DNA from: Lama guanicoe
Taxonomy: Eukaryota
DNA length: 64,000 nucleotides
NCBI GenBank assembly: GCA_013239625.1
Contig: MU053652.1
Coordinates: 2,544,001 to 2,608,000 of the forward strand
Direction of reading: 5' to 3'
The notes below the pieces were generated by a model, which was not told where the DNA came from, did not search any database, and saw only the letters and a list, made by a program, of their open reading frames with translations. Made by a program: the position numbers and the translations under genes. Position 1 is the stretch's first letter; each line of letters starts with the position of its first letter. This document shows, piece after piece, positions 1 through 64,000 of the stretch.

Positions 1-2130
1 GGTCAGCTGTGGCTCACCCTGGGAACATAAGAGCTGGTGGTGGACATCTACAGGAGCTGGGAGTGTTCATCTACATGAGCTTTCCTGGAGGCTGGCATCT
101 AGCTTGGGTCATTAGCACTAAGACCTAGCACCACACAACAGCCTACAGGCTTAAGTGCTGGGAAGCCTCAGGTCAAACAAGATACTGGGTGGGAACACGC
201 AGCCCAACATGTCAACAGACTTCCTGAGCCACAGACTCCTCTAGACACGCCCTTAGATAACCACCTTACCTACCAGAAGACCAGGACCAAGCTCCATGCA
301 ACAGTGGGCAGGCACCGATTCCTCTTGCCAGGAAACCTGGATAAGCCTCTAGTCCAGCCTCATCTACCAGGGGGCAGATACCAGAAGTAAGAAAACAACA
401 ATCCCAAAGCCTGTGGAAGGAATCCACAAACGCAGGCCAGATTCTACTCTGGAATCAGCTGGATCCTGGACCTTGGGTGAAAAGAGACCTTGGGTGACAA
501 GAGAGGAGTGTACTGCTAGGATGTATAGGACATCTCCCTCAGAGGGCTACTTCTCCAAGGTCGAGAAACGTAACTAATCTACCTAAAAATACACATAGAA
601 AGATAGACAGTATGAGTCAGCAGAGAAGTATCTTCCTGACCAAGACACAGGATAAAGTTCCAGAAGAAGAAATAAATGATGAGGAGATAGGCAATCTATC
701 TGAGTTTAGGGTAATGATAGTGAAGATGTTCAGAGAACTCAGGAGGAGTATAGATACACAGAGCAAAGTTTTTAGCAAAAAGTTAGAAAAATATAAAGAA
801 TACCCAAATGGAATTGAAGAATACAATTAAGAAATGAATAATACACTAGAAGGAACCAACAATATATCAAATGAGGCAGAAGAATGGATTATTGAGCTAG
901 AAGACACATTAGTGGAAATCACTACTGCCAGAACAGAAAGGAGAAAAAAGAATAAAGAGAAATGAGGATAGTTTAAGAAAACTCTGAGACAATATGAAGC
1001 ACACTGATATTTGCATCATAGAGGTCCCAGAAAGAGAAGAGAGAGAGAAAGGGCTTGAGAAAATATTTGCAGAGATAATAGCCAAAAATTTCCTTAACCT
1101 GGGAATGAAAACAGTCACCCAAGTCCAGGAAGTGCAGAGAATTCTACACAGGATCAACCCAAAGAGGAACACACCAAGGCACACAGTCATCAAATTCACA
1201 AAACTTAAGGATAAGGAGAAAATATTAAAATCAGCAAGAGAAAAGCAACAAATAGCATACAAGGGAACTCCTATAAGGTTATCAGCTGATTTTTCAGCAG
1301 AAATTCTACAGGCCTAAGAGGAGTGTCACGGTATATTTTAAATGATGAAAGGGGAAAACTTACAACCAAGGATACGCTATCCAGCAAGGCTTTCATTCAG
1401 ATTTGATGGAGAAATCAAATCTTCACAGATAAACAAAAGCTAAAACAATTCAGCACCACCAAACCAGCTTTACAACAAATGTTAAAGGAAATTCTCCAGT
1501 CATCAAACCACAAGAAAAGAGATACGTACACCCCAATGTTCATAGCAGCACTACTGACAATAGTCAAGACATGGAAGCAACCTAAATGTCCATTAACAAA
1601 TGACCAGATAAAGAAGTTGTGGTGTGTGTGTATATATATATACACACACACACACACACAAAATGGAATACTACTTGGCATAAAAAAGGCTAAAATAATG
1701 CCATTTGCAGCAACATGGATAGACCTGGAGATTGTCATACTAAGTAGGTCAGAAAGAGAAAGAAAAATACCACATGATATCACTTACACGTAGAATTTAA
1801 AAAAAAAAAGATGAATGAACTTATTTACAAAACAGAAACAGTCTCACAGACACAGAACACAAACTTCTGGTTACAGGATGGGGGAGGTGGTGGGGAAGGA
1901 TAAATGGAGAGTTTGGGATTGCAGATACAAACTACCATATATAAAACAGATAAACAACAAGGACCTACCATATAGCACAGAGAACTATACACAATATCTT
2001 GCAGTAAACTCTAATGAGAAGGAATGTGAAAAGGAATGTATACATGTATAACTGAATCACTCTGCTATACACCAGAACCTAACACAATATTGTAAATAGA
2101 CTACACTTCAATTAAATTAATTAATTAATA

Positions 2131-2178
<48 letters not shown>
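1..2178 (+). mobile_element. Degenerate L1: 5'UTR and ORF1 joined to the extreme 3' end of ORF2 and 3'UTR, almost all of ORF2 absent
   Basis: ORF1-like peptides (ICIIEVPEREE, RINPKRNTPRH, GTPIRLSADFS) at 612-1499; ORF2 C-terminus (TPMFIAAL...KTWKQPKCP) from ~1521; A/(AAT)n tail; 5'UTR homologous to ~31010-31570. Confidence 0.92.
2125..2173 (+). repeat. (AAT)n microsatellite in L1 tail
   Basis: Direct reading. Confidence 0.95.
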
Positions 2179-2179
<1 letters not shown>

Positions 2180-5100
2180 GACATGGACTCTAAAATCAAG
2201 GAGATCTTGGATGGAACTGTCTCTTTATCACAACTGAGTGATCACTACCAAATTCCTTAACCACTGATTTCCAAAGCTCTAAAATGGCACACAGTGCCAA
2301 TCTCACAAAGCTACTGTGAGAATTAAATAATGCATGCACAGCTGTGAAAATTGGGTGATGAATAAACACACTGTTTATTTTAAAAGAACAAAAAAGGTGG
2401 TGGAGTGGAGATAAATTACAAAAATAGGTAGTGGCCAGATCACAGAGGGGGTTAAATGACAACAGAAAGGCTCTGACTTGACTTCATGGACAGTGTAGCA
2501 GTAAAAGATCTTACCTAGAGAAGTGAAATGGTTAGATCTGAACTTGCAGCATATAGGGCTGACTAAAAAGGGGGAGCCAGAGAAAGAGAGGCACTGGAAG
2601 TAAAATAACCAAAATCATAGCATATGTTCAAGATGTCAAACCCATTTCATTCTAAGAGACTGAAGAAACAAATGACTGAGTCAATCAATCAGTTATTACT
2701 TAGATCATGAAATTCAAACAGGTCTTTTTTTGGTATCAATACTAAATAAACCCTACAACTACTTACTACCAGCAGTACTAATTTATACCTCTTATAAACT
2801 TAGAAATGTAGAAATGTTAACATACCAGTGTCTTTATACCATTTTGCACAAAGCAGCAGTCTTTTTATTTTATGAGCTTGATTGCAGTATCTATCCTACT
2901 CTGATTCTTAAGGGAAAATCAGACTGTTCTGATTGTATAATCCTCCACAAGATGGCACACACATTTTTCCACGTAGAAATAGTACAGAATGCATATACTA
3001 TGTACTGACATAGCATGGGTCCAACCTCAGGTAAAATACATGTGTCAAAAAGAAGAGGCAGAAGAAGAGCTGTAAATCTTGTGAAAGAAGTTAGCTTAAT
3101 TCCTAGATTAATACAGACACCAAGGGAAAAACATGAAATTAAAAAAAAACTTTTAAGAAACACAAACTTACATTCAGGATAAAAATGAAACTCTGTCACG
3201 GTATTTAGTCTAGTCCTTCTGAAAGTGCAGTTAATAAGACTTTAGACTGACATGAGAAATTTTGAAGAGAGGGATAAATTAGAAGGGGAAAGATATTTTA
3301 TGTGCTCTTTAACCTTACCTTCTTTAGCCATTCCCTTGAACTCTCATGACCCAGCAGATTATCAAATGGATTCATCTGTCTCTCTTTTTAAAAAGAGTTA
3401 TATTCTTTTTAAAGCTCTAATTACAAAATTATCTAGAGACTGATCTTCTGGGTCAGTTCAACACATGGTTGTGCTTTCCCTGTTGTATATTCTGTCAGTA
3501 TACTTTGTATTAGGGCTATATTTTAGAATTCCTTTCTGATAATTGTATGGAAGAAGAAGATTCATGTCATATGTAGCTGAAAAAATAGTCATATGAATAT
3601 ATTTGTATTTAAAAACCAAAATCCATGTTTACCTTTCTTCAAAAGCTTATTTAAATAGTATCAAGGAAAACCATTATGTACCATTAAAAAAACGAAAGCA
3701 CTTACATATAATTGGTACAGAACAGTCAAAGGCTCAGATTTCCATAGAAGGGCTCTTTCAAGTTACAAGCAACTTCTTTTAGAGATACCAAATAATGGGA
3801 TTTTGCCTGAGTCCTACCATCTATTCTGATTGAGAGAGCGGAAAAGGCTGGTACTGTAGGTTCTCAAAATTCAATAAGAGTTGCACAACAAAGAATTCTC
3901 TGATACAATGGATATTTAAATTTTCACCTGGATAGACTTCCACACTGAAGCAAAATAGAAATGCCTTTTCTCTCTTTCTATTTGCCTCATTTTACCCAGA
4001 GTTGAAACCCAATTCAGAGTTGAAGAATCTAAGTGGAGAGGTGCCAGGTATAGGAACTATAATCAGTAAAACTGACATATTACCTAACTAAGACAAAATT
4101 CTACATTCCTTCTCTACCATGGTATGAATGATAGAATCCACTTAGGATAGAAGAAAACTTTGAAAATCAAATAGTAAAATGTACACCATCATGTACTTTT
4201 TAAAATGGTCATTCTATCCTTAGAGCTGTAGCAAAGTGAAAAAAAAACAAAACTACAGACTGAAAAAGGAAAAGAAAATTTAGGGACTATTACATTTTTA
4301 ATATTTAAGAAAACAAGATACATGAAATACTGGGAAACAATAATAGCTGTGAAATAAAATACAGAAGCTGAAATGAACTCTATGAAGCTTTAGTCTAGTG
4401 AAGATGTTCTCAACTCCTTGAGGATCTGAATTTACAGATTCTCTTCCAGAAAAATGTACATACAAACAAAATTTTGTATATAACTTCCACAGGTTAAGAG
4501 CCTTTGCTCAGGAAACCTTCAAAACACGTATTTAAAATAATGACTGGGCTTCTCTAAACCATATTTCACAACTTACACATCAACTTTGTAAAGATGGAAC
4601 TTATAGGTTCTTCAAATTCTACTTGGGGAAAGTCACTCTACTACTAAACCTACCTAATCCTTATTGCTAAAATTCTTAAAATGAATTTAAGTATTTTTTT
4701 CTAAAAATTTAAGGTTTCCCTTCCTGTCCAAAACATCAATAAGGACAATATATATAAAAGATGAAACAAAGATACCAAAATAATATTGGTTCGTTAGAAT
4801 GAGGAATTGTGGGTGAGATTTCTTTTCCCCTCAACACTGCTCTTCAACTTGTTTTAAACTGTTTTTCAAAAATTTTAAATTATTTTAAAACATCTCCACC
4901 ATGAGATTCTGTCAAAAACATAAACAAACAAAAACCAAAGATCTCTAGACTTATATAAAATTCTCTCAGTGGAACTAATCAGTATATATTTGTGTATTAA
5001 TATGCCGCATATAAAATACATATTATATAAATAATATATACTGTACATATAAAATACATAATTTCATTTAATTCTTGCAACAACTTAATGTATTATTCCT

Positions 5101-5994
5101 ATTTTTATCATTATTATAACTCATTCAAGATCAAACAAAAAGTCGTGGTAAAGTCACATCCAGGTATGTCTAACACACACACAAACACAATTCCTTCCCA
5201 CAAACTCAACTTCCAACCACTATATTTGATTGCTATATCAATAAGACTGGACTGGTAAGTCAACCTGATGGTAGCAGTTATAAGAAGGCATGATGAAATA
5301 AATACTTAAAGTATATGAAACCACCTTGGTAAATTATGCTATTAATAGTTTTACAGTAGAAATAGAAGAATTTCTAGAGAAAAAATTCCAAAGATATCTA
5401 AGATTTTGCTCTTATACCCAAATTAAATTCAGAAAGCACCAACTGTTACCCCCAAAATGCAAAGTCTATATTACATTTAATTTTCCTATGTAGATTCCAA
5501 GGTAATAATAACTACAGCTTTAAGGAAGTATAGTCTATACACTAGAAATGAACAAGCAGAATCACTAGAAAATTTAAATATATTAGAATATAACCAGTAA
5601 TATTAATGCACCTCAGAAAAATACTGGCATTTTACAACAAATGACATCATGACTTGATCCATTCATCAAGGTTAAAGCAATATCAGAGTGCAGTTTCCAA
5701 GTAAATATTTTTCTTTCCACTTGAAGGAAAATGGATTTTAAAATTTTGACTCAATTTAACAATTATTTAGTACACACCTATTCCATACCAGGCTCTGGGA
5801 CCATAAAAATAAATAACGCAAGATCCTCATCTTTCCCCACCTCAATAAGACCATTGGGAATGGGAGGCAGAGAGGAGAAAGCTGAACAGAGAGGAATGGG
5901 ATCCATAAAACCTACACAAGCAACTCTAAAACAACATGGAAATCATTGTAGTAAAAATAATAGTATAAACACAGTGCTATGTAAATAGAGAGGA

Positions 5995-6570
5995 AAATGA
6001 TTATTCTCCCTGGACCTGTCCTCTGAACCCTAAACTAATATATCTAACTTCTTACTTCCCATATCTACTTGGATGTCTAATTGGCATCTCAAACTTAACT
6101 GTCTAAAATCCAGTTGCTGAATAATCCACCATATTTAATCCTCTTGTTTTTATCCTTCTTAGGGAATGGCTATACAAGTTTTCCAACTGATCAGGTCAAA
6201 AGCTTGAGTCATCCTTTATTCCTTTCTCTAACACCTCATATCTAATCTAACAATAAATTCCATCAGCTCTATGTGACATCTTCAAAATACACCCAAAATT
6301 TGACCAATTTTCAATACTATGATTACCACCCTAGTAAAAGCCAATGCTCTATCACACTTCCCTAGTGAGCAACTGCTTCCTAAAAGGTCTCTCCACTTCT
6401 GCCCTTCATTCAATTTGTTTTGTTAAAATGCAATGTCAGTTCATAGCATTTCTCAGAATCTAGCAATATCTTCGATTATCCCACTCTGAAAAAAGGCCGA
6501 AAAGACTCAACACAATGGCTCCTCACTCTTTCTCTGACTTTATCGTCTACTAGTCTCTCACCCACCTCAG
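5995..6570. mobile_element. Ancient L2 fragment
   Basis: Motifs such as atatctacttggatgtctaattggcatctcaaacttaac and cttgagtcatcctttattcct resemble the L2 3' region. Confidence 0.7.
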
Positions 6571-7256
6571 ATCTAGCAACAAATAGTCTGGAAAAAAATA
6601 AGAGTAGAAGAAAGGTAGGCAACGATTTACTTTATTACTTCAACAAATACCACTTACACAGAGCAAGTAATTTCATCTGAAATTTTATATGAATACCAGC
6701 AGTATTTACTAATCATGGGAAGTCAAAACTTTATTAATAGAGAGATTTAGACAAAAAAATATATATATAGGTAATGAATCTTCCCAGTAAACTCCACAAA
6801 GGCAGACAGACAAGAATATTACACATCTTTCCAAGAATTTCATGGGCCTCCTTAAAGCCCATTCATAAAGCCTCATTCAAGAAAACAAGGAAATACCAAA
6901 AGGATAGAGCACAGTGACAGAAAGAAAAGTAGATAGCAATAGTTAGCTGAAACAAAAGATTGGAAATGCCAGAGTACGAAAGTTATTTCATTTTTGAATG
7001 GTGTTTTAAAAAATTCTTTTGTTTTCTGTTGATACTGTAGACTCCTGGATTACCTATCCTTATAACCAGACACCTGTTTAAACTTAACCTAAACCACAGT
7101 TCGTGAGTCTTATGAAAGCTTTTAAAGCTTTTTCTGACTTGGTTAAGTTCTAGGGCATCCTTCCTTGTATTTCTCTCTGCTTCCAGACACCTGAATCCTC
7201 AGAAGCTGCACTTCTACTCTACCTCAATCTGGAATCCCAAATCTAATTATATCACC

Positions 7257-7293
7257 TGTGTGTGTGTGTGTGTGTGTGTATGTGCGTGTGTGT
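7257..7293 (+). repeat. (TG)n microsatellite, interrupted
   Basis: Direct reading. Confidence 0.95.
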
Positions 7294-7763
7294 AAAGGAA
7301 GAATTCCATAACAATAGGTTTTACACATCATCCATATTACTCATACAAAGGATCATCTGAACCTGCTTAAACCCTTTCAACTTTGATATTTTATGCAGTT
7401 ACTACTGTTCCTAAATTTTTAAGTGGTAATGACAACATACTGATTTGTCATTTGAGTTACAGACAACTTTATATTAACTGACTATCATGATTATTTAGTT
7501 TTATCAGAGTTAAATTTTTGGTTCCTTTTAAAGGCTGAAAATCTAGTTTTATAATCATCCATGGGCCTAAATAAAGTTTGACCATCCAGCATTCAGAAAG
7601 TTTAGGGGTGGGGGGAAGCACTGAAACATACAAAATGGCTCTAAATTCAAAATTCCTCTACTGATGGATAAGTCCCTAAATTTCCTATGGTAGAAATATT
7701 TGCTTAAAAATATATTCACAAAGTACTTCTATTACTTTTTATAAACTACTGCTCATACATTAT

Positions 7764-9375
7764 CAAAAAAAAACCAGAATATACATTCTTTTCAAGTGCA
7801 CATGGAACATTCTCTGGGACAGACCACATACTAGGACACAAAAACAAGCCTCAACAAATTTAAGAGGATAAAAATTACTTCAGGCAGCTTTTCTGACCAC
7901 AATGGCATGAAGTTAGAAATTAACCATGGAAAGAGGGATGAGAAAAAACTAAACAACATGGAGACTAAACAACATGCTACGAAAAACCCAATGGGTCAAT
8001 AATGAAATCAAAGAGGAAAGAATATACCATGGAAAAATCTCTTCAGCAAGTGGTGTTGGGAAAGCTGGACAGCTGCATATAAATCAATGAAGTTAGCATA
8101 CTACCTCACATCATACACAAAAATAAACTGAAAATGGGTTCAAGACTTAAATATAATACAGGACACCATAAAACTCCTAGAAGGGAACATAAGCAAATTC
8201 TCTGACACAAATCACAGCAATGTTTTCCTAGGTCAGTCTCTCAAAGCAATAGAAACAAAAGCAAAACTAAACAAATGGGACCTAACCAAACTTACAAGCT
8301 TTTGAATATGAAAGAGAATCATAAACAAAATGAAAAGACAGCCTACAGAATGGGAGAAAATATTTGCAGATGATGCAACCAACAAGGGATTAATTTCCAA
8401 AATATACGAACAACTCATACAACTCAGTAACAGAAAAATAGACAACTCACTCAAATAATGGACAGAAGACCCAAACAGACATTTCTCCAAAGAAGACATC
8501 CAGGTGACCAACAGGCACTTGAAAAGAGGCTTAACGTCACTAATTATCAGAGAAATGCAAATAAAAAACTACAATGAGGTAACACCACATATTAGTCAGA
8601 ATGGCCATCATTAAAAAATATACAAATAATAAATGCTGGAGAGGGTGTGGAGAAAAGGGAACCCTACACTGTTGGTGGGAATGTATTTGGTGCAGCCACT
8701 ATGGAAAACAGCATGGAGATTTCTTTAAGAAACAGAAATATAGTTACCATGTGATCCAGCAATCCCACTCCTGGGCATATATTCAGAGAAAACTAATTCA
8801 AAAAGATACATGCACCCCAGTGCACACAGCAGCACTATTTACAACAGCCAAGACAAAAGCAACCTAAATGTCCACTGACAGATGAACGAAGATGATGTGG
8901 TGTGTGTGTACATATATATAAATATATAAATATATAGATACAGATATAGATAGATCAGAGTACTACTCAGCCATAAAAAAGAATGAAATAATTCCACCTA
9001 CAGCAACATGGATGGACCCAGAGATCATCATACTAAGTAAAGTAAATCAGACAGAAAAAGACAAATATCATATGATATCACTTATATGTGCAATCTAAAG
9101 TGATACAAATGAATTTATATACAAAATAGAAACAGACTCACAGACATAGGAAACAAACCTATGGTTACCAAAGGGGAAAGTGCAGGGAGGGATAAACTAG
9201 GACTTCGGGATTAGCAGATACAAACTACTATATATAAAATAAAGAACAAGGTCCTACTGGATAGCACAGAGAACTATGTCCAGTATCTTATAATATGATA
9301 AAGAATATATATGAATCACCATGCTGTATACCAGAAATCAACACAATGTTGTAAATGAATTATACTTCAATAAAA
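7764..9375 (+). mobile_element. 5'-truncated L1 with internal deletion of the RT region
   Basis: EN C-terminal motif (YTFFSSAHGTFSGTDHILGHK) at ~7780-7845, jump near 8020 to late ORF2 ([10 protein letters not shown]), then [10 protein letters not shown], 3'UTR, AATAAA at ~9369. Confidence 0.9.
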
Positions 9376-11093
9376 CACACACACACAGACACATGCATAA
9401 AGATATTACAGAATAATATTTGGCCCTTTATCACTATATGCTGTAAATATTTTACTTCAAAGATCTCTGACCTGAAAAGTTAGATTTTAATTCTCAATAA
9501 CTCTTTTCATACTAAGTTCTGTCAGGACATTCGCCTATCATTTGAATCTTTTTATTTTCCATTTTCAAATATCATGGATTACAAAAAAAGAGAAAAATTA
9601 TTTTCTCTTTTCTTACACATGTACATTACCTTTCTTATATGGTCTATGTCCCATAATAAGCAACACAGTAAGCACTATAAAAATTCCTTCTGCTCCCTGA
9701 TAAGGTGAACTTTAAATGTAAAAGATATCACATTATTTTCACATTTAAGGAAAATAGCATTTTGCCTAGAAAATTAAAGTAGTTTTTCAAACACTCTTCT
9801 TTGGTATTTTATTAGCAAATTAAAAAAAAAGAATTTAGTAAGATTTTCATTATGACTGAAAAGAAAATGAATGGCATTACTAATTCCACTGTATGTTCAA
9901 AAGAGGAAAAAAGTTACTACAATCTCAACACAAATTTTCATCTTTTTCATACAATATTTAACTTTTTTGGATTAAAAAAATCAATTTGCATATTAATCTG
10001 GTTCTTTAAGAAATAAGCATATGTGTATTTATTAAACCCTCAAGTAGAAAAAGATGCTTAAGACTACAACTGAGTCAAGCCTATTTCTGTGGGAAGGAAG
10101 GGGTTTGGGAGGAGGGGCTAAGATTAGGAAATCAAATATCTCTGCCTTGAAATGAAACTTTTCCAAAGAGACTAATAATACTTCTAAACAAGCTCAAAGG
10201 TTATTATACAAATTTAGCAGTTAATTTTAAATAAAATAATATAATTTCTCTTGTTACTTATAAAGTATTTGTGAAAATACATTAATGGCTAGAAGATTAT
10301 TACCTACATTGCAATAATTTTTATTAATTCTTTTATAATATGAGTCAAAAAACTATTCCTGAAACACTATTCAACACAGTAATAGAATGAAGTTTTTATT
10401 ATACTTGGAAAAAGTAAAATAATATTTGGATGGATATTGGCATTCTATGTGATAAAGTTTTCTAAAACCAAGCAATAAAATTATACTAAATTCTTGGTAT
10501 TATCTGCTTTTCAAGATGGTAATTTGAAACCTATTATAATTTTATTATTACCCTCTAAATATAATGGTATTTAAGCTATTCTACGGTGTAGGAACCAAGG
10601 AAAATTTTTGGTATCAAGTTACAGAATAAAATTAAGAGGGCAGCAAAGGAAGACTAAAACAAATTATTTATAGGCTTGTGAATAGAATTTAGCAATTAAT
10701 GGATCTACCAACACTTAGGCTACCTAATTTGAGAGTCTCTCCTTCTAAAAATATACCTTAATTCTCCTTTATTGCAACAATTCACATATTACAACATTAA
10801 AATACAAATGCACTAAAATTCAGAAATACTGCACAATCAAACACACATAAAACTACACACATACACAGCTATAAAGGGCTGCACATCACATTTCCTTTAG
10901 GTTATCTAATTTCTTTTGTGTAGCAGCCTCCCATCCTCACATGTCATGGCATAGTTTAAGTTATACCTGTGGCAAATGCCCATTTTTTTTGCTACTTGGT
11001 TATGGTTAGCAACATTTAAACTTCCTATGAATGGAAAGAAGTATATTTATGATTACCTGGTATCTAAAGGTGTATAATTTTTCTTTAAATCAC

Positions 11094-11232
11094 TTTTTGT
11101 TTTGTTTTGTTTTGTTTTTGGAGGGGGAGGCAATTAGGTTTATTTATTTATTTTTAACGGAGGTACTGGGGATTGAACTCACGACCTCGTGCATGCTAAG
11201 CACGCACTCTACCACTGAGCCATACCCTCCCC
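11094..11232 (-). mobile_element. tRNA-derived camelid SINE (Vic-1-like)
   Basis: Reverse complement reads GGGGAGGGTATGGCTCAGTGGTAGAG (A box)...GTGAGTTCAATCCCCAGTACCTCC (B box), aaacctaattgcctcccc, A-rich tail; ends ~55 bp from the exon 8 donor. Confidence 0.9.
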
Positions 11233-11270
11233 TTTAAAGATGTATACTTTTTTAAATAATTTGCTTTCTA

Positions 11271-11378
<108 letters not shown>

Positions 11379-12085
11379 TTAAGGTAAAGCACAGAACAAC
11401 TGCAAATCCAGAGTAATTTCATTCATAAGTCTGTAATGAGTAGTGAAAATAACACACTTATTTTTTCAATACTAAGAATAAGAGGACTCATAAAAGTAAA
11501 AACATGACTTATAACTAAGTTTATAGCAATCATCTTATTCTTTTTCCTAATTGCAACTGGAAGCTATTTTCAATTTCTTTAGGACCAATGCCATAAACTA
11601 GCAAAGACACAGGATATTTCAAAAAACATAAGATAAAAATCTCCACTAGGAGTGACAAAGTGAATATGGAAAATAAAAACAGAATTAGATCTCAGGTCTG
11701 TAATTCCAGGGATGGTTTATTAGTATAAAATGAGCAGTTTTAAAGTTCATAAAACTAGCTACTGAAAACTAAGATGCTATCAATTTTATATTAATGATTA
11801 TTTCCTTACTGTATTAATTTTGTGACAATATTTCACAAATCAGTTCTCACATAATTTGCCAACTATTTTATTTGAGTACTGACTGACAAAATGTAGGATT
11901 CGCTTCTCTTTGATTCTTATTTACATCTTAAAGTTTAATAGAAAGAAGGTTTAAATATAATCAGTGAAAAATTTAAACTTCTGTACAAGAAAACAACTGT
12001 TCAACTTATATCTAATCTAACTTTGTATCAAATCTTTCATAAATGAAGATATAACTTCATTTCAATGGTTCAACAGGTTACAGGA

Positions 12086-14582
12086 TTTTTTTTTTTTTGA
12101 GTTGAGAATTTATTGAGTGCTTACTATGTCGGACACTGGACAAAGCTCTTTTTTTTTTTTAAGATAGAATCTCTCTTTAATTCAGAATTAAAATAGATGC
12201 GTGCCTGGTATTATCAATAAGTTTATCTAAGTGTTGCACATATTATCTTGACTTTTAACTTTTTTTAAAATTCCATCTGCTACTTTATTTTTTTTAATTT
12301 TTTATTGAGTTATAGTCATTTTATAATTTTGTGTCAAATTTCAGTGTAGAGCAATTTTTCAGTTATACATGAACATACATACATTCATTGTGACATTTTT
12401 TTCACTGTGAGCTACCACAAGATCTTGTATATATTTCCCTGTGCTATACAGTATAATCTTGTTTATCTAGTTTACATTTTTAAATCCCAATCTGTCCCTT
12501 CCCACCCCCCACCCCCTTGGCAACCACAAGTTTGTATTTTACGCCTATGAGTGTTTCTGTTTTGTATTTATGTTCTTTTTTTTAGATTCCACATATGAGC
12601 AATCTCATATGGTATTTTTCTTTCTCTTTCTGGCTTACTTCACTTAGAATGACATTCTCAGGAACACCCATGTTGCTGCAAATGGCATTATGTTGTCAGT
12701 TTTTATGGCTGAGTAGTATTCCATTGTATAAATATACCACATCTTCTTTATCCAGTCATCTGTTGTTGGACATTTAGGCTGTTTCCATGCCTTGGCTATT
12801 GTAAATAGTGCTGCTATGAACATTGGGGTGCAGGTGTCATCCTGAAGTAGGGTTCCTTCTGGATATATGCCCAGGAGCGGGATTCCTGGGTCATATGGTA
12901 AGTCTATTTCTAGTCTTTTGAGGAATCTCCATCCTGTTTTCCACAGTGGCTGCACCAAACTGCATTCCCACCAGCAGTGTAGGAGGGTTCCCTTTTCTCC
13001 ACAGCCTCTCCAGCATTTGTCATTTGTGGACTTTTGAATGATGGCCAGTCTGACTGGTGTGAGGTGATACCTCATTGTAGTTCTGATTTGCATTTCTATG
13101 ATAATTAGTGATATTGAGCATTTTTTCATGTGCCTATTGATCATTTGTATTTCTTCCTTGGAAATTGCTTGTTTAGGTCTTCTGCCCATTTTTGGATTGG
13201 GTTGTTTGTTTTTTTCTTATTAAGTCATAACAGGTGCATATATATTCTGGAGATCAAGACTTTGTCGGTTTCATTTGCAAAAATTTTCTCCCATTCCGTA
13301 GGTTGTCATTTTGTTTTACTTATGGTTTCCTTTGCTGGTTTATATAAAGTAAGTCATTAAATCCTGTAACCTGTTAAAAACTCTCACCAAAGTGGGTATA
13401 GAGGGAACATATCTTTTATTTATTCTTGCTTTTATTTCTATAGCTTGGGCAGACTGCCCTAGGAGAATATTTCTGAGATGTATATCAGATAATGTTTTGC
13501 CTATGTTTTCTTCTAGGAGGTTTACTGTTATCTTGTCTTATGTTTAAGTCTTTGATCCATTTTGAGTTTATCTTTGTGTATGGTGTAAGGGCGTGTTCTA
13601 GCTTCATTGCTTTACATGCTGCTGTCCAGTTTTCCCAACACCATTTGCTGAAGAGACTGTCCTTATTCCATTGTATATTCTTGCCTCCTTTNNNNNNNNN
13701 NNNNNNNNNNNNNNNNNNNNNNNNNNNNNNNNNNNNNNNNNNNNNNNNNNNNNNNNNNNNNNNNNNNNNNNNNNNNNNNNNNNNNNNNNNNNNNNNNNNN
13801 NNNNNNNNNNNNNNNNNNNNNNNNNNNNNNNNNNNNNNNNNNNNNNNNNNNNNNNNNNNNNNNNNNNNNNNNNNNNNNNNNNNNNNNNNNNNNNNNNNNN
13901 NNNNNNNNNNNNNNNNNNNNNNNNNNNNNNNNNNNNNNNNNNNNNNNNNNNNNNNNNNNNNNNNNNNNNNNNNNNNNNNNNNNNNNNNNNNNNNNNNNNN
14001 NNNNNNNNNNNNNNNNNNNNNNNNNNNNNNNNNNNNNNNNNNNNNNNNNNNNNNNNNNNNNNNNNNNNNNNNNNNNNNNNNNNNNNNNNNNNNNNNNNNN
14101 NNNNNNNNNNNNNNNNNNNNNNNNNNNNNNNNNNNNNNNNNNNNNNNNNNNNNNNNNNNNNNNNNNNNNNNNNNNNNNNNNNNNNNNNNNNCATTAGTGT
14201 AATAAAAATAATTTTTGAACGTTAATCTTGTAACCTGCTACCTTGCTGAATTCTTCGATTATTTCTAGTAGTTTTTGTGTGGACTTTTTAGGGTTTTCTA
14301 TATATAGTATCATGTCATCTGCAATATAGTGACACTTTTACCTCTTCCTTTCCAATTTGGATCCCATTTATTTCTCTCTCTTGACTGACTGCTGTGGCTA
14401 GGACTTCCAAGACTATGTTGAATAGGAGTGATGACAGTGGGCAGCCTTGTCTTGTTCCAGATTTTAGTGGGAAGCTTTTGAGTTTTTCATCGTTGAGTAC
14501 TGTGCTGGTTGTAGGTTTGTCATATATAGCTTTTATTATGTTGAGGTATGTTCCCTCTATACCCACTTTGGTGAGAGTTTTT
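12086..14582 (-). mobile_element. Young 5'-truncated L1 (sense to MKLN1) with 3' transduced sequence and a 17-bp TSD
   Basis: ORFs 14315..14566 ([10 protein letters not shown]...GTRQGCPLS) and 12644..13189 (ORF2 C-terminus); TSD AACAGGTTACAGGATTT at 12072-12088 and 14583-14599; target reads TTT/AA, an L1 endonuclease-type site. Confidence 0.95.
13692..14191. other. Assembly gap (500 N) within L1
   Basis: Run of N. Confidence 1.
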
Positions 14583-15129
14583 AACAGGTTACAGGATTTA
14601 ATGACTTACTTGATATAAACCAGAAAACTTGAGGCTGTCTTTTTAAAAACTCTCCCATTAATTGAAATATATTACTTTAGCCACTAACTTTTCCTGTATC
14701 AGTTTTCTCCTATATAAAATAGAGAACAACCAACTTTTTACTATTTCACATGGGTATTAGGAAAAAGACTGAAAAGCCAGTTTTTATATATAGTAAATAA
14801 GATGCAAAACTAAAGCTTTATTCAAGTGTTAATCTTTCAGAAGTTTCCTGCAAATTCTTTCTCCTATGTATTAGTTAGGTTTAGATTTTGCAGCTCATAA
14901 TTGGTGAAGTTTTACCCTTTTCTTCCTTCTTTCCCTCAGTCAATAAAGTCAGTACTGCCACTTCCAAGGACATACTAAGAAAACACTAAAATAAATTTAT
15001 TGTCAATATGTTTGCATTTTATATTTTGATCTATTAGGTTTCAAATATAGAACTACAGTCTGTTTGCTACAACATACACTTCTTTGAAGAAAATTACCTC
15101 ATGTGACTGATAAAATAGGAAAATGATCC

Positions 15130-15720
15130 TTACGTAACTCAGAGATTATGGAGGTTTCTAAGTAATTTTCTCCAGTATATTAATGTTTAAAACTATCAAA
15201 AGCAAGCTTTCTCACAATTAAAGAGAAGGCCTTAGCAATATATGAAGACCATAGGAAACAAGCTGAACATTCATAAAACTGCCTTCCTTTAGTACAAGTA
15301 GTTGCATTAAAGAATTGCTAACTTTCCACCATGTTAACCATCTTGTCGACAAAGCAGTGAGTGCAGATGAAGAAGTGACAGAAACTTCTCCTATATCAAA
15401 AAGTGGATTAATGAGGAATTCTACACCCCTGAACCAGATTTTAAGTTCTGATAAAAATAGTCTTTATTAGAAGCAAATGTCCTCTAGGTCTATAGCTCAA
15501 AGAAAGAAGCATGAACCCTAGGGTTTAAGGCTCCAAAATCATTGTGATGCTCAATATAAATGCCTATAAAGATTTAACTGTACTAGTATTTATTTTTACT
15601 AGTATCTAGTTATAAAGTTCCACAGATTTAGAATGGTATGTCCCATTTCTACTTTTCTACTAAGCCTTATTAGCTTTAGTAAGCAATTTTGCAGAACTTA
15701 AGGTTTTTCAGGGACACATG
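15130..15720 (+). mobile_element. Highly decayed Tigger/pogo-type DNA transposon fragment
   Basis: Degenerate transposase-like pieces (agtgcagatgaagaag; cagattttaagttctgataaaaatagtctttattagaagcaaatg resembling QIFN.DETGL.WK.M; ccctagggtttaaggct). Confidence 0.5.
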
Positions 15721-15941
15721 TTTGGCATTACAAAAGCCTATAATTTTAAAGTGTCTCTATATAAGCAGTTTATGATGGTATTCTGTGCAACAACTGCCCA
15801 GCCTTCTGATATAGCCATAAAGCAAAAAGGTTTAAAAGAAAGATTTAATATAACAAATTAACTCTGTCATCTAGTTGAGGAACCTATTCTCTGTTTTACA
15901 CACCTGCTATTCATTAATGGAGTACTGTGAAACTTGAGCTA

Positions 15942-16118
<177 letters not shown>

Positions 16119-16509
16119 TTAACAGCTTACACTTTTAATATAGCAAAAAATACCAAAATGTAGCAGCCTACATTAAAGATACTAGTATGTCACTAATATA
16201 ATAGCACATTATTATAAAATACAGCATCACTTCAGTTTTCCAGCTGCCTCAAACATAAATAGCAAAGTATTAGCTGACACCATCATGTAGACAAATTGCT
16301 TGAGTGGCAGCTCATACTAAACCTACTAAGTTTTCCCCATTTTTGTCACTACTACATAAGAAAGCTAGAGAAGGAAATCAGAGCTCCAACAACTTTGGTC
16401 TAGGCCCCTGTATCTTCAGGAAAAAGCAAAACTAATCCTTAAAAGTGGAAAATGCCATTTTTACAGTGTGAGTACAAAACTGGACAGAGATAAAAATACC
16501 AGTAATAGT

Positions 16510-16700
16510 TATGTATTTACTGAATACTGAATGTTAGAATCTGTACTCTCTTATCTATCTGATTTAACTCTAAAATAACTTTATTAGGCATTATCACCTT
16601 CATTTTATAGATGTGGAAATGCCTATTTAGAGAAATTAATACATTTAACTCAAATCACACAGCTCATAAGTGGTGGGGCTGGGACTCATCTCACTATGCT
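16510..16700. mobile_element. MIR SINE
   Basis: attatcaccttcattttatagatgtggaaat...tcacacagctcataagtgg core. Confidence 0.7.
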
Positions 16701-16849
16701 TTACTTATGCCTGAATCTGTTTCATTAATAAATTCATTATCTTCCTCTTAAGAGGAGTTGTTACACTATAGTAACTAGTTGTTACATTAGGAACTATGAT
16801 GGTTATGGAGACTGAACTCCACACATAAATACATTCTACACTGAATTAT

Positions 16850-17240
16850 TAAACCCTAATCCTGTGCCCCTCAACAAAGATTAGTTTAAGAATGGTAGGG
16901 AACCCAATTCTGGCTAATGAAACAAGAGGATCTTCTGGGGGGACTTCAAGGAAATGTTTCCTTACTTTTAAATGGACGTACAGAGAAGAAAAATCTACTT
17001 ATTCCTTTGGAAATTTTATTATTTGTATGTAATGTACACAACGGCTACAGCCCTTTTGCAGAGGTATGAGAATAAAGTCAACTCTGTGATGATCACAGGG
17101 CAGACAGAGATACAGAAACTGGATCACTGAATTAACTAGCAATGAAATCTATCTTACTGCTGGACTTCTTGTTAAATGATAAAATAAAATTTCCTTACTT
17201 TTTAAACTAGGGTTTTCCCTTACATGAGCCCAAACAGATT
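16850..17240. mobile_element. Old MaLR (MLT1-like) LTR
   Basis: acccaattctggctaatgaaa, tggacttcttgttaaatgataaaataaa, gggttttcccttacatgagcc motifs. Confidence 0.6.
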
Positions 17241-19453
17241 ATAATTTAGAGAGTTACTTTTACTGTAAATTCTGTCATTTGACTCTGATTTCAATCTGAA
17301 CAAAGGATTCCCTTTTGCTTCATTTAGTCACTGAAAGCAAATACTTTTCCAAAGAATTTATAAGTAAAACTGTATATTCTTTGTGACTTGTATACTTGCC
17401 AGAGATTGTAATTTACAGAAGCTTCTCTAATCTCTTTCTTTTCTGGGTAATGCAGAAGCTCAACTGTAACCATTTTCAAGTCTTTTCAGATAGCTTTAAC
17501 TGAAAACCTCCATCCCATAAACTCATCTAGTTTCTTTTTTTAATTTGCCTGTGGGACTTTTAAAAATTATGGCAAAAAGAAAGTTCTAATATTCTTCTCT
17601 CCTTCTTAAATTAGCACTCATGAATTAGCATTTATATTTTAATTGTTAAATTAAGGGGAACAAGTATATTCACAACTTATTTTAGCGAGACTGTTTCTAT
17701 CAAATAATCTACTTTCCCATGGGCTTTTCTGACAATTCCTGCCCCATCCAGCCTTCTCTGGCCAATGTTCTTTTCTCATTACAAGAGTTGAAATCCTTTT
17801 TTTTTTTTCCCAGATAAAATATTGTGGGGCGCCTATTAATAGAAATGATAAGATGATAGTAAAACTATTAATTGTAAATTTAGAATTATACAGAAATAAA
17901 ACACAGAAGTTAAATTTTATTACACTTGAGAAAGGCACATAAAACTTAATCCTTTTTTAAAACCTTAAACAGAAAAGATTAAATTATTTAATATATACTT
18001 ATTTTAAAACATTAATTATACATAATGGTTAACTGACGAGGAGAGAGAAAGAAAACATAAAAGATAGGAATACACTGAGATGAGTAGAAAACTGAGGAAG
18101 ACAGGCAAACTGCAGGCATGAAAAATACAAAGCAAAAATAGAGAAAATTAGGCAAGTAATACATCTCACATTTTTAAAGAGTAAACAATTGCCACATTAC
18201 TTAAGTCCCCTATACTAATTAGTCACACAAGTTTTGATAAGTCAAGTAAGTTCCTTGTCTGTCAAATTGGTGTTTAAGAGTTGGAAAGGGCCTGAGGTTC
18301 CTTCTAAATTTTGGCATACTAGGATCCCACCATTGTTAGAACCAATATATTTACTTAAACTGTGTGTGTCTGGCTGATTCTATCCTATTCATTTAGAAAA
18401 GTCTCCAACTCCTCTTTCCCCTTAAGTCTTCTGTGACTGTTCTCAAAGAGGAATTACAATACACTGGAGGAAATTCTTTTAAGAGCTCCTAAGGTAGTCA
18501 TCACAGGAACAATTAGAATCAGATGAAGAAGCCCCTCCTGATATTAAAGCCATTCTAAACACTGCAGGTAAAATTAAATTCTGTAATTACTTCTTCAATC
18601 AATCCGATCCCCACTCTTAACTAACCTGAAAAGCTTACAAATACTCTACCCATCAAGATTTTTACAGTTTCTCTTCTATCAAACACAACAGTCCTATGAA
18701 AATACTGTCAGGAATTTTCTTTAAAAAAAAAAAAGCAAAACTCTTAAACATTATATAATTTTTGTAAAATCATTTTGTAAATACACACACAGACACACAG
18801 AGGGAAAAAATACAACAGTGACTACATTAAAAAGTTAAAAGTGATTTTCCTTGGATGGCAAGATTAGGATAATCTTGATTTTTTTTCTTTGAACTTCTTG
18901 GTTTTCCCAATTTTTTTGCACTGAGTGCTACAGTTACCAGAAGAAAAGCCAAAAAAACAACTAGATATGTGGAACTCTTATCTACCTAAACTTTGGAAGA
19001 ACTTTGTAACATACTGTTATTACTAATTTAAACTATTTTCATAGACTTTGTTACCCCTGAAATATCTCTTCACAGCTCACTAGACACATTTGCATTTCTA
19101 TAAGCAGTGCTTTGTACACTGACATTAGCTTGTTTTAACAAGGACAAAGAGAGCTAAATATGCATAAGAGATTTACAGTCAAACACACAGAAGAAATTAC
19201 TTCCAAAATTTAAAATATTAAGTACTCCAAACTTAAAATATTAGAAATTATGATGATTTTACTCTAGATAGATAAAATTAATCCTCTCTTGAAGAGTGAT
19301 AGTCAACAGCATAACATCAGACAGGCTCAATATATAATAAATGCTTAGAATGGAAAAAATGGCAGGAGGGTGGAGGGACTTTGCTAGCAACATGGTAGAC
19401 ACTTCCTCTGAGTCATCTTTATGTTACTAAGTTTCTCACATCAAAACAAACTG

Positions 19454-19559
19454 GGGGAGGGTATAGTTCAGTGGTAGAGTACATGCTTAGCATGCAGAAT
19501 AAGGTCCTGGGTTCAATCCCCAGTACCTCCATTAAAATAAAAAAGTAAATTAAACAAAC
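19454..19559 (+). mobile_element. Vic-1-like SINE
   Basis: A and B boxes; TSD AAACAAACTG at 19444-19453 and 19560-19569. Confidence 0.9.
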
Positions 19560-20054
19560 AAACAAACTGTTCCTAAAACTCCTACTTCCAATAAAGCATA
19601 TTCCTAACACATAATGGCACCCTGACAAGTCATACTATTTAACAGAGTAGTCAAGCAAACATTAAAAAAAAATTTGAGGAATTTTTTAATCTGCCTCCCT
19701 CTGTATCAAATAAATTCCTTTTTCTTCAGTAGTCTAAAGGTCACACAGTTCTCTTTGATATCTCTTACTCTTCCTTGGAGACTATTAGAAAACCTGAAGA
19801 GAGGGGTGGCAGGCAGGGTGGGGAGAAAGGAAAGAAAGAAAGAAAACCCAAAGAAAGTAACTCTTTAAAAATCTTACCAAAGAACAAGAGTTGACTTTCA
19901 TTGTCTACCTACTATGTGCAAGACAACACAGAGTCTAACTCATTTACTCCTTAAAATAAATCTATGTAATGGTCATTATTAATTATAGCAAAGATGAGAA
20001 AATTAAGGTTCCAAGAAGTTAATAACATGCACGGACTCTAAATAAAAAGGTATA

Positions 20055-20152
20055 GGGGAGGGGAGGGTATAGCTCAGTGGTAGAGTTTATGCCTAGCATG
20101 CAGGAGGTCCTGGGTTCAGTCCCTAGTACCTCCACTTCAAAAAAAAAAAAAA
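20055..20152 (+). mobile_element. Vic-1-like SINE (short tail)
   Basis: ggggagggtatagctcagtggtagag...ggtcctgggttcagtccctagtacctcc then poly(A); flanks aaggtata and aagtataa. Confidence 0.9.
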
Positions 20153-21394
20153 GTATAAAGTCCAATTCCAAAGTTCAAAATCTTTTCTAGTCTTCATAGA
20201 CTGCACGCGAATAAAGACCCACACATATAAATTACTAACACACAAATAATAATTTTTAAATTACAATCTAAAACAGTATAGTAACAGACATGGCAAAATT
20301 TACCCGTTCAATAACACTTGAAAAAAAGCAAGACTCTGGGAAACAAAACTCATACCAGATCATTCTACTACAATAATGAAGAAATCCACTATAATAAGAG
20401 GCTAAACTAAAGCAGTTGAAATATATCATTCATAATTTAAAGGAAAACATGTAATGCCTCTCTTAAATAAAGATCTACTGGCTACTATGGCTAAAGTTTA
20501 CTTTCTATGTTTCATTTCTTCTCTAGAATACTGGTCTGCCACTACTCCAGATCACTTTCTTACCAGAGCATTCCTGTCAGTTGGAAGTTGTTCCAGACAA
20601 GAAATGACTCATTCGAGAAGTTAGCTGTTAAGCAAAAACCAAAATAAAACAAAACAGAACACCTGTTTTGGAGAAATCATGGCTTACCATAAGACACAAA
20701 AGCTAGAAACATAAATTCTAGTCCTCTCACATCTCTCTTACTACTTATTCAACTCTATTTAATTAACTTCTCAATATGCTTTCATTTATAATATTAAACC
20801 ATCTAACCACTTCAAACAAAAAAGGACTTAAAGAAAAAACTATGTTGTACTTTGCAGAGAAACATGATAAATTGAAGATTAACCTCTATTATTATACATA
20901 GTACTGCCTCTTGCCAGGGAAAGTGGGTATCAATAAATAGCCCAGACCAGATCTGGAACAGGTTACATTTAGTAGCTCTTTTCAATGAAATAACAAGCTT
21001 AAGAATCTTCTCTCATGCCTTCAAAAAGAAAAGTAATAATATAATGTTTTCTTGGTAAACAGTAAGTTATTTCAAATCCATGAGACATGCTAAAAAAACT
21101 TAATTTTTTAATAGAACAAGTTAAATTTTTCATAATCAGTCATAAGCTTGAAATCCTTGAGATGATCAGTAAAAATGCTACAAAACGTTAAAGCCGGGTA
21201 AAGGTTTTTCAACATACGTTGCTTTCAGTATCTTGTTTTAATGTTAAAGAACTTCCTTAAACAAATCTAAAAACAAATGAAAAGGCAATACCTCTGCACC
21301 CAAACAATTTTGCCATGTTCCTTATATTTCTAATTCTTGAAAGGTCTTGCCTTTTGTTTTGGTATACTTGCAGATATATTCTATATGATTCAAC

Positions 21395-21395
<1 letters not shown>

Positions 21396-21462
<67 letters not shown>
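21396..21462 (+). repeat. 67-nt poly(A) tract with one C (poly-U on the MKLN1 pre-mRNA)
   Basis: Direct reading; no SINE or L1 body immediately upstream. Confidence 0.95.
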
Positions 21463-21472
<10 letters not shown>

Positions 21473-22199
21473 CCAAAACAAAAAAACCAGAGGGTTTCTA
21501 CTGAAACAATGACATCCTCATCTACAAAAACATGAGTACACCCATTACACTTTGAAAGTTTCAAAAACCAAAATGTAAGGCATTTAAACATGCCTGTGAA
21601 CTACTTAAAGTTTAAAAAATTACTTCTGTATTTTAAGAAGTCCAACAGTTGCTAATATTTCTATGTGTCTGTTTTTGACAAAAATCTAAAACAAGGAATC
21701 AGAAGGGTCTGACAAAGTAAAACTATCCAAAAGAAATGAAAATATGACTTAAGAGAAAACAAAGACTTAGTTGCTAACAAATTTCAAACCATTTAAAGTC
21801 CTTAGGTCTAATACCATCTCATTTTCCCCCTATGATTATGACTATAATAAACAAACACATTTCATACAGTCCTAATTAGACACAAGCTGTTATTGTCTCT
21901 AACTGTGAATATTTTCTTTAAAACTACATGATTAAAAAAAAAAAGGAAACTTAGGAAAGAAACTTTTATCAAAAGAAAAAAATAATGTTCAAACCTCACA
22001 AAAGATTTTTAAAAAGCAGATTGCAGTATTGCTGCCCATATCCAAACTTTTATCAACATCATTTCTCACCAAAGAGATTATATTAAAAGAAAAAATTAAA
22101 AATTTATTTATAGGGATAGCATGAAAAAACTTTTGATAATTCAAGAATAATGGCTAGGTAAAACAGTTTAAAAAATTGTATACCTGTGGTCTTACTTCT

Positions 22200-24270
22200 A
22201 GACTCATCATAAATAAAATATAAACACAGTGTGTTACTTCCAAATGAATAAATATAAAAGTGAAAAAATTAAAAAGTAAAGAAAGGTAAGAGACAACAAC
22301 CAAAAAGAAGAAATAAAGAACAGACATGACAAATAACATTAAGTAAAATGGTAGGTTTAAACCCATATATTTACCAGTAATTCAATCACGTAAATGCTAT
22401 AAATGTTCAAATCAAAAGAAAGTAGATTTTAAGAAATTCCAGCTAAATTTACAGGAGATATTTCTTTGAAAAAAGGGTGCAGAAAATTTGAAAATAAAAG
22501 ATGGAAAAAAGATACATTACGTAAATACTTATCGAATGAAAGCAGATATATTAATGTAAGACAATTGATTTATGCCCTGAGGCTAAAAAAATTCCTAGAG
22601 ATAAAAACATGCTTTAAGATAAAAGATTTTATTCAAAATAAAAGAATTTAAATTTTGTATGCATCTAGAAACATTGCTTTAAGATACATAAAGCAAAAAC
22701 TGACAGAACTATAAGAACAGAGAGACAATTCCATAATCATAGTAGGAAGCATTAACATAAGCATTTTCTTAGTAATTGAGAGAATCAGGCAGAAAATATT
22801 ATTGGCAAAGCAGATTTATGCAACGTAATTAACAAACTGGACCAAACAGACATATATAATAAATTGCACCAACAATTAAAGAATTTGTTTTCTGTCTAAG
22901 TGTACCTGATATGTTTATAAAAACTGAAGAGAGTGGGCCATATGGTCTTACCAAATTTCAAAGAACTGTAATGGTACAAAATATGTGCTCGTGCTCTGAC
23001 CACTATGTGTTTATGTTAGAAATCAGTAGCAAGGAAAAGAGCCAGAAAAATCTTTATGTATTTGGAAATTAAAAATTATATATTTCTATGTAACTATGCC
23101 TCACAAAAGAACTGCAGCATTTCATAATAAAATTACTGAACAAAAACAAAAATACTTCCTAGCACAACTAAAATATAAGTAGAGACAAATTTATATACTT
23201 AAATGCAGTTATGGGAGAATAACAAAGTCTGAAAATTAGTAGGCTAAGCATTCATCTCAGTAAGTTATAAAAAACACATTAACCTCAAAGAGATAAAGAC
23301 AACATTAAACATTAAGTATAAATCAAGGACATAAAGGTTAACATGAAGAATCAAACCAGAAGTTGATTCCCTCAAAAGATCAGTGAACTTGATAAACTTA
23401 CATGAAAGTGATGGGGGGGAAGAATTAATAAATAACCAATATAAGAAATGAAAAAAGACATCACCAGAAATTCTACAAACATTAAACAGTTAATAAGCAA
23501 ATATAAGGTATACTTTCATGGCCATAAGTTTGAAATTTTAGATGAAACTGACAAATAACCAGAAAATGATAACTTGTTAAAAGCTCGACAAACCAACCAA
23601 ACAACTCTGAATAGTCCTACAACAAAGTTTAAAGAAATTCAATTGGTAGGCAAAGAATACTCCCCCAAGCAAATCCCAAGCAGCTAGTTCGATGGTAAAT
23701 TCAACCAAGTATCTGAGAAAGAAATAATTCAAATCTTACATCTATTCAGAAAATTGGAAGAAAAAGTTAATTCCTCAACCCATTATGTGGACAAAGATAC
23801 TAAACTTGAAGAATTTAAGAGAAAGAAATATTACAAGGTCAATCTTACTAATAATCATTGGAAGAATTCTAAGAAAACATTACTCAACCTAAATCCAAAA
23901 TACGCCAAAAAATATATGACACAGTTAAGTATATATGAAGTATAACATCAGAAAATCAATTACTATGATTTCACATATTAGTAGAGTAGGAAAATCATAT
24001 CATGAAAGGTAGATAAAAAGTGGCAAAATTCAGTATGTATTTATGGCATAAACTCTAAGCAATCTTGGAATCTGACATGGAATCTCCAAAGCCCCAGATC
24101 AAAGACATCTTTAACAATGAAATGCAGAAAGTATTTCTTTAGAGATCATGAACTACACAGGGGTATCCACTATAATTATGCCATGGCAAACTTGTATTAA
24201 ATATTCTGTCCAAAAGATTAAACACAAGAGGGAAAAAGGTATCAGGGTTGGAAAGAAAAATGTGTCATTA
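22200..24270 (+). mobile_element. Ancient L1 (L1M) ORF2 remnants
   Basis: A-rich, decayed EN and RT-like motifs (ttttgtatgcatctagaaacattgcttt, ctctgaccactatg...ttagaaatcag); similar sequence at ~25312-25870. Confidence 0.7.
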
Positions 24271-24280
24271 CACCTAAGTA

Positions 24281-25309
24281 CAGCTGACCCTTGAACAAGA
24301 TGGGTCTGAACTGTGCAGGTCCACTTATACGTGGATTTTTTCCAATAAATATATTGGAAAATTTGGAAGAGATTTGTAACACTTTGAAAAAAACTCACAG
24401 AAGGACCACGTAGCCTAGAAATACAAAAAAAAAAACTAAGAAAGGGTTAGGTATGTCATGAATGCATCAAGTATACAGATACTAGTCTAGCCTTATATAG
24501 GTATAAGGTGAGTGCTATTTAGTAATAAAATTAATAATGTGTTAGTTTTCCTACTGTTTTATAACTCTGCTTTCAAAGAATTGCATGACCATACAGTATG
24601 ACCACCCCTCTCCAGTATGCCTTCCTCTCTCTCTCAACTGCAGAAACTATGAGTCTATCGCCACAGGTAAATACTTTTTAAAAAATGTAACAATGTTTCT
24701 AATACTGTATTATGAATATGATTAATACTGTATGCTATAAAAATTTTATAACCATTCATTAGCATATATGCTAAACTACTGTGACACAATTGTATCAATT
24801 ACACTAGATTGTTATAAAGCATTCATATTGCTGCTACTTCATTACCAATGCATGAATTGTTATACTAGTAAATAAAAATGAATTTTTTCACATTATCTCT
24901 TCATTTCTGATGTCCAGTGTTAGTAATACATATAATACCCACAATGTTTTGTGTCATTAAGACAATACTGACGTAGGTATTGATAATTTATCTTGTAAAC
25001 AGACAATGTAAATTTATGATATCAATAAACACAGTATACAGTGTAAATGTATTTTCTCTTATGATTTTCTTAATAACATTTTTTTCTAGTTCATCGTAGG
25101 AATATAGTCTATAATATATATAAAATACAAAACATGTGTTAATTGACTATGTTACCATTACCAGTAAGGCTTCCAGTTAATATTAGGCTATTAGTAATTA
25201 AATTTTGGGGAAGTCAAAAGTTATATGTGGATTTTCAACTGCATAGTGGGTGGGTCAGAGGGGAGGAGAGGTTGGGGCCCCAACTCCCACGTTGTTCAAG
25301 AGTCAACTG
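24281..25309 (+). mobile_element. Tigger2-family non-autonomous element (Tigger2a-type deletion derivative)
   Basis: TA|CAGCTGACCCTTGAACAA...GTTGTTCAAGAGTCAACTG|TA: terminal inverted repeats and TA target; colinear with both ends of 51646-55255. Confidence 0.9.
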
Positions 25310-27439
25310 TATTTTAAACTGAATGAAAATGAAAACAACACAGCAAAATTTGTAAGATATAACTAAAGCAGTGCTTAAAGGGAAATTTTTAACACGAAAT
25401 GCCTACATTAGAAAAGAAGAATTTCAAGTTAATGGCCTCAGCTCTCATACTAAGAAACTATGAAAAGAGCAAATTAAAATCAAAGTATGTAGGAAAAAAA
25501 GGAAATAATAAAGATAAAGGCAGAAATCAATGAAATAGAAAAGACAAGAAAAAACAAAACAAAAAACTCGCAAGAGTTGTTTTCTTAAAATTGATAGATT
25601 TTTAGCCAGACTACTGAGAAATGAAAACAAAAATTACCAATATGAGGGAAAATGATATGACATAAGGTATTAGAAGGACAATAATGGAATATAAACAACT
25701 TTATGCCAATAAACTTACCAATTTAGACAAAATGGGCATATTCTTAAAAAGACACAAACTACCCATACTTTTTCAAAAAGAAATACAGAATATAAATAGC
25801 CCGGTATCTATTAATACTAAATTTGTAGTTAAAAACCTTGCCACAAAGGTAACTCCAACAAGATTTGAGATCTCAAAAAAATTTTTTAAGGAGAGGGAAT
25901 TAAGCCTACCATATAACTAACAACTACTGCATAAACCAAAGAATAGGAATAGGAAGGAGGAGGAAGGTAGAAGAGAAAAAAAAAAGAAGAGGAAAAGGGG
26001 GGAGGAATGGAAACAAAGACCTCAAGTGTAAACTTTAGGACCACTTTATTAAACTTAATCCCTCCTTTTAGCTCACACACAAAAAGCAAACTTTTATTTC
26101 ATTAGCAAATAAGATAAATACTGCAAAAGGAGGTTTTCTTTAAGTATTTCCTGTTCTTAGGTGATTACTTTTGCCGATCATCACTGGAGTCTACCTTTTT
26201 CCCCTGGCATTGTCAGACAGGAAGCAGCAATGACTGGTTCAAGAATCACCTCTAATGAAATTAAATGTAAATGTAGGGATGTTTCTAGGCAAATAGGAAG
26301 CTTTAATAGGAGAAATAAGTACAGCCCAACACTTTCTTAAAATGTAGACCATACTTGAGGAAGGGCACACTAATATACCAAATATACTAAAAGTAGTTTT
26401 TGTTTCCTCCATTTATAAGAAACTTGGAAGATGCTTTTGATTCCCTAGACTTTCCTATATAGCAGGCAGCCTTTTCTGCTATGTTTTCAATGGAGCAAAA
26501 GTCAAAGAACTCTGCAGTGTTTACTTCCTTATTTGTCCAACAAAATCATCATCAGTGAAGTCAGCAGCAAACCGATCCTGTAAGGAATGTTTATTAACTA
26601 AACACTGTTCCAAGCCAGTGAGAAGTACAAAAAATATGAGTTGGCTGTAAGTCTCAAGAATAGGTAACACCAATTTCCTTAAACTCGGTTCCTTCCTAGA
26701 GTCAGAAGGATAACTCAAGTCTCTGCAGTAGCAGGGTTGCACATGATTTTAATAGCTTCTCTTTAATGAGTATATTGCTAAAGAGACACTTTCAAAACCT
26801 AACTGTTCTTAATCTAATGATTATGTAAAGTTGCTAGCGGTTTTTGTTATTTTGTTGTTTACCTTAACAAAATATTAAATGTCTTGAAGATTTAAAACAA
26901 GACACACAAAAAAAAACTCCATAAAATTACATGTGCCTTCTTTATCCTATAAGGTTAAAAAATACAGAATTCATTCTCAGAAACATACATACACACATAT
27001 ATATGCTTTCACTAGTGGCATTTTGATGGTTTAGTAAGAGACTAATTATCCTATATGTTCCATGTGGGTATACTCCCAAGTATATTCTACTTCAAACATA
27101 GTAATCATTTATTTGCAAGTATCATCATCAATTAAGTAAGCAGTAATAATGTACAAGGCTGAGAGGTAGGTTTGCTATTATAACACAATGGATCTGGAAG
27201 CAATTAATTTTAAGTTAACTCTAAATTTATAAACTCAAGGAAAGTAGTACTTCAGTGGTAAAATAGTCAACCAACATAAAAAAATGAGAACCTAATAATA
27301 ATGAACAATAGTAAAAGGGTTAAAATATATAAAAGCAGAGCACAGAGAAAGTTTATTATTCCTTATTTCTTTCTATAAAAAGAACAGAATTTCTATACAC
27401 CTTTGTATCATTCCACAAGTTTCATATTGAGCATTAAGC

Positions 27440-28225
27440 TGCTTTCACTCATAATGCTTCTGACACCAAATGAATGGGTCTTCTCCTTACACCAAGCATT
27501 TCTCCTATTCCCTGACAAAAACTAGGCATCTAACAATTCAATTCTGATACTATCTACTTGGAGTTAGATCTCACAAGTTAAAAGGGCTCAGTCCCACAAG
27601 ACTATCACTTCAGATGCCAAATGCAAGTCCCAAGCCACTGTACTTCTGACCTACTGGCGATAAACTGGGAGTCTCCCCAACCCCCTCAGGTTTGATAATT
27701 TGCTATAGTAATCACAAAATTCAGAAAAGCACTTTACTTACTATCACTGGTTTATTATAAAGAATATAATTCAGGAACAGCCAAACAGAAGAAAGATGTA
27801 GGGCAAGGTACTGGGGGGGTGTGTATATGTGTGTGTGTGTGGCTTCCATGCCTTCTGCAGGCATGCCATCCTTCCCCGCAACTTCATATGTTCACCAAAC
27901 TGGAAGTTCTCTGAACTCCACTATTTAGGGATTTTTTTTTTGGAGGTTCTACTATGTAGGGATAATTGATTAAAACATTAGTTTATAGGTGATTGAATAT
28001 CATCTCTGACTCCTCCCTCTCTCCAGAGGTCAGGAATGGGATTGACAGTTTCAACCCTCTAATCACATCGTTTGGTCTTTCTGTAGATCTGAAGCTATCT
28101 AGGACCCCAGCCACCAGTCATCTCAGCATACAAAAGACCCTCCTATACTCCACAGATCCTGAGGGGTTTAGGAGCTATGTGCCAAGAAAAGAAAAAAGAT
28201 TGAATTTTTTTTCTCATTACCACAA
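27440..28225. mobile_element. Solo LTR, MER21-like
   Basis: caccaagcatttctc, aattcaattctgatactatctacttggagttagatctcacaagtt, gggctcagtcccacaagact...cacttcagatgccaa. Confidence 0.75.
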
Positions 28226-28942
28226 GCATCTGTTCTGTTCTTTGTTACTATTAAAGTATAGGAAATTTTTTAAATGGATGCCATTCTACACAGCAACAAC
28301 AGAGTTCGTTTTTTAAAAATAACATAACATACAAGACCTTAAAAATTCAATTAGTGTCATCCTCTAAAACATTTACTTTGGGAGATTATGTTATGTTCTA
28401 ATACTGACATCTCTTCTGAAACCAGATTATAGGCCACCCAAGAAAATCAGCGATTATGTCACATCTACATCACACAGATGATATTTCCAATACAAATCTC
28501 CTCATTCATTGTAACAGTAAGCTAATAAAATTTTTTGGCTTATCCAATTACTCCCTATCCTGCCCCAAAATTATACTATTTTTTAAAAATGACAATTTGC
28601 TGTTAACAAAAATATGTAAAGGAGCATTAAAAGTCTTTTTCTAACATGGTTCAGTGACAGTCAATGTTAGCATTCCTAAGTGCATGATTTTCCAAGGTGA
28701 CAACTTAGATTTTGATATGTGAGTTCAAGTATGTTTCTTTTTTGTTTTTCAAGTCCCATTACATCATAGATCTGTCTTACATAAAAGCAGTGCCTAATTC
28801 AAGGAGCTAACATCTTTACAGAGTAAAAAGATGGGTAGAGGGACAGTAGAGAAGAAAGAAATAAACTAGTAACTGGCATAAACGTACATTCTTTAAAAAA
28901 AAACTTTCTTGTATATACTTAAAATACAAATATACATGTTTA

Positions 28943-29143
<201 letters not shown>

Positions 29144-29224
29144 CTACTGGAACACAAGAGAAGTTATGTAAAGAAGAGATTTGGTTAGTTACTACTGTAG
29201 GAAACAATAAGTGACAATTACTAA

Positions 29225-29630
29225 CATAAAGTCAGTATTTACTAAGCATTAACTAAGCATACGAAATATAATTAAGCATTGTACTAATGCTATTCATTAG
29301 TATCATGATTATTTCCATTATTAAATGGCAAAACTGAAGCTTAGTAAATTATGATAACTTGTCAAAGGTCACAAAGTATGTAGCAGAAAGATTTTAAAGA
29401 GATGAAGATACGAATTTACATACTATCTAAAGCACCTGATAACTTTTACAACTGTGGCCTCAGGTAAAATACTTAACCTCTCTGTGCTCCACTTCATCAT
29501 ATGTAAAATATGGATAATAACTGTACCTATGTCATAGAGTGGCAATGAGTAAATAAGTTAGAAAGGTGTTTAGAACTGACAAAACGTAAATGTTTAATAA
29601 GTGTTGATTAATCTTTATAATTATTATTAC
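29225..29630. mobile_element. Two MIR fragments in opposite orientation, intron 5
   Basis: aaactgaagcttagtaaattatgataacttgtcaaaggtcaca and tacttaacctctctgtgctccacttcatcatatgtaaaatatggataata. Confidence 0.65.
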
Positions 29631-29691
29631 TACTGTCAATGTTTTAAGTTATTTTCAGTGAAGACAATAGATTGACACAATTCTCTCTTTA

Positions 29692-29883
<192 letters not shown>

Positions 29884-30499
29884 TTAACATAGTTCAAATA
29901 AAATTTTAGTGAAGTCAAGTCACTATTCAAGTTTATTAGGAGTCACTCAACAAATTTTCTGGATATCTTCTGTACACCCAGCACTGTACTATTAGGTTCT
30001 GGGGCTACAGTAGCAAAAAGAAACATGATTCAATGCCATCATGAGGTTGCTTTAATGATGAAAACACCAAAGATAAATTCAAACTGGTCGTTTATCCTCC
30101 AAAAAACAGGCCTAGGAGACTAGATAAATTTAGAAAGCAAATTTTACCAAATCCACAAGAAACAAATAATTACAAACAATATTAATTTCAACTATATTAG
30201 CATAGAAAGAGACTGAAAGTTCAATTACTTATCAAAGTGGCATAACCCTGAAAACAAAACCAGAAGAAAAAGGATTTAAGGCCAATCTCAGCTGAGTATA
30301 TATTCAAAATTTAAAAAAAAAAGTTGCAAAAAAATTCTACCAATTTATCACTGTAACTAAACAGCTCATTTGAGGAATGGAAGGATTGGTTCAGTAGGAG
30401 CAATATTAATGTAACTCACCATGTTAACAGAGGAACATATTTGATTACCTCAACAGATGCTAAGAGTAAACTAATAAAATTTACTTTAAAAAATCTCCT

Positions 30500-33400
30500 G
30501 GATTTCTGTTCAAGATGGTGGAGGAGTAGGACCAGAAGTTCGCCTCCTCTCAGGATCACAACAAAACCACAACTGACTGCTGAGTAACCATCAATAAAAA
30601 AAGACAAAAAAGATCTTCAACTGGAAACATAAAGAGGGAACCTGGGATGACAGGAGGGCATACTCATGAGATAATAATAGGACCCCCTTACCCTGATGGG
30701 TGGGCAACCCACAAGCTGGAGAAAAATTACATTGCAGAGGCCCTCCCACAGGAGTGAGAGCTGTGAGCATCACATCAGGCTCCCCAGACTAGGGTTCTGA
30801 AACTGGGAGGAGGAGACCCCAGAACATCTGGTTTTGAAAGCCAGTGGGGCTTACTTGCAGGAGCTGCATAGTACAGAGACTTCACTTTCTTGGGAAGTGC
30901 ACTAAGAATCTTGCATGCACCAGGACCAAAGGCAGAGGCACTGATTTCATAGGAACCCAGGACAGAACTGCCTGCTGGTTTTGGAATGTCTCCTGGGGAG
31001 GTAGGGGGCAGCTGCAGCTCATCCAGGGGACATAAGAGGCAGGGGTGGACATTCGAGGAATGTTCATTTATATGAGCTTTCCTGGAGACTGGCACCTTGC
31101 TTGGGTCACTGGTGCTAAGACATGGCCCCACTCAATAGTTTGTAGGTTTAAGTGCTGGGAAGCCTCAGGCCAAACAGTATACTCAGTGGGAATGCAGCCC
31201 CAACCATCAGCAGATTTCCTGAGCCCACAGCCACCTCTAGACACACCCCTAGACACAGCTCTGCCCACCAGAGGGCCAGGACCCAGCTCTATCCAGCAGT
31301 GGGGCAGGTACCAACCCCTTCTGCCTGCTGCACAAGCCTCTCGTCCAGCCTTACCCACCAGAGGGAAGATACCAAAAGTAAGAAAACAAAATTTCAACAG
31401 CCTGTGGAAGGAGCCTGCAAAGACAGGCCAGACTATCCTGGGATGAGCTGGACCCTGGCCCTTAGATGACAAATAGTGCCCTGCTGGAATGCATAGGAAG
31501 TCTCATACAGAGGACCACTTCTCCAAGGTCGAGCATCGAAACTAACCTACATAAAAATATAAATAGAAATTCAGACAAAATGAGATAGCAGAGGAATACG
31601 TTCCAGGCAAAGGCACAAGATACAATCCTGGAAGAAGAAATAAATGATGAGGAGATAGGGAATCTATCCAAGAAAGAGTTTAGAGTAATGATTGTGCAGG
31701 TCATCAGAGAACTCAGGAGAACAGATGAACAGAGTGAAGTTTTTAGCAAAAAGTAAGAAAATATAAAGAAGAACACCCAAAATAAGTTGAAGAATACAAT
31801 TACTGAAATGAATAATACACTAGAAGGAGCCAAGAATAGACTACACGAGGCAGAAGAACAGATCAATGAGCTAGAAGACAGAGTAGTTAAAATCACTACT
31901 GTAAAACAGAAAAAAGAAAAAAGAATGAAAAGAAATGAGGATGGTTTAAGAGACCTCTGGGACAACATGAAGCACACTAATATCTGCATTATAGAGATCC
32001 CAGAAAGAGAAGAGAGAGAGAAAAGACCTGAGAAAATATCTGAAGAGATAATAGCTGAAAACTTCCCTAGATTGGGAAACAGTCACTCAAGTCCAGAAGT
32101 GCAGAGACCCATACAGGATTAACCCAAAGAGGAATATGCTGAGGCACATAGTAATCAAATTGACAACAATTACAAATAAAGAGAAAATATTAAAATCAGC
32201 AAGAGAAAAGCAACAAATAACATACAGGAACTCCCATAAGATTATCAGCTGATTTTTCAGAAGAAACTCTACAGGCCAGAAAGGAGTGGCACAATATATT
32301 TAAAGTGATGAAAGAGAAAAATCTACAATCAAGAATATTCTACCCAGCAAGGTTTTCATTCAGATTTGATGGAGAAATCAAAAGCTTCACAGATAAGCAA
32401 AAGCTAAAGAATTCAGTACCACCAAACCAGATTTACAACAACTGTTAAAGGAACTTCTAGGTAGAAAAGAAAAGACCACAACTAGAAACAAGAAAATTAC
32501 AAAATGGGAAAGCTCACTGATAAAGGTAAACATTCAGTAAAGGTAGGAAATCATCCACACACAAACAGGGAAGTTGAAAGACAAAAGTAGTAAAAATCAT
32601 CTGTATATACAACAAGCAGTTAAAGGATACCCAAAACAATTAGATGTAAAATATGATATCAAAACCTATAATTGTGAGAGGAGGAGGGTATGAATCCAGG
32701 ACATCTAAAATGCATTTGAAATTAAGAGATCAGCAACTTAAAACAATCATGTGTATATATAGACTTCTATACCAAAACCTCATGGTAACCCCAAATCAAA
32801 AATCTATAATAGATATACACACAAAAAAGAAAGAGGAATCTAAATGTAAAGCTATAGTCATCAGACTACAAGAGAACAAAAAGAAGGAAAAAAGACCTAC
32901 AAAAACAAATCTAAAACAACAAAATGGCAATAAGAACATACATATCAATAATTATCTTAAATGTAAACACTCCAATCAAAAGACAAATTACAGGCCAATG
33001 TCACTTACGAATATAGATGCAAAAATCCTCAACAAAATACTAGTAAATTAACTCCAACAATGAATTAAAAGGATCATACACCATGATCAAATGGGATTTA
33101 TTCCAGGGATGTAAGGATTTTTCAATATCTGCAAATCAATGTGATACACAACATTAACAAACTGAAGAATAAAAACCATATGATCATCTCAATAGATGCA
33201 GAAAAAGCTTCTGATAAAATTCAACATGCATTTATGATAAAAATTCTCCAGAAAATGGGCACAGAGGAAACATACCTCAATATAATGAAGGCCATATATG
33301 ACAAACCCACAGCTAACATACTTAATGGTGAAAAGATAAAAGCATTTCCTCTAAGATCAGGAACAAGACAAGGATGCCCACTCTTGTCGCTTTTATTCAA

Positions 33401-35535
33401 CAGTTTTGGAAGTACTAGCCACAGCAATCAGAGAAGAAAAACAAATAAAAGGAATCCAAACTGGAAAAGAAGTAAAACTGTCACTGTCTACAGATAAAAT
33501 GATACTATATATAGAAAATCTTAAAGCTGCTACCAGAAAACTACTAGAGCTCATCAATGAATTTGGTAAAGTCCCAGGATATAAAGTTAATATATAGAAA
33601 TAAGCTGCATTTCTATATACCAACAAAATAGCAGGAAAAAAATTAAGAAAAGAACCCCATTTACCATCACATCAAAAAGAATAAAATACCTAGGAATAAA
33701 CTTAACTAAGGAGGCAAAGGACCTGTACTCCGAAAACTGTAAGACAATGACGAAAGAAACTGAAGATGACACAAACAGATGGAAAGATACACCATGTTCT
33801 TGGATTGGAAATGTCAATATTGTTAAAACTGCCATACTACCCAGGGCAATATACAGACTCAATGCAATCCCTATCAAATTACCAATGGCACTTTTCACAG
33901 AAGTAGAACAAAAAAATTTTTAATTTGTATGGAAATAGAAAAGACCTCAAATAGCCAAAATAATCTTGAGAAAGAAGAATGAAGCTGGGGGAATCATGCT
34001 CCCTGACTTCAGACTATATACTACAAATCTTCAGTAATCAAAACAGTGTGATACTGGCACAAAAAAAACAGACACACGGATCAATGGAACAGGGTAGAAA
34101 ATCCAGAAATAAACTCATGCACCTATAGTCAATTAATCTATGACAAAGGAGATAAGAATACACAATGGAGAAAAGACAGCCTCTTCAATAAGTGATGCTG
34201 GGAAAACTGGACAGCTATGTGTAAGAAAATGAAATTAGAACATTCTCTAATACTATTTACAAAAATAAACCCCAAATGGACTAAAGATCTAAATGTAAGA
34301 CTGAACACTATAAAACTCCTAGAGGAAAACAAGGGTAGAATACTGTTTGACATAAATCACAGCAATATTTTTTGGATCAGTCTCCTAGAGTAAAGGAAAT
34401 AAAAGCAAAAATAAATGGGATGTAATTAAACTTCTACTCTTTTGTACAGCAAAGTAAATCATAAACAAAATGAAAAGAAAACCTACAGAATGGGAGAAAA
34501 TATTTGCAAATGACGTGACCAACAAGGGACTAATTTCCAAAATATACAAACAGCTCCTACAGTTTAGTATCAAAACAAACAAACAAACAAACAACCCAAA
34601 CAAAAAATGGGCACAAGACCTAAACAGACATTTCTCCAAAGAAGACACCTGGATGGCCAAAAGGCACATGAAAAGATGCTCAATATCACTAATTATTAGA
34701 GAAATGCAATTCAAAACTACAATGAGAGATCACCTCACATTGGCCAGAAAGGCCATCATTAAAAAGTCTACAATAAATGCTGGAGAAGTTGTGGAGACAA
34801 AGGAACCCTCCTACACCATTGGTGGGAACGTAAATTGGGTGCAGTCATTATGGAGAACAGTATGGAAGTTCCTTAAAAAACTAAAGAGACTTACCATATT
34901 GTCCAGCAATCCCACTTCTGGGCATATATACAGAGAAAACTCTAATTCGAAAAGACACATGCATCCCAATGTTCATAGCAGCATTATTTACAAAAGCCAA
35001 GGAAACAACCTAAATGTCCACTGACAGATGAATGGATAAAGAAGCTATGGTATATATACACAATGGAATACCACTCAGCCATCAAAAAAGAATAAAATAA
35101 TGCCATTTGCAGCAACATGGATGGACCTGGAGATTGTCATTTTAAGTGAAGTAAGCCAGAAACAGGAAAAAATACCACATTACACCGCTTGTATGTTGAA
35201 TCTAAAAAAAAGACACATGAACTTATTTACAAAACAGAAACAGATTCACAGATATAGAGAACAAACTTGTGGTTATCAGCAGGTAAAGGGGGTGGGAAAG
35301 GAGAAATTGCAAATTCCAAGATTTGCAGATACTAACTACAATATATAAAATAGACAACAAGTTTATAGTGTACAGCACAGGGAACTATATTCAATATCTT
35401 GTGGTAACCTATAATGAAAAAGAATATCAAAATGAATATATGTATGTATATGTATGACTGAAACATTATGCTGTACACCAGAAATTGACACAACATTGTA
35501 AACTGACTACACTTCAATAAAAAAGAATGTAAATT
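30500..35535 (+). mobile_element. Near full-length degenerate L1 (5'UTR, ORF1, spacer, ORF2 lacking the endonuclease domain, 3'UTR), inserted into an older L1M
   Basis: Starts ggatttctgttcaagatggtgg; ORF1 ~31580-32460; ORF2 start ~32923; RT motifs NYRPMSLTNIDAKILNKIL and [14 protein letters not shown] ~35516; degenerate TSD aaaaatctcct / aaaaactctt; older L1 sequence on both sides (~30100-30490, ~35545-36400). Confidence 0.93.
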
Positions 35536-36414
35536 TAAAAACTCTTAATACATAAGAAATGAAGGGAAAAAAACCCCACTTCATTGCCCTGATTTTTTTT
35601 TTTTTGGAAGTATGGTTGGTTGATTTATCATTATTGAGATTTTAAGCATCAAAAATCTCAACAACAACAAAAAAAACCTAATGGAGAAACACTGAGTATT
35701 CCCATTCAAGTCAGGAACAAGATAAAGAGGCCAAATAATCTCTATTTAACAGTATATGGGAGATCTTAGCCAATGAAATTATGAAAAAAAAAGCAAATTA
35801 AGAAAAAATATTATCAAAGATGAAACATCTACCTAAAAAATTAAACAGATTTAACTGAAAAACTTTCAACGTCTGTATGCAAGGTAAGTATATGAAAATA
35901 ACTTTCCCTATACCTATAAAAACCAAGTAGAACATATAATGGAAAAAGTCTCCTTTATAATAGTAAAAAAAGCTTAAAATACCTTCGAATAAACTTTAAA
36001 GTATGCAATATCTACTTAAGAAAATAAAAAATTTTACTTAAGAACTGAATAAATGAAAGGTCCTAATAGTTTCTAGATGGGAAAACTCAATGTTGTAAAT
36101 ATGGTAATTCCCTTCAAATTAATTACAAATTTATTATAATCTCAAAATCCTTATGGTATATACCCTTTTTATTCTTGACATGTAGCTGGACAAGCTGATC
36201 TGAAAAAAAAATCAGAACAAGAATATCAAAAATTATAAAACAGTAAGAAAATAAACATACTAAAAAGATACAATAATTGTAAGTTTGATATTAGTGAAGG
36301 AAAAGGAAATAAAAATCACTGGAGCAGAAGAGTGTATCCAAAAAATCCCTCAAGGATCCAGAGGAATTCAACATAAGATGAAGATAACATTTCATATTAG
36401 TAATGACAGGACAG

Positions 36415-37430
36415 AGTAGAAGTTTTTAATGTGTGATCCATGGGCTCCAGGGGAATCCCTACAACCATTTCAGGAGGTTCCATGTGGTCAAAACTATTTT
36501 TCATAATACAACTAGGACTTTATAACCTTTTTTTTCCCAACTGTACTGACATTTGCACTCATGGTGCCAAAGGTAAAACTGCTGACACCTTGGTAGCGCC
36601 ACAAAAAGTAGTAGCATGCAGGTGTTCTCGTTTTCCTTAATACAGTATGAACTGAACTCTATTTCTCACCACCATATACCTGTAGTTAAAAAAAAAAGGC
36701 AATTTATTTAAGAATGTCTCTGATGATATGTAAAATTAATTTTAATAAATCTCTATAATTAAGTACATATCTTTTCAATATTTTGCATGACAAAATGGAA
36801 AGGAAACATAAAGCACTTCTGAAGCATACCAAAGTATGATGGCTGTCTCAAGATAAAGGACCTGTATAGCTGTCTGAGTTGTGAGCTGAAATAGGCATTG
36901 AGAGAGCCCAACAGGGTACTACTTTTCCTTAAAAGAAAGTCTGACAATCTATGATTATGTGGGAATTGGCCAGACATTTATTTGTCATTTCAAGGGTAAC
37001 AAAATGAAGTATCTGCTGCCAAGGATAAAATTCAAGCTTCTGAGGAATAGCTAGAATTTTGGAAAATTGATATCCACCACAGTGAGCTTAACTACTTCCT
37101 AGTACTTAAGAGTTTTATGATGAGATTGGTGCTGAGATTAACAAGTGTAATTTTCTTTATATTATATAATGAAATGCTTCAACATTTGAAAGATCTGCAT
37201 AACTCAGTGAACCATATTTTCTAAATGACCAATGAATGATATTACAAACTCATGCATGGCTAAAAGATTTGATTCAAAGTGCAAGACAGGCCAATAGATT
37301 CTAATATAACACTGACATGGTTCAGACTGAGTAATGCAACTATCATTAAGAAACTGACACTTTTCAAGCTTTGATTAAGTATCAAAACAGAATATTCACA
37401 ATATCTGATATCAGGTCTACTGATTTCCAA
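36415..37430. mobile_element. hAT-Charlie DNA transposon (Charlie1-like)
   Basis: ggtcaaaactatttttcataata, gataaaattcaagctt...agaattttggaaaa, gaagatctgcataactcagtgaacc motifs. Confidence 0.75.
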
Positions 37431-39239
37431 GTCCACTGCTCTTTCCAGCATATCACACTCAAGAAGAGCTTTCCTATATTGTCATCTAAAGGAAGATACA
37501 TGAATAAACACAGAAGCAGTAAGAACCAGTCATTGGAATATATGAAGGACCTCTGTAATGTTTAATATGCCCTTCAGTTTACATATGCAAACAACAGAAA
37601 TTTCAAAAGTTTTCTTTACCAACTAACACCAAATTATCATCACTATTTTGGTGCTGATTTCTTCATGTAGCAGTACTATTTAAAAAATGTATCTCCTACA
37701 TCACAGCAATACCCATCAAATAGTAAAAAAGTCAGGATAAAACAAGATTTGAAACCCAACACAGTCTTAAGTGTAATCAGATGTATAATATTAGTTAAGA
37801 GATCTGAAATTTGTTCTCAAGTTCCAGGTCCAAGTTCAGTAAAATTAGGAGGAAAAAAATCTTCCTATTGTATCTATTCAAGTCTGTAAAATGTTTATTT
37901 ATTAAATACTTTTAAGCAATTGTGGGAAGGAGATTAATTAGGAAGTCATCTCACAAGAACATCATATATTGGATGAATGAAGAGTATAGTTAATTTTTAA
38001 CAGACTGAAGGCATATATACAGAATGAGCAGAATGATGCACAGTTATTTCAAATTTTACCAGTGATTTTTGGTGGCATTAACAACAATAATACTGTGTAT
38101 CAGACATACTCTGCATTATATGTCAGATATCTAAATGTGAATTGGAGCTCCAAAACTCCTAATACACATCCCAATGCTAAGAGTTTGTATCCTAGGATTC
38201 AACAACCAGTTTTTCCCATGGGATAATCAGACAGATATGATCAGAATCAGTGCCTCTCATCCCTTTTCATAAAATGCCATGCATAGAAGATGATAAGACA
38301 CTTAGTATACAAGAATAGTGGGTTACAGGTTTCTGCCGCTCTAGGATTGAGGGGGATCAACATCTCCACACAATAAAACACATATGTGGTACATTCAATA
38401 TGCTTTGGTGGCTCTTGCCTAGATGGCTAAACAGCCTCTTAGAAGATGCTAATAATTTTAAGATCAGGTTGTGGAAGATCTTAAAAAATTCAAGATTAAC
38501 CATTCTGAAAGGGTGCAACTATTCTACTACAGAATTAATGAAATAAGTGCACAAAGCACTTACCACAGTAATCGGCACATGCTGAGTGCTCAATAAATGT
38601 TGGCTATTATTATCATCATCATTATTATTAGCTATTATTACTATATTAATTTCCTTCTTAACAACATACTTTTAAATGTCACCTTTCCACATGCTTTCAT
38701 GAAGGGCCACCATCAGGGCACCTCCTCCGACCCCAAGACATGGTACTTATCTTATCCAGACTTCTAAATACTTCTGAGGATCCAGAATGCAGGCTGAATC
38801 TAGCCAAAGCTAAAGAATCTCTCTAAAGCTCCCACATCCATCCAAGGCTGCAAAAATTCAAAAAAATCCATAGAAATCTAAGCCATCCCATCTACCAAAA
38901 CCCAAGACTACTCCAGAATCTAAGACTCAGTACCTCCTTTCTACCTTCATGTCACCTAGATAATTTCCAGATACAACTGTTATCTTGCTATGAATCAAGA
39001 CATAAACCTTTTTAGTTATCTATAACCAGTATCCTCATATATTACACTTTATGTTTTCAGTCATCTGATCTAATCTCCCACTAAAGAGATTTTCCCTTCC
39101 AAACCTTTAACTTGCTCTCCTGAATCTGATCTCCCAATTAACAACTCTCCTTTACTAAATTTTCATTTTACTTATAGGTCTTACCTGGTCCTATACTAAG
39201 TCCTTTACTTAGGTCCACACTAAGTCCTATCAAAGACCT

Positions 39240-39690
39240 CACTTCAACATGGGCTCCTTGGCTTCTTTTGTGTGGTGAACCCCTTCTGGCTCTTCAGTGA
39301 ACCCTGTTATCCAACCCCTCTCAGATTTAAATGCAGAAAGGAAAATACAAAGGATCATAGAGCAAACCAATTGCATTGAAATGTAGTTATAAAAATAATG
39401 AAGAAACAGAATTATGATATAGAACATATATGCTTTTTAATTAACACATTAGACAAAAAGATCTAGTGGCAGGTCTAATAATTATCATAATTTCAAAGTT
39501 ATATTTCCAGAGTATAAAGTGATGGGGGAAATTTATAACTTTTATCTGTGGCAAGTCACAGGTATTGCTAGTATTATGGGTTATAGCGTATATTCATAAT
39601 TGAAGGAAATGCTGAATACATTTGTTAGAGGTTAAAGAACATAAAGATGTTAACTCTTCCTCCATCAAGTTCACATAGCAACTGATTAAT
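39240..39690. mobile_element. hAT-Charlie-like fragment
   Basis: aaatgcagaaaggaaaatacaaaggatcatagagcaaaccaattgcattgaaatgtagttat; atctagtggcaggtctaataa. Confidence 0.55.
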
Positions 39691-42600
39691 TCCTATAAAC
39701 TGTAAAATAAACTCAAAAAGTATATACACAATGTTTCTAATGAGGCAAGCAGTTTGCTTGGTGCTTCTAAAATTTGAGAAAACACAAGACAGAAACCCCT
39801 AAGGTTTCACAATCTATCTAAGGAAACAAAACTTACATATATCACATAGTAAGAGCACTGAACATTTGTAGAAAAACAGACTTAAATTTGTATCCCACCT
39901 ACATTCTACTATAATAAGGACTTGGCCCGGTCATTTACATCTACTTCTAAACTTCAGTTTCTTCATCTCTAAAGTAAGTATTATAATACCTGTTTCACAG
40001 AGTGTTAGGCAGATGGCTTCATAAACAATACCTATCATTATTACTTTAAAGCAATACAAGCACATATCCAAAAGCATATACCAAATGCTATGTCTTTGAT
40101 GTATCACTTACTAGCTACAAAGCCTGAGACACATCATTTGACTTCTACTCTCATTTTCCTCAACTAAAACAGAAAAGATTTTTATCTTCCAGTATAATGT
40201 TCAAATGAGATACCACATGTAAAAGAACTTACAAACTATCAAAAACGATCAAAACATAAGAAGTTGTAAATAATGACTGCTGAAATGACATGATGGTTCA
40301 AATTATATTTGTACATGTACTTTTTCTATAGTACTTAAAATACTACAGGTAAGAAGGCATGAAATCAAGAGCTTCATGAGTATAAGTAACAAAAAAGAGA
40401 CATTCAAAATGAAATCATTTCTTTTATAAATATAATCTTAAATTAAAATTCAAAAGACTCATCCACAAACTACAAGAGAACTCAAGAAAATGTCCAATAT
40501 AGTTACCTATCATTAACACAGAAGGTATTATCATACTCATTTTATACAAAAGGTAGCTTAAAAGAGGAAAGTAAAATTTACCTGTGCTATGGCACTATGG
40601 ATTATACACAACAGATTTTAAAACCTAACCCCTGCAATCCAGTAAAAATGCGGACTTATTTTCCTTGTTAAGTTATGAGCAAACTGACTTAACTTTGGCC
40701 GAAGCCAAATTTAATGAATAAGCTATATTCACTATAAATGAGAACAACCATATTTAGATGTCAGTGCATGATCTGGAGATTATCTGCTGGTGAGTTAAAT
40801 CTTGCTTTTGTTCCCGTCCACTACTGTGAATGACTGAGGGCTGACTATATTTAGAAATTATGTTGTTTAAGGATAAACTTGTTTTTTAAATAAAGCAAGA
40901 GCTTTCAAATATATCACTGTAGAACATAAATGTGAAGTATTCAAATACATTTTTTCTTTTCAGAAGAATTCTAACAATTTATCCCAACCAGGTAAAGAAA
41001 TATCTGTGCTGAATCACCACCAAAAGAAAGTTACACATCACTCAAGTGGTTTATTAAAATGATTTTTAAAGAAAATATCAAACTAAAAAAACTAAAGTTA
41101 ACACAAGCTTTCAGTTTCAGTTTCCTTATATAATTTTTTAAAAAAGCTTATTAAGAAAATGCTGGGAAAAGGCTGGAAAATAAAAACACTGCAGAACACT
41201 ATTTATATTTTTAACAGAAAAGTGAGAAATATGAAGTTATCTGAATATTAATATCCTAAATATCAAATGAGTTAGTGAGTATCTTCAATCATTTGAAAAG
41301 CTCTAATTAACATTTTGCCTGAACGCCATAAAACTAACCCATGAGGGTCAAGTAAAAAAAAAACTTTACAATCAGAAGGCTGATGATAGAAAAGGCTGGA
41401 AAGAAGTGCAATTTCTTGTCTTCAGGCAGCTGAAATCTTTAACTGATTCATAAGAGACCTGTTTTCTTCCAAATTTTTAAGGAAGAAACCATTCAACTTC
41501 CTAACAGACTTTCATTCATACTTTTTCTAGTGAATAATACTAGAGGATTAAGAACTATAAAAGCAGTAGACATTTTCCTTCAAAGAAAACTAATCACTAT
41601 AGGAAATGCACCAAAAAGTTCAAATAAAAGAACTTTAAAGAGAGAGAATACTTCATTTTGCATGACTAAGCAATTAGAAGTTGAGTAAGTACTTTAAAAC
41701 CATAAAATCTAAATTTATTGTATGAAAATATAAGGTATTTTCACTGCTTGTACATTTGAAATGTAAGATCACAGAATTGTTAAAGCTATGCAAGAGTCTG
41801 TAAGAAATGGGTGGTCTGCATACTGGGGAAAGAATTACTCATTAGTGCGAAAGAAGAAACAACCAAGAGTTAAATTTATTCAAAAAATCTGCTTCTTCAT
41901 AAATTGTCATAGGTAAACAGGACATAGATTTTTATATACAATTACTTATTATAGCCAACAGAAACTGTATTTATAAAAAGTAACATAGCAAACAGCCCAA
42001 TTCTAAAACTAGTTTCCCTCTTTCAGTAGTCTTCACTAAGACCTCAGATATTCTTTTTGCCTAGTGGAAATATTTGACTCAATGAAATGAACAGGCCAAC
42101 TCTTAGACTGGCAAACAATGACAATGGAACTCTTCGTTCCAAAAGAGGAAGTTTTCTCCCAAATCAAAACATGAGATTCTGGGTTTTATTATCATTCTTT
42201 AATCTTTAATCTCAATTTTAACATAATACTTTCAAAGGTATGAAATAAAGATGGAAATTAAAACCTTTAAGACTTCAACTTTCCTACCTACTAAATAATA
42301 CATCCTAAAGGAAAACAAATAACGTTAAAAACACTAGTTTTGAGGGGCATTACAAATACTTTAAGCTAAAACACTTGCTAAGTAAACATATGCCTTAGGT
42401 AGCATTTTTCAAATAGTACTTTGCAATCTATTAGTGGGTTATAAAATTAGTTTTATGTGTTTGACCAACATTTTCACACACACAAAATAAAATTTAAAGA
42501 AGAGAAAATAACCATAATATACTATCTTAAGTGATTCATCAGTATTTGGTTTTAGAATGTTACAACTTCAGAGCAACTGCTAACCCTTCCATAAAATAAT

Positions 42601-42695
42601 CAAGGTAATCAAATCACTATATTTCATAAAATTTTCTAAGAAACGTTCAAATGAGAAAATATTTAGAAATAACTGTCAATTATAGATTTATAAAG

Positions 42696-42880
42696 TAGGG
42701 GTCAAAGAGTAAACATTTTGGGTTTTATGGGCTCTGTGGTCTCTTTAACTACTCAACTTTGCCTTTGTAGTGCAAAAGCAAATACAGACATTACGCATGA
42801 CAGTATTCCCATAAAATTTTATTTAAAAAAAAAATGAGGACCTGCAAGATTTGGCCCGCAGACTGTAGTTTGCTGATTGA
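42696..42880. mobile_element. MER58A-like hAT MITE
   Basis: gtaaacattttgggttttatggg...actactcaactttgcc...gatttggcccgcagactgtagtttgctga; ends ~45 bp from the exon 4 donor. Confidence 0.8.
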
Positions 42881-42902
42881 TGATATAAAGAATTTATTTC
42901 TA

Positions 42903-43067
<165 letters not shown>

Positions 43068-44247
43068 CTAAAACAGAGATTAATATCATACTCAGATTTT
43101 AAGGTTCAATCAATGTTCAAAATATATGACAAAGACAACGTAAAGAAGTAGTGAACATGAGAATATGGGATAAAACTTGTACATTCACATCAACTGCATT
43201 GTAACTGTACTCTCTTAATTACACGAGGGTTAATGAAAACTGTTTGCTGTTCATTAAAGAGTGTGACTACAATACATGAAAATGTGTGACAAGACTTAGT
43301 GTCCCTAATGTATAATTAAATATAACTAAAATATTCAAGCAGTAAGAAGAAAATTAAAAAACAATTCACATTCGTACGTTACAACTTAGAGTCAAATATT
43401 GAATTTTTCAGAGAATTAAGTTATTTAATTCTGACTGAGATGCCAATGTTCCTTTTATAGCTCAACAAATTTTCAGACAACCTTATTCTATTGGTTTAAC
43501 AGCATCCACTTTATCTTATATAAAAATAAACCTGTATCATCTCTCTATTTAAACAACTAGGACTGACACAAGTATTTACAGTGAAGTCACTTACCTTCAG
43601 GTTGCCTTATGTTCTGAAATACTTTCATGATTTAAATCAAATGCAGTCTAGATATAATATTTACTTATATAAAGTATTGTGCTAAAGGGACATACAATGT
43701 CACAATTACATTCTAAAATTACATGGCTTTATTTGTCCACTCTATTACTTATTCCCATTTTTTATCATCTAGAGAGCAAATTAACACTTCTATTTCTGGT
43801 GGTCTATGTTGTCAAAACCCAAATTTACTGAGCACCTTCCAAGAGGTAGGCACTGTGCTAGGCATAATTACATACTTTCACTCTGTTTAGTCTCCAATTT
43901 ATACTAAATTCCCAAAATAATACTTCTGGATTAGGGCAACCAATCAATGTTTTGGAAAGATTATATATTTTTATAGCAAAGGTTATATAGCAAAGATTTT
44001 GATTATAACTTAGAAGTATCTCTGAAGTCATTAACAGTTCAAAAATAAGACTGAAAAACAAGAAGTAGAAAAATATCCCCAAATTTTACTCTTTCTTCTT
44101 TGGTAATAATATTAATTAGTATCTGGTGGATTATAAAAAGGGGGGAAAAGGTAATTCAAGCGACAATATTAAAAAATAAGGCACTAGAAATAAAATGGTA
44201 GAAATATTCTTTCTCTTTTGCAAGAAAAATCAAGTCAAGCAGATTTA

Positions 44248-44454
<207 letters not shown>

Positions 44455-45249
44455 CTACAAAAAGGAACAACCAAATTATACATTCCTCCATTAAAACAAA
44501 TGATTATGCAACTTTAGAAGTTAAAATTTGGGACAGTTAACAGAACAATGTATAAGGTCATCCTGTCCATCCTATATTGATTTTTTTTTAATGCTAAAGG
44601 ATAGTATGCAACAGCCAGGCTACCATTACATCACCACTTTTCCCCAGGAAATTATAACATCATGAACACTGCAGATGACAGAGGAAAGAAAGACTAGTGA
44701 GATAACTTCTAATCAAGGAATGGCATTCAATAAAAGATGTAACAGACAATGAATAACCAAATGAAATAAAATTAGAATGAAAAAGTAACAATTACATATT
44801 TTCATGAACTAAACTTCAATAACAAATTCAATGTTCAAAATCAGTGATAAAATTTTAAACCCAAGGAAAAAACCCAGAGATTTACTAATCACTCCTGCCA
44901 ATTTTATACATTAAAAAACTCAGATCTACTATAGCTATGTCTAATGCAGCTCAGGTTCTTCCACTATGCACAGGAAAAAAATGGGATCAGTTAGTCAGGG
45001 AACACATTTTACATTATGCAGAGTATTTTCAATTATAAAAATTAAGATTCAAACTACCACTGGTCAAATATATGGGGAAAAAGTTGTTAGGAAAACAACT
45101 CAGATATTATGTTGCAGTGGCTTCATGCTTCATAATAATGGGTAATACTCATGATAAAGGGAGACAGAATGAACTTGGTGGTCATGCTTCATCCCATACA
45201 CAAAAATTATCTCAAAAATGTATCAAAAGTAATCCAAAATCGATCCTTT

Positions 45250-46355
45250 ATGATCAAACGTTAATACGTAAACCTAAGAGCTAAAACCATAAAACTCTTA
45301 GACTAAAACAGAGGTAAATTTCCATGGCTCTGGATTTGACAATGAATTCTTAGATATGACTCCAAAAGTACAAGCAACAAAATATAAAATAAATTGGACT
45401 TCATCAAAATTAAGTTTTGTACATCAAAGGACACTATCAAGAAAGTGAAAAGACAACCTACAGAATGGGAGAATGTATCTGCAGATACATATTATGTCTG
45501 ATGAGAGTTTAGTATCCAGAATATACAATTCTTACAACTCAACAACAAAAAGACAGACAACTGAATTTAAAAATGGACAAAGGACCTCAAGAGCCCTTTC
45601 GCCAAAGAGAAACAAATGGCCATTGGGCACATGAAAAGATATTCAACATCATTAGTCATCAGGAAAATGCAAACCAAAAACCACAGTGAAATACAACTTC
45701 ACACATACCAGGATGGCTATTATCAAAACAAAAAAAAATAACAAATGTTGTTAAGGAAACTGGAACTCTCATACATGGTGCAGACAATGTGGAATTAGTT
45801 TGGTGATTTCTCAAAAAAGTTAAACATAGAAATGACCCAGAAGTTCTACTCCTAGTTATATAATGAAAAGAAGTGAGAAAGGTATTCAAACAAACACTTG
45901 TACATGAATGTTCAGAGCAGAACTATTCACGGTGGCTAAAAGATAGAAACAACCCAAATGATCCATCAACTGATGAACTAGTGTCTACACAGTGAAATAT
46001 TATTTAGCCATAAAAAGGAATGGAGTACTGATGCACGCTACAACATAGATGCACCTCAAAAACATGCTAAGTGAAAGTCAGACACAAAAGGTCATACATA
46101 TATTGCATAATTCCACTTATATAGAATATTCAGAAGAGGTAAATCCATAGAGGCAGAAAGCAGATTAGTGGTTGGCAGGAACAAGGGTTAAGGGTAAAGG
46201 AGAGACTGCTTAATTGGTACCAGGTTTTACTATGGGGTGAAGAAAATATTCTGGAACTACGCAGAAGTGATAGTTGTACAATACTGTGAATGTACTAAAT
46301 GGCACTGAATTGTATACTTTAAAATGGTTAATTTTATGTTATCTCAATAAAAGAA
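45250..46355 (+). mobile_element. Old L1 (L1MB-like) 3' end
   Basis: aaattggacttcatcaaaatt, aaaagacaacctacagaatgggag, 3'UTR ending aaaatggttaattttatgttatctcaataaaa. Confidence 0.85.
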
Positions 46356-46399
46356 TGAAGTTGGTGGTGACATGAAAGATGATGATGATATAATCAGAG

Positions 46400-47025
46400 C
46401 TAATATCTTGTGGGTACTAACTCTCTTGTCTGGTACATTATTCAGATTTTTATGTGTATTACCTCATTTTAATAGGAGTAGGAGGAATAAGAGTAGTATT
46501 TTAACAATGGTAATTATCCTCATATTACAGATGAAGAAATTTTCGCTTAGAAAGGCTAAATAACTTACTATAGTTACACAGCTAAAATATGGCAGAGCTG
46601 AGATTAAAAATCAGACAATCTGACTCTGGCTGACACTGTTGGTTGGCTGACTCAACCTCCATTCTCAATTCAATTGTTCCTAGCTACCTTCCAGGCAAGA
46701 TTAGGTATATGGCAAAATTCTGGTCAATGAGATGTGAGTAGTTTGTTGTGGGATAAGTTTTGCTTTTTGAAACAAATGCTAACTCTGTGCTATCTGAACA
46801 GTTATAGATGTAACATCCACCATGCAACAATGAAGAAAAAGATCAAGGGAATCACAGAGACAGCCATCTGTGAGCCACTCAACTTTCACAAGCAAATCTA
46901 GTTTTCTTGTGGGTGATGGGAACAGAGACAGGGGTGGTGGGGGAGAAGAAACCCTATTTGTTTAACCCACTGTAATAGGACCTTCTATTATTTGAAACTA
47001 AAAGGATTCCTACTGATTCAGTGAC
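46400..47025. mobile_element. MIR followed by an old MLT1-like LTR
   Basis: attatcctcatattacagatgaagaaat MIR core; aattctggtcaatgagatgtgag and aaaccctatttgtttaacccactg LTR motifs. Confidence 0.6.
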
Positions 47026-47347
47026 TCCAAAATCAAAACTTCACTTAACCACGACACAATAACAACTGTCTAGGTTTATATAATGTTTACATTCTAAGTA
47101 GCTATTAAGATTTCTTTATTGTAGAAATTGCCATAGGAAAATTGAGACTGCTATTCTTAAGTCATTAATCCTTTTTATTCACATCAAATTAATAGGTGTG
47201 GTAATACAATTTTTGGTAATTCAAAGTTTCCTAAGAACACAGCTGTATATTAGAGAACAAACTATACAGCTTGGCAAGGGAGTATTCACATCTCTTTGTC
47301 TTCCTCATTAACTCTCACTTCCTTCCATCTCTTTTTCTCTGTTGCAG

Positions 47348-47499
47348 TTTTTATTTTTTTAATTAATTTTTAATCAGTTTTTTGGGGGGAGGGAGGTAAT
47401 TAAGTTTATCTATTTTTAATGGAGGTACTGGGGACTGAACCCAGGACCTTGTGCTTGTTAAGCATGTGTTCTACCGCTGAGTTCTTTCTATCCTCCCCC
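47348..47499 (-). mobile_element. Vic-1-like SINE
   Basis: ggaggtactggggactgaacccaggaccttgtgcttgttaagcatgtg on + strand, T-rich tail. Confidence 0.85.
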
Positions 47500-47523
47500 A
47501 ATCTCTTTCTCGCTCTCATCTTC

Positions 47524-48008
47524 TTTTTTTTTAATTGCAGTACAGTCAGTTACAACGTTTCAATTTCTGGTGTGCAGCATAATGTCCCAGTCCTGCATAT
47601 ACATAACATATATTCATTTTCATATTCTTTTTCTTTAAAGGCTATTATAAGATACTGAATATAGTTTCCTGCGCTATACAGAAGAAACTTGGGGTTTTTT
47701 TAAAAATCTATTTTTATATATAGTGGCTAACATTTGTAAATCTCAAACTCCCAAATTTATTCCTTCCTACCCCCTTTCCTCCAATAATAATAAGATTGTT
47801 TACTACGTCTGCAAGTCTGTTTCTGTTTTGTAGATGAGTTCATTGGTGTCCTCTTTTTTTCTTTTTTTTAGATTTCACATATGTGTGATATCATACGGTA
47901 TATTTCTTTCTCTTTCTGGCTTACTTCACTTAGAATGACGATCTCTAGGTCTATCCATGTTGCTGCAAATGGCATTATTTTATTCTTTTTAATGGCTGAG
48001 TAGTATTT
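47524..48008 (-). mobile_element. L1 3' end fragment (same family as 30500-35535)
   Basis: Reverse complement matches ~35075-35520. Confidence 0.9.
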
Positions 48009-48929
48009 CTGCTCATTCTTTGAATTCTCTGTTTAGAAGTCAGTTTTCCCTGACAACTGGTTAGTGAGGTATAGTGTTGTAACTAGTAAACCAGGTCTTT
48101 TTAAAAATCTGTTGTACACCATCCATCACCCCATAAATCACCCTCTAAATCCAACAGAAAGCATCTGTGTATGTATATATACAATTTTAATAGTAACCAA
48201 ATAGGATTTTATTATTAAAATTTACACAAGCAAAACATAAACTCTCTGATCTGAAGTAAAGCACAATGATCTGATAAAAATACATCTTAAGTAAAAATTT
48301 TAATATTTAATCACATTATTGCTAAATTTTATAATTTCTAATTTTCAAACTCTTGTGCATCAATGCTGAGCAGTGTTACTATCAAACAGTGCTGTCCCAT
48401 AGCTAAATAGATTACCATTACTTTTAACTTGGAGAAATAACTGCTGTAGATTTAGTAATAACACTGTAAAAAAATTCATTAAGAATTAAGAATGAATATT
48501 TTAGAAAAACTATTTTAGAACCTCTACTATCAACCTTTAAATTCTATATACATGGGTATTAATATATTACTTTAAAAATAAAATGTAATAAATCACAATC
48601 TCTTTATCATACTAGGGGGTAGGGTCACAGAGGATCAAAGAACTATCTATCACACTGTTCTTAACTTAGCCACAGAACTAAGCAAACAATAAAAATTTTA
48701 ATGTTAAAAACTTTTAACAATTTTAGCCTAGAGAGAATTTTCTCAATCTGAAAAACAATTTAAAAATCACTTCTAATCATATGAATATTGACAATTTATA
48801 GGAAATAAAGATGACATAAAGGAGAAAACAGGATGGGAGAGCTAGTGATAGTAGGACTTGCTTTAGAGCTTTAGATGGATCTATCAGTAAAAGTATCTCC
48901 AAGGAGCTGAGACTTACGGGATGGGGAAG

Positions 48930-49373
48930 AGTACATTAGATTCCTCAGGCTGCCATAACATAATATCACAAATTTGGTGGCTTAAAACAACAGAAATTCA
49001 TTCTCTCACAGTTCTGGGGGCCAGAAGTCTGAAATCAAGATGTTAACAGGGCCATGTTCCCTCCTAAGACTTTAAGAGAAGTTTCTTCTTTGCCTCTACC
49101 AGTGACTAATGATTCCTGATATTCCTTGCTTATGGCAACACAATTGCAATCTCTGCCTCCATCTTCACATGACCTTTTTCCTGTATCCCTTTTCATCTTC
49201 TCCTTTCCTGTGTCTAATAAAGACACTTGTCATTGGATTTAGAGCTCAGTCTAATCTGGAATGATCTCATTCTGAGATTCTTAACTTTATCTGCTAAGAC
49301 TTTTATTTCAGATAAGGTTACATTCTATGGTTACACATATCATTGGAGGGGAGGGGCATTATTAACCTACTAC
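48930..49373 (-). mobile_element. MaLR LTR (MLT1B/C/D-like)
   Basis: ggctgccataacataatatcacaaatttggtggcttaaaacaacagaaattcattctctcacagttctgg...gaaatcaagatgtt...aacctactaca. Confidence 0.85.
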
Positions 49374-49909
49374 ACAGAGCCAGTAAGGCAAAAAGACTTA
49401 TGAAAAAAGAGTCCTAGAAACTGTTAAAAGGCCTGCATGGTTGAAGCCTAGAAAGCAATGTGGAGAATGATATTTGAGATTGAAGAGGCAGGCAGTCACT
49501 GTATCATGCATTATAAACACAATGGAATCTATTAAGCACAACGGAAAGCCAAGATTTAATTAACATGACACACACACACACAGTCTGCTTTGCAGAGAAT
49601 AAATTAGAGAAGCTGACAGGTCAGCTAGGATACAGTTACAATAATTCAGACAAGAAATGAGATGAAAGAGACTTGGACTAAGATGATGTAGAGATGGAGA
49701 GAATTAGACAGTTCTGACATATATTTTGGAGAAAGAATGAATGGAATTAAGTGATAGCAGGATATAGGGAGGGGAGGAGGTATCAAGGATGATGGTTTAG
49801 TTCCTGACTTGAATAACAGGGTAGATGAAATATCATTTATTCTAATGGGAAGAAATGACAAAGAACAGGCAACATGGAAATGATACTAGAAAAATCCAGA
49901 TTATATATC

Positions 49910-50360
49910 TACATACATCTCAGGCTGTGTAATAAATCTCCCCAGTGTCCTAGAACAACAGTGAATTATAATTTCTCACGATTCTGTGGGTTCAAGGTCA
50001 GTAACATCTCCTGGACTCATTCATGTAGCTGTATCAGCTGGTGGGTTGGCTGAAGGACTGGACTTAGTTGAGGTGGTGGGTGGGGAGACTGGACTTAGCT
50101 AGGTTGTGCCTCTCTGTGTAGGCTTTTATTCTCAAGGAGCCTAGATGGGCTTTCTTCAGAGTAAGTAGTTTCAGAGTTCCCAAGACAGAGAGAACAGAAG
50201 CTACAAGGCCCCCTGAGGTCTTGCTTAGAAGTTGCAATAACATTTCTAAAGAATTTTCCATTGGTTAAAACAAGTGACAAGGCCAATCAAGATTTATAAG
50301 GCAGGGGAAAAGACTTCACCTCCTACTGGGAGGAGCTGTAATGTGTGACCATTATTAAGA
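49910..50360 (-). mobile_element. Older MaLR LTR (MLT1-like) within L2-like sequence
   Basis: tttctcacgattctgtgggtt, ttccattggttaaaacaagtgacaaggccaa...agacttcacctc. Confidence 0.65.
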
Positions 50361-50439
50361 AATTTGGCCTCTATTCTAGGAGAAGCAAAGAAACATAAAA
50401 GAGTTTTAAGATGTGGAACAACAATAATTCACAATATTC

Positions 50440-51645
50440 TTTCAGGATGACAAACTCAGAAAACTACAAATAGAAGAAAACTTTCTCAAACTGATATAAG
50501 ATATCTATAAAATATCCATAGCTAGCATCATACTTAATGAAGATTCATAATTAATTGGGATGTAAGAAAAGATGGGACTAAGGGGAGTCACAGAAGGAGA
50601 GAAAATATTTGCAAATCATGTATCTGATAAAGGACCTATATACATAACATATAAAGCCTATCAAAATTCAATAATAAGACAACCAAATACTAAAATGGAC
50701 AAAACTTCTGAATAGACACTTCACCAAAGAACATTTAGTGGGGTAAACAAACATGAAAAGATGGTCAATATCAATAATCATTTTTAAAATGCAAATTAAA
50801 ACCACAAAGACCTGTACATTAATTTTCCATGTACCTTTATTTGTAATTGCCAAAAAACTGGAAAACAATTCAGTGCCCATCAACAGATAAGTACATAAAC
50901 CAATTGTGATATGGCCGTATGAGAGAATTCAGTTAGGCAACAACAATGAACTACTGATGCAAACTATAGCATGGATGAATCTCAAAATAATCATTTTGAG
51001 TGAAATAAGTTAAACAAAAAATGCACACTGTATTTTTTCATTTAACATAAAATCCTAGAAAATGCAAATGACTCTACAGTGAAAGAACAGTGGTTACCTT
51101 AAAGATGGGGGGTGGACAAGAGTGGGAGGGATTAAAAGAAGACATGGAAAACTTTGGGGGTAGTAGATATGTTTAGTATTTTAAGAGTGTTGATATTTTC
51201 AAGAGTGTACATGTATGTCAAAATGTGTCAAATTGTATACTAAAAATATGAAGTTTATTGTATATCAATTATACCTTAACAGCTGTTTAAAAGTTGGCTT
51301 TAAAGAAAATGAATAAGCAAGTCACAGACTTGAAGATATTTGCAATACATAATTAACAAAGAACTTATATCTAGAATATATTACAAACAACTTCAATAAC
51401 TCAGTAATAAAAAAGCAAACAAGCCCACTTTTTTACATGAGTAAAAGAATTCACAAAGAAGAGATAAACGAATAGCCAATAAGCAAATGGAAAGAAGTGC
51501 TTAAAATCAAAAGTCATCAGGGAATTATAAATTAAAATAATTTCACACCAACAATAAGCACTAAAATTAAAATGTGTGTCAATGCCAAGTGTTGGTGAGG
51601 CTGTGAAGCAACTGGCAGTCTGATAATTTCATATAAAGTAACATA
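50440..51645 (+). mobile_element. Old L1M 3' fragments; the last continues at ~55258-55820 after the Tigger2 insertion
   Basis: aaaatatttgcaaatcatgtatctgataaagga, gcatggatgaatctcaaaa, gccaagtgttggtgagg. Confidence 0.75.
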
Positions 51646-53677
51646 CAGTTGACCCTTGAACAACATGTATTTGAATTGCAATGGGTCCGCTTACATGCAA
51701 TTTTTTTTCAATAAATATCTTTGAAATTTTTTTAAAGATTTGTGATCATTTGAAAAAATGTAGAAATCTGAAAAAACCTGAAAAACAGACAATTTGAAAA
51801 AAACCTAGAAATACCAGAAAAATTTATGTAAAAGATACGTCATGAATGCATTAAATACACATAGATACTAGTCTATTTTATCATTTACTACCATAAAATA
51901 TACACAAATTTATTATAAAAAGTTAAAATTTATCAAAACTTACACACACAAACCCTTACAGACTATACATGGCGCTATTTGCAGTTGAGAGAAATTTAAA
52001 CAAATGTAAGGTTGCAGCATTAAAATTAACTATAGTATATACTATACAATAGTATTTATGAAATTATTACTATAATTTCATAGCCACCTCCTATTGCTAT
52101 TGTAGTGAGCTCAAGTATTGAGATCATATGCTTAAAATATCATTTAATGCTAATCATCTCCATGTGAGCATCTCCAGTAAACTGCATATCAGTAAAAAGT
52201 GATTTCTAGCGGTTCTCACATATTGTTTATTGTGTTTAGTGCAACACTGTAAACCTTGAATAAAACCATGAGACCCATACAAAGTGTCACTACTGATGCT
52301 GGAAGCACTTTCAAAAAGCGGAGAAAAATCAGGGCATTACATGAAAAAGGTGAATTGCTTGATTTGTACCGTAGATTGGGGTCTGCAGCTGCAGTTGCCC
52401 CCATTTCAAGATAAATGAATCTCACATAAGGACCATTGTAAAAAAAAAAAAAAACAGAAAAAGGAATCCCTGAAGCCATCGCTACAGCTATGCCAGCAGG
52501 CACAAAAACCTTGCAGTTTTTGTAAAATATCTTTTCATCTCATATCGAAAACGCAGCTTTTATGTGAGTGCAGGATTGCTGAAAGAAAGACACACCTATA
52601 GACTAATGATTTGAGAAAAAGCAAAGTCATTATATGACAACTCAAGGCAAAAGGAAGGTGAAAGATCTAAAGAACTGAATGCCAGGAAAGGATGGTTTGA
52701 TAATTTCAGAAAGAGGTCTGGCTTCAAAAATGTCAAGTTAACAAGAGAAGCAGACTTCTGCCAACCAAAAGGCAGCAGATAAGTTCCCAGATGCCATTAA
52801 GAAAATCATTGAAGCTTTTCTGCCTGAACAGGTTTTTAATGCAGATGAATGTGTCATATTCTGGAAACAAAATGCCATGAAGGACATTTATTAGTGAGGA
52901 AGAGAAGTGAGCACAAGATTTAAGGCATGAAGGGATAGGTTAACTTTACTGTTCTGTGCAAATACAGTGGGGTTTTATGATCAGGACTGCTTTTATCTAT
53001 AAGGCTGCTAACCCTGAGCCTTGAAAGGGAAGGATAAACACCACCTGCTCATTTTTCAGTTGTACAACAAGAAGACCTGGACAATGAGAACCCTTTTTCT
53101 AGGTTAGTTCCATTGATGCTTTGTCACTGAAGACAGGAAGTACTTTGTCAGTAAGGGAGTGATTTTTAAAGTTCTTTTGATATTGGACAACACCTCTGGA
53201 TATCTAGAACCCCATGCATACAACATAAAAGGTGTCAAAGTGGTCTACCTGCTCCCAAACACAATGTCTCTAATTCAGCCTCTAGATCAAGGGGTCATAA
53301 GAACCTTTAAGGTTCATTACACACAGTCCTCTACTGAAAGGATTAGTAACATTGTGGAAGAGAACCCTGATACAGAGAACATTATGAAAGTCTGAAAGGA
53401 TTATGTGAAAGCCCTTAAGTCCAAAACAACACATTCTTGCTAGAGAAAACTGTGTCCAGATGTTATACATGATTTCACAGGATTTATGTCAGAGCCAATA
53501 AGGAAATCATGAAAAGATCATTGATATGGCAAAAAAGGTAGGGTGGAAGGTTTAAAACTATGGATCTTGGAGAAATTCAAGAGCTAACAGACACCACACA
53601 AGATGAATCAACAGAAGATGACTTGATAGAGTGTTTCCAAACCAGTGCCAGATGATGAGGAATAAGACACACAAGAA

Positions 53678-53773
53678 CATGCAGGAGGTCCTGGGTTCAA
53701 TCCCCAGTACCTACATATAAATAAATAAACGCAAACCTAATTACCTCCCCCTCTAAAATAAAAACAAACAAAT
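53678..53773 (+). mobile_element. 5'-truncated Vic-1-like SINE nested in the Tigger2 transposase
   Basis: catgcaggaggtcctgggttcaatccccagtacc...aaacctaattacctcccc; A box absent. Confidence 0.85.
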
Positions 53774-54916
53774 AGAAGAAGCAGTGCCAAAAAACAAACT
53801 GACATTAGACAGTATCAGAGAAAGAAGGGTTCTGATTATTCCAGATTGCCTTGACTTCTTTTACAACATGAACCCTTCTATGTATGTATATGGACAGTGA
53901 AACTAAATCAAACAGTGGAAGAAGGACTGGTACTGTATAGAAACATTTTTAGAGAAATTTAAAAAGCAAAGAAGTCAGAAATTATGATGTCTTTGTGCCT
54001 GTCTCTCCTGCCTCCTCCTCCACCTTCTCCACCTCTTCCATCAAGGCCACTCTTGAGACAGCAAGACCAACTCCTCTCTCTCAGCCTACTCAACGTGAAG
54101 ATGACAAGGATGAAGACCTTTATGATGATCCACTTCCATTTAATGAACAGTAAATAATCATCATGTTATACAATTAATAAATCTGTTGTATATGTGTGTC
54201 TTCGTGTGAAAATCTAGTAAGTGTAAGCAAGAACTATATAAGATGTTTTTGTGTTATCATCATCATTTAACTATTTATCATGTAGAACATTATATACAAG
54301 ACTTGTATTGAAGTGGATAGCCTATTCATACATAGGCTTAAGGTGAGTGACATTTTACATAAAATTAATGTGTTAGTCTTCTTACTGTTTTACAACTTTA
54401 CTTTCAAATAATTACATTATCATACAGTATGCCCCCCTCGCTCTTGTAACTGGAAAAACTGCCTATCAGTCTATCACAGGTGAGTGGTTTTCAAAAAAAT
54501 GTTAACAGTGTTTCCAATACCATATTATGAATATGACTACAATAGTGTAAGCCATAAAAATTTAGTGACTCATTCATTAGTATATAGGGTAGGCTACCAT
54601 GGAGCAACTGTATCAATTATACTAGGCTACCATAAAGTAATCATACTGTTGCTTCTTCATTACCACTGCATGAATAATTACACCTATAAACAAATATGAA
54701 TTTCTTTTTCACATTTTGTCTTTTCATTTTTATGCCTAGTGTTAGTAATACATATAACATCTACAGTGTTTTGTATCATGTAAGACAACAATGATGTAGC
54801 TACTGATAGACAATTCATCCTGTAAACAAACAACATAAACATGATATTGATAAACTTAGTACAGTACCATAAATGTATTTTCTCTTCTTTATGATTTTCG
54901 TATTAACATTTTCTTT

Positions 54917-55042
54917 TGTAATTACCTATAATGGAAAAGAATCTGAAAAAGAATAGATTATATATATGTATAACTGAATCACTTTGCTGTACACCTAAAA
55001 TGTTGTAAATCAACTATACTTGAATAAAAAAAAAATTAAAAA
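54917..55042 (+). mobile_element. Short L1 3'-end insertion nested in Tigger2
   Basis: TSD AACATTTTCTTT at 54905-54916 and 55043-55054; ataactgaatcactttgctgtacacc, poly(A). Confidence 0.88.
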
Positions 55043-56387
55043 AACATTTTCTTTCCTCTAGCTTACTTTATTGTAAGAATACAGTATATAATACATTAAA
55101 CATACAAAATACGTGTTAATCAACTGTTTATGTTATCAGTAATGCTTCTGATTAACAGTAGAAGATTAGTAATATTTTGGGGGAGTCAAAAGTTACTTAC
55201 GGATTTTCAGCTGTGTGGGAGTTGGTACCCCTTCACGTTATTCACGGGTGAACTGCATCTCTACCTTATGATACAGTAATTCTAACTCTAGATATCTACC
55301 CAAATAACTGAGAGCGTATTATTTTAAAAATCTTATAAAAGAATGTTTATATAAGCTCTATTTATAATCACCAAAAACTGAAGCATTGCAAATGTCCATA
55401 AAAGTGAAAATGGATAAACAAACTGTTGTATATCAATAGAAAAGAATGTTACTCTGTAATGAGAAGAAATGAAATATTGATGCACACAATGGCATGGACA
55501 GGCATTCAAAAAAATTCTGAGTATAAAAAGCCACATATAAAAGAATATAAAAATATATATTCTCACTCCATTTATATTAAATTTTAGAACTGGCAAAACT
55601 AACCTATGGCAAAAGAAATTCAAACAGCAGTTGTCTCTGAGTATAGAGTGAGAGAGTTAAGGAGTCACTGGTAAGGAACAGAAAGGATCTTTTTGACGTG
55701 ATAGAAATATTTTATATCTTGATAGGGGTATGAATTATATTGGTGTGTGCATTTTTCAAATGGATACTGTAAACTTAAGGTCCAGATATTTTACTACATG
55801 TAAATTACATTAAATAAAAATGTACTACTCAACACATAAAATGCTCTTTTCACAAACCTGGACAAAATAGCATAATGAAACTGGTATCCTGGTTCCACAG
55901 ACTGAAATTACATTGAAATGCATATATTTTCTAAATGTTTCTTAGTCACTTTTCAACTAACTCTTGTTCCTATAATATTCTTGTTATGGTTCATAAACAG
56001 AAAAGAATAACCTGAGTGCACTGCAAAAGTTATAACACACACACACACCCCTCCATACATACACCCCAACTGTATTAAATAATCACTAAAGTTTCTTTGA
56101 CCTGCTTAGATACAAAAGCAGAATGCCTGCTGTTTGTTAAACAACTTTAACTGCCCTTTCTAGCCCCAGAAAGCAAAGACTATTACCTAATATCATACTT
56201 TTGCTTAAATTATCTCAGAAGGAACTTATATATGATCTAATCTTTCTTAAAGCGATTATCAAGACATATTTAACCGCCTGTACATTTTAACCAACCCTGG
56301 GGTATTCCCCAGTCATCTTGAAAGACATGTTTTCTATGACAGTTTATCAGTAACCTCTGTAAAACATATGTGATGTGGGAGAAGGTT

Positions 56388-56885
56388 CAAATGAATGGAT
56401 AAAAAGGCTGTGGTGTATATACACAATGGAATACCATTTAGCCATAAAAAAGAACAAAATAATGCCCTTTGCAGTAACATGGATGGACCTGGAGACTGTC
56501 ATTTTAAGCGAAGTAAGTCAGAGAAAGAGAAATATCATGATATCACTTATATGTAGAATCTAAAAAAAGATACAAATTCTATTTACAAACCAAAACAGAT
56601 GCAGAAAACAAAACTATGGTCAACAAAGGGGAAAGGTGGGGGAGGGATAAATTAGGAGTTTGGGATTAACAGATACAAACTACTATATATAAAATTGATA
56701 AACAACAAGGACCTACTGTATAGCAGAGGGAACTATATTCAGTTTCTTATAAAAACATATAATGGGAAAATATCCGAAAAGAAAAAATATATATGCATAT
56801 AAATATAACTGAATTACTCTGCTATACACCTGAAACTAACATTGTAAATCAACTACACTTCAATAATACAATATTTAAAAAAGAA
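56388..56885 (+). mobile_element. L1 3' end fragment
   Basis: [34 protein letters not shown] followed by 3'UTR. Confidence 0.9.
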
Positions 56886-58004
56886 TCTTCAAATACTAAA
56901 AAAAACAAAATGAAAATGAGAATCAAAAGATAAAAGTATAATTTAAAATTTAAAAGAAATTTTAAAATCACTTAAATTCCATTATCCTGCTACAACCACC
57001 ACCATTCTGATGATGATTCAGTTTAACTCTATGCACACACTCACACAGACATACTTTACATAATTTGAATATCACATCTGATTTTTAAATAGGAATAACT
57101 TTTTCAAATGATTGTTTTATTTCTTTTTCCTCCTGCACCCCCTCCTCTCTTAAATAACTGATGCCAACAACCAGATGTGTATCCTTTCATATCTTTACCT
57201 GGGCTCATTGTTTCAAATACAAATATTCATATATACATACATACATATTGGTGAGGGAAGGAGAGTTGTTACTCAGGTAACAATAGTAGGATCTTATTAC
57301 AGATGCTTCTCTGTATCATGTTTTTCTTGGAGGAATAGTGGAAATTCCTCCAAGTCAACTGGTATAAAGCCAGATTATTTTATTTAAATGACAGACAGTA
57401 TTTCTTTATGTATTCCAATGTATTCTAGCATTCACCTATAGATGGGTACTCTTTTTTCCTCCTGAGCCAGAATCTGATCTCAGTTACAGGGTAAAATAAT
57501 AAATGTTTGTTCTTTAACTGCTAAGTTCTGTGATAATCTGCTATACATCAATACATGACTTATACAGCATCCAAGGTCAAAAGAACATCAACAGTTTTAT
57601 TAATTAAGTAGTTAGATCCAAGTAGTTATGTCCTGAAACTTAGTAGTCATCTGAAAAAGTAACCAACATATATTACAAGAAAAATATGTGTATTTCTACC
57701 TATCCCACTCATACTCCAATATGAGCTTTAGACAGTAGTGTTTAGGGTTCATTCACTCTAGGTGTCATTGTCAAAATATGCCATACATCTTAGGACCCAT
57801 ACATACACATACAGTCCTTTCTCATTCTAGGAAAAAAAAGAGTAGTTGAGGGGCTTTAAGTTTGATTTCCACCTCTCTCTGATAACTATACTAATAACTT
57901 CCTTATCTGCTTAAGCTGCATATACTAAATATAATTAAAATTTCTTACTGACAAGTCATTTACTACAAGAATCAAATAGTACATCCTAACAACTGTGATG
58001 TCTT

Positions 58005-58205
58005 AGATTTGTGCAGTCTAATACACAGCCATTAGCCACCTGGGGCTACTTAATCTAAATTAAATTAAATAAAATTTTAAAATTCATTCCTCAGTTGCAT
58101 TAGTTCAAGTACTCAATAACCACCTGTGGCTAGCAGCTGCCATATTTTACAATGCAGTTTACAGAATATTTTCATTACTGCAGAAAATTTACTGGAAACA
58201 CTATC
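58005..58205. mobile_element. MER3-like hAT MITE
   Basis: agccattagccacctggggcta...ttcctcagttgcattag...caataaccacctgtggctag internal inverted symmetry. Confidence 0.7.
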
Positions 58206-58569
58206 CTAACAATTACTGAAACACAGAGTATTATCTACCTTTGCACTAAAAACGTCCTAAATGTTATACTTTAGCTTTCTATTTGTTGCTTAGATTTTTC
58301 TGTCCTCCCCCTCATGACACTTTGTCAGTTGTCAACCTGCTGTTAATGTGCCTGTTTTTTAAGCTATGTCCACCATGCACAAAGCTGCTTCTGGTTGCTG
58401 AAACCAGAAGAAACAATTAACCAAACAGAATAACGCTATATCCAAAGCAGATTCTTAAGAAAAGGCCCTCAGGACCTAAAATTTCATCACAATGATTTTG
58501 ATTTTTCAGAGTCCTCTTTTCCTTTCTTTCTAATCTTCAAAATATGGTAAATGAATTGGTAGTTACAGG

Positions 58570-59270
58570 ACAGTTGTTCCTCATTATTCGTGGGTTCTGT
58601 ACTGGAAAATTCACCTACTCACTAACATTTATTGTAACATCAGAATCAATACTCACAGTCATTCCTGGACGTGTACCAAGCAGTAAAAAATTTAAGTTGC
58701 CTGGTGCACATTCTCCTAGCTATGGTCAAACAAGGGACCCTGTACTTTCTTGTTTCAGCTTTCATAATAAAAAAAGTATTCTTTTTGTGGTATATTTAGC
58801 ACCACATTTTAAAATGTTTTTGTGCTTTCCTGTTGATATTTCACTGTCTAAAATGGTCCCCAGAGGCAGAGGGTATATAGCTCAAGTCGTAGAGTACATG
58901 CTTAGTGTGCACAAGGTCCTAGGTTCAATCCCCAGTACTGACTCTAAAAATAAATAAATAAATAAATAAACCTAATTACTTCCTCTCTCCCACCCCCTCA
59001 AAAAAGATAAAATGGTCCCCAAATTTAAAGTGCTGTCTAGTGTTTCTGAACGCAAGTTGTGATGTGCTTTACAGAGAAGATAAGTGTATTATATACACTT
59101 CATTCAGGCAAGAGTTACAGTACTATTACTGGCTGTGAGTTCAATGCTAATGAATAAATGATACATTTAAAGTAAGGTATCTTTAAAACAGAAACACACA
59201 TAAAGCAACATTATGTACTGATTGGTTGATGAAAATGTTGTGACAATATGCTTGCAGGAACCTAATTTTA
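58570..59270. mobile_element. Tigger-family non-autonomous element (MER82-like), interrupted by a SINE
   Basis: cagttgttcctcattattcgtgg terminus; aaaatggtcccca...aagtgctgtctagtgtt...cattcaggcaagagttacagt. Confidence 0.65.
58863..59007 (+). mobile_element. Vic-1-like SINE
   Basis: Perfect 14-bp TSD TAAAATGGTCCCCA at 58849-58862 and 59008-59021; A and B boxes. Confidence 0.92.
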
Positions 59271-59329
59271 TGAGTTACAATGAAAGATCCACGAGACCGA
59301 CAAAATCTAAAAATCAGCCATAAAAATAA

Positions 59330-60030
59330 TGGGGAGAGTACAATGCACAGCAACTTTCATACACTGCCAGTTAAAATATAAATTACACAGCCATTTAATA
59401 AAAACAGTTTTGCATTACCAGATAAAAATTAAACATACATATCCTCTATGATCTGGCAATTGTACACCTAGATATATACCCTAGAGAAACTCTTGTATGC
59501 ATGTACCAGGAAACAACCTACAAGAATGTTCACAGCACCTGGTTCCTAACAGCAAAAAAAAAGTGATAAAAAATCCAAAAGCCTACCAACTGAAAAGTGG
59601 ATAAATATATTTCAGCATATTCATACACTGGAATACTAAACAGCAGTGAAAACTAACTGCAATTATACTCAGCAACATTATATCATAATGCTAAATAAAC
59701 AAACAAAAGCTAGTCACAGATGTATCATGGGTGATTCTATTTATATTTATATAAAGTAAAAGTGATACAAAACTTAAATCACAGGGTATTTTATAAACAT
59801 ATACATATATAATACTATGAGAATACACTTAACAAAATATGAAACAATAGGTAATGGGGTAGGATTAGAGGACAGATATAAGATGGGGCTCACAGGAAAC
59901 TTCAAAGGTTGTAGTAGTTTTCCACTTCTAAAGATGGTTGACAAGGAAACGGGTATTTGCTTTATTATTCTTTATATTATACATGTAAGTATATATCTTT
60001 GGATGTATATTTTGCAATGAAACATTTAAA
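59330..60030 (+). mobile_element. Ancient L1 (L1ME-like) 3' end
   Basis: ctagatatataccctagagaaactc...caagaatgttcacagca. Confidence 0.7.
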
Positions 60031-60819
60031 AACCAGGTGATCCAAAAAGGTTTATAAACAGCAAAACAAACAAGCAAACAAAAACAATTAAAAAGGAAAA
60101 ATAAATACAGAGACTAGGTTCCCAAGAATTACACTAGAATAAAAAAATTTTTTTATTTACCCATCTGCTTTCCCTATCAGAGCATTAATTTCCTCAAGGA
60201 TATGGACACAATACATGTTAATGTTGAAATTATATAACTGAAAAATGATTATTTTTTAATTCAGATGACTTCAGACACCATTTGTCAAGGAAAAACTTGG
60301 CTCATGGTCCCAATGTCATCTAAATATACTACTTTAGTAAAATAACAAACTATATCAAGTTTATTTCCCCAAAAGGCAATTACTGAATCATTGGGTTAAA
60401 GTTCAATTTACTAACATCTCTTTAATATTTACACAGTGACCTCAGTTTAGTGCAGTAAAAGTCACAATCTCTGCTCGGATCAGTACTCCCAACAGTTACT
60501 ACTCAGAACACTAACAGCACCTTAACCCAGTTCTTTTTAGTTAACATTTTCTTCAGAACAGATCAAGAAACTTAGTTTTGCATCATTAGTAATCCAGAAA
60601 ACATATAACCTAGATTTTAAATGTTCCAGTAATCATAAGTATAGTCTATGCTGCATCAAATACCACACTGTATTTGCCTATGAAATAAAAATTCTTCCAA
60701 AATTTAAACAAAGAGGAAATAAAAATTTATCTCACAATTTCAAAGAGTGAATAAACTATTAATGAACTCAAGATAACTGATATCAATTAAATGCCTGCCT
60801 ATTAAAAATTTGACTTTTA

Positions 60820-60939
<120 letters not shown>

Positions 60940-61479
60940 TTACAGTGATTAATTAAAGGAATAAGTGAACACAAATATGCAAAAAGAGGAATAATCTACC
61001 AGATGCTGAAATTAACACAAAGTTACATAATAGCTGGAACTTGAACAAGAAGAGAAACAAAACAGAATAAGAAACATAGAAAATGCCTGGTAATTGTAAG
61101 ATTTTAAAATATGATTAAAGGTAGTATTTTAAACAACTGAGAAAAGCAAAAAATATATATACAGCTCTATTCACATCAAGTGAAAAAATGAACTACAGTT
61201 ACATTTAGGAATTTGAGGTAAATAAAGTAATAAAATACCTAGTAGTAAATAAAATGCCATATAAATACATATAAAATCAATCTTTGGATCAAAAAGGTCT
61301 TTTAAGCCTAGTGTCAAAAGTAGAACTATAAGTGAAAAAAGGAACTGATATAAGTAACTTTGAAAGATGGTGCTTTCACTGGAAACTGTAAGACTAAAGA
61401 CAAATAAAACCATCCATAAAAACTGTACTTTATTTGGTAAAGTTGTTTTTCAGAAGGATACAAGTTAATTCTGAAACAC

Positions 61480-62835
61480 TTTATATGTATACCAGGGGAC
61501 GAACAAGTAAGTAAATGGATGGTGGATGACAGGAGTTAAGCTTCTCACCGTGGAGTGGGAAGTTACAAAAAAGCAAAGAGGAGGCTGGAATGAACCCAAC
61601 GGTTCTGAAACAGAGTCAGAGACATCAGTGTGAACTCATATTTAGCTTAATATAGACAGAAATAGATTCAGAAGTAATTATATGTGTGTGCATACACACA
61701 CATGCACACTGACACAAATAATATTCCTAGTTCTGTTTACTTCCTAGCTCTGTTCACTACAGGGACTAGAAGCAGTGTTACCCCAGTAGCAGTGAGTACA
61801 CCCAACACCAAATCTTGGTTTCTACACACCATAGTCCAGTAAAAGAAAATGGAGATTCTTGGAGAAGTAAATGATGCTGGGTTAGAGCAGGGAATTCAGA
61901 AAATAAGCCTAGAGCATCTTGCAATGTTCAAAACAACAACAACAACAAAGATAGGGGCCATGTCAAAGGGACACAGAGGAGCCAACATGAAAGAATGAAA
62001 GAATAAATGGCCAAGAATGAAGGAAGGAATGGCCAAAATAATTTAAACAAAATAAATAATGTAGTATTGGATTAGAACCCAAAGTATAAACATCCCTGAA
62101 TCTGTACTGATAATAACTGCAGTATAACAATCAGAAAAACATCAGGCAAATTCAAATTAAGGACCAGTCAACAAAATATATGAGCAGTACTCCTCAAAAC
62201 TCAATACAATGAAAAACAAGGAAAGACAAAAAACGTTCATAGACCAGAGGAGAGTATGGAAGCAAGACAATTAAAAGTAATACCTTGGTAAATACAGGAC
62301 AGAAATAGACTCATGGACAGAGAATACAGACTTGTGGTTACCAGGGGGGTGGAGGGTGGGAAGGGATAGACTGGGATTTCAAAATTGTAGAATAGATAAA
62401 CAAGATTACACTGTATAGCACAGGGAAATATACACAAAATGTTATGATAAATCACAGAGAAAAAAATGTGACAATGAGTGTGTATATGTCCATGAATGAC
62501 TGAAAAATTGTGCTGAACACTGGAATTTGACACAATATTGTAAAATGATTATAAATCAATAAAAAATGTTAAAAAAAAGAGTAATACCTTGGATGGAATC
62601 TTAGGTCAGAAAGAAGACATTACTGGGAAAACTAATGAAATCCAAACAAAACGTGGAGTTTAGGTAATACTAATGCATCATTGTTGGTATCTTGGTCATG
62701 ACAAATGTACCATGGTCATATAAGATGTTAGCAGGAGGAGAAACTAGGTGAGGGACATATGGGAACTCTGTACCACCTCTGCAATATTTCCGTAAATCTG
62801 AAATCAACCTAAAATTAAAAGGATATTTTTAAAAA
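61480..62835 (+). mobile_element. Old L1MC-like 3'UTR, interrupted by a young L1 fragment
   Basis: ttcctagctctgttcact, gtgacaaatgtacc-like motif, tatgggaactctgtacc...gtaaatctgaaat. Confidence 0.7.
62289..62579 (+). mobile_element. Young L1 3'UTR fragment (same family as 12284-14582)
   Basis: TSD AGTAATACCTTGG at 62276-62288 and 62580-62592; AATAAA and poly(A). Confidence 0.92.
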
Positions 62836-62918
62836 GTTGAATCTATACGTGTCACAGAAGAGTTACTTAATAAATGTCAAAAAGGTAAGTGAATGAATTT
62901 CTTTTAAAGGCAGAACTA

Positions 62919-63071
62919 GAGGGGGTGGATATAGCTCAGTGATAGAGCGCACGCTTAGCATGCACAAGGTCCTGGATTCAATTCTCAATACGTCTATTAA
63001 ATAAATAAATAATTGAATAAGTAAACCTCCGCACCACCCCCAACCAAAAGAAAAAAAAAATCCACTGGCAT
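62919..63071 (+). mobile_element. Vic-1-like SINE
   Basis: A and B boxes; TSD AAA(G/C)GCAGAACTA at 62906-62918 and 63072-63084. Confidence 0.9.
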
Positions 63072-63549
63072 AAACGCAGAACTAAAAGGAAAAGAATTAC
63101 CTTTACACACACATCTCATAAAGGTAAAACATTAATACACAAAATGACCTCAAACAAATGACCTCCAACAAATAAAGACAAACAACCAAATAGAAAAATA
63201 TAGACAACATAAAACACAAAGGGTTAATTAAAATCTGAATATTTAAAGAGCACTTAAACATAAAAACCTCATATGAAAATGGGCAAAACCGAAACATTCA
63301 AAATGAGTAATAACCAAAATTTAGATTAAAACAAAAACATATACTAGCCCTATAAAATTGGACACTCTCAAAAAAAACAAGTTTTAATCATAATCTCAGT
63401 TGTTGGCCAGAGCAGGTAAAATGGCACTCTCATATTGTGCTGGTAGAAATACAAATTGATATAACTTTTCATGAGATAATTTTGATATAATATATATCAA
63501 AAACATTTCAAGTATGCATATCATTTTAAGTAAAAAATGATAATGACAA

Positions 63550-63785
63550 CAGCTATGACGACAACAATGATGTTGGCATCTAACATTTCTGAGCTTTTAC
63601 GACATCCCAGACACTGGTCTAAGTGCTTTCCATATATAAACTATTATCTTCAATGTACAGATTAAGAAACTGAGAGAGATAAATGAATTTGCTTAAGTAT
63701 ACACACCTAAGAAGGATCTGACTAAGAAGTAAGGCAACCTGACTCCAAAGCCAATGTTCCTAATCACCACACTATACAGCCTTAG
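63550..63785. mobile_element. MIR SINE
   Basis: cagacactggtctaagtgcttt...acagattaagaaactgag...cctgactccaaagcc. Confidence 0.7.
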
Positions 63786-64000
63786 AATTATTCCACTTTT
63801 TGGAATTTAACCTAAAAAATAATCCAGGGGATGTAAACCATCCACATTCATCATAGTACAATTTATAATAGCAAACCATAAACAATCTAATTGTCTAACA
63901 ACAAAGGATGCATTAAACAAATTAGGATATACCTGTGTTACAGAATACCATGTAATCATAATGTATTCTACAGCCTGACTTTGATGTTGTTGAAAATGTT

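Follow-up and report, generated by a model that had tools for sequence, protein, structure and literature searches.

Several described systems build composite 3' ends on retrotransposed elements. In a human multigenerational L1 cascade, an insertion keeps its first 3' tag and adds a second one from an intermediate copy (PMC13009371). In a human L1 transduction family, a poly(A) of 17 nt lies inside the insertion, ahead of a short tag (PMC6425141), and 27 concatenated transductions, with tags that build up in sequence, have been described for SVA elements (PMC12593883). Among L1 3' transductions of the dog, the source adjoins an L1 in 3 of the 27 that were mapped, so that parentless sources are the rule (PMC13141329). 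Other composite insertions include those that join two RNAs, of which nine are reported, in either orientation (PMC11702581), and templated insertions at L1 sites, with 22 cases whose templates are typically <250 bp and within 15 bp of the site (10.1101/2024.08.27.596794). A search of the camelid LINE-1 literature, mainly among open-access texts, led to a repeat census, in which we saw no analysis of transduction.

Here we describe an L1 insertion in an intron of the muskelin gene, within a 64-kb stretch of DNA that was analysed as a whole (the window). It resembles the human transduction family and the SVA concatemers as described in PMC6425141 and PMC12593883 in having an internal poly(A) before a short tag, a TSD of 16-17 nt and a degenerate TT/AAAA site. 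It differs in the species, in the element where SVA is concerned, and in that no family members were found for it. All three loci were located for the human cascade of PMC13009371, whereas here only the empty second home of the second tag came to light; moreover, unlike that cascade, the muskelin-intron event is an old germline one, present in all four sequencing runs compared. The dog transductions of PMC13141329 likewise have a source without an L1 and a parent that segregates, but they are single tags on dimorphic insertions. Serial transduction being a known process, the muskelin-intron L1 is most likely a clean non-human example of it.

Anatomy of the insertion

All coordinates are positions within the 64-kb window, and the element is read on the minus strand, which is also the strand of its host gene, muskelin. 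The Pfam domain Muskelin_N was above cut-off for three of six exon peptides, and one exon peptide equals muskelin from the PDB at 48 of 49 positions. The L1 lies in sense orientation relative to muskelin, between exons of 78 and 66 nt which we take to be muskelin exons; going by exon sizes, the intron that received the insertion is presumably intron 7. Several poly(A) signals of the insertion are placed in the sense of the gene, about 0.75-0.95 kb ahead of the next muskelin exon. With its flank, the target site reads TT/AAAT and is of the endonuclease type. The parts of the locus are as follows.

16007-16084, minus strand: upstream exon, 78 nt, from the splice-site scan, with no Pfam match of its own
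14583-14599, either strand: TSD on the 5' side of the L1, identical at 17/17 to 12072-12088, with no extension possible
12307-14582, minus strand: 5'-truncated L1, holding ORF2 (RT region through C-terminus) and the 3'UTR, by three-frame translation; 70-84% identity to other L1s of the window
12284-12306, minus strand: 3' end of the L1 family, AATAAA plus A-rich tail, where other L1 copies of the window also end
12161-12283, minus strand: segment 1, the first tag, 123 nt, with ATTAAA at 12176-12181 and no other copy in the window
12149-12160, minus strand: internal A12 tract, the putative tail of a parent insertion, with ATTAAA 15 nt upstream
12099-12148, minus strand: segment 2, the second tag, 50 nt, with AATAAA at 12109-12114, 10 nt before the tail
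12086-12098, minus strand: final poly(A) tail, A13, of which three A belong to the TSD, leaving a net tail of 10
12072-12088, either strand: TSD on the 3' side of the L1 (the priming end), identical at 17/17 to 14583-14599
11288-11353, minus strand: downstream exon, 66 nt, from the splice-site scan, with no Pfam match of its own; 719 nt past the insertion

A first-pass annotation of this DNA had claimed that a 17-bp TSD encloses more than the L1, and that three modules of signal and tail lie inside this one duplication. Both claims hold: the two copies are identical at all 17 positions and have both segments between them, and the signals and A tracts are located where that annotation had put them. 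On the minus strand, the order is TSD, 5'-truncated L1, L1 tail, segment 1, A12, segment 2, A13 and TSD, with 2,494 nt between the direct TSD copies, including a gap of 500 N. The TSD 17-mer has three matches in the window at up to two mismatches, against 0.02 expected; the third (13359-13375, minus strand) falls inside an inverted insert that is treated in the last section. One TPRT event inserted the L1 together with segment 1, A12, segment 2 and the tail. A TSD, an endonuclease-type site, a terminal tail and non-L1 sequence, which are among the marks of a partnered L1 3' transduction, are found here, and between the tags there is an internal poly(A) with its own signal, which is one of the marks of a multigenerational one. 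By behaviour and anatomy, the insertion is probably a multigenerational transduction.

At the L1 end, minus-strand AATAAA occurs at 12284-12289 and 12301-12306, with ATTAAA also at 12293-12298, and there are plus-strand T runs at 12288-12295 and 12298-12303. ORF2 holds stops and frame changes, and an assembly gap of 500 N occupies 13692-14191. This L1 copy is dead. Older L1 copies, on the plus strand and antisense to muskelin, are found at 33235-35524, 8010-9176, 62289-62578 and 1521-2135, with 70-84% identity to the muskelin-intron L1.

Segment 2 may be related to the end of an ancient repeat of MIR or L2 type. A sensitive blastn search of segments 1 and 2 against the window returned short weak matches only, an Rfam search of the segments gave no match, and the RNA fold of the 3' modules is ordinary (z -0.41).

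Some further features of the locus were recorded. The ATTAAA signal of segment 1 is part of a near-perfect 17-nt palindrome (12176-12192). At 14583-14586, the final bases of the TSD agree with an older L1 at three of four positions, and the 5' junction may accordingly have 1-4 nt of microhomology. RNA of the L1 ORF2 at 14223-14239 could pair with 14 of the 17 bases of the TSD overhang, a match equalled by 8 of 2,000 shuffled TSDs; this would be a twin-priming site, yet the L1 is not inverted and the pairing may be due to chance. Beyond the 66-nt exon, by 59 nt, the minus strand of 11158-11229 has a tRNA-like head (43.2 bits to Rfam RF00005) with an A-rich tail behind it. By its appearance this is a tRNA-derived SINE, and a similar one stands after an L1 tail near 47400-47500.

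The two strands of the window contain 20 tracts of ten or more A residues. Only the A12 and A13 tracts of the insertion have an AATAAA or ATTAAA ending 8-30 nt upstream; none of the other 18 has such a signal, and random positions have one in 1,094 of 18,126 cases (6%). The usual distance of a poly(A) signal is given as 10-30 nt in PMC13009371. These counts support, but do not prove, an origin of the middle A12 tract by polyadenylation: a signal would stand ahead of it by chance in about 6% of cases, which is low without being negligible.

Junctions, depth and second homes in public contigs

At least 20 of the 24 runs listed, from 8 studies and five organisms, contain 0.74-0.92 of the words of 11800-12290; one of these runs may derive from the window's own sample. 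Contigs from four runs (X1, X2, X3 and X12; four organisms and four studies) were compared at a likeness of at least 82%. In each of the four, a single contig leads from the flank through the TSD and A13 to 12128 with 0 differences, and none of them showed an allele of the muskelin site that lacks the insertion. A contig of 217 nt covers 12101-12317 with one difference in X1-X3. In X12, 12099-12199 is covered at 0 differences and there is no cover of approximately 12200-12260; an extra piece, at a depth of about 31.8, ends at 12199 beside a CpG. This piece is ambiguous: it could come from the source of segment 1 or from an allele that diverges at the 12200 CpG, or the palindrome at 12176-12192 could have given rise to it. 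At position 12221, X1, X2 and X3 agree on A against the G of the window, which would be either a private allele or an assembly error. Two contig joints, whose sides measure 20 and 25 nt, were put down to chance resemblance to the tails of other L1s and set aside.

The first-pass annotation had also allowed for the segments being part of the family consensus 3'UTR. Read depth does away with this alternative. Depth over segment 1 (12178-12267) is 8.58, 37 and 14.5 in X1, X2 and X3, against 12, 42.9 and 14.6 for the flank, and the residual depth after subtraction of the segment's own contig is 0.0 in these three runs, making segment 1 single-copy in three of the four. The L1 end (12304-12321), in contrast, has a summed depth of 3e5-9e5. 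Segment 1 is therefore not family 3'UTR. Contigs of sibling L1s diverge at 12283-12290 into T-rich loose ends, and both segments are absent from the six other L1 ends in the window.

A break in the contigs recurs in all four runs, one contig ending at 12128 and the next starting at 12099 or 12101. If these are 31-mer graph contigs, as we presume, the positions of the breaks indicate that another locus has about 30 exact letters from about the last poly(A) junction. A candidate for this locus is record 19 of X2 (1,395 nt; depth 38.6, about one copy), which matches 12101-12150 at 48 of 50 positions from its first letter and stops two T into A12; its 1,345 further letters lie outside the compared stretch. 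An identity of 96% over the whole of segment 2, with both ends on the boundaries of the segment, argues against a chance repeat relative, and the two T at 12149-12150 with which the match ends would fit a nick site. Since the residual X2 depth over 12142-12267 is 0, record 19 is without segment 1. Among the matches listed, a second copy of segment 2 occurs in one of the four runs only (X2), while the residual depth on segment 2 is worth 1-3 further copies in all four.

Altogether, these data support segment 2 having a home of its own elsewhere, without segment 1 and empty of L1; neither an L1 nor segment 1 is present on X2 record 19 among the matches listed. For segment 1, no source was found in X1-X3 at a likeness of at least 82%, an absence that, given the record filter, proves nothing.

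Origin of the composite 3' end

We regard a serial 3' transduction of an L1, over two generations and by way of a parent that was not fixed, as the probable best explanation of this arrangement. A full-length L1 at a locus A would have been read past its own AATAAA, with cleavage 15 nt after an ATTAAA in the flank, and a copy would have landed at a locus B as L1, segment 1 and poly(A). From the parent at B, transcription would have continued through both signals, with cleavage 10 nt after an AATAAA in the flank of B. This RNA would then have been inserted in the muskelin intron by target-primed reverse transcription at TT/AAAT, with 5' truncation and a TSD of 17 bp. The parent at B would be a segregating allele, absent from the genome in which the sequence of B is seen. 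The empty home of segment 2 favours this course of events. It also draws support from the single TSD around the whole, from the signal ahead of each of the two A tracts, from the single-copy depth of segment 1 and from the contig break common to the four runs, and a source site empty of L1 would be normal in view of the dog data. Against it stands the need for a source of segment 1 and for a parent L1 at B, neither of which was found. It is also weakened by the listing of a second segment 2 in one of the four runs only, by the possible kinship of this segment with an ancient repeat, by the 1-3 further copies that its residual depth would represent, and by the chance of about 6% for a signal ahead of the middle tract. 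The serial reading proposed by the first-pass annotation is thus upheld in its anatomy, but not in the two loci it called for, namely a source of segment 1 and an L1 bearing segment 1 at the home of segment 2.

The same anatomy might have arisen by a single transduction, if segment 1, a genomic A12 and segment 2 had been contiguous behind one source L1 that was later rearranged or lost, with record 19 as a paralog or remnant. A single deletion at a later time would account as well for the lack of a second segment 1 in X1-X3, and tracts of ten or more A are common, with 20 in the window. However, the second segment 2 among the matches listed stops at the A12 boundary, so that the breakpoint of such a deletion would have to coincide with it, and 15 nt ahead of the middle tract there is a signal, whereas none of the 18 other tracts has one upstream. 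We hold this course to be unlikely; contiguity of both segments at one locus, which the first-pass annotation had named as a possibility that would speak for a single event, has lost ground, the listed second copy of segment 2 not being followed by A12 and segment 1. Somewhat less credit still goes to one hop combined with a template switch, in which reverse transcription would begin on a cellular RNA ending in segment 2, copy 50 nt, and then jump, through pairing of TT with AA, to the poly(A) tail of an L1 RNA that includes segment 1, with no parent at B. The scheme predicts that locus B is empty and that the match to it ends in TT, as is observed; both parts have the same orientation inside one TSD, and the inverted insert would be another copying accident in the same insertion. 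Two-RNA insertions in the same orientation have indeed been reported (PMC11702581). On the other hand, the L1 chimeras catalogued in PMC13174262 have the non-L1 RNA at the 5' end or involve abundant RNAs, while stacked transductions with internal poly(A) are well documented.

We know of no transcript that ends at segment 2, which also counts against a template switch. There is, finally, the view that the segments are family 3'UTR, native intron or a product of assembly. The gap inside the muskelin-intron L1 lends it something, but it is contradicted by the single-copy depth, by the absence of the segments from the six other L1 ends, by their position inside a perfect TSD, and by contigs that span 12101-12317 in three of the four runs and 12099-12199 in the fourth; we consider it highly improbable. 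Two further schemes were rejected. A nested insertion into an earlier retrocopy of segment 2 does not agree with an L1 5' end that abuts the outer TSD and with there being no inner duplication; twin priming does not agree with ORF2 reading in the same direction on both sides of the gap.

An inverted copy of the 5' junction inside the L1

The body of the element contains one more anomaly, read from the assembly only and absent from the first-pass annotation.

13335-13414, plus strand: inverted insert, 80 nt, an inverted copy of 14544-14623

The template of this insert is the element's own 5' junction, since 14544-14623 consists of 39 nt of L1 end, the 17-nt TSD and 24 nt of flank. The inverted repeat measures 84 nt and is identical at 81 of 84 positions, with an 80-nt core at 78 of 80. 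Compared with two older L1s, the element is 46 nt longer on balance, so that about 30-34 nt of L1 gave way to the insert, and CAG is common to both sides at one of its joints. An assembly artefact is possible, the L1 having a gap, but the presence of two mismatches and of two separate joints speaks against it.

As in the templated insertions at L1 sites, a short template lies at the insertion site, and here it spans the TSD. The resemblance to the cases of 10.1101/2024.08.27.596794 and PMC11702581 lies in a template of <250 bp that is drawn from the insertion site; unlike theirs, the muskelin-intron template is a finished 5' junction and its copy was placed 1.1 kb inside the L1. The first-strand copying proposed in these two sources was rejected for the inverted insert on these grounds, the template including the finished 5' junction. 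Among the cases as described in the main text of 10.1101/2024.08.27.596794, we saw no template stated to include the L1's own 5' end.

To judge from the arrangement of the repeat, the insert may have arisen either from a fold-back of the second strand onto its own start or from the later repair of a break with a template 1.1 kb away. By a rough estimate, only a few in a hundred donors picked at random from within about 1.2 kb would lie across the junction, which favours a coupling to integration. In the case of a fold-back, the second strand, primed from the 3' overhang of the target, would have been extended for about 1.1 kb before it switched to itself as template. Having read 80 nt across the point at which it began (L1 end, TSD and flank), it would have gone back through a microhomology of 3 nt, with about 30 nt skipped. 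According to PMC11702581, it is not settled in which order 5' joining and second-strand synthesis take place.

That this dead L1 is a record of both two earlier hops and a fold-back during second-strand synthesis is a doubtful proposition. Should the inverted junction copy be real and tied to integration, it would gain in importance because of that unsettled order. If the fold-back is true, it would be a germline fossil of a second strand that begins at the 5' junction and is able to change template, and L1s in which the element's own 5' junction recurs internally in inverted form would become a class that can be searched for. Serial transduction, for its part, would provide two tags for tracing a single L1 lineage, whose parent was seemingly never fixed.
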